DNA of 64,000 nt from a candidate division WOR-3 bacterium (GTDB taxonomy: Bacteria > SDB-A): positions 9,942 through 73,941 of the forward strand of contig JAFGON010000073.1 of NCBI GenBank assembly GCA_016926475.1, written 5' to 3'. The position numbers and the translations under genes were made by a program. Position 1 is the first letter of the stretch, and each line of letters starts with the position of its first letter. The notes beneath the pieces were generated by a model that made no database searches, was not told the origin of the DNA, and saw only the letters and a list, made by a program, of their open reading frames with translations. Positions 1 through 64,000 of this stretch are shown here, one piece after another.

Positions 1-52
1 AGTTGACTTCAGTTGAGGGTTAAAAGACTCTCGCAAAAGACAAGGAGGACTA

Positions 53-892
53 ATGGCAGAGGTAATCAACGTCGGGTGCAAAACTCCAGCGAATGTCGCA
101 GAAACACTTTCAAGGACTACTTGTGTCCAAAAGACGGCAGCTTCCAACTGGAAGCTCATTATTTTGGGAATTTTTGCCGGTGTCTATATCGGATTCGGAG
201 CTTCGATAGCGACATTGGTCGCCTCGGACTCGGCAAAATTTTTCGGTGTTGGAATGGGCAAATTTTTCACGGGGGCGGTTTTCAGCGTTGGACTCATGCT
301 CGTCGTCATAGCCGGAGCGGAACTCTTCACGGGAAACAACCTCATGCTAATGAGCGCTCTGGACAAAAAAGTTTCAATCTTTAAAGTTCTGTTCAAATGG
401 CTCGTGGTCTATTTGGCGAATTTTATCGGTTCTGTTCTTCTCGCGTATCTTATTTATTTAAGCGGTCTTTGGAAAGGCGGAGAATTTTTAACCGGCATCA
501 CAGCTATTAAAATCGCATCCGCGAAAGTCAGTCTTCCCTGGGTTGAAGCTTTTGTAAGAGGCATTCTCTGCAACATACTCGTATGCCTGGCAGTCTGGAT
601 GGCTCTAGCCGCAACCAACGTAATCGGAAAAATTTTCGCGATATTTTTCCCGATAATGACATTCGTAGCCATGGGTTTTGAGCACAGCATCGCCAACATG
701 TATTTTATTCCTCTGGGTCTTTTCCTCAAAGGAACAGCAGCAGCAGGGGCTTCAGGGCTCGACTTGAGCACATTGACGTGGGCTTCTTTCTTTATCAAAA
801 ATTTGATCCCCGTCACTCTCGGCAACATCGTTGGTGGAGCGGGATTTGTCGGTGCCCTGTATTGGATGGTTTACGTAAAAGACAATAAATGA
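53..892 (+). CDS. focA: Formate/nitrite transporter (FNT family)
   Basis: 279 aa polytopic protein with FNT signatures (AELFTGNN, GFEHSIANMY). AAGGAGGA RBS 4 nt upstream of the ATG. Sits next to formate dehydrogenase genes. Confidence 0.9.
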   Translation: MAEVINVGCKTPANVAETLSRTTCVQKTAASNWKLIILGIFAGVYIGFGASIATLVASDSAKFFGVGMGKFFTGAVFSVGLMLVVIAGAELFTGNNLMLMSALDKKVSIFKVLFKWLVVYLANFIGSVLLAYLIYLSGLWKGGEFLTGITAIKIASAKVSLPWVEAFVRGILCNILVCLAVWMALAATNVIGKIFAIFFPIMTFVAMGFEHSIANMYFIPLGLFLKGTAAAGASGLDLSTLTWASFFIKNLIPVTLGNIVGGAGFVGALYWMVYVKDNK

Positions 893-1467
893 AGAGCAGC
901 GCTGCTGTTATTCTCGCCGGTGGAAAAAGCACCCGGTTCGGGAGTGACAAAGCTTTTGCAAAATTCGGGGACTCGACTCTGGTCGAGTCCGTTTTCTACT
1001 GCCTGAAAAAAATCTTTGAAAATATAATAATCGTCACAAATAACCCCGGGCATTTTCCACGTTTCGATGCATTGATTGTCAAAGATAGAGTCGCCGGCAA
1101 AGGTCCTTTAGGAGGTATCTATACGGGACTAAAAATGTCAATTTCACCCAGAATATTCGTTTTTGCATGCGATATGCCTTTTTTAAATGAAGGTTTTATC
1201 AATTACATGATTTCTATAGATAAAGGAGATGTAATCGTTCCGAAAATCGGCTGTTTCACGGAGCCACTGCACGCAATATACTCATTATCATGCCTTGAAC
1301 ACATTGAAAAACAGCTTCTTGTAAACGATAACAAGATCCAGAATTTTTTTGGAAAAGTTGACACGGTTTATATAGCGGAAAAAACATCGAGAAAATTTGA
1401 TCCGGAACTTAAAATGTTTTTTAATATCAATGAAAAAAAAGATATCACCAGGATCATCAATGTATAA
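889..1467 (+). CDS. mobA: Molybdenum cofactor guanylyltransferase
   Basis: AVILAGGKSTRFGSDKAF, GPLGGIYTGL and ACDMPF motifs. ATGA start/stop overlap with focA. Confidence 0.85.
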   Translation: MKSSAAVILAGGKSTRFGSDKAFAKFGDSTLVESVFYCLKKIFENIIIVTNNPGHFPRFDALIVKDRVAGKGPLGGIYTGLKMSISPRIFVFACDMPFLNEGFINYMISIDKGDVIVPKIGCFTEPLHAIYSLSCLEHIEKQLLVNDNKIQNFFGKVDTVYIAEKTSRKFDPELKMFFNINEKKDITRIINV

Positions 1468-2212
1468 AAAAATCCAAATTACAAGGTTTGACCTGCGAAC
1501 AGGAGAAAGCAAGCTGGAAGACAGAATCATAGTCGAATCTGTCCTCAGGATTTTCATCAACGGATCCCACTTCTCATCCCTTGTCTGCACTCCATCTTTC
1601 GTCGAAGAGCTTGCTGTAGGCAACCTTTTTTCGGAGGGATTCATAGAAGATTCGGAAGAAATATCTTCCGTCAGGAAGAGCGAAGAAGGGACATCGGTTT
1701 TTGTTGATCTTAAAAAAGCGACTGACCATTCATTCGCCGATAATGAATTTATAATAACTTCCGGATGCGGCAGGTCTTCCACAGCATCATTCGATTTCGA
1801 GGGAGAGATAAAAAAAAATCAGACTCCAGGAGACGTCAACCCGATATTCATTCTCTCACTTTTCAGAGAATTCCATGAAAAATCCGTTTTATTCTCCCAG
1901 ACGGGGGGTGTCCATTCAGCGGCTCTCTGTGATGAAAACGGGATAATTTCGTTCATGGATGACATAGGCAGGCATAACGCGGTCGATAAAATCATCGGCA
2001 GATCTCTTTTACAGGGGGAAAAAGGCGAAAACAAGTTTTTAATATTTTCCGGAAGAATTTCATCTGAAATCTTTCTCAAAGCTCACAGATTCGGAGTCTA
2101 TATGATAGCGTCGCGTTCAGCGCCTACAGACAGATCCGTTGATATGGCGAAGGCTTCAAACATCAGACTCATAGGCTTTGCAAGAGGTCAAACACTAAAT
2201 TTATATAACTGA
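1460..2212 (+). CDS. fdhD: Formate dehydrogenase accessory sulfurtransferase FdhD
   Basis: GGVHSAAL and GRHNAVDK motifs. I place the start at the internal ATG 1460, which overlaps the mobA stop (ATGTATAA), not at the longer track ORF start 1397. Confidence 0.88.
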   Translation: MYKKIQITRFDLRTGESKLEDRIIVESVLRIFINGSHFSSLVCTPSFVEELAVGNLFSEGFIEDSEEISSVRKSEEGTSVFVDLKKATDHSFADNEFIITSGCGRSSTASFDFEGEIKKNQTPGDVNPIFILSLFREFHEKSVLFSQTGGVHSAALCDENGIISFMDDIGRHNAVDKIIGRSLLQGEKGENKFLIFSGRISSEIFLKAHRFGVYMIASRSAPTDRSVDMAKASNIRLIGFARGQTLNLYN

Positions 2213-2251
2213 AAATACGGCGTTTTCTGACTGCTGCTTCGCCGTATTTTC
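2211..2251. terminator. Bidirectional intrinsic terminator between convergent fdhD and the FDH operon
   Basis: 12-bp perfect stem gaaaatacggcg / cgccgtattttc with a 17-nt loop. A/T runs sit on both sides. It lies in the 60-bp gap between convergent genes. Confidence 0.65.
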
Positions 2252-2272
2252 CTGCCGGTTGTCTTTTCTGGC

Positions 2273-3091
2273 CTATTCCATGTCCAACAGATTTAGTTCA
2301 GCCTGGGTGAAAACAGGCCCGTCTGTGCAGCAGTACTTGTGTCCGATAAGACAATGCCCGCACTTTCCGATTCCGCACTTCATGTGCATTTCCATTGTCG
2401 TAATAATGTCTTCAGGTCTCATTTGCTTTTCTTCAAGAGTCATATTCGTGAATTTTATCATTATGGGAGGGCCACAGACATAGGCTACGGTCCTCGACGC
2501 GTCGAACTGAACTTTCTCGAAAAGTTTGGTTACAACTCCGACGCTTCCTTTCCAACTTTCATCTGGGCTGTCCACAGTTCTCAATACTTCGACGTCATCG
2601 TATTTTGCCCATCTTGCCATTTCATCATCATAGACGCACTCGGCTGGGCATTTAGCTCCATAGAGTATCCATATCTTCCCGTACTTTTCGCGATTGTTGA
2701 AAACGGCGTTCATGACAGACCTTAAAGGCAATAGACCTATACCTCCAGCGACAAAAAGAACGTCTTTTCCTTCGTATTCCTTCCATGGAAAAGAGTTTCC
2801 ATAAGGACCTCTGACAAAAAATTCTTGCCCGTCCTTCAGATCATGCAGGGCGTCAGTCAGCGTTCCCACTTTTCTGACAGCTATTTCAAGATTGTCCCCT
2901 CTTTCGCAAGTTGAAGTGATTGATATGGGAGCTTCGCCTTTTCCGAAAATGGACACTTGAACAAACTGTCCCGGTTTCCAGGCAAAAGGCTGTCCGTCCT
3001 TGAATTCCAGTGTGTAGTGTTTTACGTCGAAAACCAGATCATTTACTTTTTTTATTTTTACCGCTCGGGGTAGATATTCATTTTTTTCCAT
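2273..3091 (-). CDS. FAD/NAD(P)-binding oxidoreductase with C-terminal 2Fe-2S (sulfhydrogenase gamma / AsrB / PyrK-like)
   Basis: 272 aa. Ferredoxin-reductase-type fold motifs (GPYG, FVAGGIGLLPL) and a C-terminal CGIGKCGHC...C cluster motif. AAGGGAG RBS. Confidence 0.8.
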   Translation of the reverse strand: MEKNEYLPRAVKIKKVNDLVFDVKHYTLEFKDGQPFAWKPGQFVQVSIFGKGEAPISITSTCERGDNLEIAVRKVGTLTDALHDLKDGQEFFVRGPYGNSFPWKEYEGKDVLFVAGGIGLLPLRSVMNAVFNNREKYGKIWILYGAKCPAECVYDDEMARWAKYDDVEVLRTVDSPDESWKGSVGVVTKLFEKVQFDASRTVAYVCGPPIMIKFTNMTLEEKQMRPEDIITTMEMHMKCGIGKCGHCLIGHKYCCTDGPVFTQAELNLLDME

Positions 3092-3103
3092 TATATCGCT
3101 CCC

Positions 3104-4144
3104 TTACATTAAAGACTGAAATACTTCTTTTATGTCGATTTTTACCGGACACGAATCATAACACCTCCCGCAACCAACACACCCAGTATCACCGAATTTC
3201 AATTTATCCCATAATATCTTACAGTAGTAACGGTTGCGTGTACGTTGTTCTTTTCTTTCTTTTGGATTGTGTCCTCCGGCCATCCTAAAATATCCGCTTA
3301 AAATACAGGAGTCGATTACCCTCATCCTCAAGCCTTTGTCGTCTTTTTGCAGGTCTTTCACATTGAAACAAGTGCATGTAGGACAGACATAATTACAGGC
3401 TCCGCATGACAGACATCTGTCTGTTATTTCTTCGAGAACTTTTTCTTTCACAGGATTTGACATCATATTTTCGAGAGCTATCTCCTTTGTGAAATTTGTG
3501 GCCACCGGCAAAGTCATGGCTTTTTCTTTTTTGGATTCCCAAAGTTTCACTTCATCGGTTTTAGCTTGCCTGAATAGAGAAGAGTTTTCTGAAATTAAAA
3601 AACTCCCCTTTTCACTGCCGACATTGACAAAATAATCCCCGTTTTCCATATCGGTCAATTGAAGATCAAATCCATTTTCTGCAAACGGTCCTGTTTTCAT
3701 AGTAGCGCAGAAACAACTCTCAGAAGGAGGAGTCAGGCACGCCATGGTTATTAAAGTCAATTTTTCTCTCGCTCTATTGTAATAAAAGTCTATGAATTCG
3801 CGTTTTGAGAAAAAATTATCCGTGTATTTTATCGCGGCCGCGTCACAATTCGGCAAACCAAACAATACAGTCTCTTCTGTTTGGTCAACACTCCTGAGCT
3901 TGGTCGTATTCCCCACTTTTTCAAATTCTATCATCGGTTCAATTTGCCCGAACAAAACTTCCCTCGCTGAAGGCATTAAAGGTTTGTGGGCTTTTAGAAG
4001 TATGTTATGTTCCTCTTCTACGGGCAGAAAAGCTACATCACCAAACTCATTTTTTTGCATGGCAAAAACTTTAGAGTTCTTTCTCATACCGGAGACAAAT
4101 TTGAGAAGGTTCTCTTTCGAGATAATCAATCTATCGGCAGCCAT
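3104..4144 (-). CDS. 4Fe-4S dicluster protein (sulfhydrogenase beta / AsrA-like)
   Basis: 346 aa with CLSCGACNYVCPTCTC and CVGCGRCYDSCP ferredoxin motifs. The start overlaps the fdhA stop by 1 nt (TAATG). Confidence 0.75.
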   Translation of the reverse strand: MAADRLIISKENLLKFVSGMRKNSKVFAMQKNEFGDVAFLPVEEEHNILLKAHKPLMPSAREVLFGQIEPMIEFEKVGNTTKLRSVDQTEETVLFGLPNCDAAAIKYTDNFFSKREFIDFYYNRAREKLTLITMACLTPPSESCFCATMKTGPFAENGFDLQLTDMENGDYFVNVGSEKGSFLISENSSLFRQAKTDEVKLWESKKEKAMTLPVATNFTKEIALENMMSNPVKEKVLEEITDRCLSCGACNYVCPTCTCFNVKDLQKDDKGLRMRVIDSCILSGYFRMAGGHNPKERKEQRTRNRYYCKILWDKLKFGDTGCVGCGRCYDSCPVKIDIKEVFQSLM

Positions 4145-6195
4145 TAGTTCTCACCTCCGATTTTAACAGCGCAAATCTTATATTCAGGTATCTTTGCGAC
4201 GGGATCGAGCGCGTTGTTGGTCAGTTTGTTCACCGACTGCTCGGCAAAATGAAATGGTATAAATATGGTTCCTGGTTTTGTCATATCAACTACTTTTGCT
4301 TTGACGCGGATATCGCCTCTTCTCGATGAAACCCTGACTTCGCTTCCATTTTTGATCGAATATTTTTTTGCGTCTTCAGGATTTATTTCAACATAACATT
4401 CAGGAACTTCTCTTTCGAGGGTAGATGTTCTCTTCGTAAGAGTTCTTGTATGGTAGTGATAATATGTTCGCCCTGTGGTAAGGACAAGAGGGTATTCATC
4501 ATCCGGCAATTCCGCGGGTTCTTTGAATTCTATCGCAGTGAAAAGCCCTTTGCCTCTTGAAAACTTTCCGTCTTTGTGCAGATAAGGAGTTCCGGGGTGT
4601 TCAGCAGTCGGACATGGCCACTGAAGTCCGAAGTTTTCTGACAGTCTTTCAAAACTCATCCCATGGTAACTTGGCGTTAAAACAGCTATTTCGGAAAATA
4701 TTTCTTGGGCAGTTTTGTATTTCATTTTGTATCCGCACTTCTCGGCTAAATCGCAGATTATCTCCCAGTCTTGTTTGGCCTCTCCCGGAGGATCAATAGC
4801 TTTCCTGACTAGCTGGACTCTTCTCTCGGTATTTGTAAAAGTCCCGTCTTTTTCTGCGAAACTCGCACCGGGTAGAACCACATCTGCCATCTGGGCAGTC
4901 TCTGTCATGAATATGTCCTGAACTATCAGAAAATCCAGGGATTTTAAACCTTTCTCAACGTGGGCAATATTCGGATCAGATACCATTGGATTCTCACCGA
5001 GAACATAAAGAACTTTAAGTTTGCCGTCTATAGCCAAATCAGGCATGTCTGTAACTGTCGTGCCAATTTCTCCTGAAAGGTCATCAACACACCATGCTTT
5101 TTCAAATTTATCCTTGATCTTTGGATCAGACACCGGTTGATAACCGGGATATACATTGGGAAGACCTCCCATATCACAAGCGCCTTGAACGTTGTTCTGC
5201 CCTCTCAATGGATTGACCCCAGTGCCTGGTTTCCCTATATTTCCAGTCAACATAGCAAGATTCGCGCAAGATTTGACATTGTCCACACCAGTTGTGTGCT
5301 GTGTTATACCCATGCAGTAGAGTATCGCGGATTTTTTGCTTCTAGCGTAAATCCTCGCGGATTCAGCAAGATCTTTTGCGGGGATACCGGTAATTTTTTC
5401 AACGTATTCAGGAGTATATTTCTTTACGGTATTTTTCAATTCTTCAAAGTTTTCAGTGAAATTCAATGTGTATTCCTTATCTTCGAGACCTTCATCTATT
5501 ATGACATTCATCATCCCGTTGATAAGGGCTACATCTGTACCAATTCTATGTCGTAAATGGTATTTTGCGTGTTTTGAGAGCTGAATGTTCCTTGGATCGG
5601 CGAGAATAAGGGTCGCTTTCCCATTTTTTACGGAATTGATTATTCTCGATGCTACAAGAGGATGCTGTTCAGTGGTGTTGGAACCGGTGACGAAAAATAC
5701 TTCGGTATCTTCGAATTCCGTCACTGAATTCGTCATAGCGCCCGAACCCAATGTCGCGGCGAGACCCGCCACGGTAGAAGAGTGTCAAAGCCGAGCGCAA
5801 TGATCTACGTTGTTTGTCTTGAAAACCGCTCTTGCGAATTTTTGAAGAATGTAGTTCTCTTCATTAGTGCATTTTGCCGATGCGAAAAAAGCGAGGCTTT
5901 TCGAACCAAACCTTTCAAAATGCTCCTTCATTTTTCCAGAGACGAGATTAAGAGCTTCTTCCCATGTAGCCTTTCGGAATTTTCCATTCTCTTTTATTAA
6001 AGGTTCAGTCAACCTATCCGGATGCTGGACAAATTCCGCGGCATTCCACCCTTTTACGCAAAGGCTTCCTTTGTTTACCGGGTGCTCTCTGCTTGGATAG
6101 ACACCGTTTATCCTGCCGTCTCTAACTTTGAAGTAAAATCCGCAACCACATCCGCAATAGATACATGTAGTCAATACCCTCTTTTCACTAGACAA
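4144..6195 (-). CDS. fdhA: Formate dehydrogenase catalytic subunit (Mo/W bis-MGD), selenocysteine-containing
   Basis: The track splits this gene into 5785..6195 and 4144..5772. The two ORFs are in frame and joined by one TGA (5785-5787) in the conserved context VDHCARL-U-HSSTVAGL...GSGAMTNS. N-terminal CxxCxxxC 4Fe-4S motif. TTG start preceded by AAGGAGGG. Confidence 0.9.
5755..5773 (-). promoter_or_regulatory. Putative bacterial SECIS hairpin for the fdhA UGA
   Basis: RNA CGUGGCG[GGUCU]CGCCGCG: a 7-bp stem with a GGUCU apical loop, starting 11 nt 3' of the UGA. My recollection is that E. coli fdhF has a similar spacing and GGUC loop. Confidence 0.7.
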
Positions 6196-6252
6196 AAACC
6201 CTCCTTATCTCTTTTTATGTTTTTAGTTGTATATGTATAGCAGTTTTTTCTC

Positions 6253-6281
6253 ATTTTAACGGTTATTATTCTCTGTGTCAA
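6253..6281 (-). promoter_or_regulatory. Sigma-70-like promoter for the FDH operon
   Basis: On the minus strand: TTGACA, 17 nt, TAAAAT. It lies about 55 nt upstream of the fdhA TTG start. Confidence 0.5.
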
Positions 6282-6828
6282 ACTTTAGCATTTTAATCCT
6301 AAAAACCAACTTTTAGACATCTAACTTTTTTTGGAAGCATTAAAATATTCAATCTGAAGGAAGGGTGTTTCAAGAAACCTGATATCCGTTCAGGTTTTTC
6401 CGCGGGTATAAGAGAAAGACCAGGAATCCCTTCTCTAAAAATCGACCTCAGGCAGATGGTCGAAGGCGTTAGGCCCGTTAAATGAGAGCTCAACGTGCTT
6501 GCAGTCGGCATGCTGAAACCTTTCCCTCACATATATTCCATTTTCGAAACCAAGACCTTTTCAAAAGCTTTAGACATAAAAAAGAATATGGCAAAGTTTG
6601 CGGATTTATGAAAGGGCGCAACCATGAAAACGTCTTTTATAGATCGTCAGAAAACATACAGTACTCCCAAGAAAGTTAAAGAACTCGACGATTTTTATCG
6701 TGTCCGGAAAAGGTCTGGGAAACAGTGCGTTCGAATATTTAATTAAAGCTATTGAGACCATATATTGCGTGGAAAAATCATCTGGATTAAATTGAACATT
6801 GGAACAAAGGATCTTTATCTCTGAAAAC

Positions 6829-7173
6829 TCAGAACACTATCACGTCGGCGAGTTTCCTCGCCATCTCGGAACTCTTTTTAGAAAAAGCGCAATCTCCTTC
6901 GATAAAAATTGATACATGAGGGTTGATATATTTCAGCGCTGAATTGCTCTCTATAATCAGATAATCAGTTTCATTTTCCCTTGCGAGATCAACCACGTGA
7001 TGAATTCCTCTGTTTAAATCAGTGAAAAGTTTTTCAGGTCTATCGGGATTCGTCCTACCGTGCCCGAATTTAATGATCTTTGTCTTTTCCTTTGGAAGCT
7101 TTTGAAGCAAGAGTCTCGCCGTGGTCGTCTTTCCAACTTTGCTGCATGCGCCAGAAACTGTGATGATAATCAT
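6829..7173 (-). CDS. Small P-loop NTPase, MobB-like (tentative)
   Basis: 114 aa. Walker A-like GACSKVGKTT at the N-terminus followed by KIIKFGHG, reminiscent of MobB. The assignment is weak. Confidence 0.55.
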   Translation of the reverse strand: MIIITVSGACSKVGKTTTARLLLQKLPKEKTKIIKFGHGRTNPDRPEKLFTDLNRGIHHVVDLARENETDYLIIESNSALKYINPHVSIFIEGDCAFSKKSSEMARKLADVIVF

Positions 7174-7183
7174 TCGGAACTTA

Positions 7184-7375
7184 TCAGGTAAAACAGCCTA
7201 ATTGACAGGAAACTATTTTAATTTTCAGACGATTACAGTATCTGCCGATTTCTTTTACATCCACACCCAGTTCTGATGCGGCTTCGAAAGCTTTCGAGCA
7301 TTCGATGCATTCTTTGTTGTCTCTCATGATCATTTTTCGCCTTATTGTTGTTTCAATTTCTTCAGGAACCATCAA
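7184..7375 (-). CDS. Small cysteine-motif protein, unknown function
   Basis: 63 aa with CxxC (CIEC) plus C-terminal CQLGC. Tightly packed between the flanking genes. I recognise no family. Confidence 0.5.
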   Translation of the reverse strand: MMVPEEIETTIRRKMIMRDNKECIECSKAFEAASELGVDVKEIGRYCNRLKIKIVSCQLGCFT

Positions 7376-7394
7376 ATCCTCTTTTCATTAGCGA

Positions 7395-8453
7395 TCAGGT
7401 AATTAAAGTAAAATTTCTGCTCGCTAAATACTTAATAAGATTGTCTATATGGTTTTCCAATTCACTCGCCACGCCAAGATAAGCCTCGTAGTCCTTTCCA
7501 TATGGGTCCGCCACGTGTGTTTTTTTATGTGAAAACTCCGAAATGAGTTTCGTCTTGCCCTGACCTCCCGACTTCTGGACTTTTTTCTGAATTTTTGCGT
7601 CCATAGTCAATATCAGGTCAGCCTCTTCAATGTCTTTTTTGCAGATTTTTTTTGGTTTGCCGGAAATATCAACTCCGTATTTTTCCTTTATGACCCTTAA
7701 AGTTTTATCTGAATAGACAAAGCTTTTATTGTCCACCTTCAAGCCAGCCGAACTGACGTTTAATTTTATGTCTGTTTTTGTTGATTTAAGTTTTAGAATA
7801 TATTCAGCCATAGGGCTTCTGCATGTATTGCCTTCACATACAAAACATATAGACAGAGGCTCATTAGTCTGATATTTGATGTCCATCGAAGTCAGATCGC
7901 CCAGGACAAAAGGACTTATTTCACCTTTCCTCAAAACAGTCATCTTTTTGCCTGTTGTCTCTATGACAGTCGATGCAGGTTTCGCCGGAAGAGATTTGGT
8001 CTTGTTCAGAAAGTGGAATTCTTCCTTTGAGAACATGGAAGACAGATGAGATAGATCCGCTGGATTGTTTTCCCCCGAAATATTCGCCGAAGTTGCGGGC
8101 ATAATATCCAAAGCCTTGATAATATCCAAAGGAGCGGGTTTTTTGGGTACTCTAACGGCAATTTTACCGTTTTCGTCAACCAGATGTTCCGGGACCTTTT
8201 TGGAAGCTTTTCCGACAACAGTCAGTGAACCAGGCCAATACTTCTGGGTCAAACCGTAAATACGAGGGTTGAAATTGTCGAAAAGCCTGTATGCCCTGTC
8301 AATAGAATATGTCAGTATAGGTACCCTTTTGTCAGGATTTCTTTTTTTCAGTTTTAAAACTTTTTCATAAGCTTCCTTGCTTTCCGGGCTGAATGCAAAA
8401 CCCCAGACAGTGTCTGTTGGTATCAAAACAACTTTTCCGGAAAGAAACGCCAA
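7395..8453 (-). CDS. Fusion protein: L-threonylcarbamoyladenylate synthase (YrdC/TsaC domain) + low-molecular-weight phosphatase (LMW-PTP/YwlE-like)
   Basis: The N-terminal half has the YrdC-type motif (LIPTDTVWGFAF). The C-terminal half has the CX5R P-loop (VCEGNTCRSPMAE) and a DPYG motif typical of LMW-PTPs. Confidence 0.85.
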   Translation of the reverse strand: MAFLSGKVVLIPTDTVWGFAFSPESKEAYEKVLKLKKRNPDKRVPILTYSIDRAYRLFDNFNPRIYGLTQKYWPGSLTVVGKASKKVPEHLVDENGKIAVRVPKKPAPLDIIKALDIMPATSANISGENNPADLSHLSSMFSKEEFHFLNKTKSLPAKPASTVIETTGKKMTVLRKGEISPFVLGDLTSMDIKYQTNEPLSICFVCEGNTCRSPMAEYILKLKSTKTDIKLNVSSAGLKVDNKSFVYSDKTLRVIKEKYGVDISGKPKKICKKDIEEADLILTMDAKIQKKVQKSGGQGKTKLISEFSHKKTHVADPYGKDYEAYLGVASELENHIDNLIKYLASRNFTLIT

Positions 8454-8479
8454 GAAAGCCTTAAGAGTGTTGCATTCAA

Positions 8480-8938
8480 TCAGTTTCGTAGAAAGCTCTC
8501 CCTGTATTCAGATAATCTTTTCTTTAAATCTTCATCGAAAAGAGCCAAAATCTCGACTGCGAGAATAGCGGCGTTTTTCGCTCCAGCATTGTCCAGGCTC
8601 ATAGTCGCGACCGGAATGCCCGAGGGCATTTGAACAGTGGAAAGAATGCTGTCAATTCCTTTGAGTGGAGACGAGCTCACAGGTACGGCTATCACAGGTA
8701 AAATACTCCAGCTAGCGACAACTCCTCCGAGATGAGCGGCGTAACCCGCTATTGTAATTATTACTTTAAAACCTCTCGATTGTGCGTTCTTAGCCAATTC
8801 CGCGGTTTTTTCTGGCGTCCTGTGCGCCGACGAGATCTCGAAAACGCTTTCTACGCCGAATGTTTTTAAAGTTTCTATGACAGTGTCAGCTATTTCACTG
8901 TCGGATTTTGAACCGGCTATCACGAGGACTTCAGTCAT
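8480..8938 (-). CDS. purE: N5-carboxyaminoimidazole ribonucleotide mutase
   Basis: 152 aa. GSKSD, SAHRTP and IAGYAAHLGGVVAS motifs. Confidence 0.9.
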   Translation of the reverse strand: MTEVLVIAGSKSDSEIADTVIETLKTFGVESVFEISSAHRTPEKTAELAKNAQSRGFKVIITIAGYAAHLGGVVASWSILPVIAVPVSSSPLKGIDSILSTVQMPSGIPVATMSLDNAGAKNAAILAVEILALFDEDLKKRLSEYRESFLRN

Positions 8939-9878
8939 TAATCACCCCCAGAAGGTCTTTAAGTTTTTCTGATTTAGGCGATTGTCTTAACTTCACAAGC
9001 GCCCTATCCTTTATCTGCCTTATCCTCTCTCTCGAAACGCCTAATTCTTGACCGATTTTTTCTAAAGAACAAGGCGTATTATCCTGAAGCCCAAAATATT
9101 TTTTCAGGACAAGTTGTTCCCTGTCTGTCAAATCTCTCATCAGTTTGTTTATCTCCTGTTCTTCAGCCTGCTTTAAATAAGACTCTTCAGGAGAGAGGTA
9201 AGAACTCTGCAAGCTGTCTTTGAAATAGGGGCTTGAAGGATCGAGCGAGATATCCTTTTGCGCGTATTGATAAGATTCTTCGATATCCCTTATGTCTACA
9301 TCGAGCATATCTGCCATTTCTTTTATCGTCATCTGAGAATGCTCAATATCCAATCCTTGTTCTCTGCTGCTCTTCAAAAGCTTTCTCAGTTTCGCCGCTC
9401 TGTTATAAGGCATATAAGCGATTTTCTGATTGGAGTATATGTACTGAAGCATTTTCTGCCTTATCCACCAAACGGCATAAGAGATGAATTTCGTACCGTA
9501 GTCAGGATCGAATCTGCTCGCCGCCTGAATCAGACCGGTGTTGCCTTCGTTGATTAAATCCATGGTGATGTTATGACTCTTGTCGAACCCCAGGGCGGTC
9601 TTCACCACAAATCTCAAATTAGCCCTTACGAGTTTGTTTATTGCTTCTATCCTCTCCGTTGGATTGCCGTATTTAATTTTTTTTCCAAGCTCTTTCTCTT
9701 CATCCCTGGAGAGCATTTTTTCTTTTTTCAAGTCTTTCTCGTACATTCCAAAAGTGTCTTCCGATATTCTTGTTGAAGCTGGAAGTTTTTTTTCTTCAAC
9801 GGGAGAAGCGGGTAAAAGATTTTGATCTTTAGCCGAAGGCAGAGCTAAAGAAGGCTTATCCCTATCTTCTTTTGCCAA
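8931..9878 (-). CDS. RNA polymerase sigma factor, sigma-70 family (RpoD/RpoS-like, short N-terminus)
   Basis: Region 2 (NLRFVV, YAVWWIRQ) and region 4 HTH (LEKIGQELGVSRERIRQIKDRAL). 8-nt overlap with purE. Confidence 0.85.
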   Translation of the reverse strand: MAKEDRDKPSLALPSAKDQNLLPASPVEEKKLPASTRISEDTFGMYEKDLKKEKMLSRDEEKELGKKIKYGNPTERIEAINKLVRANLRFVVKTALGFDKSHNITMDLINEGNTGLIQAASRFDPDYGTKFISYAVWWIRQKMLQYIYSNQKIAYMPYNRAAKLRKLLKSSREQGLDIEHSQMTIKEMADMLDVDIRDIEESYQYAQKDISLDPSSPYFKDSLQSSYLSPEESYLKQAEEQEINKLMRDLTDREQLVLKKYFGLQDNTPCSLEKIGQELGVSRERIRQIKDRALVKLRQSPKSEKLKDLLGVIND

Positions 9879-9890
9879 AACAGACCTCTT

Positions 9891-11333
9891 TCATTCATAT
9901 TCCCAAATATCGTCGCTTGAATTTGCCTCTCTGATTTTACCTTTCTCATCTACTAGAAATATATTTCTTCCTTCGATTTTCTTTGAGACAGGCATGTCGA
10001 GGATCTCGATGGAAATTTCCGGAAAGTCCTGTCCGAAAGGGCCGAAACGAGACAGTGTGGCCAGGACATCATCGGTTATTTGATCTTTTTTAGCAGAAAA
10101 ATCTATTCGGATTTTTCTGCGGAACAGTCCCCCCAAACCTGATTTTTCAAGAGCCTTGAAAAATTCGCCCACTTTCGAGCTCTCGATTTTTGCTCCGCAG
10201 GCTTTTTTGTGACCTCCAAAAGAGCTGAACAAGTTCTGTCGCTCTTCCAAAACCGACAGTACATCTCCATAAATCGTCCTTCCTTCAACTGTCTCAAAAG
10301 AATTTTCATCCAGAGCTCCGACGACGAAAGCCGGTTTGGTTTCAGAAAGGGTCAGCTTCGAGGCTATGGATCCGAGTATACCCCTGGGTGCATCTTTATC
10401 TCTAAAAACCACGAAATGTCCGATATTTTTTTTCATCGACTCCGCCTTCGAAAGAGCTGTTTCCCGCGCCTCAATCCATTTTCGGGATCTTTTCACCATG
10501 GACTCGGCGCTGGTGGTATCTGGACTGTCGGTTAAAAAGTTGAAAGAAAGAGATGATCCTTCTACTGACATATCCGATGATATTGGAGATATGATAATCC
10601 TCTTAATCTCTTCGGTGGTCTCGGGAACAGAGGATTCCTGAAACGAACACAAGAGGTCAATAGCCTGAAATCTGAATTTGTCAAGTGCTTCAATTCCTCT
10701 TTTCACGATTGTTCTGTTTTCTCCAACCAGTGGAACCCTGTCGCTGATAGTCCCGAGAGAAGCGAGCAGCCATAAATAAGGATCCTGTGAAAATTCAAGG
10801 GCAAATTTCAAAGCAAGACCGCTTCCGGAGAGATCATCGAAAAGATAATCGCTGTCATGCCTGTGACAATTCACTATTATTCTGTCTCCAAGATAAGATG
10901 CGGGGATTTGGTGATGGTCGGTGACAACGAGCTTGACCCCTTCATCGGACAGATAAGATGCTGCGACAGTATCCCTGCTGCAGCAATCTACGGTAATTAC
11001 CAGATCCGTTTTGTTTTTCTGTATTTCTCTCTTCAAAGATTCGAGGTTCATTCCGATCCCTTCGGCTTTTCTGTCCGGTATATATGCCCTGACCTTAGCC
11101 GCTGATGAAGATAGAGCAAGGTATAAAAGAGAAGCGGCTGAAATACCGTCGCAATCCTGATCCCCCCATATAAGTATCTGACCTTTGTTTTCCATGGTCT
11201 GCCTGATCACTTTCAAGGCTTTTTCAAATTGAGGAATGCCCGGGGAATCAAGCCAGATATCTTCCGTGAGAAAATTTTCTGTCAGATTCCTTTTAGAAAT
11301 CACCTTTTCGATGAACTTCTCAGCTGAAGGCAT
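9891..11333 (-). CDS. recJ: Single-stranded-DNA-specific exonuclease RecJ (short form, DHH/DHHA1)
   Basis: GDQDCDGISAASLL, YIPDRKAEGIGM, VTDHH and GGHKKACG motifs. At 480 aa it is shorter than classical RecJ. Confidence 0.8.
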   Translation of the reverse strand: MPSAEKFIEKVISKRNLTENFLTEDIWLDSPGIPQFEKALKVIRQTMENKGQILIWGDQDCDGISAASLLYLALSSSAAKVRAYIPDRKAEGIGMNLESLKREIQKNKTDLVITVDCCSRDTVAASYLSDEGVKLVVTDHHQIPASYLGDRIIVNCHRHDSDYLFDDLSGSGLALKFALEFSQDPYLWLLASLGTISDRVPLVGENRTIVKRGIEALDKFRFQAIDLLCSFQESSVPETTEEIKRIIISPISSDMSVEGSSLSFNFLTDSPDTTSAESMVKRSRKWIEARETALSKAESMKKNIGHFVVFRDKDAPRGILGSIASKLTLSETKPAFVVGALDENSFETVEGRTIYGDVLSVLEERQNLFSSFGGHKKACGAKIESSKVGEFFKALEKSGLGGLFRRKIRIDFSAKKDQITDDVLATLSRFGPFGQDFPEISIEILDMPVSKKIEGRNIFLVDEKGKIREANSSDDIWEYE

Positions 11334-12019
11334 ATCTTCCCGTTAATTTTCCCCTGAGAAACCGAAAGAAAAGAATTTTTCGCGAGTTCGAGGACAGCCA
11401 TAAAGCTGGCTATAATCCAGGGTTTGTCTTTTCTGTTGTCGAGAATTTCAGGAAATGGCACCTCTCTTGAAGGGTTTTCGAGCATGATATCTGTTATCCT
11501 GTCGATTCTATCTTCAAGAGGGATTTGATCTATTATGTATTTAAGAGACTTAATTTTTCTATACCTTTGTGTTAGTTCTCTCGCCGCGTTGATTAAAAAT
11601 ATCACATCCATGAATTTCTCTTTATCCTCTATCGCCGGTCTTGCGGCAGGTCTTATCTGAATGTGTCTCAATCCTTCATTTTCCATAGCTTTAAGTCTGC
11701 TCGCCGAGTCTCTGAAAAGCTGGTAGATAAGAAGCCTTTGAGTCAGTTCTTCTTTAGAAAGATCAGGCTCGGAAATTTCTTCGCTTCGAGGTGAAGGCAA
11801 CAAAGCTCTGGCTTTCATCCTCATCAATGTCGAAGCCATGTCGAGAAAATCGACCGCGATTTCCATGTCGAACTCTCTCATCACGTTTATATAAGCTAAG
11901 TACTCGTCTGTGATGTGAGAAATAGGTATGTCGTATATATCGAGCCGATCCCTTCTGATAAGGTATAACAAAAGTTCGAGAGGCCCTTCAAAAATTTCTA
12001 ATTTTACAGAAAATCCCAT
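11300..12019 (-). CDS. scpA: Segregation and condensation protein A
   Basis: N-terminal FEGPLELLLYLIRRDRLDIYDIPISHITDEYL is typical of ScpA. Confidence 0.85.
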   Translation of the reverse strand: MGFSVKLEIFEGPLELLLYLIRRDRLDIYDIPISHITDEYLAYINVMREFDMEIAVDFLDMASTLMRMKARALLPSPRSEEISEPDLSKEELTQRLLIYQLFRDSASRLKAMENEGLRHIQIRPAARPAIEDKEKFMDVIFLINAARELTQRYRKIKSLKYIIDQIPLEDRIDRITDIMLENPSREVPFPEILDNRKDKPWIIASFMAVLELAKNSFLSVSQGKINGKICLQLRSSSKR

Positions 12020-12056
12020 TACCCTTTAAAACCAAACATGTGTGAAATCTAAAATA

Positions 12057-14207
12057 TCACGAAAAGATTCTTTCGGGATAACATTTATCGCAAACCGGGC
12101 ACCACCAATGCCTGCAAGGTTCGCATTTAACGAGTTTTTCGCCGCAATCCGGGCAAGTTTTGGATGTCGATTTATCAATATCAGGTTCTTTGGCATAGAT
12201 AGGTTGAACGTATTCAGAGCAGTTTTCACACCAGTATTTGTTATACTTACTTACATAAGTTGTATTGCCGCCGCATTTAGGGCAGAGAACGGCGTTTTCT
12301 TCATTTTTTGAAAGAGGCTTTTCTTCGACAATCGGTTTGGAAGGTGGAACTACTTCAATTTTCTCAAGCCCGAAATCGAGCGGCATGTATTTTTCACAGT
12401 TGTCGCACCAGTATCTTTGATATTGCTCAATAAACCTGACTTTTTTACCGCAAAACGCGCATTTCAAGCCTTCATCTTCCGTGGATACTTGCTCAACAGC
12501 CGCTTCTAAAATTTCTTCATCCTCCTCTTGAGGACTGACTATTTCTATCTCTTTGATGTTTATTGCCTCTTCAGGGGCAGTGTCTTGTTTTTTTCCAAAG
12601 CCAACCGGCATATACTCTCCACAGGTGTCACACCAATACCTGTCATATTGTTCGATGTATCTTGTATTTTTATTGCATTTAGGACAGATAAGTGCCACAC
12701 CCTCTGATTCACCGGCTCCGACCACAGAAATCTGCTCGGCTTCATCGAGGTTCTCGACTTCTTCATTTTCAAATTCTAGGTCGAGATCGGCTGTCTCAGA
12801 CCTTTTAAAATCCTCAACTCGCTGGCTTACATCCAATGCTTCCGAAGTCGCTTCTTGTTCGGAGGTAAGATTCTCACTCTCCGGCATTGGAGCCACGGTT
12901 TCCTCCTCGAGAGGAACCGAAAGTTGCTCTTCTGTCAGGGAAATAGTGCCCAGATCAACAGCCTTTTCCTTGGATTGGATAATTTCATCGGAAACTGCCG
13001 AAGCAGTCTCTTCCTCTCGTGAAACATCTGTCTTATCGGGTTCATCGCCAACGGTGACAGGAGAACCCTTGAATCCGACCGGCATATACTCTCCGCAGTT
13101 GTCGCACCAAAACCTGTCATATTGAGCAATATACCTCACTTCTTCTTTGCATTTGGGACACCTGAGAACAAGTTGCTCTTCAACGTCCGTATCATCTTCT
13201 GAGGGCGCGACAACAGTTTTTACAAAATCCTGCGTTAAATCTTTTTGAACATAGGAAACCTGTTGATCCAAATCCTGGACAACAGTCGCTGTCTCCTCTT
13301 CTACGGGTTCTTGGGCATCAATGGTATCTTCCACTCTGCCAGTTTCGATAACTTCGGCTTCCTCAACCTGATCGAAAGCCAGTTTCACAGGTTCATCGGA
13401 GGTCGGTTTTTCAATACTCTCGGGGATTATCTCTATCTTGTGTTCCAGTATTTCAGCTTTCTTTTCAGTCGAGATTTCCGATTCTAAACCAACATATTCC
13501 AGGCATTTATCGCACCAATAGCGGCCGTATTCTTCTATCCTTCTCAAAGGAGCTCCGCACTTCGGACAGTTCTTTTCCGACACTTCCGCTTTTTCTTCAG
13601 CAATTTCCTTTGAAACCGACGGGTATGATTCTTCCTTTTCAGAAGCATATTCAAGGCAGACATCGCACCACCATTTTTTATACTCGTCTATGTATCGTAA
13701 AGGGGATTTGCAAACAGGGCATGTTCTTTCTTCTGGTTTGTCAGAGGGAGTTTCTTTTAATTGCACTGATTCTGGAACCGAGACGTTTTCTTCCTCCATT
13801 TCCGAATCTGTATCACTGGAGCTTTCTACAGGTTTCCCAAAGTTGACCGGCATGAATTCTGCACACATATCACACCAGTATCTGTCGTATTCTTCGAAAT
13901 ATTGAAGTTCATAATTGCATACAGGACATTTAAGCTTGTGTTCAGTTTCCAGCGGGACAGTTATTTCTTCAACAGGGCTCTCTTCAACAGCTGTTTCTGA
14001 TATCTCTTCTATGATTTCAGACTCGGCTTCCTTGCCGAATTCCGGTTCCATATATTTTGCGCAGGTATCGCACCAATACCTATCGTAGGGTTCAATATAT
14101 CGCAGAAAACTGCCGCAATCCGGGCACTTTAGAGCTTGATCCACTTTAACTGAATCCGAACTTTTGAGGTCTTTATCATTGAAAGGTATATCGGAATCAT
14201 CGAACAT
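12057..14207 (-). CDS. Acidic repeat protein with nine CxxC-x14-CxxC zinc-ribbon units, unknown function
   Basis: 716 aa. It has nine copies of CP.C...[LV]R[YF]IE.YDRYWCD.C.EYMP separated by E/S/T/V/P-rich acidic linkers. No signal peptide or TM segment. GGAGG RBS. Confidence 0.8.
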   Translation of the reverse strand: MFDDSDIPFNDKDLKSSDSVKVDQALKCPDCGSFLRYIEPYDRYWCDTCAKYMEPEFGKEAESEIIEEISETAVEESPVEEITVPLETEHKLKCPVCNYELQYFEEYDRYWCDMCAEFMPVNFGKPVESSSDTDSEMEEENVSVPESVQLKETPSDKPEERTCPVCKSPLRYIDEYKKWWCDVCLEYASEKEESYPSVSKEIAEEKAEVSEKNCPKCGAPLRRIEEYGRYWCDKCLEYVGLESEISTEKKAEILEHKIEIIPESIEKPTSDEPVKLAFDQVEEAEVIETGRVEDTIDAQEPVEEETATVVQDLDQQVSYVQKDLTQDFVKTVVAPSEDDTDVEEQLVLRCPKCKEEVRYIAQYDRFWCDNCGEYMPVGFKGSPVTVGDEPDKTDVSREEETASAVSDEIIQSKEKAVDLGTISLTEEQLSVPLEEETVAPMPESENLTSEQEATSEALDVSQRVEDFKRSETADLDLEFENEEVENLDEAEQISVVGAGESEGVALICPKCNKNTRYIEQYDRYWCDTCGEYMPVGFGKKQDTAPEEAINIKEIEIVSPQEEDEEILEAAVEQVSTEDEGLKCAFCGKKVRFIEQYQRYWCDNCEKYMPLDFGLEKIEVVPPSKPIVEEKPLSKNEENAVLCPKCGGNTTYVSKYNKYWCENCSEYVQPIYAKEPDIDKSTSKTCPDCGEKLVKCEPCRHWWCPVCDKCYPERIFS

Positions 14208-14241
14208 CTATACCTCCGTCAAAATGACATAAACGTTTTAT

Positions 14242-14270
14242 TTGCATATTTTCGACTAATAATATATACT
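14242..14270 (+). promoter_or_regulatory. Putative promoter of dapH
   Basis: Plus strand: TTGCAT, 17 nt, TATACT. Its -10 overlaps the -10 of the divergent minus-strand promoter. Confidence 0.4.
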
Positions 14271-14290
14271 GTCGTCAATTAAGTTGTCAA
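14263..14290 (-). promoter_or_regulatory. Putative promoter of the zinc-ribbon/scpA string
   Basis: Minus strand: TTGACA, 16 nt, TATATA, upstream of the GGAGG RBS. Confidence 0.4.
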
Positions 14291-14300
14291 GAAAATAACC

Positions 14301-14999
14301 ATGAATACAGAAGAAATAATAAGATACATATCGGAAAATCCCAGAAAAACACCTGTTAAAGCCTATATAAGAGGAAAGCCCAGAAATTTGGAAAACAGTA
14401 AAATCCGAATTTTCGGAGAAGGCAATTTTTGGATTGTCTTCGGGGACTACAAAGATGTATTATCGTTTCTGGAAGAGAACAAGGATTTCATAACCGATAG
14501 ACATATCGAAATTTCCGCCCGAAATTCTGCAGTTCCAACCGCTGATATTTCAAAATTCAACGCAAGAATAGAACCTGGCGCCATAATTCGAGAAATGACC
14601 CAAATTGGTGAAGGTGCTGTCATAATGATGGGAGCCGTGATAAACATCGGAGCAGTCATCGGTTCTAAGACAATGATAGACATGAATGCGGTGATAGGCG
14701 GCAGGGCTGTTGTTGGCGAAAAATGCCATATAGGAGCAGGCGCGGTAATAGCGGGTGTCATAGAACCTCCTTCCGCTAGACCTGTTGTAATTGGAAAAGG
14801 AGTTTTGGTTGGAGCCAACGCTGTTATACTGGAAGGCGTCGAGGTCGGCGAAGGTGCAGTTGTTGCCGCTGGAGCTGTCGTAATAGACGACATACCCGGA
14901 AATGAAGTTTGGGCGGGAGTTCCGGCAAAATTTATAAAAAAAACTGATTCTAAGACTTTGGAGAAATCAAAAATCGTCGAAGCCCTGAGAAATCTCTGA
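14301..14999 (+). CDS. dapH: 2,3,4,5-tetrahydropyridine-2,6-dicarboxylate N-acetyltransferase
   Basis: 232 aa with a DapH-type N-terminal domain followed by hexapeptide repeats (GAVIGSKTMIDMNAVIGGRAVVGEKCHIGAGAVIAG). Confidence 0.85.
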   Translation: MNTEEIIRYISENPRKTPVKAYIRGKPRNLENSKIRIFGEGNFWIVFGDYKDVLSFLEENKDFITDRHIEISARNSAVPTADISKFNARIEPGAIIREMTQIGEGAVIMMGAVINIGAVIGSKTMIDMNAVIGGRAVVGEKCHIGAGAVIAGVIEPPSARPVVIGKGVLVGANAVILEGVEVGEGAVVAAGAVVIDDIPGNEVWAGVPAKFIKKTDSKTLEKSKIVEALRNL

Positions 15000-16156
15000 T
15001 GCCATTCTTTTCATCTCTCTATAGACCTTTTGACTTTAAGGTGTCCTACGCCAGAGGAAATTACATTTACGACGAAAATGAAAATGCATACCTTGACGCT
15101 TTTTCGGGCATAGGAGTAAATATTTTCGGGCACAGAGACGAAGGCATCTTTAAAGCTATTACAACAAAATTAGAAAGGTTTGGACACATTTCAAACCTAA
15201 TCAAAGACGAAGATGCCGAAAGGGCAGCCGAAGCTATTGGAAGAAGATTTGACGTTTCTTCAAAAGTGATATTCGCCAATTCAGGGACAGAAGCCGTCGA
15301 GGCTGCTCTGAAGATTTTAAAAAAAAACAACCCCCAGGGATTGATAGTATCTTTCACCGGCAGTTTTCACGGACGTTCGGCGGGTAGTCTTTCACTTACC
15401 GGAATTGAAAGCATGAAAAAACAATTTCAGCCCTTGTTACCGAACACAGTAACCCTGCCTTTCAACGAAGCCTCTGTCTTCTGTGAATTCTGCAAAAAAA
15501 ACAAGGTCGCTGGAGTCTTCTTCGAAGCAATCCAGGGTTCAGGGGGAATTGTCCCCCTGAAAGACGATCTATCCCATGAAATAACAATCGCGCAAAAAGA
15601 TTACGGAATTGCCGTTGTGGCGGATGAAGTTCAAAGCGGACTCGGAAGGACCGGAAGTTTCTTCGCGTACGAAAACTTCGGCGTCAATCCCGACATTGTT
15701 ATATTGGGGAAAGCTCTCGGTGGAGGTATTCCTCTCGCGGCAGTCATCGCCAAAAACCCTTTCGGCCAAGTTTTAAAACAGGGAGAGCACGGTTCGACTT
15801 TTGCCCCAAATCCCGCAGCCCTATCCGCTTGCCTGGAAATACTAAGCCGCTTGACCCCTGAACTGATACTCCGAAACAAAGCCAGGGGTGAATACTTTTT
15901 TAAATCCCTGAAGTCTTTTCTTCCCTTAACTTGTCAAGTAAGAGGCAGGGGTTTGATGATAGGCATACAAACAGACAAAGACGCCAACTCCTTGAAAAAA
16001 TTCTGTTTCAAGGAAAAAATACTCATCAACACGATAGGCGACAGGATAATAAGGCTTCTTCCTCCCTTCACGATAACCGAAAAGGAAATTGACCGAATAT
16101 GCATGTGTCTGTCAAAAGCTGTCGAGCAGGCACCTTTTTTGATTCCTGGCAAATGA
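14999..16156 (+). CDS. Class-III PLP aminotransferase (acetylornithine / N-acyl-diaminopimelate aminotransferase type)
   Basis: ADEVQSGLGRTG, GKALGGGIPL and HGSTFAPNP motifs. TGATG overlap with dapH suggests the acetylase branch of DAP/lysine synthesis. Confidence 0.85.
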   Translation: MPFFSSLYRPFDFKVSYARGNYIYDENENAYLDAFSGIGVNIFGHRDEGIFKAITTKLERFGHISNLIKDEDAERAAEAIGRRFDVSSKVIFANSGTEAVEAALKILKKNNPQGLIVSFTGSFHGRSAGSLSLTGIESMKKQFQPLLPNTVTLPFNEASVFCEFCKKNKVAGVFFEAIQGSGGIVPLKDDLSHEITIAQKDYGIAVVADEVQSGLGRTGSFFAYENFGVNPDIVILGKALGGGIPLAAVIAKNPFGQVLKQGEHGSTFAPNPAALSACLEILSRLTPELILRNKARGEYFFKSLKSFLPLTCQVRGRGLMIGIQTDKDANSLKKFCFKEKILINTIGDRIIRLLPPFTITEKEIDRICMCLSKAVEQAPFLIPGK

Positions 16157-17460
16157 AAAAAAACTTCGATCCGAGAGAACTTGCTTTGTTCTTCTTGAAA
16201 GATTCCGCGCGTAGGAATCTCGGTTCGGACCTGTTTTTCAGCGAAGAGCTCTCTTCCCTGGGGAAAAAAGACCGCGCTTTTTGCTTCAACTTAGTCTTAA
16301 CTACGGTGAGAAATTACATTTTTCTGGATCATGCTTTGTCGAAACACCTCAAAAAAATCTCAGATTTGCCCCAAGAAATCCTCTGGATTCTCAGATTAGG
16401 AGCATCCCAAATAATTTTCTTTTCTTCCGTTCCCGATTACGCAGCGGTGGATACATCTGTGGAACTCGCGAAGAAGGCAGAAAACAAAAAATTCGCCGGG
16501 CTCGTGAACGCGGTGATGCGTAAGACTGCCAAAGACGAAAACGTTTTACCCGAAGGAGAAGACCCGGCGTCTTTATCCCTGCGCCATTCAGTCCCTCTTT
16601 GGCTCATAGGAAAGTGGAACAGAGATTTCGGCGACATGAGAACATCAGGGATTCTCGAGTTCTTTTCCTCCAGGCAACCAATTTGCTTCAGCGTTATAGA
16701 TCCCGCCCAAACTGAAAAGATCGTCTCGGAAGCGACAAAACAGGGTTTCAAAATCTCACCCGCGCACTTTTCAAAAAAGTGTTTTTATTCTGATCGATCA
16801 CTTATCTACAGCCGATTTTTCAAAGAAGGCTCCATAACAGTTCAAGATGAGAGTTCTGAACTCGTAGAAGAAGTCTTCGACTTTCCTCTTCTTGGAACGG
16901 TTTTCGATCTTTGCTGTGCACCCGGAGGGAAAACCGTATCAATTTCAACTGAAAGCTCTTATACATGCGCGTGCGACATCGAATTGGCTAAAATGAAAAG
17001 TGTCCTCGAAAATTCAAGAAGAATAGGCATTTCTGAAAAAATATCTCTTTGCGTCTCAGACGCGGTCCACCCCCCTTTCAGAGAAAATTCAGCAGACCTT
17101 GTCATAGCAGATGTGCCCTGTTCCGGGACAGGCACACTGCATAAAAACCCTGATATAAAATTAAAACTAAAAAAAACCTCTTTCAGAAACATAGCTTCCT
17201 TGCAATTTAAAATACTCTCTAGCGCATCAAAACTTGTCAAACGCAAGGGTTTGCTCTTATACTCAACATGCTCTCTTGAAAAGGAAGAAAATCATGAGGT
17301 GGTACAAAGGTTTTTAAAAGATTCCTGTGAATTCAGCGTCGTAAGACCAAAAAAAGAATTTTCCGCGTTTTCCGACGAAAATGGATTTTGCATTTTCACT
17401 CCTGATATTCACGGAATCAGCGGTTCTTTTGCCGCTCTGATGAAAAGAGACTGCTTATAG
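16153..17460 (+). CDS. rsmB: 16S rRNA (cytosine-C5)-methyltransferase RsmB/Sun
   Basis: NusB-like N-terminus. DLCCAPGGKT, ADVPCSGTGT and LLYSTCSL motifs. Start placed at the ATGA overlap (16153) rather than the track start 16099. Confidence 0.85.
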   Translation: MKKNFDPRELALFFLKDSARRNLGSDLFFSEELSSLGKKDRAFCFNLVLTTVRNYIFLDHALSKHLKKISDLPQEILWILRLGASQIIFFSSVPDYAAVDTSVELAKKAENKKFAGLVNAVMRKTAKDENVLPEGEDPASLSLRHSVPLWLIGKWNRDFGDMRTSGILEFFSSRQPICFSVIDPAQTEKIVSEATKQGFKISPAHFSKKCFYSDRSLIYSRFFKEGSITVQDESSELVEEVFDFPLLGTVFDLCCAPGGKTVSISTESSYTCACDIELAKMKSVLENSRRIGISEKISLCVSDAVHPPFRENSADLVIADVPCSGTGTLHKNPDIKLKLKKTSFRNIASLQFKILSSASKLVKRKGLLLYSTCSLEKEENHEVVQRFLKDSCEFSVVRPKKEFSAFSDENGFCIFTPDIHGISGSFAALMKRDCL

Positions 17461-17508
17461 TTGACTTTTAAAATACTGCCGCATTTACTTATAAAAAAGG
17501 AGAAAATT

Positions 17509-18909
17509 ATGAAAAATGAATACAAGGTATCGGATATTGGGCTTTCTTCTTGGGGTAGGATGGAAATTGACCTTGCAGAAAGAGAAATGCCCGGACTCAT
17601 GGATCTTAGAAAAAAATACGGCTCTTCAAAACCTCTCGCTGGAGCCAAGATCACCGGCTCTCTGCACATGACTATTCAGACCGCTGTCCTGATTGAAACT
17701 CTCACGGATCTCGGCGCCCAAGTCAGATGGTCGAGTTGCAATATCTTTTCCACCCAAGATCACGCCGCCGCGGCAATAGCTAAAAGAGGTATTCCTGTTT
17801 TCGCATGGAAAGGCGAGACACTTGAAGAGTATTGGAATTGCACCGAAAAAGCTTTGACTTTCCAGGAAAGCCAAGGGCCTGATCTTATAGTTGACGATGG
17901 AGGCGACGCCACCCTAATGGTTCATTTGGGTTACGCGGCCGAAGAAAACCCGTCGGTTCTCGAAGAAGAATCGCATTCCGAAGACGAAAAATTTCTGAAA
18001 GAACATCTCAAAATTACTCTCAGGGAAGACCCCGAAAAATGGCATAGATCAGCAAATTCGATAAAAGGCGTCTCCGAAGAAACCACTACAGGCGTTCAGA
18101 GACTCTACAAAATGAACAGAGATAAAAAACTTCTTTTTCCCGCTATGAACGTAAACGACTCGGTGACAAAATCCAAATTCGACAACATTTACGGATGCAG
18201 GGAATCCTTGATTGACGGAATAAAAAGAGCTACGGGAATCATGATTGCAGGAAAAAACGCGGTTGTCTGCGGATACGGCGACGTAGGAAAAGGATCCGCT
18301 CAAGCCCTGAAAAACTATAAAGCGAAAGTGTCAATCACCGAAATTGATCCAATCTGTGCCCTTCAAGCCGCAATGGAAGGTTTTGAAGTAAAAACTCTCG
18401 AAAACACTCTCTCAGAAACCGACATTTTCGTCACTGCTACCGGAAATCGGGACGTAATAACCCTCGAACATATGCTTGCGATGAAAGACCATGCAATTGT
18501 CTGCAACATAGGGCACTTTGACAACGAAATCCAAGTAAACAAACTGATGACCTATCCTGGTGTCAAAAGGACCACCGTTAAACCTCAAGTCGATATATTC
18601 ACTTTCTCTGACGGGCATTCAATTATTCTTCTTGCGGAAGGCAGGTTGGTCAATTTGGGATGCGCAGCGGGTCACCCGTCTTTTGTTATGAGCACATCCT
18701 TTTCGAATCAGGTGCTCGCTCAAATAGAACTTTTTTCAAAAAAGCGCTCCATCGGAGTTTACGTACTGCCTAAAATTCTCGACGAGGAAGTGGCGACGCT
18801 TCACCTTGAAAATCTCGGAATATCATTGACTAAATTAACACCCGAACAGGCTCAATACATCGGAGTGCCGGAGCAAGGTCCTTTTAAAAACGAGAATTAT
18901 CGTTACTGA
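17509..18909 (+). CDS. ahcY: Adenosylhomocysteinase
   Basis: [37 protein letters not shown] and NIGHFDNEI motifs. Start placed at the ATG after the AAGGAG RBS. Confidence 0.92.
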
Positions 18910-18938
18910 TTGGGTTTTGTATTCACGGTAAAGATGGT

Positions 18939-19925
18939 TTGAGAAACAAAAAGAAATTCCAACTGATTTTTTGCCTGGCCTTTTTACTGGCCCTTTTGGT
19001 TGTAGCGGCATATATCTTTCAAAAAAGAACATTCAAGCTTTCTAAAAAACAAAACGGTATATGGCTCGCTCATCACTGGGTAGATGAGAAACCTGATCAA
19101 TACAAAGTCGCGCGACTAGCGGATAATTTAAGAAAAACCGGAATAATTCATGTCTTCCAGCACGCTGGCCCTCTGGATTCATTGGGAAATATTTCTCCGT
19201 CAAAATACTGTTTTTCAAGAGAGTTTATTACAGAGCTAAAGAGAATCTATCCTGAACTTATTTCAGTTCAAGCATGGATAGGCCAGATAGAAAAAAGAGG
19301 CGGAGGGTCTCTTGATATCACTTCGGAACAAATCAGAAAAAACATCGCAAAAACCTGTGCGGAATTGGTGAAAGCCGGATTCGACGGTATACATGTCGAT
19401 ATAGAACCCATATACGAGGGAGATACTTGTTTTGTGATCCTTTTGGAAGAAATCAGAAAATCTTTGGGAGAAGAAGCTGTTTTGACCTGCGCCGTGCCTA
19501 AAATTTCTTTGGGAAAAATTTTTGGCGAGAGCTTAAAACTGCTTTTTTCCGTTAAAGGACTTTGGAGCGCGGAATATTTTCAAACGGTATCGAAAAACAC
19601 CGACTTCACCGTAGTGATGCTCTACGACACGAGAATCAAAAATCCGCATTTATATTCTCTTTTTGTGTCCCTCGAAGTAACTAAAATCACGAGAGCGGCT
19701 GAGAATCCAGTAATGGTAGGAATTCCTAGTTATGAAGACGAAAAATCTACGTTCGACCCGGTTATTGAAAACGTTGAAGCCGCTTTGGAAGCTGTTTTTT
19801 CGGGACTAAAATACGGCGATAGAGAGAAATATATGGGTTTTTCAATTTACGCCGACTGGACGATGGATGAACAAGAATGGAAAACCGTGCAAAGACATGT
19901 TGAATCGGAGAAACTCTATGAATGA
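18939..19925 (+). CDS. Membrane-anchored TIM-barrel glycoside-hydrolase-like protein (GH18-like motif)
   Basis: N-terminal TM/signal anchor. FDGIHVDIEP resembles the GH18 DGxDxDxE motif with the second Asp replaced by His. Confidence 0.55.
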   Translation: MRNKKKFQLIFCLAFLLALLVVAAYIFQKRTFKLSKKQNGIWLAHHWVDEKPDQYKVARLADNLRKTGIIHVFQHAGPLDSLGNISPSKYCFSREFITELKRIYPELISVQAWIGQIEKRGGGSLDITSEQIRKNIAKTCAELVKAGFDGIHVDIEPIYEGDTCFVILLEEIRKSLGEEAVLTCAVPKISLGKIFGESLKLLFSVKGLWSAEYFQTVSKNTDFTVVMLYDTRIKNPHLYSLFVSLEVTKITRAAENPVMVGIPSYEDEKSTFDPVIENVEAALEAVFSGLKYGDREKYMGFSIYADWTMDEQEWKTVQRHVESEKLYE

Positions 19926-20448
19926 ACTTACTGTCAAAAGAGGAGACGGCAGGCGCAAACAATACTTGAAAATCGAAGCATGCGTAATTCTTGACAATTT
20001 AAGGAGCGCGAGAAATGTCGGGGCAATTTTCAGAACTTGCGACGGAACCGGAATAAACGAGTTAATACTCTGCGGGACAACTGCCATACCTCCGCATGAT
20101 GGAATTACTATGACTGCCATGGGATCTGAAAAATTCGTCGACTGGTCATATTCCAGCTTCACCATTGAAGCCGTAAGAAAGAAAAAAGACGAAGGTAAAC
20201 ACATAGTCACACTGGAGACGACATCTTCGAGTAAATGCTTCTGGGATGCCGATTACCCGGATGGAACAGTCCTGGTTATGGGAAATGAAGCTCTAGGAAT
20301 TTCCGAAGAAATCGTCAATATTTCTGATGAGATAATCGAGATCCCCATGCTCGGTTATAAAAATTCCCTCAACGTGGCTTCCGCTTTCTCTGTTATTGCT
20401 TATGAAATACTGCGCAGGAGAAGAGCGCTTATAGGAATAGAGTCATAG
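19918..20448 (+). CDS. SpoU/TrmH-family RNA 2'-O-methyltransferase
   Basis: NVGAIFRTCDG, GNEALGISEE and IPMLGYKNSLNVASAFSV motifs. Start placed at the internal ATG 19918. Confidence 0.85.
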   Translation: MNELTVKRGDGRRKQYLKIEACVILDNLRSARNVGAIFRTCDGTGINELILCGTTAIPPHDGITMTAMGSEKFVDWSYSSFTIEAVRKKKDEGKHIVTLETTSSSKCFWDADYPDGTVLVMGNEALGISEEIVNISDEIIEIPMLGYKNSLNVASAFSVIAYEILRRRRALIGIES

Positions 20449-20456
20449 ACTCAGTC

Positions 20457-21896
20457 TTATCCTCCGGTATTATCAGAAAACGGTTTCACGAAAATCACCT
20501 TTTCTCTGTCGAGAACGACCAAGCCTTTAGGCGCTTTTCTCGGTTTTCTGACATACTTTCTCAAAGCGTATTGAACTGGCACAAGAGAAGAAAATCTCGC
20601 CAAAGAAAAACCCGCAGCTACTGCCGCTGCGAATTCAATATCCTCTTTCAAAGGTTCTTTTGCACCATGCAAAAACAAAATTACATGAGAACCTTTAGAA
20701 TCTTTAGCGTGAAAAAAAAGATCATCTCTTCGAGCTATTTTCATCGTAAGATAATCGGCACTTTCTGCGTTTTTTGAAACAGCGACTGTCTTCCCTGAAG
20801 GGGAAAGAAAAACTCTGTATTTTGAAAGTTCCCCTTCATCTTTCTTTTCATCACTTTTCGTGAATTCTCCTCTTTCAATTTTTTCTATCAATTCCTTTGT
20901 ATCGCAGAGTTTTTTTTCGTATAAAGCTTTCTTTCTCAGGTTCTTCCTGTACAAGCTGAATAAATTTTCAATGATATTTCCCTTTTTCTTTCCGAGTACC
21001 GAAAGGTAAAAAGCTTCAAGGTTTTTATCCAGCGGTTTAATGGAGGAAAGTTCTTCATCACCCGCCGATTTTATCTTCTCACCCAGAGCTAAAATATCCT
21101 GGGGATTTATCATGCACGAAAGAGATTTTAAAATGTCCCTTTCATTTTTCTTGAGCCTTTTCATTTCTTTTTCAAGGATTTGATTCTCGTTGTTATTCTG
21201 AGGAGATTCAGAGAGTTCTGAAATTATCTCTTCCGGATTCTTGGCCTCCGAGCCTGGTATCAAAATGCCGGGAACAGCGTAAAAATAATCTTCGACAGGG
21301 ATCAACGCGATTTTTGAAGGGTTCGAGATTTTCGGATCCTTCAGTATTTCCATATATCTAGGATCAATTTTTTTGAGCACTTTTGCCGATTCGAGCCACT
21401 GTGAAATATACCGAAGTCTCGGCTTTTCTTCTACAGGTAGGACGTATACATCACCAGAACCTAAGTTCCTCTTTTTTGAAAAGGATTTTCTGTAGTGCCT
21501 CACGATTTTGCCGTCTTCCTTTTTTGTCAGAAAAGCGTTCGGAAAACCCCCGAAAAACTCAAACCAAATTCTCCAAGCCTTCTCTTCGCCAATTTCAGTA
21601 AGCCGTTTTATGTCCAGGAAGAGAATCCTGTCCGCTCCAATTTGACCTGCGCAGTCAATAGTGCCGTCTTTAATGGATTGAGCCCAACCGCTTGCCCTTT
21701 CCTTTTCGAGATTTTCTGATGCGTTGAAAAAAATCCAGCTGAACCTCGGATGAAGAAAGGCGTCTATAGTTCCTTTTGTAGTAGATAAAGACAACCCGTG
21801 AGAAAAAAAATCGACGGATTTAACCGTTCCTCCGACAAAATTATCTAGAATTCTGGAAATCAGAAAAAAAGAATACCCGTCGCTTTTAATTTTCAT
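20457..21896 (-). CDS. NFACT-family protein (FbpA/RqcH-like, DUF814-containing)
   Basis: The C-terminal region (GKTVAVSKNAESADYLT...DLFFHAKDSKGSHVIL) matches the NFACT-R/DUF814 signature. At 479 aa it is shorter than typical RqcH. Confidence 0.7.
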   Translation of the reverse strand: MKIKSDGYSFFLISRILDNFVGGTVKSVDFFSHGLSLSTTKGTIDAFLHPRFSWIFFNASENLEKERASGWAQSIKDGTIDCAGQIGADRILFLDIKRLTEIGEEKAWRIWFEFFGGFPNAFLTKKEDGKIVRHYRKSFSKKRNLGSGDVYVLPVEEKPRLRYISQWLESAKVLKKIDPRYMEILKDPKISNPSKIALIPVEDYFYAVPGILIPGSEAKNPEEIISELSESPQNNNENQILEKEMKRLKKNERDILKSLSCMINPQDILALGEKIKSAGDEELSSIKPLDKNLEAFYLSVLGKKKGNIIENLFSLYRKNLRKKALYEKKLCDTKELIEKIERGEFTKSDEKKDEGELSKYRVFLSPSGKTVAVSKNAESADYLTMKIARRDDLFFHAKDSKGSHVILFLHGAKEPLKEDIEFAAAVAAGFSLARFSSLVPVQYALRKYVRKPRKAPKGLVVLDREKVIFVKPFSDNTGG

Positions 21897-21920
21897 GCTT
21901 CAATCAATTGTCCGATGTGG

Positions 21921-22487
21921 TTATTTACTCATTCGCTCCATATACTCATCTGAGCGCGTGTCTATCCTGATCAAGTCGCCTGTGTTTATAAAAAGCGGAA
22001 CGGTTATCTTCACTCCACCTTCGACAAGAGCGGGTTTTGATCCTGCCGTGGCAGTGTCACCTTTATATCCCGGTTCAGTTTCCAAGACTTTTAACTCGAC
22101 GAAGAACGGAATCTCTGTATCGACAATTTTACCCTCGGCGTAGAGAAGGTCGCATTCCATGTTTTCTTTGAGCCATTTGGCTTTTTCTCCCATCACTTTA
22201 ATATCGACGGAAATCTGTTCGAAATTTTCCACGTCCATAAACCAATACGTCCCGTCGTCATGGTAGAGATATTGATATTTTCTTCGTTCAAGTCTGATTA
22301 CGTCAAATTTGTCATTGTCTCTCATTGTCTCTTCGACGACTTGACCGGTTTCCAGGTTTTTCAGCCTCGCTCGGGCGAAAGCTCCTCCTTTTCCTGGTTT
22401 TACATGCTGAAAATCGACTATTTTTAAAATTTTACCATCGTATTTAATAGTGATATTTTTCCCTATATCGGAAAGAGATGCCATCAA
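21921..22487 (-). CDS. efp: Elongation factor P
   Basis: 188 aa. VKPGKGGAFARARLKNLETG and the overall EF-P layout. Confidence 0.95.
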   Translation of the reverse strand: MMASLSDIGKNITIKYDGKILKIVDFQHVKPGKGGAFARARLKNLETGQVVEETMRDNDKFDVIRLERRKYQYLYHDDGTYWFMDVENFEQISVDIKVMGEKAKWLKENMECDLLYAEGKIVDTEIPFFVELKVLETEPGYKGDTATAGSKPALVEGGVKITVPLFINTGDLIRIDTRSDEYMERMSK

Positions 22488-22493
22488 ACCTCC

Positions 22494-23939
22494 CTATTCA
22501 ATTTGATCCAACCATTTCTTAAAAGCCTCTAATCCTTCTTGATTGTAATTGAATTCTTGTCTTTCCTCCGCTTCAGAATCCTCCTTTTCACCCTTTTCTT
22601 CTTCCGGTACAAGAATAGCCATATGCCGCTCGATTTTCTTTAATTCTTCCAAAGTTTCTGAAGCTACTTGGCTGAAAATCAGGCTTTCCGTGTCCTCTGT
22701 CGATTTTTCCGTTTCCAGTTCTACTTCTTCTTTTTCGTTTTCACTTATGTCAAAGAAATCTTGTTCCTTCGGCAACTGATCAATTTTTTCTTGTTCTGTC
22801 TCTTCGTAAGCTCTATCCCCTGAGTCAGAAACACTCTCGCCTGTTTCGGTATTTATAACGTTTTGCTCTTTGACGTCCTTTTCCTGAGTCTGAGAGATCA
22901 AATCCTGGACTCTTTTGACATCTTCTGATAATTCGGGATGATCGGGAAGTAGCTTTTCATAAATAGAAAGAGCCTTTTCATAATTCCGCTGTTTTTCGTA
23001 TATACCCGCCATTGTCACGCTTTCAATTTCACCTTTATAGAGAGGAATCCCTTCTTGATTGTCCTTTATCTCTTTCTCCTCAACCTCTTCAAAATTATCT
23101 TCAGGCTTGAATAAAGCTTCGTCCTCAACGGCGGTCTGACCCATGCGAATATCTTCTGTATCCTGAGGTTTTTCGTCTTTCTGTTTTGGTGTATCTGTTC
23201 TTACGTTTGCTTCCACCTCTTTTTCAATGCTGTCTTCAAGCTCTTTTTCGAGCATCTCGACTTCAAGGTCGAGTATTATTTCATCGTTGGGTTGATCCAT
23301 AACAGAATCACCAGGGAGTCCCGTCCCTTGAATTTCTTCTTCTTCTTTGAAGATTTCTTCTATCTGCGCTGTTTTCTCTATAGGAAGCTCCAAATCGAGA
23401 GACAGGTCATCTCCGGTTTTTCCCGTCTCCTCCTCGATAAAAATCAATTCTTCTTCGGCTTTTTCAGGGTGTTGCTCTGAAGTCTCCATCTGATGTCGCA
23501 TCTGATCGCGAACGTTTTTCTTTTGAATAATGTCTTCTATTTCAATCATAATTTGCTGTATGCTTGAATCAAAAGGATTTAAGTCGAGTAGTCTTTTATA
23601 AGAATCAAGCGCTTTTTCGTATCTACCTGATTTATAAGCTCCCTTGGCGACTTTTTGAAGAGCGAGCAGGTTTTCTTTGTCCTTTTCCAATACCCTTATG
23701 TAAATATCTAACGCTTTATCCTCTTCGCCGTTTTTTTCGTAACATTTACCCAAAACCATGAGACCCGAGATATAGTCCTGATGCTTTTCAACCCCTTTTT
23801 CAGCGATTTTTATCGCCTGTTCGGTCATATCCTCCGATAGATAAGCATCGGCAAGTCTCGCGAAGATAAGAGAATCGGGTTCTGCGTCGTATTTTTTCTG
23901 CAGTTTAGAAATTTCGGGGCTCGGTGATTTCGAAGCCAT
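22494..23939 (-). CDS. TPR-repeat protein with long acidic low-complexity region
   Basis: TPR-like helices at both ends. The central part is E/D/K-rich. Confidence 0.7.
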   Translation of the reverse strand: MASKSPSPEISKLQKKYDAEPDSLIFARLADAYLSEDMTEQAIKIAEKGVEKHQDYISGLMVLGKCYEKNGEEDKALDIYIRVLEKDKENLLALQKVAKGAYKSGRYEKALDSYKRLLDLNPFDSSIQQIMIEIEDIIQKKNVRDQMRHQMETSEQHPEKAEEELIFIEEETGKTGDDLSLDLELPIEKTAQIEEIFKEEEEIQGTGLPGDSVMDQPNDEIILDLEVEMLEKELEDSIEKEVEANVRTDTPKQKDEKPQDTEDIRMGQTAVEDEALFKPEDNFEEVEEKEIKDNQEGIPLYKGEIESVTMAGIYEKQRNYEKALSIYEKLLPDHPELSEDVKRVQDLISQTQEKDVKEQNVINTETGESVSDSGDRAYEETEQEKIDQLPKEQDFFDISENEKEEVELETEKSTEDTESLIFSQVASETLEELKKIERHMAILVPEEEKGEKEDSEAEERQEFNYNQEGLEAFKKWLDQIE

Positions 23940-23947
23940 CTAGCCTC

Positions 23948-24943
23948 CTAAGATATCGTTTTAAAAGTTTTAGCTATAAGCCTTAACTCCTCGAGGTAAA
24001 ATGATTTCTTGTTCCCCGGGGCAAAAAGATGTACATCTATTACAAATATTCTTCCCTTTTCTGATAAAATCCAAGACTTGAAAGGACCTCCAATGCTCTT
24101 TCGGCTGTTCTGCCATAAACCTGAATAGAAACAGCCGATATCGTCCTCTCCGTAACTTTCAACAACGCATGAATCGCCTTCGAAAAAAGCTTCCGAGATA
24201 TTATCTCTGAACAGCTTGAAAGTTTCCGCATCAGGAATTTCGCCCGAAGAGTCTTCAAACCAGAAAAAAGACACATAACGGCTTACTGCGTTGTCTGTGC
24301 CGCTACGCATGTGCTGAACGGATATCAAATGCCCCTTCTCGACAGATCCTTGAGAATCAGCAACGACATAATAATAGGGCATCATGACGTCAAAACCGAA
24401 TTGTGCTCTCGTAGCCAGTGAAAGATTTTCTTGGTATCCTCCAGCGTAAATCATGTATTCAATTCTTTCCGAAGAAGCTCTGTAGAAGGATTGGAATATT
24501 TCTTCACCGTTTTCTTCGACCAATCCGGCGACACTCGAAGTATCGGATTTTAAAACAATTATCAGCTGAGGCGATGCCCACACGTCTTGAAAAGATTCCA
24601 ATTCAGTTGTGGGCTGTATTTTTTCACGAAACAAATTCCACATTTCTTCTCTGTTTTCCGGGGTGACAATAAACAAAATGTTGTGCCTGCGCCAATAATC
24701 GGTTTTCTCTTCCCAGAATAAATCGGGACTCACCCATTCTATGTCGAAAACATGCTCGAAAGAAGGGTAGTAACGAGTGTCCCAGAGGACTTCCTTGACC
24801 TCGTTTTGGCATAATTCCCACGTTGTGCTGTCGGTGACTACCTGAACAATGTCTCTGGGGCCAAAAGCGTGAGGTCTATAGTTTCCGCTGCAGGAAAATA
24901 AAAAACCGCCCAAAACCACCGGAAACAAACAGATTTTTTTCAT
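23948..24943 (-). CDS. Putative lipoprotein, unknown function
   Basis: Lipobox (GGFLFSCSG). ATGA overlap with the upstream C25 gene. Confidence 0.6.
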   Translation of the reverse strand: MKKICLFPVVLGGFLFSCSGNYRPHAFGPRDIVQVVTDSTTWELCQNEVKEVLWDTRYYPSFEHVFDIEWVSPDLFWEEKTDYWRRHNILFIVTPENREEMWNLFREKIQPTTELESFQDVWASPQLIIVLKSDTSSVAGLVEENGEEIFQSFYRASSERIEYMIYAGGYQENLSLATRAQFGFDVMMPYYYVVADSQGSVEKGHLISVQHMRSGTDNAVSRYVSFFWFEDSSGEIPDAETFKLFRDNISEAFFEGDSCVVESYGEDDIGCFYSGLWQNSRKSIGGPFKSWILSEKGRIFVIDVHLFAPGNKKSFYLEELRLIAKTFKTIS

Positions 24944-25656
24944 TTTACGTAAACCAGTCTTTCAACGCGGGTGCCTGAGGATGAAACAACCGCAAAAACA
25001 TAAACCCCTGAAGGTTGAGATGTCATATCAACGGTAAAACTATCTGAAAAATACGACGAGCGCAACATTCTGCCGGAGACATCGAATATTTTCAGTTGGG
25101 AAAAACCAGAGGATTGTACGTGCGCCCAATTTTTTTGAAGGCTTATTTGAATTACGTCCGTTCCGACAAGCGCTACCGGTAAATCTTCTTCGACTTCAGA
25201 CGTCGTCCCGACAAAACAAAGCGAAGGGTCTCCGAAGTAAGTGCGGTCGAGAAGAGTATAAAGATTTCTGTCGTAACCCCCGTAATAATTTATATCCCAA
25301 AAAGGTATCAGCTTATTTTTTGAAGCATAGAAAGCAGGGCCTATTTGGTTTATTGAGCTGTCGAAAACAGCTTCTGCAAACCAGACATTCATATACTCGC
25401 TCGGTCCCATGGCCGGAAGAATACCTTCCCAACCGTAGCTCGTGTTAAAATCGCTTATTATTCCCCCTCCCCCCTGTTTGTTGAGCAGTGATACTGCCGC
25501 GCAGCTGCCTTCATGATAAGCTCCGGTCATGCAGGCAATTGAAGTATGAACCGCGAGTTTACCCGCGTTTGTCATGTTCGGTATATCATTGTTGTGGAGC
25601 ATTCTCACATTATTTGAATTGTACCAATAGACGCCGTATCGATTTCCATGGCCCGC
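24940..25656 (-). CDS. C25 (gingipain-like) cysteine peptidase, part downstream of the in-frame TGA: catalytic region + T9SS C-terminal domain
   Basis: This part continues directly in frame after TGA 25657-25659 as AGHGNRYGVYW (His motif), then SIACMTGAY (Cys motif). The C-terminal beta-rich tail (VFDVSGRML...GVYVFAVV...VYVK) is typical of T9SS sorting domains. Confidence 0.7.
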   Translation of the reverse strand, partial: AGHGNRYGVYWYNSNNVRMLHNNDIPNMTNAGKLAVHTSIACMTGAYHEGSCAAVSLLNKQGGGGIISDFNTSYGWEGILPAMGPSEYMNVWFAEAVFDSSINQIGPAFYASKNKLIPFWDINYYGGYDRNLYTLLDRTYFGDPSLCFVGTTSEVEEDLPVALVGTDVIQISLQKNWAHVQSSGFSQLKIFDVSGRMLRSSYFSDSFTVDMTSQPSGVYVFAVVSSSGTRVERLVYVK

Positions 25657-26967
25657 TCATTGCGTCCATGCGACTCCCTCGTTTACCGAGTCAATAGCTC
25701 CCTCGGGGGAGTTGCCGTACAGAGTTTCATACATTTTGACATGGTGCCAATTCGATGGGAGATGGTCTGCTATTGATTCGCAGACGGCTTCTCCCGTAAT
25801 TGTGTAATACTGATTTTCGAAAAGAACCGCTCCCGCCAAAAGACTTCTTGTCCTCCATTGACCCTGAGGCGGGTCCGTCTCGTATTGGCAGATTTTTTCG
25901 ACATTGACACTGAGCTGCGAAATCGAAGAGACTACAAGTCTTCCGACGAAAACATCTGCGTACAAATCGAGACTGTCATCTGGCTGTCCGTACCTGTTGT
26001 CAGAATTGAAATTCCAATCTCCGTCAAGATCGGCGAAATAGAGGTCAACCGGAGCGCTGTCGTCATAATATACTCCGTTTGTATCTCTGCAGTTTAAAAA
26101 TATTTCTCGGGGCTGAAGAAGGTTTTTATCGCCTACTAGCAAGACGAATGTTATTCCATCGGTTTGATGCCTTTGAATAATGTAATTCCTGATTTTTTCA
26201 GGAAGATCAGAACCGCTAACCGAAGACGAAATCATCTCCTTTGACGCTGTGTCGCAGACAAGACCCCTGCTCGACTTGTGGCTGACAAGAGAATCAATAG
26301 CAGCTGTCGCCAAGTAGCTTGAGGGCGCTATGATGAGGTAATCGAAATTGCCATCACGGACTGAAGGTGACCATTGATGAAGCATTTCCGGATTGCACAC
26401 AATCCCGCTAATTATCTTTTTGTGTATTTCAAAAGCGAGAGGAGTCAGATTTTGAGTCGCGGAGGTTCTGTCGTATTCGACCGTGATGGTCACATTTTCG
26501 TGCATCGTCAATTCGCCTGTCTGGGGATACCAGCTGTATGGAACAAGTAAAACACTGAGAATTTTAAAACCAGCCTGGTTGCCAAAATGGCTATTCTGGA
26601 GAATACTTGCGGGATACTTTTCAAAACCGTCGTAAACCGACGGGTCTGTTCTCATGAAAACCTCTTGTCTCATCCCGAGAGGAGCCTGAACCAGGGCTGG
26701 CAGAGGCAAGGGCACATAACCTACGAAGCATGGATCTGATCCTTCTGTTTTGATGCTTTTGAGTTCGGCGTCGTAGGGAAGGAGAATCTGCAAACGTTTT
26801 GCAGGCAAGACAGGGAGAAAAGCTCTTCCAAAATAGTCCAGGTCTAGTGCTGAAATCAAAGTGTATTCACCATAGCCAGTCAGTGAAGTGTTGTCCGCGT
26901 CCAAATTTACCCTAACGGAATAGCTAAATGTTTGGATTATACAGAACAATGACAAAAAAAAGCCCAT
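25657..26967 (-). CDS. C25 (gingipain-like) peptidase, signal peptide + N-terminal part, ending at the in-frame TGA
   Basis: Signal peptide present. C25-like motifs (YLIIAP, FVLLVGD, DLYFADLDGDWN). The ORF ends ...GVAWTQ-TGA two codons before the GHG catalytic His motif. Confidence 0.7.
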   Translation of the reverse strand: MGFFLSLFCIIQTFSYSVRVNLDADNTSLTGYGEYTLISALDLDYFGRAFLPVLPAKRLQILLPYDAELKSIKTEGSDPCFVGYVPLPLPALVQAPLGMRQEVFMRTDPSVYDGFEKYPASILQNSHFGNQAGFKILSVLLVPYSWYPQTGELTMHENVTITVEYDRTSATQNLTPLAFEIHKKIISGIVCNPEMLHQWSPSVRDGNFDYLIIAPSSYLATAAIDSLVSHKSSRGLVCDTASKEMISSSVSGSDLPEKIRNYIIQRHQTDGITFVLLVGDKNLLQPREIFLNCRDTNGVYYDDSAPVDLYFADLDGDWNFNSDNRYGQPDDSLDLYADVFVGRLVVSSISQLSVNVEKICQYETDPPQGQWRTRSLLAGAVLFENQYYTITGEAVCESIADHLPSNWHHVKMYETLYGNSPEGAIDSVNEGVAWTQ

Positions 26968-27106
26968 GGTTTACTCCTTATCATTAGAGTATGAAAACAC
27001 ACTAAATCCTTAAGTTATTGCAACGTAAAGTATAGCATGTTTTAATTATATTTGAATATACTATAAGTTTTGGTTTGTGAATATACAAAACTTCGCGGAG
27101 AAAAAT

Positions 27107-27649
27107 ATGTTTGATTTGAAAGCTTTTCTAACGCCTTACCCTAAAAAAGGGGACAGACTGCTTGAGATAAACCCATGCTCGAAGAGGATCAAACTTTTTA
27201 CCGACATGGGTTTTTCCGTCACGGGTTTGGACATGAATTTAGACAACCTTCAACTTTGTCAAAAATTGTCTCCCCGCGCTTTAATGAAATACGGCAGTCT
27301 TCTATTTTCGCCTTTCGGCAACCATGAGAAGTTCGACGTAATCGTATTTTTCGGAGTTCTTTCGGGAATGATGTATGACGAATCTAAATCTTTCATCTAC
27401 TCAGTGAGCTCGACATTGAAGGAAAAGGGGTTGGCTGTTTTTACTTTACCGAAAATCGGCTTTCATCCGCCTTGGTGGGAAGAAGGAGAATTAATAAACT
27501 ACGGCCGGTTGGCTTGTACACCGCCTTACACTGGGGAAGTATTTTGCGATTACGACATGGAAACAATCAGAAAGTTCATGCTCGATTTTACAGACATCAA
27601 TTTTCAAGAGGTCGGAAATCTTATAATCGCGAAAGCAGTGAAATTCTGA
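27107..27649 (+). CDS. Class-I methyltransferase-like protein with degenerate SAM motif I
   Basis: Methyltransferase-like layout (LLEINPCSKR...VTGLDMN...FDVIVFFGVL), but the GxGxG motif reads NPCSK. Start placed at the ATG after GGAG. Confidence 0.55.
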   Translation: MFDLKAFLTPYPKKGDRLLEINPCSKRIKLFTDMGFSVTGLDMNLDNLQLCQKLSPRALMKYGSLLFSPFGNHEKFDVIVFFGVLSGMMYDESKSFIYSVSSTLKEKGLAVFTLPKIGFHPPWWEEGELINYGRLACTPPYTGEVFCDYDMETIRKFMLDFTDINFQEVGNLIIAKAVKF

Positions 27650-29637
27650 AAGACGTCCTCGCCGAAATTGAAAGTCTTAGAGATACTATAAGGAAAAGGG
27701 ATTACGAATACTACGTATTAGACAGCCCCACCATAACGGACGAGGCTTACGACAGGCTGTTTTCCAAGCTTAAAAAACTTGAAGAAGAAAACCCCGAATT
27801 CAAGACTCCTGATTCACCGACTCAGAGGGTCGGGGAAAAACCGTCCGGAAAATTTAACCAGGTCAAGCATAAAATTCCCATGCTCTCACTCGACAACACT
27901 TATACTTTCGAAGAAATTGAGGATTTCGACAAGAGAATAAAAGAGGCTTTATCCTCAAGATCGATACAATACGTAGTCGAGCCGAAAATTGACGGAGTCG
28001 CTGTTTCTGTAATTTACAAAAATGGAGTCTATAAAGCCGGAATCACGAGAGGAGACGGAAATGAAGGCGACGATATCACCGCCAACATAAAGACCATCAA
28101 ATCCCTGCCTCTCAAACTGATCTCTTCTGCCGATTTCCCGCAAATCCTCGAAATTAGAGGCGAAGTCTACATGAGAACCGAAATTCTCCTAAAACTCAAC
28201 AGAGAAAGAGAAGAAAGCGGACAAGAGCTTTTCGCCAACACGAGAAACGCCGCAGCGGGTTCTTTGAAAAACCTCGATCCTTCAGTCGTCTCTTCGCGCG
28301 AGCTCGACATCCTTTTTCACACTGTCGTGGGAGATAGCTGGGAAAAACATTCGGAAGCTGTCGCTAGGCTGCACGATTTCGGACTGCCAGTATTTTTCCC
28401 GTCGAAGGTTTTGAATGGAGTGGATGAAATTATTGAAGAGTGCAAATCATGGGAGAAAAAACGCGATGATCTACGTTTCGGAGTCGATGGCTTGGTTGTA
28501 AAAGTTGACGACATAAACCTCAGACGAATTCTCGGACAGACAATGCGATCCCCAAGGTGGGCTATAGCCTATAAATTTCCAACTGAAAGGGCTAAGACGA
28601 AGATCAACAAAATAGTCGTTCAAGTTGGAAGGACAGGTTTTTTGACCCCTGTGGCTCTCATGGTTCCTGTGAGATTAAAAGGGACCGTCATATCGCGCGC
28701 TTCACTATACAACGCCGACGAAATCGAGAGACTCGGAGTGAGAGTCGGAGACGAGGTTCTGATTGAAAAGGGGGGGGAAATTATCCCGAAAGTCGTGGAA
28801 GTGTTGAGCCATGAAGACAGATCAAAACCTTTTAAAATGCCCAAAAACTGTCCAGTCTGCGGAAGTGAAGTAGTCCACTACGAAGGGGAAACCGCATACA
28901 GGTGCATTTCCCCAGCCTGCCCGGCTCAGCTCAAAGCCAAAATTCTGCACTTTGTCTCAAGAGGAGCTATGGACATTGAGGGCATCGGAGAAAAATTTGC
29001 CGAAAAACTCGTTGAAAAAAGCCTTGTCCTGGATCCGGCTGACCTTTATTTCCTTAAAAAAGACGACATTTCGAATATCGAAAGGATGGGAGAAAAGTCG
29101 ACGGATAACATAATTCAATCGATTATAAAGAGTAAATCTGCTCCTTTTCACAAAGTAATCACCGCAATAGGAATACCCAACGTCGGAGTGAAAACGGCGA
29201 AGAATCTCGCCTTGCATTTTTCCTCAATCAGAGATTTGTCCAATGTTTCAACTGAAAAATTGGTTGAAATTCCTGACATAGGACCTATAGTCTCAAAAGC
29301 GATTGTCGATTTTTTCAAACTCAATACAACCAAAAAAATGATCGACAAACTCGAATTAGCCAATGTGAAATTGAAATCTGAAGGACAAATTTCTTCGGGC
29401 GGCATTCTCGGAGACAAAACATTCGTAATAACCGGCACATTGTCAAACCCTCGCGAATACATTAAAGAAATCATTGAAAATTCCGGAGGTAAAGTCACAT
29501 CTTCGCTGAGTCTGAAAACAGATTATCTATTATGCGGTGAATACCCGGGATCCAAACTAAAAAAAGCTAAGGAACTCGGTGTCAAAATAATCGGAGAAAA
29601 GGAATTTTTGGAACTTCTCAAAAGCCAGCCCTCGTGA
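27544..29637 (+). CDS. ligA: NAD-dependent DNA ligase
   Basis: YYVLDSPTITDEAYDRL (domain Ia), KIDGVAVS adenylation lysine, a four-Cys zinc finger, HhH region and BRCT tail. The start is uncertain: TTG 27544 has a GGGGA RBS. Other candidates are GTG 27472 and non-canonical ATT 27643 / CTG 27646. Confidence 0.9.
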   Translation: MRLRHGNNQKVHARFYRHQFSRGRKSYNRESSEILKDVLAEIESLRDTIRKRDYEYYVLDSPTITDEAYDRLFSKLKKLEEENPEFKTPDSPTQRVGEKPSGKFNQVKHKIPMLSLDNTYTFEEIEDFDKRIKEALSSRSIQYVVEPKIDGVAVSVIYKNGVYKAGITRGDGNEGDDITANIKTIKSLPLKLISSADFPQILEIRGEVYMRTEILLKLNREREESGQELFANTRNAAAGSLKNLDPSVVSSRELDILFHTVVGDSWEKHSEAVARLHDFGLPVFFPSKVLNGVDEIIEECKSWEKKRDDLRFGVDGLVVKVDDINLRRILGQTMRSPRWAIAYKFPTERAKTKINKIVVQVGRTGFLTPVALMVPVRLKGTVISRASLYNADEIERLGVRVGDEVLIEKGGEIIPKVVEVLSHEDRSKPFKMPKNCPVCGSEVVHYEGETAYRCISPACPAQLKAKILHFVSRGAMDIEGIGEKFAEKLVEKSLVLDPADLYFLKKDDISNIERMGEKSTDNIIQSIIKSKSAPFHKVITAIGIPNVGVKTAKNLALHFSSIRDLSNVSTEKLVEIPDIGPIVSKAIVDFFKLNTTKKMIDKLELANVKLKSEGQISSGGILGDKTFVITGTLSNPREYIKEIIENSGGKVTSSLSLKTDYLLCGEYPGSKLKKAKELGVKIIGEKEFLELLKSQPS

Positions 29638-29648
29638 AATAAACACAG

Positions 29649-30113
29649 TTACTGCATCAGTTTCGCGGGAACGCCTGCCACAACGGAATTTTCGGGGACG
29701 TCTTTGGTAACTACAGCTCCGGCTCCTATTACGGAGTTTGCGCCGATAGTGACTCCGCACAGGATCGTCGCCCCACTGCCCACCGAAACACCCTTGCGTA
29801 CGTATGTCCGGACACAAGACCAGTCATCCTCGGTTTTCAACGATCCGTCGTCGTTGACGGCTTTCGGATACTTGTCGTTGATGAAAGTCACTCCGTGACC
29901 TATGAAGCAGCAATCCTCAATTACAACACCTTCACATATAAAAGTGTGGCTGGATATTTTGCAGTTTTTACCCACCTTTGCATTTTTCTGTATTTCGACG
30001 AAAGCGCCAATTTTTGTTCCGTCTCCAATATCACATCCGTAAAGATTGACGAAATTGAATATTTTGACGTCTTTTCCAAGTTTTACATCTTCTGAAATCA
30101 CACAGTAATTCAT
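29649..30113 (-). CDS. Left-handed beta-helix (hexapeptide) N-acetyltransferase, sugar-nucleotide type
   Basis: 154 aa of hexapeptide repeats ending in GANSVIGAGAVVTKDVPENSVVAGVPAK. 4-nt overlap with the upstream formyltransferase. Confidence 0.8.
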   Translation of the reverse strand: MNYCVISEDVKLGKDVKIFNFVNLYGCDIGDGTKIGAFVEIQKNAKVGKNCKISSHTFICEGVVIEDCCFIGHGVTFINDKYPKAVNDDGSLKTEDDWSCVRTYVRKGVSVGSGATILCGVTIGANSVIGAGAVVTKDVPENSVVAGVPAKLMQ

Positions 30114-30763
30114 TTAGAATCTCCTTTGCCCAGAGAGATTTCTCTCGTGAAATCGCTTCTTTCTTCCAAAAAGCGTCTGTCATAAGCGCTGTGATAACCT
30201 GCTTTTCCCCCGTCTTGAACTACAGGTTCGATTAAATCAATTTTTTCTATCGTGTGAAGAAACAAAATCCAGGCATAATCAAGAGTCCTTCTGTACACGT
30301 CCCTGACTTCTTCAATTCGAGGAAATATCTTGAATTTAACCATGGATATAATAGGTCCGGTGTCAATTCCCTCGTCTACCAAATGTATTGTGGCACCGTG
30401 AAATTCTTCTTCGTTTTTCAGCGCCCAATTGATAGGATTCAGACCTCTGTATTCCGGAAGCAGACCGGGATGAATGTTTATCATCTTTTCAAATCTTTCG
30501 AGAAAATCCTTCTTGAAAATCCTGTCGTAAAAAATCGAAACACCCAAATCACACTTGCCCTGGAAATCGACATCACTGTATTCACCCGATTCAACAAGGG
30601 ATATGCCGCTTAAGCGGCAGAATTCGGATAGAGATTCCGTCCATTCTGGTTCCGGAATCACGGGCACGACGCACAAAAGGTCATATAAAGAGTTTTTCCT
30701 GAAATAATCCGCGATTTTCAGAGAGAGTGAACCCTTACCGAAAAGTATTACTCTTTTTTTCAT
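30110..30763 (-). CDS. Formyltransferase-domain protein (Fmt/ArnA N-domain-like)
   Basis: 217 aa with the HPGLLPEYRGLNPINWAL motif. The start overlaps the last 29 nt of the upstream STAND gene. Confidence 0.8.
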   Translation of the reverse strand: MKKRVILFGKGSLSLKIADYFRKNSLYDLLCVVPVIPEPEWTESLSEFCRLSGISLVESGEYSDVDFQGKCDLGVSIFYDRIFKKDFLERFEKMINIHPGLLPEYRGLNPINWALKNEEEFHGATIHLVDEGIDTGPIISMVKFKIFPRIEEVRDVYRRTLDYAWILFLHTIEKIDLIEPVVQDGGKAGYHSAYDRRFLEERSDFTREISLGKGDSK

Positions 30764-33700
30764 TTTTCAGTTGTTCAATACTGCTGATTATCGTTTTTTT
30801 CAACCTCTCATCCCTATGCTTCTCTGAGGATTTAAGTGATTTTTTAAAACTTGCAATAGCTTCGGCTTTCCCACCTTTAACCCTGTAAGCTTCGCCGATG
30901 TTGAATAGAATAACTGTTTCTTCAGCTGAATTCGAAGCCAAAGCGATAGACAGAGCTTCTTTGTAAAAAGAAAGCGCTTTCTCCAAATCGCTTTCAAAAA
31001 GAGCCCCCATGGTCGTAAGTGTCCGCATTAGACCTAACTTTGCTTCGGTTTTCCTGTAAAGGTCTATCGATTCAGAGAGCAAAGCCTCTGCTTTCTCCTT
31101 TTCTCCTATCTTCATCTGTATAGACCCCATGTTGTGAAGCGAGGAAGCTTGACCCGAAAGGTCTCCTATTTTCTTTTTTATGCCATAGGATTTTTTGAAA
31201 GAAGACAGAGATTTTTTTACAAGACCTCTGTTGAGGTAGTTTATTCCGAGATTGTTGTAAACACCGGCTTGAAGTCTTTTGTTTTTCCTGAATTCTTTGA
31301 TATTTTCGCATTTGATCAAACATTTTTCGGAATTTTCATAATCCCCAACTAGATTGAAGACTGCGGACATGTTCATCAATATTTTAATCTGCCCCAAAGC
31401 CAATGAATTTTTTGTCGCTATTTCAAGGGCTTCTTCGTATTTTTCGAGAGCTTCATTTAATTTGTTTTGATTTCTGAGAATCAGGCCTTGAAGGTTTTCC
31501 ATGTCGAGAAAAGTTTCTGTCGAGGATTTTTTGTTTATGATACCTGCGCTCCTCTTTAGAGTTTTCTCCGCTTTCAAGATATCGCCCATAGCCAATTCCA
31601 CTCCAGCCTTGTTGACGAGAATTATTGAAACCAGTTCCGAATTTTTGACCTTTTTGGCTGAGGCAAGTGCATTTTTAAGAGCTTTCAAAGCATGCGATTT
31701 TTCACCTTTCATTTCGAGTATCTTGGATAATTGAAGAGTCGTATGGGAGTACTGCTCTTCGTTCGATTTTTTTCTGTGAAACACCGCGATCTCCGAAAAA
31801 ATCTTTTTTGCCTCCTCAAGGGCGTATTTCTCGACGAGGTTTTCAGCGTGCACTTTAGCCCAATAAAGCCATTTATCCGTCAAACCGCACCTTTTAGCCT
31901 GCTCGTATATTCTCGCCGTTTCCGTTTCACGGTTCGCTTCCATTGCGGCAAGAGCTTTCCTGTGAAGCTCTTTGCGTTCTGATGGCATCAAGAGGTTGTA
32001 AGCAGCTTCTTGAAGCAGATTATGTGAAAAAGACAGGTAGTTGCCACCTTTTTCAACGAAGACATTTTTATCAATAGCTTCAATCAAATATTGATCTAAA
32101 TCCTGACTTTTCAACCCATCGAGTTTTTCGAGTATTCTTTTAAAAAAAGCATACCCCAGGACAGATGCTGTTTTTACTGTTTCTTTCGTGTAATTCTCGA
32201 GAGAGTCTATTCGCGAAGTCAAAACGCCGTAGATGGTCCTCGGGAGTTTTGTCTGTGGGATTTCCTTCTCTTTTACGTTTTCTTTCAATGAAATTGCAAG
32301 CTGTTCCGCGAAAAAAGGATTGCCCTGGGATTTTTGTATTAACGTTTTTGCAATCTCGGATTTTCCATACAAGCCATAGTGCCCGATTATCGTCTCAATA
32401 ATTTTTTTATTAAGCGATTTTAGGTCTATCTCCGCGTATTTGTTTTTGCATATCAAGTCCTTGACCCAATCAACTTTTCTCGAAACGAGAATTATGCCGA
32501 TTTTCATGTCTTTTTTAGCGCGGATGATTTTCTCGATGAATTTTCTCGACAATTCGTCTATAAACTGAAAATCATCGACAACCACTACGGCTTTTTTACC
32601 GGAAGATTTTTCTTCTATCAATCTTGTAAGGCAATAGATCTGTATCTGAAGCCTCCCAGCTTCATCGGTCTGTTCGTATAAGCTGTTGGAAATTTTATAT
32701 CCGCACATCGAAGCTATGAAGCTCGAATAAGGATTCAAATCTAAAAAATTTCCCTGAAGCTTGTTTTGTATGTCTTTGATTAAGCTCTTTCTTTTATCAT
32801 CGGTGATCCCCATGAACTCTTTAAGCCAAGGTTTAAAAGGATTCCAGGGTTCGCTAACAGTGCCATCGCATTTAAGTCTCGTGACATCATATCCAGCATC
32901 AAGGCTTTTCAAAAATTCTTCTACGAGTCTTGTCTTTCCGATACCTACTTCTCCGGTAATGAAAATCGGATTTTTCCCGTCTTTTCCCAAAACCGTTTCC
33001 AGTGATTTTGAAAGCTCGGATATGTCTTTTTTTCTTCCGGTAAACGGAGTGTGGTACCTTTGGTTCGAGAGCTTTTTCAATTCTCTTAGTGAAAACAACT
33101 TTTGAGGTCCTTTTTTCCCCTTCAGTGACTCAGTTTTCTTCAAGTCAAAAACAGCTATGTCAGTTGAGAAATTAACTAAATTAACAGACACAAGAACTTC
33201 TCCCTTGTCCGCGGTTGACATTATTCGAGCGGCTGTATTGACAGAGTCTCCAATCACCGTCCATTCGTTCCTGAAAACACAGCCTGTCAAACCAGCGTAA
33301 GCGAGCCCGTAATCGACTCCGATTTTGGCTTCAGGAAATTTCGATATCATCTCGATGCAAAATTTTAGGGAAAGCAGGTCGGCGTTCTCACGGGCTTTTG
33401 GAGCGCCGAAAACAACAAGGGCAGTAAGACCTTTGTCGTTGTACTCAATTTTGTTGAAATAGCCCCAATATTTTTTTGATAGTTCAAAACAGACTTTTGA
33501 AGCTATGTCGATTGACTTGTGTGAAGAGTCTTCTCCAAACTTCACAAAAACCGTCACAATCATCCTGATTTCGGATCTGAGAGAAGCAGCGAATATTTCC
33601 TCGGGGAAAAAATGTTTTTGAACTGTTTCAAGTTGTGTTCCATGATCTTCAAAAGTCAACATCTTTTGCGAATTTGAGCAATTTCCGATGGAGGGATTTT

Positions 33701-34163
33701 CGGCGGCAAAAGCTTTTCTCACCGCTTCACCGGAAAAATAATAAAATGATCTTTCAGCGTTTCCTGTTATCCCCCATTTTATTTCACCGTTAGAAAAACC
33801 GTATTTGAGAGTGAGCCCTCTGGCCGGACCGTTTTGAAATATCTTAGGCATTTTCTCAACAGTTTTACAAACAGACCTTCCTTTGTCCCCCGGAAATATT
33901 GCGAGAAAAGCATCTCCCGCGAATCCTGATACAAACCCGCCGTTTTCATACACAGCTCTCAGGGGCATGTCGAAAGCCGAGAATAATATACGGGAAATTT
34001 TTTCTGCTCCGGTGTCGGCCTTCTTGAAAAGGTTTTCAGTTTTACAAGTGAATCCGGAAACATCTACGAAAAGAGCCGAACCCCTGAATGATCCTTTTTT
34101 TTCATTCCGAACCTTTTTTCTAAAAATAAAATCCGGTATAAATGCGAGTATTTTTTCTTCCAT
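30735..34163 (-). CDS. Tandem class-III nucleotide cyclase domains + AAA/STAND ATPase + TPR array
   Basis: 1142 aa. Two cyclase-homology domains (FVDVSGFT/GDAFLAIF, then GDSVNTAARIMS). Walker A ITGEVGIGKTRLVEEF, then GNPFFAEQL, then a long C-terminal TPR region. Confidence 0.85.
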   Translation of the reverse strand: MEEKILAFIPDFIFRKKVRNEKKGSFRGSALFVDVSGFTCKTENLFKKADTGAEKISRILFSAFDMPLRAVYENGGFVSGFAGDAFLAIFPGDKGRSVCKTVEKMPKIFQNGPARGLTLKYGFSNGEIKWGITGNAERSFYYFSGEAVRKAFAAENPSIGNCSNSQKMLTFEDHGTQLETVQKHFFPEEIFAASLRSEIRMIVTVFVKFGEDSSHKSIDIASKVCFELSKKYWGYFNKIEYNDKGLTALVVFGAPKARENADLLSLKFCIEMISKFPEAKIGVDYGLAYAGLTGCVFRNEWTVIGDSVNTAARIMSTADKGEVLVSVNLVNFSTDIAVFDLKKTESLKGKKGPQKLFSLRELKKLSNQRYHTPFTGRKKDISELSKSLETVLGKDGKNPIFITGEVGIGKTRLVEEFLKSLDAGYDVTRLKCDGTVSEPWNPFKPWLKEFMGITDDKRKSLIKDIQNKLQGNFLDLNPYSSFIASMCGYKISNSLYEQTDEAGRLQIQIYCLTRLIEEKSSGKKAVVVVDDFQFIDELSRKFIEKIIRAKKDMKIGIILVSRKVDWVKDLICKNKYAEIDLKSLNKKIIETIIGHYGLYGKSEIAKTLIQKSQGNPFFAEQLAISLKENVKEKEIPQTKLPRTIYGVLTSRIDSLENYTKETVKTASVLGYAFFKRILEKLDGLKSQDLDQYLIEAIDKNVFVEKGGNYLSFSHNLLQEAAYNLLMPSERKELHRKALAAMEANRETETARIYEQAKRCGLTDKWLYWAKVHAENLVEKYALEEAKKIFSEIAVFHRKKSNEEQYSHTTLQLSKILEMKGEKSHALKALKNALASAKKVKNSELVSIILVNKAGVELAMGDILKAEKTLKRSAGIINKKSSTETFLDMENLQGLILRNQNKLNEALEKYEEALEIATKNSLALGQIKILMNMSAVFNLVGDYENSEKCLIKCENIKEFRKNKRLQAGVYNNLGINYLNRGLVKKSLSSFKKSYGIKKKIGDLSGQASSLHNMGSIQMKIGEKEKAEALLSESIDLYRKTEAKLGLMRTLTTMGALFESDLEKALSFYKEALSIALASNSAEETVILFNIGEAYRVKGGKAEAIASFKKSLKSSEKHRDERLKKTIISSIEQLKNEKKSNTFR

Positions 34164-34175
34164 AGGTAAAATGTA

Positions 34176-34184
34176 TGATATAAT
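34176..34184 (+). promoter_or_regulatory. Extended -10 element (TGATATAAT) upstream of the lipoprotein gene
   Basis: TGnTATAAT lies about 45 nt upstream of the GGAGG RBS and ATG 34233. I see no clear -35. Confidence 0.3.
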
Positions 34185-34232
34185 ATTTGCGGTTCATCGA
34201 GCAAACGATAAGATTTTATATCGGAGGTGAAT

Positions 34233-35096
34233 ATGAAGAAATATTGGGTCGTTTTTTTGGCAGCCATTTTAATCTCATGCTCCAGCAACTCTCCCGAAGA
34301 CCCAGGTTCACTCGATTTAAACGCCATCACCAATCTCATTAACGACGAATACGCCAACCTTCTTGGAGACCCTTCCCATTACGGTTCCGAAGACACCGTC
34401 TCAGGAAACAACAAAAGAGGCGATATACAACCTCTGTTTTGGTACAGGGACATACCCACTGAATTTGAAAAAGACTTGGACATCAGCATAGACAACGATA
34501 CTGCCGACGTATCCTTTATATACAATCAATCGGGAGAACTAAAAATCTTTTTTGCAGAAAGCCTCGGCGTTGATTCTGTCGTTAAGGTATATTCAGACAA
34601 TGTAATTCGCATCGCGAGGTTTATTAGAGTCGGCGGCGCGAACGATCCAAACCGTGGCTGGAAACTCAGGGGTATATCAATGCCCGTGATAAACTCTCAA
34701 AACACAGAAATAATGATAGACAGCGTTGTCATAGCTCTGCCAGACACTACTTATCACTTAACCCGTCACTACTTCGAAAGCCTTAATCAGATTTCTGACA
34801 GTTTTTACGAGCTCGTGAGAATAAGGCTGAACGACACCTTCACAACGACTGTATTTACGAGAGGAAATCAAGCATCGTTGTTTCTCCACATCACCTGGCC
34901 CGGCATGAAACATAGAGTGGCGCTGGGCGAAATTCAAACAGGAATCCACTCAAGAAATATAGCGCTCAGAGACACGAGCATGACTGAGATCGTCCATTTC
35001 ACTTTCGACGCTTTTGACAGAAGAACCCTTTTCACTGACGACTGGCAGTATTATTCAAAGGGATTTTCTCTACCAGTGAAAATAATCAATCAATAA
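34233..35096 (+). CDS. Putative lipoprotein, unknown function
   Basis: Signal peptide plus lipobox (AAILISCSS). GGAGG RBS. No recognisable domain. Confidence 0.6.
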   Translation: MKKYWVVFLAAILISCSSNSPEDPGSLDLNAITNLINDEYANLLGDPSHYGSEDTVSGNNKRGDIQPLFWYRDIPTEFEKDLDISIDNDTADVSFIYNQSGELKIFFAESLGVDSVVKVYSDNVIRIARFIRVGGANDPNRGWKLRGISMPVINSQNTEIMIDSVVIALPDTTYHLTRHYFESLNQISDSFYELVRIRLNDTFTTTVFTRGNQASLFLHITWPGMKHRVALGEIQTGIHSRNIALRDTSMTEIVHFTFDAFDRRTLFTDDWQYYSKGFSLPVKIINQ

Positions 35097-35356
35097 AAAA
35101 GCCGTGTCGGTTGGGTTTTATCCTCTTTTGATTTCAATATCGTGAAATCTAAAGTTGGTTTATAAGTACCATGAAAAAAAACAGTCCCGTGAAAAGTGTT
35201 ATTTCTAAGCGTCAAAAGTTTTAAGTAATATTCATAGTGTTTTATCGGATATCTGATCCATTATTTGTATCCAGTTTTCGAATTTCTGAGATGATTGACA
35301 TGAAAGCAAATGTACCGGAAATAACTTCGGGCGGAGATTCAGCTCTGTTCTCGATG

Positions 35357-35989
35357 TCATTCCCATTTCATATCGAGAATAAAAATTTTTGACATCAACC
35401 CTGATATTTCTTTAACAGAGTGCTCTTTGAAACAAAATTTCTCCCTGCAGAGTTCAACGACTTCTTCCGTTACAAGGACTTCTCCCGAGAAAGCAACCTC
35501 TTCTCCTAATTTACTTGACTTGTTGACAGCCGATCCATAGACGTCATAATCGCCTATTTTGAGTATTTTTCCCCAGCTTATCCCGACGCACAAAAGAATC
35601 TTTTCTTCACCGGTTTTTGCCCTGTTGTATTCTTTCAGATGCTCCTGCATCGCAAGTGAACATGACACCGCCTTTTCGACATTTCTGAATATCACGAGCA
35701 TGCTGTCACCTTCCATTTTAATCAAAATGCCGTCAAACTCTTCAATAATAGGCACGAGAATCCTTTCGGATTCATAAATTGTCTGCAGAAAATGAATTAT
35801 TCCAAACTTCTCCACTTTTCTCGAAAAACCGGTAAGGTCGGTGAACATTACCGCCCATTGTTCACCGAAAAGGTCCCAAATTTTTTCGTCAATCTTTTCC
35901 TTGTCTGCGCCAACTTCCAACCTTTTGGACAACAGTTTTGAAAGTCTCTCTTCTGAAGAAGAAAACCTTATGTTTCTCGAATAAATCAT
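35357..35989 (-). CDS. Stand-alone class-III adenylate/guanylate cyclase domain protein
   Basis: 210 aa. Contains FTDLTGFS, EGDSMLVIF and YGSAVNKSSKLGEE, so both metal Asp residues and the transition-state Asn are in one domain. Confidence 0.8.
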   Translation of the reverse strand: MIYSRNIRFSSSEERLSKLLSKRLEVGADKEKIDEKIWDLFGEQWAVMFTDLTGFSRKVEKFGIIHFLQTIYESERILVPIIEEFDGILIKMEGDSMLVIFRNVEKAVSCSLAMQEHLKEYNRAKTGEEKILLCVGISWGKILKIGDYDVYGSAVNKSSKLGEEVAFSGEVLVTEEVVELCREKFCFKEHSVKEISGLMSKIFILDMKWE

Positions 35990-36085
35990 AAAGACCTCCC
36001 CGCTCGATTCTATGATATGTCAAAAATCAATAACATCTGGTAAAATACCTTTTTAAGGATACGACAAACAGACCTCGGAGTGAAT

Positions 36086-38269
36086 ATGCGATTTAAACCA
36101 GTGAAAAAAGAAACTTTTGCGCTATTTTCTCTTGCGGGAATTTTCACTCTCGTAGGCGTTTTGTATTTGCTTCAAATCTCAAAAAAACCATTTTTCGGTT
36201 ATTACCTCGGCGATTCGATGTATTTCGACAAATACGCCCGGGCGATCGCTCAAGGAGACATTTTCGGAAATGAAGTCTTTCACAAAGCTCCTTTTTATCA
36301 GTATTTTTTAGGTCTCATCTACGCAGTCTTCGACTGGACTCCTTTCATGCCGAGACTTATACAGATTTTTTTAAATTCGATATCTTCGATATTCGTTTTT
36401 TTCATCGCGAAAAATATTTTCGGTAAAAAAACCGCCTGGACATCTTTTTTCTTCGTCTCATTGAACGGAGTGCTGATTTACTTTTCAGGCGAAATACTCA
36501 TGCCGACTCTACTGACTTTTCTAATCCTATTTTCTATTTATCTTTTTCTCCGAACTCATAGATCCGGATCTTCGGTTTTATACTTTTTTACAGGTTTTGC
36601 TTTCGGCCTCGCATCTATAACGAGGCCCAACTTTCTAGCCGCGGCGACGGTTCTAATAGCCGTTTCTGTGATACGGGGCAAGAAGACTCTTATCAAAAAA
36701 AACCTGCTCTTGATCTTCGGGTTGATAATTCCGATAATTCCAGTCACTCTCAGTAATTTCTTTGCGGGTAAAGATTTCGTTCCTATATCCTCCCAGGGCG
36801 GAGTTATTTTTTACATCGGCAACAACAGACTTTCAGACGGAATGACCGCGGTTATACCCGGAGCCGGAGACGATTGGGACGAAATAGCCCTAGCCGAAAG
36901 AGAGACCGGAAGAACAATGAAACCTTTCGAAGCCTCAGGTTTTTGGTCTAATAAAACATTCAAGGAAATTGGAGAAAATCCGGTATTTTTCATAGTTCTG
37001 ATTTTAAAAAAAACCGCGTATTTTTTTTACGGTTTCGAAATTCCCAACAACAAAAACATATACCTCGCTACCCGGGGAACATTTCTGTCATTTTTTGTAA
37101 AAAAGATCCCCCTGCCCATGGGTTGGAGCCTTTTTATACCTTCAGGAATACTGCTTCCTCTTGGATTGTCCGGAATGATAGTTTCCCTCCGGAACCGTAA
37201 AGCGCTGCCTCTTGTTCTCACTGTTTTATCTTATGCAGTTTCGATAATCGTATTTTTCGTCTTCAGCAGACTAAGGGCTCCTCTTTTGCCGCTGTTTTCT
37301 ATTTTCGCCGCTTTCTTCACCGTTAAAATTTATCAAGAGCTGAAGAATAAGAGGTTTTTAGCCTTTTCGTTGCCCCTTTTTTTGATACTTTTCCTGTTTT
37401 CAAACTACGAATGGATAAAATCCGACTTTTCATCGCAGGCAATGCACCACTTCAACTTGGGTTTGAAACACCTCAACAAATCCGACCTCGGAAAAGCCTC
37501 CCTTGAATTTCAAACCTGCCTGAGGTTGAACCCCGTCTACCCCAGAGCTAATTTGAACTTGGGGTTGATCTCCCAAAGATGCGGAGACCTCAACTCGGCT
37601 AAATACTTTTACGAGCGCGAAAAATCCCTCCATCCTGAAGAGTTCAGGGTTTACAACAATTTAGCGGTCGTGAATTCTCTCGAAGGTCAAGATTCCCTAG
37701 CCATTGAAAATTGGAAAAGGGCTATACGGATCAACCCTCGATACACACAAGCGCGCATAAATCTCGCCATAAAGTATGAATACTTCGGATTTCAAGATTC
37801 GGCGATTATACAATACAACCAAATTCTCGAATACGACAGAAAATCAATATCTGCCCTGTTGGGCAGGGCGAGAATCCATCACGCTAGCGGCAGATTACAG
37901 GAATCAGCGAACGACTATGAAAATGCGATAGCAATCGACGCGGGTAATTACGAGGGCTATTTCAATTATTCACTTTTGCTGTCACAAAACAACAATTACG
38001 ATTCCGCACTGACTCTTCTCATGAAATCCACCCAATTAAATCCTGATTTTGCTCCCGCATACAACAATATCGGACTGTGTTTTTACTACAAAGGAGATTT
38101 TGAAAACGCTTTATACTATCTAAAAAAAGCAGTTTCTCTCGACTATGAGTCAATCCAGAGCCACCTCGCCCTCGCGCTTGTATATGAAGCTATTGGTCAA
38201 ACTGAAAAAGCTGTTTCAGAGAGAAGAATCGCCTCATCTCTTTCGGAAGAGATTAAACAAGACCTTTAA
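36086..38269 (+). CDS. GT39/ArnT-like membrane glycosyltransferase fused to C-terminal TPR repeats
   Basis: About 450 aa of polytopic membrane domain with a PMT/ArnT-like layout, followed by about 270 aa of TPR repeats (NLGL.., YNNLA.., YNNIGL..). Confidence 0.7.
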   Translation: MRFKPVKKETFALFSLAGIFTLVGVLYLLQISKKPFFGYYLGDSMYFDKYARAIAQGDIFGNEVFHKAPFYQYFLGLIYAVFDWTPFMPRLIQIFLNSISSIFVFFIAKNIFGKKTAWTSFFFVSLNGVLIYFSGEILMPTLLTFLILFSIYLFLRTHRSGSSVLYFFTGFAFGLASITRPNFLAAATVLIAVSVIRGKKTLIKKNLLLIFGLIIPIIPVTLSNFFAGKDFVPISSQGGVIFYIGNNRLSDGMTAVIPGAGDDWDEIALAERETGRTMKPFEASGFWSNKTFKEIGENPVFFIVLILKKTAYFFYGFEIPNNKNIYLATRGTFLSFFVKKIPLPMGWSLFIPSGILLPLGLSGMIVSLRNRKALPLVLTVLSYAVSIIVFFVFSRLRAPLLPLFSIFAAFFTVKIYQELKNKRFLAFSLPLFLILFLFSNYEWIKSDFSSQAMHHFNLGLKHLNKSDLGKASLEFQTCLRLNPVYPRANLNLGLISQRCGDLNSAKYFYEREKSLHPEEFRVYNNLAVVNSLEGQDSLAIENWKRAIRINPRYTQARINLAIKYEYFGFQDSAIIQYNQILEYDRKSISALLGRARIHHASGRLQESANDYENAIAIDAGNYEGYFNYSLLLSQNNNYDSALTLLMKSTQLNPDFAPAYNNIGLCFYYKGDFENALYYLKKAVSLDYESIQSHLALALVYEAIGQTEKAVSERRIASSLSEEIKQDL

Positions 38270-38291
38270 TTTGATGTTTTTTAAAGTCCAA

Positions 38292-38320
38292 TTGACCTAA
38301 ATTGTTTTTTGAAGTATTAT
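38292..38320 (+). promoter_or_regulatory. Sigma-70-like promoter of tdh-kbl
   Basis: TTGACC, 17 nt, TATTAT, about 55 nt upstream of the AGGAGG RBS and ATG 38375. Confidence 0.5.
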
Positions 38321-38374
38321 AGGGTTCATCGGTCCCTAAAGAATCGCGCAAAATATCAAAACTTTCAAGGAGGA

Positions 38375-39331
38375 ATGTTGAAGAGAATTCTCGTAACTGG
38401 TTCTGCAGGACAAATCGGCTCTGAATTGACTATGTATCTCAGAGGTAGATACGGTTCTGAAGGTATCGTCGCTGGAATACACAGAACTCAACCCTCTGAA
38501 AAAATAATTCAATCCGGTCCGGTCGAAAAAGTTGACTGCAGAGATTATAAAGCTCTCACTGAAATCGTTGAAAAGCACAAAATAGAAGTCATATACCATC
38601 TCGCGGCGATTCTCTCAGCGACAGGGGAACAAAATCCTCAGCTCGCGTGGGATATCAACATGAATGGACTATACAATGTCTTGGAAATAGCCAGAGAAAA
38701 AAAATGCGCTGTATTCGTTCCCAGTTCAATAGCCGCTTTCGGGCCTGAGACCCCGAAAGACAAGACCCCTCAGGACACTATTCAGAGAGTTTCCACTATG
38801 TACGGAGTGACCAAAGTCGCCGGAGAACTCCTGAGCGACTACTATTTTAATAGATTTGGAGTCGACACGAGAGGGTTGAGATACCCCGGCATAATTTCCT
38901 ATGAAACCCCTCCCGGAGGGGGTACGACGGACTACGCCGTTGAGATTTTCTACGAAGCTATAAAGAAGGGAAAATACGGCTGTTTTCTCAAATCCGACAC
39001 AATGCTCGACATGATGTACATGCCCGACTGCCTTAAGTCTACAGTTGAATTGATGGAAGCCGACCCTTCAAAACTAAAACACAGAAATGCTTTCAATGTC
39101 ACTGCCTTCAGCTGCACTCCGGAACTCCTCGCTGAAGAGATTAAAAAACATATACCGGAATTTTCCATATATTACGAAATCGACGAAGTTAAACAGTCGA
39201 TAGCCAACTCTTGGCCAAACAGTTTAGACGACAGCGCGGCGAGGGATGAATGGGGTTGGAAACCTGATTACACGCTTTCAGCGATGACAAAAGATATGCT
39301 GGAAAAACTCTCAAAAAAGATCAACGGATGA
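38375..39331 (+). CDS. tdh: L-threonine 3-dehydrogenase (short-chain/epimerase-type)
   Basis: ILVTGSAGQIGSEL Rossmann motif and a YGVTK catalytic YxxxK. It sits directly upstream of kbl. Confidence 0.85.
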   Translation: MLKRILVTGSAGQIGSELTMYLRGRYGSEGIVAGIHRTQPSEKIIQSGPVEKVDCRDYKALTEIVEKHKIEVIYHLAAILSATGEQNPQLAWDINMNGLYNVLEIAREKKCAVFVPSSIAAFGPETPKDKTPQDTIQRVSTMYGVTKVAGELLSDYYFNRFGVDTRGLRYPGIISYETPPGGGTTDYAVEIFYEAIKKGKYGCFLKSDTMLDMMYMPDCLKSTVELMEADPSKLKHRNAFNVTAFSCTPELLAEEIKKHIPEFSIYYEIDEVKQSIANSWPNSLDDSAARDEWGWKPDYTLSAMTKDMLEKLSKKING

Positions 39332-39344
39332 CAGGAGGTCAGTT

Positions 39345-40577
39345 ATGCCGGTAAATAAACTTGAAAATGTCCTCGCTTCCTCTTTAGCGGACCTGAAGAA
39401 AAAAGGTACCGCGAAAGGAAAAGAATTCATCATAGAAAAAATCATCAAGCCACAGGGGGAAAAGGGTCCTCGGTATTTTCTGAAAGGTTTTGAGGAAAAA
39501 GAATACATCAAGATGAATTCGAATTCATACCTCGGTATGTCTTTGAGACCGGAAGTCGTTGAAGCCGAAGAAAAAGCTGTCAGTGAATACGGAGTAGGAC
39601 CAGGCGCTGTCAGATTTATCAGCGGAACACATAAACCGCACAGAGATTTGGAAAAAATGCTCGCCAAGTTTCATGGAAGAGAAGACGCGATGATATTCAG
39701 CGCCGCTTATGTAACTGTACTGAGCACAATATCTGCTCTTGCTTCACCTGAAACAGTAATAATAAGCGACGAATTGAACCATAACTGCATAATTAATGCG
39801 GTCAAACTTTCAAGACCGAAAGCCAAGACCATATACAAACACAACGACGTATCCGATCTGGAGGAAAAAATCAAGAGTTTTGTCGGCAAAGCTTCCCGGA
39901 TACTGATAATAACCGACGGCATCTTCAGCATGAGAGGCGACTACGCGCCTCTGGACAAGATCACGCAAATCATAAAAAAATACGATTCCAATTTCGACGA
40001 AAACATAATTTTAATAGTTGACGATTCCCATGGAGTGGGCGCTTTTGGCAAAACAGGAAGAGGGACAGAAGAATACACGAATTCCGGAAAGATCGATATT
40101 TTAATTGGAACTCTAGGCAAAGCCTTCGGCGTAAATGGCGGTTACGTCACCGCGGATGAGACGATAATCAACTTTTTAAGGGAATCTTCACCCATGTATA
40201 TCTATTCCAACCCGATCACTACTTCCGAAGCCGCGTCGGTTATAAAAGTTTTGGAGATTATAAACAGCGAAAAAGGCGCAGAAATATTAGAACACCTGAG
40301 AAGCATGACGAAAAAATTCGAAAAAGGCCTTCTGGATCTCGGTTTTGAAATTATCGTCAGCGACCATCCAATCGTTCCTGTTCTCGTAAGAAACACCGAA
40401 AAAACGGCTGATCTCGTCAAATTCCTTGTGGAAAACGGAGTTCTGGCGACAGGACTTAATTACCCGGTTGTCCCGAAAGGAGACGAAACGATTAGGTTTC
40501 AAGTAAACGCTGATCACACTCCTCACGACATTGATTGCGTAATTGAAGTTCTGAAAAAATACAAAGAAAAAAAATAA
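39345..40577 (+). CDS. kbl: Glycine C-acetyltransferase (2-amino-3-ketobutyrate CoA ligase)
   Basis: Alpha-oxoamine synthase motifs (DDSHGVGAFGKTGRG, GTLGKAFG with the PLP lysine). Paired with tdh. Confidence 0.85.
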   Translation: MPVNKLENVLASSLADLKKKGTAKGKEFIIEKIIKPQGEKGPRYFLKGFEEKEYIKMNSNSYLGMSLRPEVVEAEEKAVSEYGVGPGAVRFISGTHKPHRDLEKMLAKFHGREDAMIFSAAYVTVLSTISALASPETVIISDELNHNCIINAVKLSRPKAKTIYKHNDVSDLEEKIKSFVGKASRILIITDGIFSMRGDYAPLDKITQIIKKYDSNFDENIILIVDDSHGVGAFGKTGRGTEEYTNSGKIDILIGTLGKAFGVNGGYVTADETIINFLRESSPMYIYSNPITTSEAASVIKVLEIINSEKGAEILEHLRSMTKKFEKGLLDLGFEIIVSDHPIVPVLVRNTEKTADLVKFLVENGVLATGLNYPVVPKGDETIRFQVNADHTPHDIDCVIEVLKKYKEKK

Positions 40578-40611
40578 AGAAGGGGATTTCTCCCTTTTAA
40601 TTTTTTTTTAA
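40578..40611. terminator. Intrinsic terminator, usable in both directions
   Basis: AGAAGGGG/TCCCTTTT stem (8 bp, two G-U pairs) followed by a T9 run on the plus strand and a U-rich run on the minus strand. Confidence 0.65.
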
Positions 40612-40696
40612 CAAGTTCACGGATTAGGAGAGAGGACCTCTCCTCTAGTATAATTAACAAGCTTTCGGATTAGGGGAGATTCTCTCCCCTCTAATC
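40610..40696. repeat. Two tandem ~45-bp direct-repeat units, each with a GA-rich hairpin
   Basis: Unit A: AACAAGttcacGGATTAGG-AGAGaggacCTCTCCT-CTA. Unit B: AACAAGctttcGGATTAGG-GGAGAttcTCTCCCCT-CTA. The stems are 7 and 8 bp. Unit B abuts the stop codon of the 5S subunit gene. Confidence 0.5.
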
Positions 40697-42184
40697 TTCG
40701 TATGCATCGTAGGTGTAATGGCCTACTTCGGTCACTCCTACTTCGTAATCCTCCCCGTCTACGCTAATGACAAACTTTCTTGAAGGATGGTTTTGAGGGA
40801 TAAAAATGTCTCTTGCGTCTTTTTCCTGTTTGTCTTTCTGTTTCATTGGATCTTTTCTAAATTCAAAGAAATCCCTCGCGGGTTGAGGGAAAAGAGCGTA
40901 TGACAATATATCTTCTTCATCTTGGGTTAAATCTTTTATTTCATCCTTCATCTTATCCCATTCTTTGCCGATAGTGTCTGCTGGTCTTCCGATAATGACT
41001 TTTTCGTCGCCAATTGCGAGTTTCATTATTTTTTTGTCGATTGGAGCAGGCGTTCTGCCGTACAAGCCTTTGCAGAGATCTTTGACCTCTTTTATCACGA
41101 CTTTGTACCTCTCACCCAGAAGAACGTTCATAGCCGCCTGGGTTCCTACAATCTGACTCGTCGGAGTGACCAGTGGAACCCATCCGAGCTCTTCTCTCAC
41201 TTTTGGAATCTCCTTGAGTACATCTTCAAACTTATCCATAGCATCCTGTTTTTCAAGTTGGCTGACGAGGTTCGAAAACATGCCTCCCGGAACCTGGTAT
41301 ATGAGAGCTCTCACGTCGACTCTCTCCGCGAGATCAATCCAGTAATTTGAATACTTTTCTCTTATGGAATTGAAAAAAGATATCAGTTCAGGAAAGTATT
41401 TGTCTTTTATACTCGTGGGATTGTCCGTCTCTCTGAGCGCTTCGACGATACTTTCAGTTGTAGGCTGCGAAGTTCCTTGCGAGAGAGGGGATATTGCAGT
41501 GTCGAGATGATCCACTCCGGCTTGAGCCGCGGCGTAATAACTTATCGGGGCAAGACCGGCGCTGCAATGGCTGTGAAGACAAACCGGGAGTTTTATCTCT
41601 TTTTTCATCTTTGAGACAAGATTGAAAGCGGCGACCGGAGATATCAAACCCGCCATGTCTTTTATTGTTATGATATCAACTCCCAGGTCTTTTAGTTTTT
41701 TCCCGACATCAACAAAAGTATCAAGAGTGTGAACGGGACTTATGGTGTAATTTACCGCTCCTTGAACTATCGCCCCGCATTTTTTAGCCGTTTCTATGGA
41801 CTTTTCCATGTTTCTGACGTCGTTTAAAGCGTCGAATATCCTGAAGACATCTATACCGAGGTCGAACGCTTTCTTCACGAACCTTTCGAGAATATCATCA
41901 CCGTAATGCCTGTATCCCACGAGGTTCTGACCTCTCAAAAGCATTTGAAGGTGGGTTTTTTTCACTCTTTTTTTAAATTCTCTTATTCTGTCCCATGGGC
42001 TCTGCTTTAGGTATCTAAGAGCTGTGTCAAAAGTTGCCCCTCCCCACATTTCAAAAGACCAATAACCCATTTGATCCATTTTTTCGAGAATTGGAATCAT
42101 ATCCTCAGTTCTGAAACGAGTCGCCATCAAAGACTGATGAGCGTCCCTGAATACAGTCTCAGTTATTTTAACCGACATTTTCAC
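40691..42184 (-). CDS. Carboxyltransferase 5S subunit (oxaloacetate decarboxylase alpha / pyruvate carboxylase B-like, no biotinyl domain)
   Basis: N-terminal ITETVFRDAHQSL, an HMGL-like TIM barrel and a conserved C-terminal helical domain. There is no AMKM motif. Confidence 0.85.
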   Translation of the reverse strand: MKMSVKITETVFRDAHQSLMATRFRTEDMIPILEKMDQMGYWSFEMWGGATFDTALRYLKQSPWDRIREFKKRVKKTHLQMLLRGQNLVGYRHYGDDILERFVKKAFDLGIDVFRIFDALNDVRNMEKSIETAKKCGAIVQGAVNYTISPVHTLDTFVDVGKKLKDLGVDIITIKDMAGLISPVAAFNLVSKMKKEIKLPVCLHSHCSAGLAPISYYAAAQAGVDHLDTAISPLSQGTSQPTTESIVEALRETDNPTSIKDKYFPELISFFNSIREKYSNYWIDLAERVDVRALIYQVPGGMFSNLVSQLEKQDAMDKFEDVLKEIPKVREELGWVPLVTPTSQIVGTQAAMNVLLGERYKVVIKEVKDLCKGLYGRTPAPIDKKIMKLAIGDEKVIIGRPADTIGKEWDKMKDEIKDLTQDEEDILSYALFPQPARDFFEFRKDPMKQKDKQEKDARDIFIPQNHPSRKFVISVDGEDYEVGVTEVGHYTYDAYED

Positions 42185-42588
42185 TCCAGTCCGATCAAAG
42201 GTTCACCCGCTGTCACGCTCTGTCCTTTTGAACAAAATATTTCTGACACTTTCCCGTCAGCGGTGGCGTTGATAGCCGTTTCCATTTTCATCGCCTCAAG
42301 TTTTAAAAGAAGATCTCCTGTTTTCACATCGTCGCCTATTTTGACGTCTATTGACAGCACGGTTCCCGACATCGGCGCGGTCACTTCTTTTCCACCGCTA
42401 ACACCCGCACTTTTTGTTTTTTGTCCGGCATCTTTTAACACGATTTCTCTCGGTGCGATCTGTGAAGGAGGAGGGATGTAAGGTTTGTTGACCTGTCCCG
42501 CCATTCTCAATATTTCCGGAGAAGTAATTTCCTCGACTTCAACTTCATATTTTTTCCCTTTGAATTTTATTTCGTATTTTCTCTTCAT
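42181..42588 (-). CDS. Biotin carboxyl carrier (1.3S-like) subunit
   Basis: C-terminal biotinyl domain with LEAMKMETAI. Start placed at internal ATG 42588, which forms an ATGA overlap with the upstream small ORF. Confidence 0.85.
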   Translation of the reverse strand: MKRKYEIKFKGKKYEVEVEEITSPEILRMAGQVNKPYIPPPSQIAPREIVLKDAGQKTKSAGVSGGKEVTAPMSGTVLSIDVKIGDDVKTGDLLLKLEAMKMETAINATADGKVSEIFCSKGQSVTAGEPLIGLE

Positions 42589-42779
42589 TTCTTCCACCCT
42601 CTCTTGAATGAAGATTTCTGGTTCATTACAATTTGACGCCGCGTTATTCCCCAAAGGTTTATGTCGCTCGTGTGAACAGGTTTAATGGAGAGAATTTTGC
42701 AACCAACCCTTTCGTTTTTAAAATACTCGGAAAGTGCGGCAAAAATCAAAACTATTTTTTCTTCCGTCAATTCACTCAT
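42585..42779 (-). CDS. Small (64 aa) operon-internal protein, unknown; possible carboxylase accessory subunit
   Basis: GGAG RBS. ATGA coupling to the carrier-protein gene. It lies between the 12S and 1.3S genes. I recognise no motif. Confidence 0.45.
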   Translation of the reverse strand: MSELTEEKIVLIFAALSEYFKNERVGCKILSIKPVHTSDINLWGITRRQIVMNQKSSFKRGWKK

Positions 42780-42789
42780 TTTATCTCCT

Positions 42790-44343
42790 CTAAAGGGGCA
42801 TATTGTCATGCTTTTTGGCCGGCAGAGAATCTTGTTTGGTCACGAGAATCGAAAGCGCACTTGCCAACCTCATCCTGGTTTCCTCTGGAAGTATTACCAT
42901 ATCGACCAATCCCCTCTTGGCAGCTTCATAAGGGTTGGTGGTAGTGTTCGTGTACTCGTCTATCAGTTCTTTTCTCTTTTTAACAGGGTCCGCAGTGGCT
43001 TGAATCGCTTTGTTGAATATGATGTCAACTGCGCCATCGGCTCCCATCACCGCAATTTCAGCTTGAGGCCAAGCCATGACGAAATCAGCTCCGAGGTCTT
43101 TGTTGCACATCGCAACAGAAGCGCCTCCATATGATTTTCTCAGGGTTATGTTAATTTTAGGAACCGTCGCCTCGGAATAAGCGTAAAGGAGTTTGGCTCC
43201 ATGCCTGATTATACCGCCAAATTCCTGTGTTTTACCGGGTAGAAAACCCGGAGTGTCGACAAAAGTGACGATTGGAATGTTGAAAGCATCGCAAAATCTT
43301 ATGAACCTCGCTGCTTTATCCGAAGAATTTATGTCGAGACAACCCGCCAGTACTTTGGGCTGATTGGCGACAATACCGATCGAAATGCCGGCTATCCTGG
43401 CAAAACCTATCACCATATTCTGAGCGTAAAGGGGTTGAACTTCAAAAAAATCTCCGTCATCGATTATTTTTTTTATCACTTCAATGACGTCGTAGGATTG
43501 TTTGCCTTCGGTGGGGACGATATACCTCAGATCCATATCCATCCTGTTGATGTCGTCGCCTGAGTTGAAATAAGGCGGATCGTCAATGTTGTTGGAAGGT
43601 ATGTAGGATATGAGCTTTTTAACCATTTCAAAACATTCTTCCTCGTTCTGAGCGATAAAATGACCGTTTCCGCTGATGGCGTTGTGAGTATACGCTCCTC
43701 CTAATTCTTCCGAAGATACATCTTCCGCCGTAACGGCTTTTATGACTTTGGGTCCGGTTATATACATGTTGCTTACGCTGTCGACGAGAAAGACAAAGTC
43801 TGTCAGAGCCGGGCTGTAAACAGCTCCTCCGGCGCAAGGGCCAAGAATTACGCTTATCTGGGGAATTACACCCGAGCTTCTGGAATTCCTGTAAAATATC
43901 TGCCCGTATCCATGTAGTGAATCCACTCCTTCCTGAATCCTCGCCCCGCCAGAATCATTTATTCCTATTAGGGGAGCTCCCGTTTTAAGAGCCAGATCCT
44001 GAATCTTGGCGATTTTCAAAGCATGCATCTCTCCTAAGGCACCACCGAAAACCGTAAAATCCTGGGAAAAAACGTAAACGAGTCTCCCGTTTATGAAACC
44101 ATAACCTGTGACAACTCCTTCTCCGGGAAGTTCTTTATCTCTCATTCCGAATTGCTCCGCTCTGTGGTGAACGAGCATGTCGGTTTCAATAAATGAACCT
44201 TTATCGAGGAGTAAAGAAATTCTCTCTCTCGCTGTTTTTTTGTTTTTAGCATGCTGCTTGACGGCTCTTTGCTCATCCAAATCGAGAACAATTTCTTTTC
44301 TGTCCACAAGCTCTTGAATGAGTTCGTTTATATTTTTCTTCAC
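42790..44343 (-). CDS. Methylmalonyl-CoA carboxyltransferase 12S / propionyl-CoA carboxylase beta-type subunit
   Basis: 517 aa with two crotonase-like carboxyltransferase halves (GGARIQEG, GPCAGGAVYSPALTDF, GIIRHGAKLLYAY). Confidence 0.9.
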   Translation of the reverse strand: MKKNINELIQELVDRKEIVLDLDEQRAVKQHAKNKKTARERISLLLDKGSFIETDMLVHHRAEQFGMRDKELPGEGVVTGYGFINGRLVYVFSQDFTVFGGALGEMHALKIAKIQDLALKTGAPLIGINDSGGARIQEGVDSLHGYGQIFYRNSRSSGVIPQISVILGPCAGGAVYSPALTDFVFLVDSVSNMYITGPKVIKAVTAEDVSSEELGGAYTHNAISGNGHFIAQNEEECFEMVKKLISYIPSNNIDDPPYFNSGDDINRMDMDLRYIVPTEGKQSYDVIEVIKKIIDDGDFFEVQPLYAQNMVIGFARIAGISIGIVANQPKVLAGCLDINSSDKAARFIRFCDAFNIPIVTFVDTPGFLPGKTQEFGGIIRHGAKLLYAYSEATVPKINITLRKSYGGASVAMCNKDLGADFVMAWPQAEIAVMGADGAVDIIFNKAIQATADPVKKRKELIDEYTNTTTNPYEAAKRGLVDMVILPEETRMRLASALSILVTKQDSLPAKKHDNMPL

Positions 44344-44354
44344 TCTACCCCCTT

Positions 44355-48733
<4,379 letters not shown>

Positions 48734-48736
48734 TTA

Positions 48737-49081
48737 TTAATTAAATCGAGCTTTCGGGTCGGTAAATTTGATCTTTGAAATTTTTTTATTCTGAGGCAGT
48801 TTTTTGTTCAATTTTGTCATGATCTCTTCTTTGAGGAATTCCAGCTGCTGTCTCCATACTGGATTTTCAACCTCGACGGTCAGAACTCCTCCTTTTGTGA
48901 ATAGCGGTTTTGTATGAAGGTTGATTGGCGGTCCGATGGTTTCGCTCCAAAGAACTCCGGCGACGCCCTCTTCGGATTTATCGAAAATATTGCCCAATAC
49001 ATCAGCGATTATATCATTTACCCACAGAGTTTTTCTATACCGGTTTTTATCGGTTTTTGACAATTTTTTTTGCATTTCCAT
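48737..49081 (-). CDS. DUF721/DciA-like protein
   Basis: 114 aa. The segment W..TIGPPINLHTKP...GGVLTVEVENPVWRQQLEF matches the DUF721 pattern. It occupies the classic recF-gyrB position. Confidence 0.72.
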   Translation of the reverse strand: MEMQKKLSKTDKNRYRKTLWVNDIIADVLGNIFDKSEEGVAGVLWSETIGPPINLHTKPLFTKGGVLTVEVENPVWRQQLEFLKEEIMTKLNKKLPQNKKISKIKFTDPKARFN

Positions 49082-50135
49082 CGCTTATTTCAAAATAAGA
49101 GCTGACTTTATCTTCGGTTATAACTTCTCTGTCTGCCGATGCCAGAACAACCTGCGGATAAGAAGATATTTTTTCTTCCAGTTTAGTCACTGTATTTTTG
49201 TCGAGTTCAATAAAAGCCTCATCAATCATTATTACGGGGTATTCCCCCGCAAAAAATTTAAATATGTCGACTTCAGCTAATCTGAATAAAAACGACAAAA
49301 GCCTCTGTTGTCCTCTTGAAGAAAACTTCGACGCGTCTAGTCCGTTGAGAAAAAACACGAAATCGTCTCTGTGAGGTCCCTGTGTTGTGGTTATCAAATT
49401 CAGGTCTTTGTTTAAGTTCAATGCCAATTTTTCCGAAATTTCACCGTTTTTTATAGACGGATAATACTTCAAATCAACACTTTCAAAAGAAAACTTCATC
49501 TGTTCGAGAAGTTTCAATATATTCTCTTTCAGGCTTTCAATGATTTTGCCTCTTTCGCTGATTATGTATTCTCCGTACAAAGCGAGCATCTTGTCCCATG
49601 AAGTTATTTCAGCTTCCTGGCTTTCCTTGTTCCTGATTCTTTCAAGAAGAGCGTTTCTCTGCCTTAGGGTCTTGTTGTACCATCTTAAGGATTTGAGGTA
49701 CTCGCCGTCGACAGAAGACAGCAGTATGTCAAGTGCTCTTCTCCTCTGTGCCGAACCTTGGGATACAACGTCAGCATCTTCAGGGGAGAACGGAATCACT
49801 GCGAGTTCTCCTATCAAATCAGATTTTTTGTCCAGCTGAGTCCCATTTTTCTTGAACTCCTTTTTTCTACCTGAATATTTGACGCTGAGAGATATCTCCT
49901 CGCCTTTTTTTTCAAAAACAACCGAAATTGAAAAACCCGTTGAAGAAAACCTCACGAGATCGTCTTCAAAAGCGTTTCGAAAGGATTTTCCATAAGAAAT
50001 GCAATGTAGTGATTCGAGCAAGTTGGTCTTTCCACTGCCGTTGTCACCGTAAAAAAAATTGATCCCTCTTTCCAAATCTAAATCAGCGTTTTCGAAATTT
50101 CTGAAATTTTTCAGATGGAGCCGCTTTATAAGCAA
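49047..50135 (-). CDS. recF: DNA replication and repair protein RecF
   Basis: Walker A GDNGSGKTNLLE, an SMC-like signature (SRGQQR) and Walker B IMIDE. TTG start. Confidence 0.92.
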   Translation of the reverse strand: MLIKRLHLKNFRNFENADLDLERGINFFYGDNGSGKTNLLESLHCISYGKSFRNAFEDDLVRFSSTGFSISVVFEKKGEEISLSVKYSGRKKEFKKNGTQLDKKSDLIGELAVIPFSPEDADVVSQGSAQRRRALDILLSSVDGEYLKSLRWYNKTLRQRNALLERIRNKESQEAEITSWDKMLALYGEYIISERGKIIESLKENILKLLEQMKFSFESVDLKYYPSIKNGEISEKLALNLNKDLNLITTTQGPHRDDFVFFLNGLDASKFSSRGQQRLLSFLFRLAEVDIFKFFAGEYPVIMIDEAFIELDKNTVTKLEEKISSYPQVVLASADREVITEDKVSSYFEISDGNAKKIVKNR

Positions 50136-50138
50136 ATA

Positions 50139-50573
50139 TCATTCCTCTTGGAGGAGATAGACAGGAACGAATATTTCAATACTGTCGATATCTGATTTCG
50201 GAAAATTCCAATCAGCCACGGCCAACCTTATCATTGACTGTAGAGAAGAGTCTGTTATCGTGCAATCTTCAAGGTTTACGGATTGAACTTTTCCATCTTT
50301 CATCACGTAAAAATGCAGGGTGAAACTTCCGTTTAGATCAGAGTTGGAGTAAAGCCTGCTCTTGTACAGTTTAGCAATTGTGTCTTTTTGCAAATCAAAA
50401 TAGTATTCAAGTGATTCTGGAGCTCTGTTGCCTACAAGACCGCTCTCCCATCTTATTTCGGGAGTTTTGGGGCCACAAGAAAAAAACAAGGGAATCAATA
50501 AAAGTTGTATATAGACGTATTTCAAACCACACCTCCTTGCGCTTATTATATTATAACTGCTCTTAAACATCAA
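50139..50573 (-). CDS. Putative lipoprotein with TonB-C-like domain
   Basis: Lipobox LFFSCG. The C-terminal ~80 aa resemble a TonB_C fold pattern (GSFTLHFYVMKDGKV..V...). Tentative. Confidence 0.5.
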   Translation of the reverse strand: MMFKSSYNIISARRCGLKYVYIQLLLIPLFFSCGPKTPEIRWESGLVGNRAPESLEYYFDLQKDTIAKLYKSRLYSNSDLNGSFTLHFYVMKDGKVQSVNLEDCTITDSSLQSMIRLAVADWNFPKSDIDSIEIFVPVYLLQEE

Positions 50574-50747
50574 GGAAAACCGGACTGGTCAAAACGGTTA
50601 ATGTCAAAAATTGTATTATAAACGGGTTTGGTCCACTTATCAAGAAAAAACCATGGTACGTTTTTTACAAATCACCCCCCCGATTTTAAGAGTTTTCACT
50701 TGAAAAATGTATGGTTAAGTTATAGAATAAAGAAAAAAAGGGGTTAT

Positions 50748-52043
50748 ATGCATTTAATAACGCTAATTCCAATATTTGTTTTATCGTGGGCTCCCGCGGG
50801 AAATTTTACTGGAGGTCAACTTTCACCCGCTGGTTTTCAGGTAGCTCTCCTCCAGAATGGTGAAATCGGGATTCTCGAAATTTCGACAGGTGCTTGGAAA
50901 ACTCTGCCTGTTCCTGGTCCGGTTACACAGCCCTTGGCATGGTCCCGCGATTCAAAATTTATAGCTGTGGCAATCGAAACTGAGGGTGCATACGCTTTTG
51001 CGGTTTTGAATGTTGAGGATGGCAGTTCATTTACTTCGCAAAAATCTGGCATGATAAGATCAATCAGTTGGGACGCCACCGGAGAATATATAGCCGTAAG
51101 CTCACAAAACAATTCTGCTTCTGTTCCATGCACCACTTATGTATATCAATTCATACCAGTTGAAAACAAATTTGCACCCATACTTATATTTCCGGCCAGA
51201 GACCCGTATTTTCTGTCAGACGGCAACATTGCCTGCCTTGCCGGCAACCATCTTCCGCCAGTTAGAGCCGGCAACAGGAAACCGTATTCATTTACCAAGG
51301 GGTATGTCTTCATCTTGACGTTAGAAGGCAATTTAACCGCTAAAATAGAGTTGTTTGACGACCCTTGCATTTGGCAACTAAACATAGAAGGAGAGTGTGT
51401 TTACTCTGCCGGCAACAAAATTTATTACGCTCAAATATCATCTTCGGGCAAGACATCCGAGATCCTCTTGTCTCTCCAAAACGCTCTGATAAGCAGCAAT
51501 TTGATGTCTTCGTTGATGATAAACCTCGGAAACGGTTATGTTTATTCACTCTGGGAAATAGGTTCTACGAAGATGCTCAGCGCGTATAACCCTTTCGACC
51601 CTTCGTATGAAAAAATAATCCTCACCGGTCTAAATTCAATTTCAACGGTATTTGAAAATCCCAACGTATGCGTTCTATCGGGAGACGCAAAAAAGGGCAT
51701 ATACGACTACCAGGGTAATTTCATACTTTCGTTCTCGGGTGAACCGACATTTTCAGCCGAAAATATAGGGGACGATCTTTCAGAAAGTTACTCTTTGTCA
51801 ATTCAATGCTCAGATTTACCCGACCTTTTCGCGACAATTGAGACTTTGGATAAAAGTACTATAAGCTTTTTGCCGACTGTTTCTACACCCGCGTACCAGA
51901 TCAGAGTAACCAGGTTTATCTCAGCAGGGCAGAGCATGTACAAGATTCATCTTGGTTCGTTCAACGATTCCGCCGAAGCTGAATCTCACGTACAAGAAAT
52001 TCAGCAGTTGACGGGTAAAACAGTTGCAGTTGAAAACGAATAA
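50748..52043 (+). CDS. Secreted beta-propeller-like protein with C-terminal SPOR-like domain
   Basis: Signal peptide after ATG 50748 (AGGGG RBS). Contains TolB/WD-like repeats (LAWSRDSKFIAV, ISWDATGEYIAV). The C-terminus YKIHLGSFNDSAEAESHVQEI resembles SPOR. Confidence 0.55.
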   Translation: MHLITLIPIFVLSWAPAGNFTGGQLSPAGFQVALLQNGEIGILEISTGAWKTLPVPGPVTQPLAWSRDSKFIAVAIETEGAYAFAVLNVEDGSSFTSQKSGMIRSISWDATGEYIAVSSQNNSASVPCTTYVYQFIPVENKFAPILIFPARDPYFLSDGNIACLAGNHLPPVRAGNRKPYSFTKGYVFILTLEGNLTAKIELFDDPCIWQLNIEGECVYSAGNKIYYAQISSSGKTSEILLSLQNALISSNLMSSLMINLGNGYVYSLWEIGSTKMLSAYNPFDPSYEKIILTGLNSISTVFENPNVCVLSGDAKKGIYDYQGNFILSFSGEPTFSAENIGDDLSESYSLSIQCSDLPDLFATIETLDKSTISFLPTVSTPAYQIRVTRFISAGQSMYKIHLGSFNDSAEAESHVQEIQQLTGKTVAVENE

Positions 52044-52088
52044 TACCGCATCAGAAATACAACGGGCAAAAAAAAGACGAGGTTTTAA

Positions 52089-52394
52089 TTGCCAAAAAAA
52101 GTTTTTTTTTCTCTTTTAGTTCCCGGTTTGGGTCAGATACTTTGCAAGCGTTACGCCTATGGAATTTTTCTTTTTCTCGCTTTGACCATTACACCTTTTG
52201 TCGCTTCTCTCACGGCTGGTTCTCCCGATAACTTATACCTATTCAGTTTTCTTAACCCATTTCTTCTGCTCTCTGACAGCCTGATAAAAAATGACTGGAC
52301 ATGGGGCTTTGCAGTTCTTATAATTACAATTTTTTCAGTTCTGTTTTTTTCAATATTTGAAACCATCAAGTGGTGTAAAAAAAACACCCGTTAG
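52089..52394 (+). CDS. Small membrane protein (3 predicted TM segments)
   Basis: 101 aa, TTG start, LVPGLGQ motif. Its last 10 nt overlap the tRNA gene, so the exact extent is uncertain. Confidence 0.45.
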   Translation: MPKKVFFSLLVPGLGQILCKRYAYGIFLFLALTITPFVASLTAGSPDNLYLFSFLNPFLLLSDSLIKNDWTWGFAVLIITIFSVLFFSIFETIKWCKKNTR

Positions 52395-52458
52395 TGTAAC
52401 TGGTTAACACATCGGCCTTTCAAGCCGAAGAGTACGGGTTCAAGTCCCGTACGGGTGA
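52385..52458 (+). tRNA. tRNA-Glu (anticodon UUC)
   Basis: Hand-folded cloverleaf. It has a 7-bp acceptor stem (CACCCGT/ACGGGTG), U8, a 4-bp D stem with GG in the loop, a 5-bp anticodon stem with loop CTTTCAA, a 5-nt variable loop, and a T arm ACGGG-TTCAAGT-CCCGT. No CCA is encoded. Confidence 0.85.
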
Positions 52459-52464
52459 AAAAAA

Positions 52465-52490
52465 GGGCGGATGAATTTTTGCATCCGCCC
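52465..52490 (+). terminator. Hairpin terminator after the tRNA
   Basis: 9-bp perfect stem GGGCGGATG/CATCCGCCC with an 8-nt loop. The following T tract is weak (TATT). Confidence 0.55.
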
Positions 52491-52501
52491 TATTCGTAAC
52501 T

Positions 52502-54073
52502 ATGAGAATATTTATATTTTTATTTCTGACAGCAAGCCAATATGTTCCTCAAGAAGGAAAGATCAAAGCCGTATGGCTTCCAGGAGATTTTTTACACGAA
52601 GTTCATGAATCTTCGGATTTTTTCAATACCTCCGAAAACCTAAACACAGTGATATTGCAAGTGGTGAAAAACGGAAAAGCTTATTATCCATCAACTGTTA
52701 TACCCACTCATGAGAATATGGATTACGACCATCTCGACCTCGCTATCGCAGAATTTAAAGCCAGAGGATTCAAGGTCTACCTCTGGATGAACACGCTTTT
52801 AGCTTATTCCGGTTACACTTTACCGGACGATCCAGGTCATGTCCTTGATTTACACCCTGAATGGTCTGTCCTCGACCTTGCAAACTTCAGGACCAACAAC
52901 GCTTTAATCCCTCTGGACTCACTTCTTGAAGAGGGTTATGAAGGCATATATCTAGATCCGTCAAATCCTCAGGTGGTATCTTTTGCCGTCTCCATCGCAA
53001 GAGAGCTCGTATCCAACTACAACGCAGACGGAATAATATTCGATTTCGTAAGATATCCTTCCGAGGATTTCCCCGCTAATTTTTTTGTAACATCCGCTGA
53101 AATGGATATCCAAGATTTGTTTGAATCTTCACCTCAAGAACCGAGTGTTCTATTAAACCAATGGCAAGCATACAGGTATGTATCTGGTAATTCATCAAGA
53201 ATCGAGAATATCGACTCGATAATTTTCTCCCTTGTCAAAACCGTAAAGAATCTTAAACCGGACATGGTCACCGCCGCGACTTCATTTCCCGATGTCAACC
53301 AAACTTCTTTATCTTTAGGTCAAAATTGGCTTCACTGGAATACCGATTTCATATTTCTTTTCGTAGACTCTTTTTCAAACGACACGGTTTTTCTTTTCGA
53401 AGGAAAAAACGTCGTACTCGTCTCAAAATCGTTTATTTCAGGTGCTGAAGAAAGAACTTCCGGAACAGTCCGCCTTCTTCCCGGTACACAATATTCTGAA
53501 GTGTCAGATCTCTCAAACATTTTGCAGGTAGATTTCATCACCTCTTCAACTTGTCATGAAAGCCCAGAATTCAACCTTCCGTTTCCAATTGAAATCGATG
53601 AAAATTGCCTCTCGGCATTTCGCAGGATAGACGAAAAATACTACTCAATTTTAGATTCACTCAACTCTGCCGAAATTAGTTTCAAAGAGAACCTTTTATT
53701 CACCGCTATTTTCAGAGAAGACGCCGACATTTTCCAGATAAAAGAAGCGTTTCGTTTTCTTCAAAACGGAGCGAATCCTGAAGAAGTCTGTTACATGTTC
53801 AACTCAGGTCAATCACCCTTCTTAAACTGTCCCGACAATAAAGTGGTCTGCCTCAGCGATACAAATCCTCCTTTTTTCTTCCCTGGAGATGAAAAAAGCC
53901 ACATCACACCCGACGGAAGAATCGGATTTTTCGCGCACTCGGTAGAACTATCCGATGAAACAAAATTTTTTTGGGAACTTGATAAAGAAGAGAAAAGAAA
54001 AGTTATTTTCTGGTCTCTGTTGCGTGAAATCGAAAACAACCGGGAATTTGACAATTCAACTCAACGGGAATAA
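52502..54073 (+). CDS. Glycoside-hydrolase-like family 10 (GHL10/DUF187, YngK-like) protein
   Basis: Signal peptide. TIM-barrel motifs typical of GHL10 (KVYLWMN, GIYLDPSNPQV, DGIIFDFVRYP). Confidence 0.6.
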   Translation: MRIFIFLFLTASQYVPQEGKIKAVWLPGDFLHEVHESSDFFNTSENLNTVILQVVKNGKAYYPSTVIPTHENMDYDHLDLAIAEFKARGFKVYLWMNTLLAYSGYTLPDDPGHVLDLHPEWSVLDLANFRTNNALIPLDSLLEEGYEGIYLDPSNPQVVSFAVSIARELVSNYNADGIIFDFVRYPSEDFPANFFVTSAEMDIQDLFESSPQEPSVLLNQWQAYRYVSGNSSRIENIDSIIFSLVKTVKNLKPDMVTAATSFPDVNQTSLSLGQNWLHWNTDFIFLFVDSFSNDTVFLFEGKNVVLVSKSFISGAEERTSGTVRLLPGTQYSEVSDLSNILQVDFITSSTCHESPEFNLPFPIEIDENCLSAFRRIDEKYYSILDSLNSAEISFKENLLFTAIFREDADIFQIKEAFRFLQNGANPEEVCYMFNSGQSPFLNCPDNKVVCLSDTNPPFFFPGDEKSHITPDGRIGFFAHSVELSDETKFFWELDKEEKRKVIFWSLLREIENNREFDNSTQRE

Positions 54074-54081
54074 AATCAATC

Positions 54082-55137
54082 ATGCCCGTAAATAAAAGCG
54101 CAGTAGGTTCACAGACGATTTTTAATTTTATTTTATCAATCATCGCCGGATCGCTTGTATCTGCGTTAGTCATGTTCGTGGTTTCCAAAATTTCCTTGTT
54201 CTCTCTTTTTAAACTATCCGGAATCAACCCCTCCGACCTGAAAAAGTTTTTTATATTTCTGGCTTTGAGTTATTTTTTAATTTTTCTTCTTTCTCTTATC
54301 TGGTCTTTGATACTATCAAAATTCGCCGTAAAAATCACATACGGAAAATCAAAGAAAGACCGATTCCTGAAATTTTTCTTTCTGTCTTTTTTAACGGTTT
54401 TCTCGGTTACTTCCGGGCTTTCTTCAGGTTTTGTTTTTACCGATAACTTTATTGAACTTTCAGGTCTCAACCCTGAAAAAAAACAAATACCAGACCTTTA
54501 CGGGTTGAATTTCGAATCCGCGTCAAGCCTTCTTTACGAAAACGGTCTTGACTCGATACCTCCCTCAAACATACACTTTACCTCTTTTAACGATCAAATT
54601 CCTGACAGTGTAATTATACGCCAGGACCCCCCGGCAGGAACTTATATATCCAATCCATCTCAAATTGAAATATGGATAAACATCCATTACGAAGAAACAG
54701 ATGCTCCCCAAGATTCTTTCATAGTCGCTCCTCACCTTGTAGGCTTGCCCCTTGAAAGAGCTTTACAGATAATATCGTCAAAAAATCTTTCTTTCGAGGT
54801 TGAATCGGTTTTTTGCGATACTGTTCAAGAGGGTTGGATAATAGGCACTTTACCTGAAGGCGGATCACAGATTGTCCCCGGAGAAATGGTTAATATTTAC
54901 GTATCTCTTGGAATGGAAATCATAATCGTCCCCTCTGTCGTACAAATGACCTTCAACGAAGCCGAATTGAAATTGAGAGAGTCAGATCTAACCATATACT
55001 TGGAGGGAGAAACCGCGGATCCGTCTCCCCCGAAAACAGTTCTGTCTCAAAATCCGGCGGCTGGAGATACTTCAATAAAAGGCGATACCGTCAGAGTCTT
55101 CGTTTCATCGGGCATACCCGACACCATGCAGTTTTAA
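54082..55137 (+). CDS. Membrane protein with three C-terminal PASTA domains and no kinase or PBP domain
   Basis: About 130 aa with 3-4 TM helices, then three ~65-aa units matching the PASTA pattern (PDLYGLNFESA...QDPPAG; VGLPLERA...LPEGG; VVQMTFNEAE...QNPAAG). Confidence 0.75.
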   Translation: MPVNKSAVGSQTIFNFILSIIAGSLVSALVMFVVSKISLFSLFKLSGINPSDLKKFFIFLALSYFLIFLLSLIWSLILSKFAVKITYGKSKKDRFLKFFFLSFLTVFSVTSGLSSGFVFTDNFIELSGLNPEKKQIPDLYGLNFESASSLLYENGLDSIPPSNIHFTSFNDQIPDSVIIRQDPPAGTYISNPSQIEIWINIHYEETDAPQDSFIVAPHLVGLPLERALQIISSKNLSFEVESVFCDTVQEGWIIGTLPEGGSQIVPGEMVNIYVSLGMEIIIVPSVVQMTFNEAELKLRESDLTIYLEGETADPSPPKTVLSQNPAAGDTSIKGDTVRVFVSSGIPDTMQF

Positions 55138-55301
55138 TCGAGCGTTGCTGTCTTTTTTTGAGACATCTGAGAATAGGCCTCTCCGAATAACACTTTCTGA
55201 CAAGTAAGTTTATCTTAAACTTCTCACTCATTCACCTCATAGGCCACTTGACAAAATTAAATTTCCAAACAATTTTATTTTCGGAAAACAAAGGAGGCAA
55301 A

Positions 55302-55718
55302 ATGATATACAATTTTATTCCAGTCGATCCGTACGAAGACATAAAACGGCTGAGAACAGGTATCAAAGCCGCCCTTGAGGAATATTACGCGGGTTACCCT
55401 CCATGCGTGATATACGAAGAAAACGATAAAGCTTCCATCAGATTCTTTGCTCCCGGAATGAGTTCGATGGAAATAACTGCCACCCCTGAATCTCTGACAG
55501 TTACCCTTGAAAGAAAAAAAGATGAAGTTTCACAAAAACTGAAGGAAGAAAGAGTTTTCGGCGTATTCAAGAGAACCGTCAATTTCCCTTTCAAGGTGGA
55601 TACTGAAAAATACGACGCAGTTTACGGAAATGGAATTTTGACCGTGACCTTTGAGAGGGCAGAAGCCGATAAACCCAAAAAAATAAAAATAGGAGGATAT
55701 GATGATAATAGACGATAA
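55302..55718 (+). CDS. Hsp20/alpha-crystallin family protein (divergent)
   Basis: 138 aa with the C-terminal GILTVTF motif. AAGGAGG RBS. First of three tandem paralogs. Confidence 0.7.
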   Translation: MIYNFIPVDPYEDIKRLRTGIKAALEEYYAGYPPCVIYEENDKASIRFFAPGMSSMEITATPESLTVTLERKKDEVSQKLKEERVFGVFKRTVNFPFKVDTEKYDAVYGNGILTVTFERAEADKPKKIKIGGYDDNRR

Positions 55719-56073
55719 GCAGAAAAGCAAACCCACCAATACTAGAATCTGTAAACCAGCAACTGACATTGTTTCATGCGAAGATGGAATTAAGATATTC
55801 ATTGATTTACCGGGTGCAGACGAAAACAGCACTGATATATCGGTCGAAAACAACATTCTAACAGTAAAAGCGGCTTACATTGATTCTTTTCCGCAGTCAT
55901 TCAAAACGCTCCACAGGGAATTCGAAGAATGCGATTATCAAAGGGAGTTCACTCTTCCCAAAAATGTTTCAAGCGACAAAATCAGCGCTTCACTCAACGA
56001 TGGCGTTTTGGAAATGTTCCTTCCTTTTTCAGAAGAAGTTAAGCCTAAAAAAATCGAAATAAAGAAAAAATAA
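55699..56073 (+). CDS. Hsp20/alpha-crystallin family protein
   Basis: IFIDLPGADENSTDISVENNILTVKA ... DGVLEMFLP. GGAGGA RBS. 20-nt overlap with the previous gene. Confidence 0.8.
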   Translation: MMIIDDKQKSKPTNTRICKPATDIVSCEDGIKIFIDLPGADENSTDISVENNILTVKAAYIDSFPQSFKTLHREFEECDYQREFTLPKNVSSDKISASLNDGVLEMFLPFSEEVKPKKIEIKKK

Positions 56074-56085
56074 AAGGAGGTCACC

Positions 56086-56574
56086 ATGGCTCTTAAAAAT
56101 TTGATTCCATGGCAGAGAGAAATTCAAAAGAACGAAAACGAAACCTCTCTGATTTCCTTTCAGAGAGAGATGAACAGGCTTTTCGACGATTTCTTTTCGG
56201 GATTCGAAAGCTTTCCTTCAATGAGGTCACAAGATTTTTTCCCGACCATCAACCTTAAAGAAGACAATGCTAATTTCACTGTCACCGCGGAACTGCCTGG
56301 AATGGACGAGAAAGACATTGAAATAACTATCAGCGAAAACACCCTGCAAATCAGTGGGGAGAAAAAAGACGAAACACAGTCCGAAAAAGCAAACTATCAT
56401 TACATCGAGAGGAAATCCGGCTATTTCAAAAGAGTGATCGGTCTTCCGGCTGATGTTCAGTCGGACAGAGCTGAAGCATTTTTCAAAAACGGAGTCTTAG
56501 AGATAAAACTGCCTAAATCGGAAAAACCTGAAAACATCAAAAAAATCGCGATTAAAAAAGGTGACACTAAATAA
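56086..56574 (+). CDS. Hsp20/alpha-crystallin family small heat-shock protein (IbpA-like)
   Basis: FTVTAELPGMDEKDIEITISENTLQISGEKK ... NGVLEIKLPK. AAGGAGG RBS. Confidence 0.9.
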   Translation: MALKNLIPWQREIQKNENETSLISFQREMNRLFDDFFSGFESFPSMRSQDFFPTINLKEDNANFTVTAELPGMDEKDIEITISENTLQISGEKKDETQSEKANYHYIERKSGYFKRVIGLPADVQSDRAEAFFKNGVLEIKLPKSEKPENIKKIAIKKGDTK

Positions 56575-56598
56575 CCCGGTTCGAGAAAGCCATATCCC

Positions 56599-56626
56599 AC
56601 CCTGCGAGATCGTCTCGCAGGGTTTA
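56599..56626 (+). terminator. Hairpin terminator after the Hsp20 cluster
   Basis: 11-bp stem ACCCTGCGAGA/TCTCGCAGGGT with a 3-nt loop, followed by TTT. Confidence 0.55.
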
Positions 56627-56658
56627 CATTTGTTAAAAATATCTGGTATCATCCAAAG

Positions 56659-57780
56659 GTGATTTTAACTCTATTATTTTTTATCATAACCGGTTCAACC
56701 GTTCTTTTCGACATGTCTCATGGCCAGACCAATTATTCCTCTTACGACTTCATTGTCGATGAAAATGCTCCTATTCCGACTCCTTATCCTCCGGCAGGCC
56801 CCAATTCTTGGAATGGTCAGCTCTCTACATGGGCTTATGAACTCTACCTACAGGGACACCAGATAAGAATAAACGCTGATTATGTAACTTCTTCGACTTT
56901 TACAGGCGTGGACCTGTTCATAATTCCCGAACCCCAAGACACGTTCTTCGTCCATGAAATGGACGCGATTGAAAATTTCGTATTAACCGGAGGAAGCGTT
57001 CTCATAATTGCAGACCACAACAGTTCCGACAGAAACGGCAACGGCTGGGATTCACCGAGCATATTCGACGGCTACACTCAACCTCATATAACCACTCCGC
57101 CGGGAAACGACCCCGAGAGATTCATCAAACCGAGATTCGGCATGCATCTTCATGTCAAAGACGAAGACAACAACAGCATCACAGGCTCATGGACCAATGT
57201 GTCGAATTCTCCTGATGATCCCATAATACACGGACCCCATGGAAGAGTGGACACATTTACATACCACGTGGGAAACGTATTTTCTGTTTTCCCCGGAGTG
57301 AATCCATCTCTCGACTCACTCACTGGAAGAATATGGAAAAATGGTTCTCCCCAGGACACGACTTTGGTAATCGTCGTGACTTGCAGAGCTGGAGATGGAA
57401 AAGTAGGAGGCGTCGGCGATTCTTCTCCCTGCTGCGACGAAAGCGGACCTACGTCTCATCCAAACAACTGGACAGAGCATGACAACAGAATACTTTTTCT
57501 CAACCTTTCTTGCTGGCTTCTTGAAAGCAACACTTTCGTCGAAGAACATCCTGCGCGAGACCATGCTTTGTATGTCCAAAACGGCGTCATTTTCAAGACA
57601 TGGCTTTCAACTGAATTTTTGAATTTGCACGATATCACAGGTAGAATCGTCGCTGTCGTTCACCCTTCAAACACAGATCAAAACTTAACGATCTACCAGC
57701 TTCCCGCGAGCTTAAAACCTTCCGTATATTTCGCTTCTTCACCGGATATGGGAACTTACAAAATCAGTTTTTTACGGTAG
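56659..57780 (+). CDS. Secreted protein of unknown function with T9SS-type C-terminal sorting domain
   Basis: Signal peptide. A central region resembles DUF4350/amidotransferase-like folds (VDLFIIPEPQ...GGSVLIIADH). The C-terminal ~70 aa follow the T9SS tail pattern (LHDITGRIVAV...YKISFLR). Confidence 0.55.
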   Translation: MILTLLFFIITGSTVLFDMSHGQTNYSSYDFIVDENAPIPTPYPPAGPNSWNGQLSTWAYELYLQGHQIRINADYVTSSTFTGVDLFIIPEPQDTFFVHEMDAIENFVLTGGSVLIIADHNSSDRNGNGWDSPSIFDGYTQPHITTPPGNDPERFIKPRFGMHLHVKDEDNNSITGSWTNVSNSPDDPIIHGPHGRVDTFTYHVGNVFSVFPGVNPSLDSLTGRIWKNGSPQDTTLVIVVTCRAGDGKVGGVGDSSPCCDESGPTSHPNNWTEHDNRILFLNLSCWLLESNTFVEEHPARDHALYVQNGVIFKTWLSTEFLNLHDITGRIVAVVHPSNTDQNLTIYQLPASLKPSVYFASSPDMGTYKISFLR

Positions 57781-57886
57781 GTCATTACCCGAAAATTTTT
57801 TCGTTGAAAAAATACAAAATCAGTGCTAAATATAGATAAGAAAATGATATAATATATATTTATACAAAGGCAGAAAGGAGGCCATC

Positions 57887-58915
57887 GTGAAAAAGTGGCA
57901 TTTTTTCCTTTTATTAGGGTTGATTCCGTTATGCTCATTTGCCGACAATTTTGGAATTCACACTCAACCCAGGTATCATATAGTGTCTCCGGGAGATTGT
58001 CTTTGGAACATATCCCATCATTACTTGGGCAATCCTTATAGATGGCCTGAAATTTGGGAAGTCAACAAGCCACAGATCAGAGATCCCCATTGGATATATC
58101 CAGGTCAGAAATTTTTGATTCCAGCCATTGAAGATATTTTCACTTCTTCGGAGCTTTTTGAAACACCTCCGCCTATCGAAGTTGTTCTGATAGATGTACC
58201 CCAACCTGTGGTCGCTTACGAGATGTCTTTTAGATGCGGATATATTTCAAAACAGCCACATCAATTCACCATGCACATCGTCGATTACTACGACAGAGAA
58301 GTACCGCAGTTGAGCAAAGGATTTCAAGTTTACATCGACGGCGGACAAAACGACGGAATATACGAAGGACAGTTCCTTTTGGTAGAACGGGAAATGAATT
58401 CTGTCAGCGACCCCGCTACGGGAAGAGACTTCGGAAAACTTATATACCCGATAGGAATATTAAGGGTTTTGGAATCTGACGACGATATCAGCCGTTGCCT
58501 AATACAAGACATCTATGAAATTGAATTGGAAATTGGAGACGGCGTTTCGGTTTTCGAAGCTCCTGTCCTTCCGACAGAGAGCCAAATGCAGCTCACCGAC
58601 GTCGATCTGACAGGTCAAATCGCCGAGGTCTTTAACTATGTCGGAATAGTCAAAGATGTTTCTTTCGTCTATCTAAACATCGGATCCGACAGAGGCGTCA
58701 ACATCGGCGACGTGTTTGAAATCCTCATTCCTTCGGAAGAAATCTCAAATCCCACTACCGGCGCGAAAGTTATCATTCCAGAGAGACCTTCAGGATATCT
58801 GCAAATTTTAAACGTTCAAAATGAAACATCTTCCGGTTACATTTTCGGGATTAACAGTCTTGCTGAAATTCAAAAAGGCGATAAAGTAAAACTCGTCGTC
58901 AGAGCCGGTATTTAA
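57887..58915 (+). CDS. LysM domain-containing secreted protein
   Basis: Signal peptide, then LysM (YHIVSPGDCLWNISHHYLGNPYRWPEIWEVN...IYPGQKFLIP). GTG start after AGGAGG. Confidence 0.75.
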   Translation: MKKWHFFLLLGLIPLCSFADNFGIHTQPRYHIVSPGDCLWNISHHYLGNPYRWPEIWEVNKPQIRDPHWIYPGQKFLIPAIEDIFTSSELFETPPPIEVVLIDVPQPVVAYEMSFRCGYISKQPHQFTMHIVDYYDREVPQLSKGFQVYIDGGQNDGIYEGQFLLVEREMNSVSDPATGRDFGKLIYPIGILRVLESDDDISRCLIQDIYEIELEIGDGVSVFEAPVLPTESQMQLTDVDLTGQIAEVFNYVGIVKDVSFVYLNIGSDRGVNIGDVFEILIPSEEISNPTTGAKVIIPERPSGYLQILNVQNETSSGYIFGINSLAEIQKGDKVKLVVRAGI

Positions 58916-58939
58916 ATAATTATTAAATCAGGGGAATTG

Positions 58940-59413
58940 ATGACCGAAGAAAAAAAAATTGATCTGCTGAGAAAAGTCGCCCTTTTCAGAGGTTTGAACC
59001 GTGAAGAGATTATTGAGCTTTTAAAGAGGGCAAAACTTAAAATTTTTTCACAGGGCGAGACGATTTTCAACGAAGGCGAAAAAGGCGATTCAATGTTTGT
59101 CATTATTAAAGGGAGAGTGAGGATTTCCACTATAATTCCGGGAGTGGGCGAAGAAGCCCTCGCTATTTACGGACCTGGCGAAATAATTGGGGAAATGGCT
59201 CTCGTTGAAGCTTCCAAAAGATCAGCTACTGTTACAGCAGAAGAGGAGACCGAGACAATCGGTTTCAAAAGAGAAAAACTCATCGAGTTCATGCAGGAAT
59301 ACCCAGGCGCCGGAATAAATATACTGTGGGTTCTCGTGAGAACTTTAGCTGAAAGATTGAGAGCCACAAACGAGCGGCTCAAACCAATTTTCGCTCTCGC
59401 GAAGACATTTTGA
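58940..59413 (+). CDS. Stand-alone cyclic-nucleotide-binding domain protein (no output domain)
   Basis: LFRGL...GETIFNEGEKGDSMFVIIKGRVRI...GEMALVEASKRSATV matches the CAP/PKA-type cNMP-binding fold. At 157 aa it has no HTH. Confidence 0.8.
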   Translation: MTEEKKIDLLRKVALFRGLNREEIIELLKRAKLKIFSQGETIFNEGEKGDSMFVIIKGRVRISTIIPGVGEEALAIYGPGEIIGEMALVEASKRSATVTAEEETETIGFKREKLIEFMQEYPGAGINILWVLVRTLAERLRATNERLKPIFALAKTF

Positions 59414-60246
59414 GAGGTAAGTTCAAACTTCAAGACTTCAAAAAGCGCAAATCCGAAAACAGGAAGATTTGCGCACTTACGGCTTATGATTTCTGTATGG
59501 CTCACTGGCTCGGGCAGACTGATATTGATTTCATTTTAGTTGGAGATTCCGCGGGAATGGTCGTCTTCGGCGACGAAAACACGCTTTCCGTGACCGTTGA
59601 CGATATCGTAAAATTTTCGTCCGCCGTCAGAAAGGGGTCCCCTGAAAGTTTTATCATAGCCGACATGCCCTTTCTTTCCTACCAGCTATCAAGCGAAAGA
59701 GCAGTTGAAAACGCCGGCAGGCTTATTGTTGAAGGCCGGGCTGACGCTGTTAAAATCGAAGGAGGATCGGGAGTATTTGACAAAATTGAAGCCATATTGA
59801 AAGCCGGTATTGCGGTCCAGGGTCATCTCGGTTTGACGCCCCAGTCGGTTTCGAGATTTGGCGGGTACAGAGTTCAAGGGCGAAGCGAAAAAGACGCAAA
59901 GATAATTCTCGAAGACGCTAAAAAGCTCGAAGATCTCGGAGTCTTCAGCATAGTCCTCGAATTCATTCCCTACGAACTCGCCGAAATAGTAACCAAGTCT
60001 CTGAAAATACCTACCGTAGGGATTGGAAGCGGTTCCGCCTGCGACGGACAGATACTCGTGACGAACGATATCTTAGGCTTGACCCCTTCAGGCGGACCCA
60101 AGTTTGCCAGAAAATATGCCGATTCAGCCCAGACTATAATCCACGCCGTTTCTAATTTCATAAAAGATGTTAACTCAGGAAGCTACCCTTCAGAAAAAGA
60201 AACAGTTCGGACCGATCAGGAAAAATCAGACGGGACAAAAAAATGA
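59410..60246 (+). CDS. panB: 3-methyl-2-oxobutanoate hydroxymethyltransferase
   Basis: ALTAYDF, LVGDSAGMV, ADMPFLSY, VKIEGG and GHLGLTPQS motifs. TTG start overlapping the upstream stop. Confidence 0.9.
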   Translation: MRGKFKLQDFKKRKSENRKICALTAYDFCMAHWLGQTDIDFILVGDSAGMVVFGDENTLSVTVDDIVKFSSAVRKGSPESFIIADMPFLSYQLSSERAVENAGRLIVEGRADAVKIEGGSGVFDKIEAILKAGIAVQGHLGLTPQSVSRFGGYRVQGRSEKDAKIILEDAKKLEDLGVFSIVLEFIPYELAEIVTKSLKIPTVGIGSGSACDGQILVTNDILGLTPSGGPKFARKYADSAQTIIHAVSNFIKDVNSGSYPSEKETVRTDQEKSDGTKK

Positions 60247-62000
60247 ATGTAGATTTTCTCTCCCTTTCCGAAAAGGAGATGGCTGAAAAACTTGTTCAAA
60301 AATTGCTCGAAAAAAATTTGATCAAAAAAGAAAACCTCGAGAAGATACAAAGGCATTCAATAATATCTTCACAGAATATCTTGGCGGCTTTAGTCCAGAC
60401 AAAAACAGTATCTGAAGAAAGCGTTTTCGAGAATTTCGCCGAACTTATTGGATTACCTTTCATCCATATAGACCCTCTTTCACTCGACCTCGAAATAGTC
60501 ACCGGAGCGATACCCCAGAAATATTCCAAGCACAACAAAATCGTCCCCCTCTCCCGCGAAGGTGATAAATTGACGGTGGCTTTCAGCGATCCATCTGTTT
60601 TAAAGCTGAAAGACGAAATAGAAAACCAACTTCACACGAATTTGAAATTCGTTTTAGCCAAACCCTCGGATATAGAAAAAGTCATTGAGGGTTTTTTCTC
60701 TTTTCATTCGGCTTTAAAAGCCGCGGAATCGCTTTTGCGATCCGGCACTCTCGAATCTAAAAATATTTTCAACAAGGAATACTTGAGCCAAACCGAAACA
60801 GAAGTCCAACCCAACATCAAACCCATAGTCACCGCAGTCGACAATCTTTTTTCATACGCATTCGAACAGAGAGCTTCAGATATTCATATAGAACCTAAGA
60901 GAAACCTCTCGCTCGTGAGAATGCGAATCGACGGAATTCTTCACGACGTTCATGTTATCCCGAACATAGTTCATTCAGCTATTGTCTCCCGCATCAAGAT
61001 TCTTTCAGGTCTTGACATTTCACAAAAAAGAATACCCCAGGACGGAAGGATAAAGAAAAAATACAAGGAAAACGAACTTGAAATTAGAATCTCGACTATA
61101 CCAACCGTGTTTGGAGAGAAGGTTGTCATGAGAATATTCGACCCGGATGTCTTGCTTCAAAACATAGACGACCTCGGATTTTTCGAAGACGACATGCTTC
61201 TCGTCAGGGAGTTTTTAGGTCACAACGAGGGAATACTCCTGTTGACAGGACCCACGGGAAGCGGAAAGACGACGAGTCTTTATTCCCTTTTAAAAGAGCT
61301 TTCCAGACCAGAAGTAAACATCGTCACAATAGAAGACCCCGTAGAACTCGTTTATGAAGATTTCAACCAGATACCCGTGGACAATAAATCCGGCATAGGT
61401 TTTGCCAACGCCTTGAGAAATGTTCTAAGACAGGACCCCGATATCATAATGGTCGGCGAGATCAGGGATACCGAGACAGCCGAATACGCCATACAAGCAG
61501 CTCTCACAGGTCATCTCGTTTTTTCGACTCTCCACACAATAGACGCGCCTTCTGCCATATCGAGAATGATTAATCTCGGAATACCGAAATTCTTGTTATC
61601 GAGCACACTGATAGGAGTTATTGCTCAGAGGCTCATAAGAAAAAATTGTCCGTATTGTTCGGAGGATTTTTCTCTTCCTCCCGAAGCTACGCAAGCTCTT
61701 GAGATTGCCACCGATTCTCTCTCTCAAGCCAACTTGAAAATCGGAAAGGGCTGCGTTCAGTGCAGAGGAACCGGTTTTCTGTACCGAACAGGCATATTTG
61801 AAATACTCAAGGTTACACCCGAAATAAGAAAACTTATTGTCAGGGGAGAGAGCCTCAACTCGATTAGAGGCGAAGCAAAAAGAAACGGCATGAGAAACCT
61901 GCGCGAAGCCGCCACGGCGAAAATGCTGTTGGGAGAGACCTCTTACAAAGAGGTCTTCAGGGTTACCGGTTCTTCGCACTACCTGGTCGAAGATTACTGA
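60243..62000 (+). CDS. GspE/PilB-family secretion/pilus ATPase
   Basis: N-terminal T2SSE_N domain, Walker A GPTGSGKTT, Asp/His boxes and a tetracysteine motif (CPYC...CVQC). ATGA overlap with panB. Confidence 0.9.
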   Translation: MNVDFLSLSEKEMAEKLVQKLLEKNLIKKENLEKIQRHSIISSQNILAALVQTKTVSEESVFENFAELIGLPFIHIDPLSLDLEIVTGAIPQKYSKHNKIVPLSREGDKLTVAFSDPSVLKLKDEIENQLHTNLKFVLAKPSDIEKVIEGFFSFHSALKAAESLLRSGTLESKNIFNKEYLSQTETEVQPNIKPIVTAVDNLFSYAFEQRASDIHIEPKRNLSLVRMRIDGILHDVHVIPNIVHSAIVSRIKILSGLDISQKRIPQDGRIKKKYKENELEIRISTIPTVFGEKVVMRIFDPDVLLQNIDDLGFFEDDMLLVREFLGHNEGILLLTGPTGSGKTTSLYSLLKELSRPEVNIVTIEDPVELVYEDFNQIPVDNKSGIGFANALRNVLRQDPDIIMVGEIRDTETAEYAIQAALTGHLVFSTLHTIDAPSAISRMINLGIPKFLLSSTLIGVIAQRLIRKNCPYCSEDFSLPPEATQALEIATDSLSQANLKIGKGCVQCRGTGFLYRTGIFEILKVTPEIRKLIVRGESLNSIRGEAKRNGMRNLREAATAKMLLGETSYKEVFRVTGSSHYLVEDY

Positions 62001-64000
62001 ACTTTTTTAAATTCTCCACGGCTTTTTCTTTAACTTCAGGGATCTTCAACTCATCTGCCAGCGCTAGAATTTCATACGCTTTTTTATCCGGAAACGAATT
62101 TTTTCCCATCAGCAGGTATAGCTCTAATTGAGATGATAGCAAAATCAGGAGCAAATATTTTAATTTCAATTTTCTGATAATATTTTCGGCTTCTACCGAA
62201 TACTTTTCTGCTTCTTTATACTTTGACTGTTTCATGTACAAGTCTGCTAAATTGCCGAGAACTATCCCCCTGCCTTTGATGTCTCCAATTTTCTCTTTAA
62301 TAGCAAGAGCTTCAGAGAAATATTTAACGGCGTTTTTGTAAGATTTTGTGTTTATCATCAAAATTCCCAAATTTGCCAAAACCCTTGAAACATCGAGCAT
62401 TTCTCCGAATTTTCTGTTCAAGTTCAGGCTCATCTTCAAATATCTTTTAGACTTTCTGTAATCTGGAATGTTCAGATACAGAAGCCCCAGGTTCAGGTAT
62501 ATTTTAGCCACTAAATTCTGTAAACGTCTCTTTTTGTAAACAGCAAGACATTCGCTTAAATATTTCAATGACTTATTGTATTTTTTCTTTTCAAAAAGAA
62601 GATAGGCTATGTTGAATTTTATGCGCGACACAATTATTTCATTTTCCTTGTATTTAGCCACGACATTAAGCCCCTCCGTGTAATAATACATTGCTTTATC
62701 GTACTCTCCCTTGTCCGAAAACACGTTGGCGAGATTCGATAAGACTTGGGACATAAAAATCGGATTGGATTTAACTGCTTTGTTTTTTAAAGCTTTTTGC
62801 AAATACAAAACTGCTTTGGTGTAATCGTTTTTATGATAATAGTTTGTGCCGGTATAAAAGTCGTAATTTAATTTCTTAAATTTGTCATTTTTCAGCAGAT
62901 TCATTTTGACCGCAATTTCAAGCGTATCCTGAGACCTGTCGAATTGACTTAACACCGTGTAATAATTCGAAAGAACAAAAATCGAGTCGGATAATATAGA
63001 TTCGATCTCGCGTTTTCTTTTTCTGTCAAATCTACATTTTTTATGCTCTCTTTTAAGATTACGCACAACGCCCAAAAGAATGGTTTTTGACTTTTTAATG
63101 TCTCCGCGATTTTTTGCCATTTCAGATATTTTTAAATCTACTCGGTAGTGACTGAGTTGGTTTCGTTTTTTTCTCATGCATTCTTTTGATTTTTCATACA
63201 TTTCCAGCGCTTTTTCGTAGAGGTATCTTTCTTTCGCGTAATCTCCAGCTTTTTCAGACCATTCAGCGCTCCTGTTCCAATTACCGGCACCCATGAAATG
63301 ATGGGCAATTGTCTCGAAGCAAGACTTTTTATGGCCTCTTTCTTCAGCAAATATTCTCGCTATTTTTTCATGTCTTCGTTTTTTATCCGTTTCGAGCATT
63401 ATTCCGTTTAAAGTTCTTGAAACCACATCGCTTTTCATTTTTAGAAAGTGTTTTTCCTTTCGGATGAAAAAACCTTTTCTTAATAGTTCATCAACTGAAT
63501 TTTCGAATTCTGATCTCTTTGTTTCTTGCACAAGAGATATTATTTTTTCATCTATACGGTCAATAAAAAGTGAACAGGTCAAAACCAAATCTTTTGAACT
63601 GCTGCTTAACTCGTCGGCTTTTGCTACTATTACATCCTTGATGTTCACCGGAAGGGATTTTGCATCAGTTCTCAGAAAAGCAGTACTGCTTCGGGTGCTG
63701 ATCCAATTGTTTTTTAAAAGATAATCGCAATAAGTCGATATAAAAAATGGATTCCCGTTTGTCGCTTTATAGATAAAATCCAACAGAGATTTTGAAGAAT
63801 TTACTTTCAAGACAGAGTTAATGAGGTTTGAAGTCTCTTTTTTGTTTAAATTTCTCACCGTGATTACGGTCGCTTTCTGCTCTATCGAACTCAAACACTT
63901 TCTCTCCGACAAGTTGCCTGAATGCCTTGAAATGAGTATCATCAAAATCTTTAAGTTTTCTGAATACTCAATAACTTCCGACAGTATTCTGCATGAAAGC
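61963..64000 (-). CDS. STAND-ATPase/TPR protein, partial (N-terminus beyond the window); paralog of 30735..34163
   Basis: The reading frame stays open to the window edge, with no stop upstream of the track's TTG start. It has GNPFFISTY like the GNPFFAEQL of the other protein, then a long TPR array. Confidence 0.75.
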   Translation of the reverse strand, partial: LSCRILSEVIEYSENLKILMILISRHSGNLSERKCLSSIEQKATVITVRNLNKKETSNLINSVLKVNSSKSLLDFIYKATNGNPFFISTYCDYLLKNNWISTRSSTAFLRTDAKSLPVNIKDVIVAKADELSSSSKDLVLTCSLFIDRIDEKIISLVQETKRSEFENSVDELLRKGFFIRKEKHFLKMKSDVVSRTLNGIMLETDKKRRHEKIARIFAEERGHKKSCFETIAHHFMGAGNWNRSAEWSEKAGDYAKERYLYEKALEMYEKSKECMRKKRNQLSHYRVDLKISEMAKNRGDIKKSKTILLGVVRNLKREHKKCRFDRKRKREIESILSDSIFVLSNYYTVLSQFDRSQDTLEIAVKMNLLKNDKFKKLNYDFYTGTNYYHKNDYTKAVLYLQKALKNKAVKSNPIFMSQVLSNLANVFSDKGEYDKAMYYYTEGLNVVAKYKENEIIVSRIKFNIAYLLFEKKKYNKSLKYLSECLAVYKKRRLQNLVAKIYLNLGLLYLNIPDYRKSKRYLKMSLNLNRKFGEMLDVSRVLANLGILMINTKSYKNAVKYFSEALAIKEKIGDIKGRGIVLGNLADLYMKQSKYKEAEKYSVEAENIIRKLKLKYLLLILLSSQLELYLLMGKNSFPDKKAYEILALADELKIPEVKEKAVENLKKFSNLRPGSAKNR

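Follow-up and report, generated by a model that had tools for sequence, protein, structure and literature searches.

Gene locus

On the reverse strand of the window, i.e., the whole 64,000-nucleotide stretch of WOR-3 DNA that was analysed, a gene for an acidic protein with nine zinc-ribbon units is followed by genes for ScpA, a RecJ-family nuclease and a sigma factor:

14261..14290, reverse strand: promoter-like TTGACA-18-TATATT, matching 11 of 12 positions of a sigma-70-like consensus (consensus match only)
14213..14217, reverse strand: GGAGG ribosome binding site, five nucleotides before the ATG (consensus match only)
12057..14207, reverse strand: gene of the nine-ribbon acidic protein, 716 aa, ATG start, stop codon included; modelled at full length with AF2
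11300..12019, reverse strand: scpA, 37 nt downstream of the ribbon gene (Pfam SMC_ScpA, 96 bits; NCBIfam); adjacency conserved
9891..11333, reverse strand: RecJ-family DHH/DHHA1 nuclease gene, overlapping scpA by 34 nt (Pfam, NCBIfam)
8931..9878, reverse strand: sigma-70 family factor gene (Pfam, NCBIfam)

An earlier note, made from the letters alone, had described a tightly spaced co-directional string headed by the ribbon gene, and the 37-nt distance together with the domain assignments of ScpA, the RecJ-family protein and the sigma-70 factor bears this out. The RecJ-family protein scored 253 bits against TIGR00644, under the cut-off of 396.9. No terminator-like hairpin was found on the coding strand in the 37-nt gap, and the ribbon gene is probably transcribed together with scpA. 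The promoter and ribosome binding site ascribed to the gene were both located, as consensus matches only; judged from these signals, the ribbon gene probably has a promoter of its own in the WOR-3-type clade and is expressed from it at the head of the scpA/RecJ-family/sigma string. Neither ScpB nor SMC was found among the neighbouring genes tested, in line with the reported absence of an adjacent scpB. A 1142-aa open reading frame at 30735-34163, considered as a nearby SMC, is an AAA_16 plus TPR protein of the cyclase type. A role of the ribbon protein as zinc-binding anti-sigma factor was rejected: the sigma gene is not adjacent, the protein has only three histidines, and an H-x3-C-x2-C motif is missing.

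The nine-unit array

The 716-aa protein, identical to P0001 of the sequence collection, has an isoelectric point of 4.27, a total net charge of about -95 and 39 cysteines. The pattern C-x2-C-x14-C-x2-C matches nine times, always spanning 22 aa from the first to the last cysteine, with the first cysteines at residues 28, 94, 163, 214, 350, 508, 583, 642 and 685. A search with a profile of the unit, independent of the pattern, also returned nine stretches. Among 20,000 residue shuffles, 19,891 had no match, 107 had one, two had two and none had three or more. The nine-copy repeat of the earlier note was thereby reproduced. The units and two short motifs are located as follows:

14181..14195, reverse strand: short N-terminal motif S-D-I-P-F at aa 5-9, unchanged in four orthologues and replaced by E-D-V-P-I in orthologue L003
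14025..14138, reverse strand: unit 1, aa 24-61; Cys 28, 31, 46, 49; AF2 strands 34-38, 43-46, 51-53
13827..13940, reverse strand: unit 2, aa 90-127; from Cys pattern, alignment and AF2
13620..13733, reverse strand: unit 3, aa 159-196; diverges in its tail, EYASEKEE
13467..13580, reverse strand: unit 4, aa 210-247; best match to the eS31 ribbon among the units
13059..13172, reverse strand: unit 5, aa 346-383; 79% DNA identity to unit 6
12711..12788, reverse strand: linker motif DLDL..E.E.V..LD..E.ISVV.AG, aa 474-499; conserved, precedes unit 6
12585..12698, reverse strand: unit 6, aa 504-541; nearest to the consensus; single-unit model with pLDDT 86.8
12360..12473, reverse strand: unit 7, aa 579-616; from Cys pattern, alignment and AF2
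12183..12296, reverse strand: unit 8, aa 638-675; from Cys pattern, alignment and AF2
12060..12167, reverse strand: unit 9, aa 681-716; caps the C-terminus; its seven cysteines are arranged C-x2-C-x6-C-x2-C-x4-C-x2-C-x2-C

The four cysteines were invariant across 50 units drawn from six proteins, and the junction [YFW]-W-C, noted before as an invariant aromatic-Trp-Cys sequence, is present in all nine units. The core consensus that had been quoted around YDRYWCD is a fair description and fits units 1, 2, 5, 6 and 7 best, but units 3, 4 and 8 diverge more. Unit 9 (CPDCGEKLVKCEPCRHWWCPVCDKCY) has three extra cysteines, as had been seen; all three are retained in four of five orthologues compared, while L004 retains one.

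Between the last cysteine of a unit and the first of the next lie 21-136 aa. The linkers are strongly acidic, with 127 Asp and Glu and a net charge of -97 over 410 aa, the units having +2 over 306 aa; the statement that the linkers consist almost only of E, D, S, T, V and P was overstated, since these make up 64% of the linker residues. A signal peptide, a transmembrane segment and an enzymatic motif had been denied for the protein, correctly so far as the analyses reach: the N-terminus, read from the sequence, is acidic and not signal-peptide-like, no transmembrane segment was detected (maximum Kyte-Doolittle 19-residue mean 0.98), and Pfam and NCBIfam searches found no enzymatic domain.

Predicted fold and family assignment

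The full-length AF2 model consists of nine independent three-stranded zinc ribbons (pLDDT 75-88) and disordered linkers (pLDDT below 50), which agrees with the beads-on-an-acidic-string architecture proposed. Low-confidence helices were modelled at 455-490, around the conserved linker motif before unit 6. Within a unit the strands cover unit residues 8-12, 17-20 and 25-27 at pLDDT 75-93. Two CxxC knuckles with four ligands are present in each of the nine units, and a three-stranded antiparallel sheet is predicted; the separate model of unit 6, a check suggested beforehand, likewise gave a zinc-ribbon fold. A Foldseek search with the single-unit model returned zinc ribbons only (RPA70, Trm112-like, TFIIS/Rpb9, TFIIB, NudC), most top matches having a query-normalised TM-score of 0.5-0.7 and none an E-value of 0.001 or lower. 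The gene encodes a soluble, cytoplasmic protein, predicted to consist of nine autonomous four-cysteine ribbons of about 35 aa on disordered polyanionic linkers. Each ribbon presumably holds one structural Zn2+, and with its seven cysteines unit 9 may take up another metal ion.

The unit is modelled by none of the Pfam families in the copy searched, which does not include PF26788 (DUF8260): single units reached the gathering score of none, and in a scan of 61 units weak matches were scattered over 49 different zinc-ribbon families. The whole protein passes the gathering thresholds of generic double zinc ribbons (56.9 and 31.6 bits), which share Cys4 knuckle pairs with the window units (Zn_ribbon_6, PF07191; DZR, PF12773; DZR_2, PF18912) and match frequently across unit-bearing relatives. 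Zn_ribbon_6 is a YfgJ-like two-ribbon model of 67 positions with a gathering threshold of 25 bits. Its 56.9 bits are the sum of eight partial stretches, the best at 641-708 on model positions 2-57 (units 8-9), and a single unit scored 17.1 bits. Only the closely spaced units 8-9 suit the two-ribbon model, and the double-ribbon models do not capture the YDRYWC core. The HMM comparison that the earlier note had recommended has two outcomes, a whole-protein pass made of summed partial matches and no pass for single units. For DUF8260, faint precomputed matches exist for the orthologues P0002 and P0003; a literature search found no paper mentioning this domain, and one for WOR-3 with 'zinc ribbon' found nothing.

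The earlier note had recognised no named family in spacing and core. This agrees with the Pfam models in the copy searched, but the ribosomal zinc ribbon of eS31/S27a (S27ae, PF01599) has both this spacing and the Y-D-R-aromatic-C motif. That ribbon has an identical C-x2-C-x14-C-x2-C spacing, a CPxCG first knuckle and a Y/F-D-R-x-aromatic-C run ahead of the second knuckle, to be compared with CPKCGAPLRRIEEYGRYWCDKC in the window protein. The best PDB sequence match for the protein and for the unit profile was an eS31 chain, 4bts_A9 (E about 1e-3); alignments to 4bts_A9 and 4v5o_A9 share the spacing and D-R-x-aromatic-C before the second knuckle. PF01599 matched 14 of 61 single units and 22 of 131 relatives. 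The window protein itself scored 12.8 bits (E 0.11), under the gathering threshold of 22.3, and some archaeal relatives lie above it (P0012, 31.8 bits; P0025, 26.2 bits). The eS31 protein is single-copy, small and basic, often a ubiquitin fusion or a stand-alone protein of about 50 aa, whereas the window protein is acidic with nine copies in 716 aa; the trailing E-Y-M-P-x-x-F-G segment is specific to the window unit family. Bacteria are not known to have eS31, and the window protein is bacterial.

Architecturally, the array resembles the RanBP2/NZF arrays of Nup153 and Nup358, in which small Cys4 ribbons with a conserved Trp act as multivalent binding beads on disordered linkers. The spacing differs, W-x-C-x2-C-x10-C-x2-C against a 14-residue spacer in nine of nine window units; RanBP2-type families were not among the listed Pfam matches, none of the searches gave a sequence match to them, and the likeness is architectural only, RanBP2/NZF arrays being eukaryotic. 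Matches to Trm112p, DNA_ligase_ZBD, HypA and Zn_ribbon_19 were knuckle-only or junction artefacts of the repeated CxxC. A defence origin was discarded, PADLOC giving only HEC-08 (31 bits, units 3-4 aligned with the end of its model), and so was a phage origin, with weak PHROGs matches only (E 4e-5 or worse).

Orthologues and distribution of the unit

Orthologues were found in four species genomes of 185,579 and in metagenome contigs, all within a small WOR-3-type clade. The orthologous loci all have the order dapH<-|ZnR->scpA->RecJ-family->sigma-70->purE->Sua5. A word-indexed homologue search yielded three relatives for the full protein, one for the 40-aa unit profile and two for the nine concatenated ribbons, and the acidic linkers may have kept the first of these numbers low; L023, the sole extra genome match to the YDRYWCDxC DNA pattern, was a chance match in another frame. 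Compared unit by unit between species, corresponding units share 50-82% identity and non-corresponding ones 17-63%, with a single exception to one-to-one orthology (unit 4 against P0003, where unit 3 is slightly higher, 58 vs 55). Linker sequences diverge between close species while the ribbons are conserved one-to-one. Linker length, by contrast, is maintained between close relatives (27/44/47/29/114/136/53/37/21 vs 26/44/51/31/124/121/56/35/21). Selection would accordingly act on the beads and not on the string. Units of the window gene are only 60-79% identical at the DNA level, so the array is old; with its conservation unit by unit across species, this excludes a recent tandem duplication or an assembly artefact.

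Judged by sequence comparison, the unit is neither lineage-specific nor peculiar to the window protein. An exhaustive search of representatives with the unit profile found at least 1,396 clusters at 50% identity that carry it, the top matches having 3-10 copies each, and the relatives that could be placed taxonomically were Thermoplasmata or related archaea. Unit-bearing relatives are fused to Pkinase domains (Ser/Thr kinases), an MMPL transporter, VWA, TPR, or SAP with a hydrophobic tail. The multi-ribbon proteins of Thermoplasmata belong to the same unit family (CPxCG..L.YI..Y.R.YC..C..YAPK) and are also multi-copy with low-complexity linkers and uncharacterised; architectures include two ribbons, SAP, two to three ribbons and a hydrophobic tail, as well as soluble proteins with five to seven ribbons. 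Their units usually read Y-C-Y instead of W-C-D, some second knuckles are degenerate (CYAEGKY), and the SAP motif and hydrophobic C-terminal segments are absent from the window protein. Linker chemistry varies by lineage: purely acidic in the window protein, it is rich in Pro/Ala/Glu (PAPE-rich) or Lys elsewhere, which makes the bead the functional element that the lineages share. Unlike the window gene, the Thermoplasmata genes examined have no scpA linkage. Nine archaeal loci that encode unit-bearing proteins were covered for up to 6 kb to either side (less on short contigs), and none contained ScpA, RecJ or the sigma factor of the string; the contigs of P0014, P0017 and P0025 were too short to inform, and a search for loci related to P0012 found nothing.

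Proposed function and alternatives

We tentatively regard a zinc-stabilised multivalent interaction scaffold as the best reading of the protein. The ribbons would serve as docking beads, whose target could be a partner protein, other ribbons or something repeated or polymeric, and numerous weak contacts would add up by avidity. The linkers would be flexible spacers keeping the beads independent, and the acidic ones of the WOR-3-type lineage may repel nucleic acid or attract basic proteins. Reuse of the bead on archaeal kinases, a transporter tail and VWA, TPR and SAP proteins fits a portable interaction module rather than an enzyme. In a domain of this size the conserved non-ligand residues (Y14, R16, aromatic 17/18, Y25, P27) may serve the structure alone, in which case their conservation would be no proof of an interaction surface. 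An 'interaction scaffold' is also a broad class and risks unfalsifiable vagueness.

Binding of single-stranded DNA or RNA by the ribbons, in the manner of eS31 or of base-stacking RanBP2-type fingers and with the linkers as autoinhibitory or competing polyanions, appears rather unlikely. By sequence, the units lie closest to the eS31/S27a ribbon, which contacts rRNA; each unit keeps aromatic and Arg residues (R9, Y10, Y14, R16, Y17, W18), archaeal relatives join the unit to the SAP DNA-binding motif, and neighbour genes handle DNA. However, the eS31 likeness is marginal by the scores given above, Foldseek returned no significant specific match, and the ribbons are only neutral within a strongly negative whole. 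Direct nucleic-acid binding looks unlikely for a protein of such net charge, although the neutral ribbons by themselves may bind.

A lineage-specific accessory of chromosome maintenance is distinctly improbable. Here SDIPF would mimic the SSB tip and dock the RecJ-family nuclease or SSB clients, and/or the ribbons would bind ScpA-SMC instead of a ScpB encoded nearby. All orthologous loci keep the order ZnR->scpA->RecJ-family, only 37 nt without a terminator separate the gene from scpA, and the string lacks ScpB. SDIPF resembles the C-terminal docking tip of E. coli SSB, DDDIPF (PMC3553982). This likeness is no more than a lead; a five-residue motif can arise by coincidence, and L003 has the deviating motif. 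Recognition of the SSB tip, moreover, involves a free carboxylate at the C-terminus, and a motif at the N-terminus has none to offer. The scpA synteny is not independent evidence because the whole neighbourhood, purE, Sua5 and dapH included, is syntenic in a narrow clade; and with the linkage absent from the archaeal loci examined and the string a mixture of housekeeping functions (purE, Sua5), the context says little about function and gives it no direction. The condensin-linked function suggested earlier finds no backing here, as scpA linkage was seen only in the narrow-clade orthologues and at none of the nine archaeal loci examined. There is equally little probability in a bolder version, in which the ribbon CPxCG-x9-Y-x-R-aromatic-aromatic-C-x2-C-x2-Y-x-P would define an unrecognised, widespread family of multivalent docking domains of prokaryotes, possibly derived from eS31, and the WOR-3-type nine-bead protein would be a dedicated chromosome-maintenance hub recruiting the co-transcribed RecJ-family nuclease and/or ScpA-SMC via SDIPF and the ribbons.

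A metal store, buffer or redox protein of an anaerobe, with nine to ten Cys4 sites for Zn or Fe and carboxylate-rich linkers, is very doubtful. The 39 cysteines in nine or ten tetrahedral sites, the linker carboxylates and the CPxCG knuckles common to rubredoxins would suit it, as would a weak match to a rubrerythrin-like archaeal domain (NCBIfam NF033497, 27.4 bits), but the latter is under the cut-off of 32, no metal-homeostasis genes occur among the neighbours examined, the unit also sits on kinases and transporters, and the strict non-ligand conservation and one-to-one unit orthology exceed the needs of a store.

Implications

Much of what lacks annotation in prokaryotic proteomes consists of small zinc ribbons, which belong to its most frequent components. 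The unit described here forms a family that is coherent and easy to recognise, often occurs in several copies per protein and recurs on kinases, a transporter and SAP proteins; defining it would help to annotate the genomes of Thermoplasmata and WOR-3. Should the beads be docking modules, as the scaffold reading has it, they would be a prokaryotic case of 'folded stickers on disordered spacers', a design known in eukaryotes from nucleoporins and from the scaffolds of condensates. The protein from WOR-3, with nine individually conserved beads at the head of an scpA/RecJ string, is a clean candidate for the first biochemistry.

Architecture of the nine-ribbon protein

The 716-aa protein contains nine matches to C-x2-C-x14-C-x2-C, starting at residues 28, 94, 163, 214, 350, 508, 583, 642 and 685, each spanning exactly 22 residues, outer cysteines included. 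Three or more matches occurred in none of 20,000 shuffles of its own residues, which confirmed the nine-fold zinc-ribbon repeat of the earlier note. The ninth unit, CPDCGEKLVKCEPCRHWWCPVCDKCY, had been described as carrying extra cysteines; three were found, all of them kept in four of five orthologues. The features of the gene and its surroundings are as follows.

Features of the nine-ribbon gene region
14290-14261, minus strand: promoter match TTGACA-18-TATATT, 11 of 12 positions fit
12057-14207, minus strand: nine-ribbon protein gene, 716 aa, single ORF with ATG start
14181-14195, minus strand: S-D-I-P-F motif, residues 5-9 (MFDDSDIPF), conserved, outside the ribbons
9891-11333, minus strand: short RecJ-family protein gene ("recJ"), 480 aa; TIGR00644 253 bits, below the cut-off of 396.9

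A 190-aa ORF lies antisense within the gene (12553-13125, plus strand); it is Ser-rich, mirrors the Glu-rich coding strand and is most likely a shadow ORF.

The AlphaFold2 model of a single unit, built with 28 aligned units, was a small beta structure (pLDDT 86.8). In the full-length model nine ribbons had a pLDDT of 75-88, each with three short predicted strands, located after the first knuckle (a CxxC ligand pair), before the second and in the trailing E-Y-M segment. All linkers were below 50, with a weakly predicted helix pair at 455-490 as sole exception. Foldseek matches of the unit in the PDB, none with a significant E-value, were zinc ribbons only: RPA70, Trm112-like, the TFIIS/Rpb9 C-ribbon, TFIIB and NudC. 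Because the ribbons are confidently modelled, the linkers are not and Foldseek returned only zinc ribbons, "beads on a string" is a fair description, and the protein is predicted to consist of nine independent Cys4 ribbons on disordered polyanionic linkers. The pI is 4.27, with 172 Asp and Glu against 77 Lys and Arg, and the charge is almost wholly located in the linkers (net -97 over 410 aa; ribbon segments +2 over 306 aa). Their strong acidity had been recognised correctly, but a composition of "almost only" E, D, S, T, V and P was somewhat overstated, as 64 % of linker residues are of these kinds. The reported lack of a transmembrane segment was upheld: no 19-residue window was sufficiently hydrophobic for a membrane helix, the highest Kyte-Doolittle mean being 0.98. 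The protein is predicted to be cytoplasmic.

Gene string and orthologues

The gene has a putative promoter and ribosome-binding site of its own, as had been proposed; both are consensus matches, with GGAGG 5 nt upstream of the ATG. Between the stop codon of the gene and the start of scpA lie 37 nt, with no terminator-like hairpin on the coding strand. The RecJ-family gene shares 34 nt with the end of scpA, an overlap suggestive of translational coupling. All orthologous loci share one gene order: dapH in the opposite orientation, then the nine-ribbon gene, scpA, the RecJ-family DHH/DHHA1 gene, a sigma-70 factor, purE and Sua5/LMW-phosphatase; their ScpA proteins are 46-76 % identical to that of the window. 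The last gene (7395-8453, minus strand) fuses a Sua5/YciO/YrdC domain to a low-molecular-weight phosphotyrosine phosphatase domain, a fusion kept in related loci. Elsewhere in the window, a 1142-aa ORF (30735-34163, minus strand) was considered as SMC and rejected; its partial adenylate/guanylate-cyclase domain, AAA_16 ATPase domain and TPR repeats are those of a STAND-like signalling ATPase.

Orthologues are rare. A homologue search yielded only P0002 (47 % identity), P0003 (45 %) and one distant protein, and a scan of one genome per species (185,579 species) gave four orthologous loci. An exact DNA pattern for Y-D-R-Y-W-C-D-x-C recovered the same four and one chance match. Members of the protein's cluster are labelled "candidate division WOR-3 bacterium"; two syntenic loci bear labels of Desulfuromonas type. 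By record title, loci L002, L003 and L004, fully syntenic with WOR-3-labelled contigs, come from "Desulfuromonas sp. SDB" or "uncultured Desulfuromonadaceae"; either the labels of these MAGs or those of the WOR-3 MAGs look inconsistent.

Ribbons of the window protein pair one-to-one with those of P0002 or P0003 (50-82 % identity on the diagonal, 17-63 % off it); the sole break is unit 4 against P0003, where unit 3 scored slightly higher. Linkers among the three preserve length and diverge in sequence. Ribbons are still conserved in L003 and L004, which are more distant; L003 has a tenth, N-terminal ribbon. Within the gene the units are only 60-79 % identical in DNA. One-to-one orthology, divergent linkers and this low identity between units show that the array is old, with each bead under its own purifying selection; selection acts on the beads, not on the string. 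Outside the ribbons, two motifs are conserved: the SDIPF region (ESDIPF in P0002, P0003 and L001; EDVPI in L003) and DLDL..E.E.V..LD..E.ISVV.AG ahead of unit 6.

Relation to known zinc ribbons

In Pfam the whole protein matched Zn_ribbon_6 (56.9 bits over eight stretches), Trm112p and DZR, with scores that arise from adding up knuckle matches. No Pfam gathering score was reached by a single unit (best zf_UBZ 19.6 and Zn_ribbon_6 17.1 bits), 61 scanned units scattered across 49 zinc-ribbon families, and every NCBIfam match of the protein was below its cut-off. Orthologues have a "faint" precomputed match to PF26788/DUF8260, of which the literature searched made no mention. The best PDB match of both protein and unit profile was the ribosomal eS31/S27a ribbon (E about 1e-3 to 4e-3), which has the unit's spacing and YDR-aromatic-C run; its family, PF01599, is among the commonest Pfam matches in unit-bearing relatives. 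Among named ribbons, eS31/S27a is the nearest relative. The nine-ribbon protein, however, falls below the family threshold and is not single-copy, basic or ribosomal; it resembles, and perhaps descends from, eS31 rather than belonging to it. PADLOC gave a weak match (31 bits) of residues 160-239, units 3-4, to the tail of the candidate defence protein HEC-08 (model positions 243-321 of 358), suggesting that HEC-08 ends in a similar ribbon pair.

A profile of 38 columns, built from 28 units, was run against 1.84 billion cluster representatives and matched 1,396 proteins at E<=1e-3, of which 238 reached E<=1e-10 and 65 E<=1e-30; those scoring best have 3-10 units each. The family as a whole has the signature CPxCG-x2-[LVI]-x-[YFW]-[IV]-x2-Y-x-R-[YWFH]-[YW]-C-x2-C-x2-Y-x-P. 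Taxonomically placeable relatives come from Thermoplasmata, Methanomassiliicoccales or "Methanobacteriota" MAGs, and one more lies among archaeal genes that include S17e and Kae1-Bud32. Some are soluble with 5-8 ribbons, others carry ribbons either side of a SAP motif plus a hydrophobic C-terminal region; arrays also stand C-terminally on Ser/Thr kinases and an MMPL/RND transporter, or behind VWA, TPR or reprolysin-like domains. The bead is thus portable between many architectures. Since linkers of these relatives are rich in Pro, Ala and Glu or in Lys instead of being purely acidic, acidity is a lineage trait and the ribbon the shared element. In Thermoplasmata-type proteins (P0018, P0022, P0025-P0030) many units have a degenerate second knuckle, e.g., W-Y-C-Y-A-E-G-K-Y-A-P-K, with three cysteines, not four, and the remaining signature intact. 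In the distant metagenomic P0004 (743 aa), four units and a SAP motif are followed by a C-terminal region of about 300 aa of a different kind, which might stem from a fusion or from an error in gene calling or assembly. The earlier view of an unnamed family was essentially right, but has to be complemented by the likeness to eS31 and by the broad occurrence in archaea.

Possible function

A cytoplasmic protein with nine Cys4 ribbons, disordered polyanionic linkers, bead-level selection and a portable bead may be a docking scaffold: zinc-stabilised ribbons would bind a protein, one another or a repeated target multivalently, through avidity. We hold this reading tentatively, because the aromatic residues conserved in the unit may serve structure alone. 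Nucleic-acid binding by the ribbons, to which the eS31 likeness and the co-occurrence of units with SAP would point, is unlikely, as the charge of the protein argues against it. An accessory role in chromosome maintenance, tied to ScpA and RecJ, is less probable still. SSB-tip pockets recognise a free carboxylate. The only specific hints in favour of the chromosome-maintenance role are a gene order that does not vary and the SDIPF motif near the N-terminus, which is similar to the C-terminal docking tip DDDIPF of the SSB of E. coli (PMC3553982) and is encoded two genes upstream of the RecJ-family nuclease gene. The N-terminal motif, however, has no free carboxylate, and the synteny extends over unrelated housekeeping genes in a narrow clade. 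ScpA, RecJ and the string's sigma factor were absent at all nine archaeal loci, in flanks of at most 6 kb per side that were smaller on short contigs; the condensin-linked function suggested earlier is unsupported. That the protein is a metal store or redox protein is as improbable as the chromosome-maintenance role. The nine-ribbon protein represents a distinct zinc-ribbon subfamily, as yet uncharacterised, set in an unusual acidic architecture of nine beads, and is well suited to a simple biochemical test.
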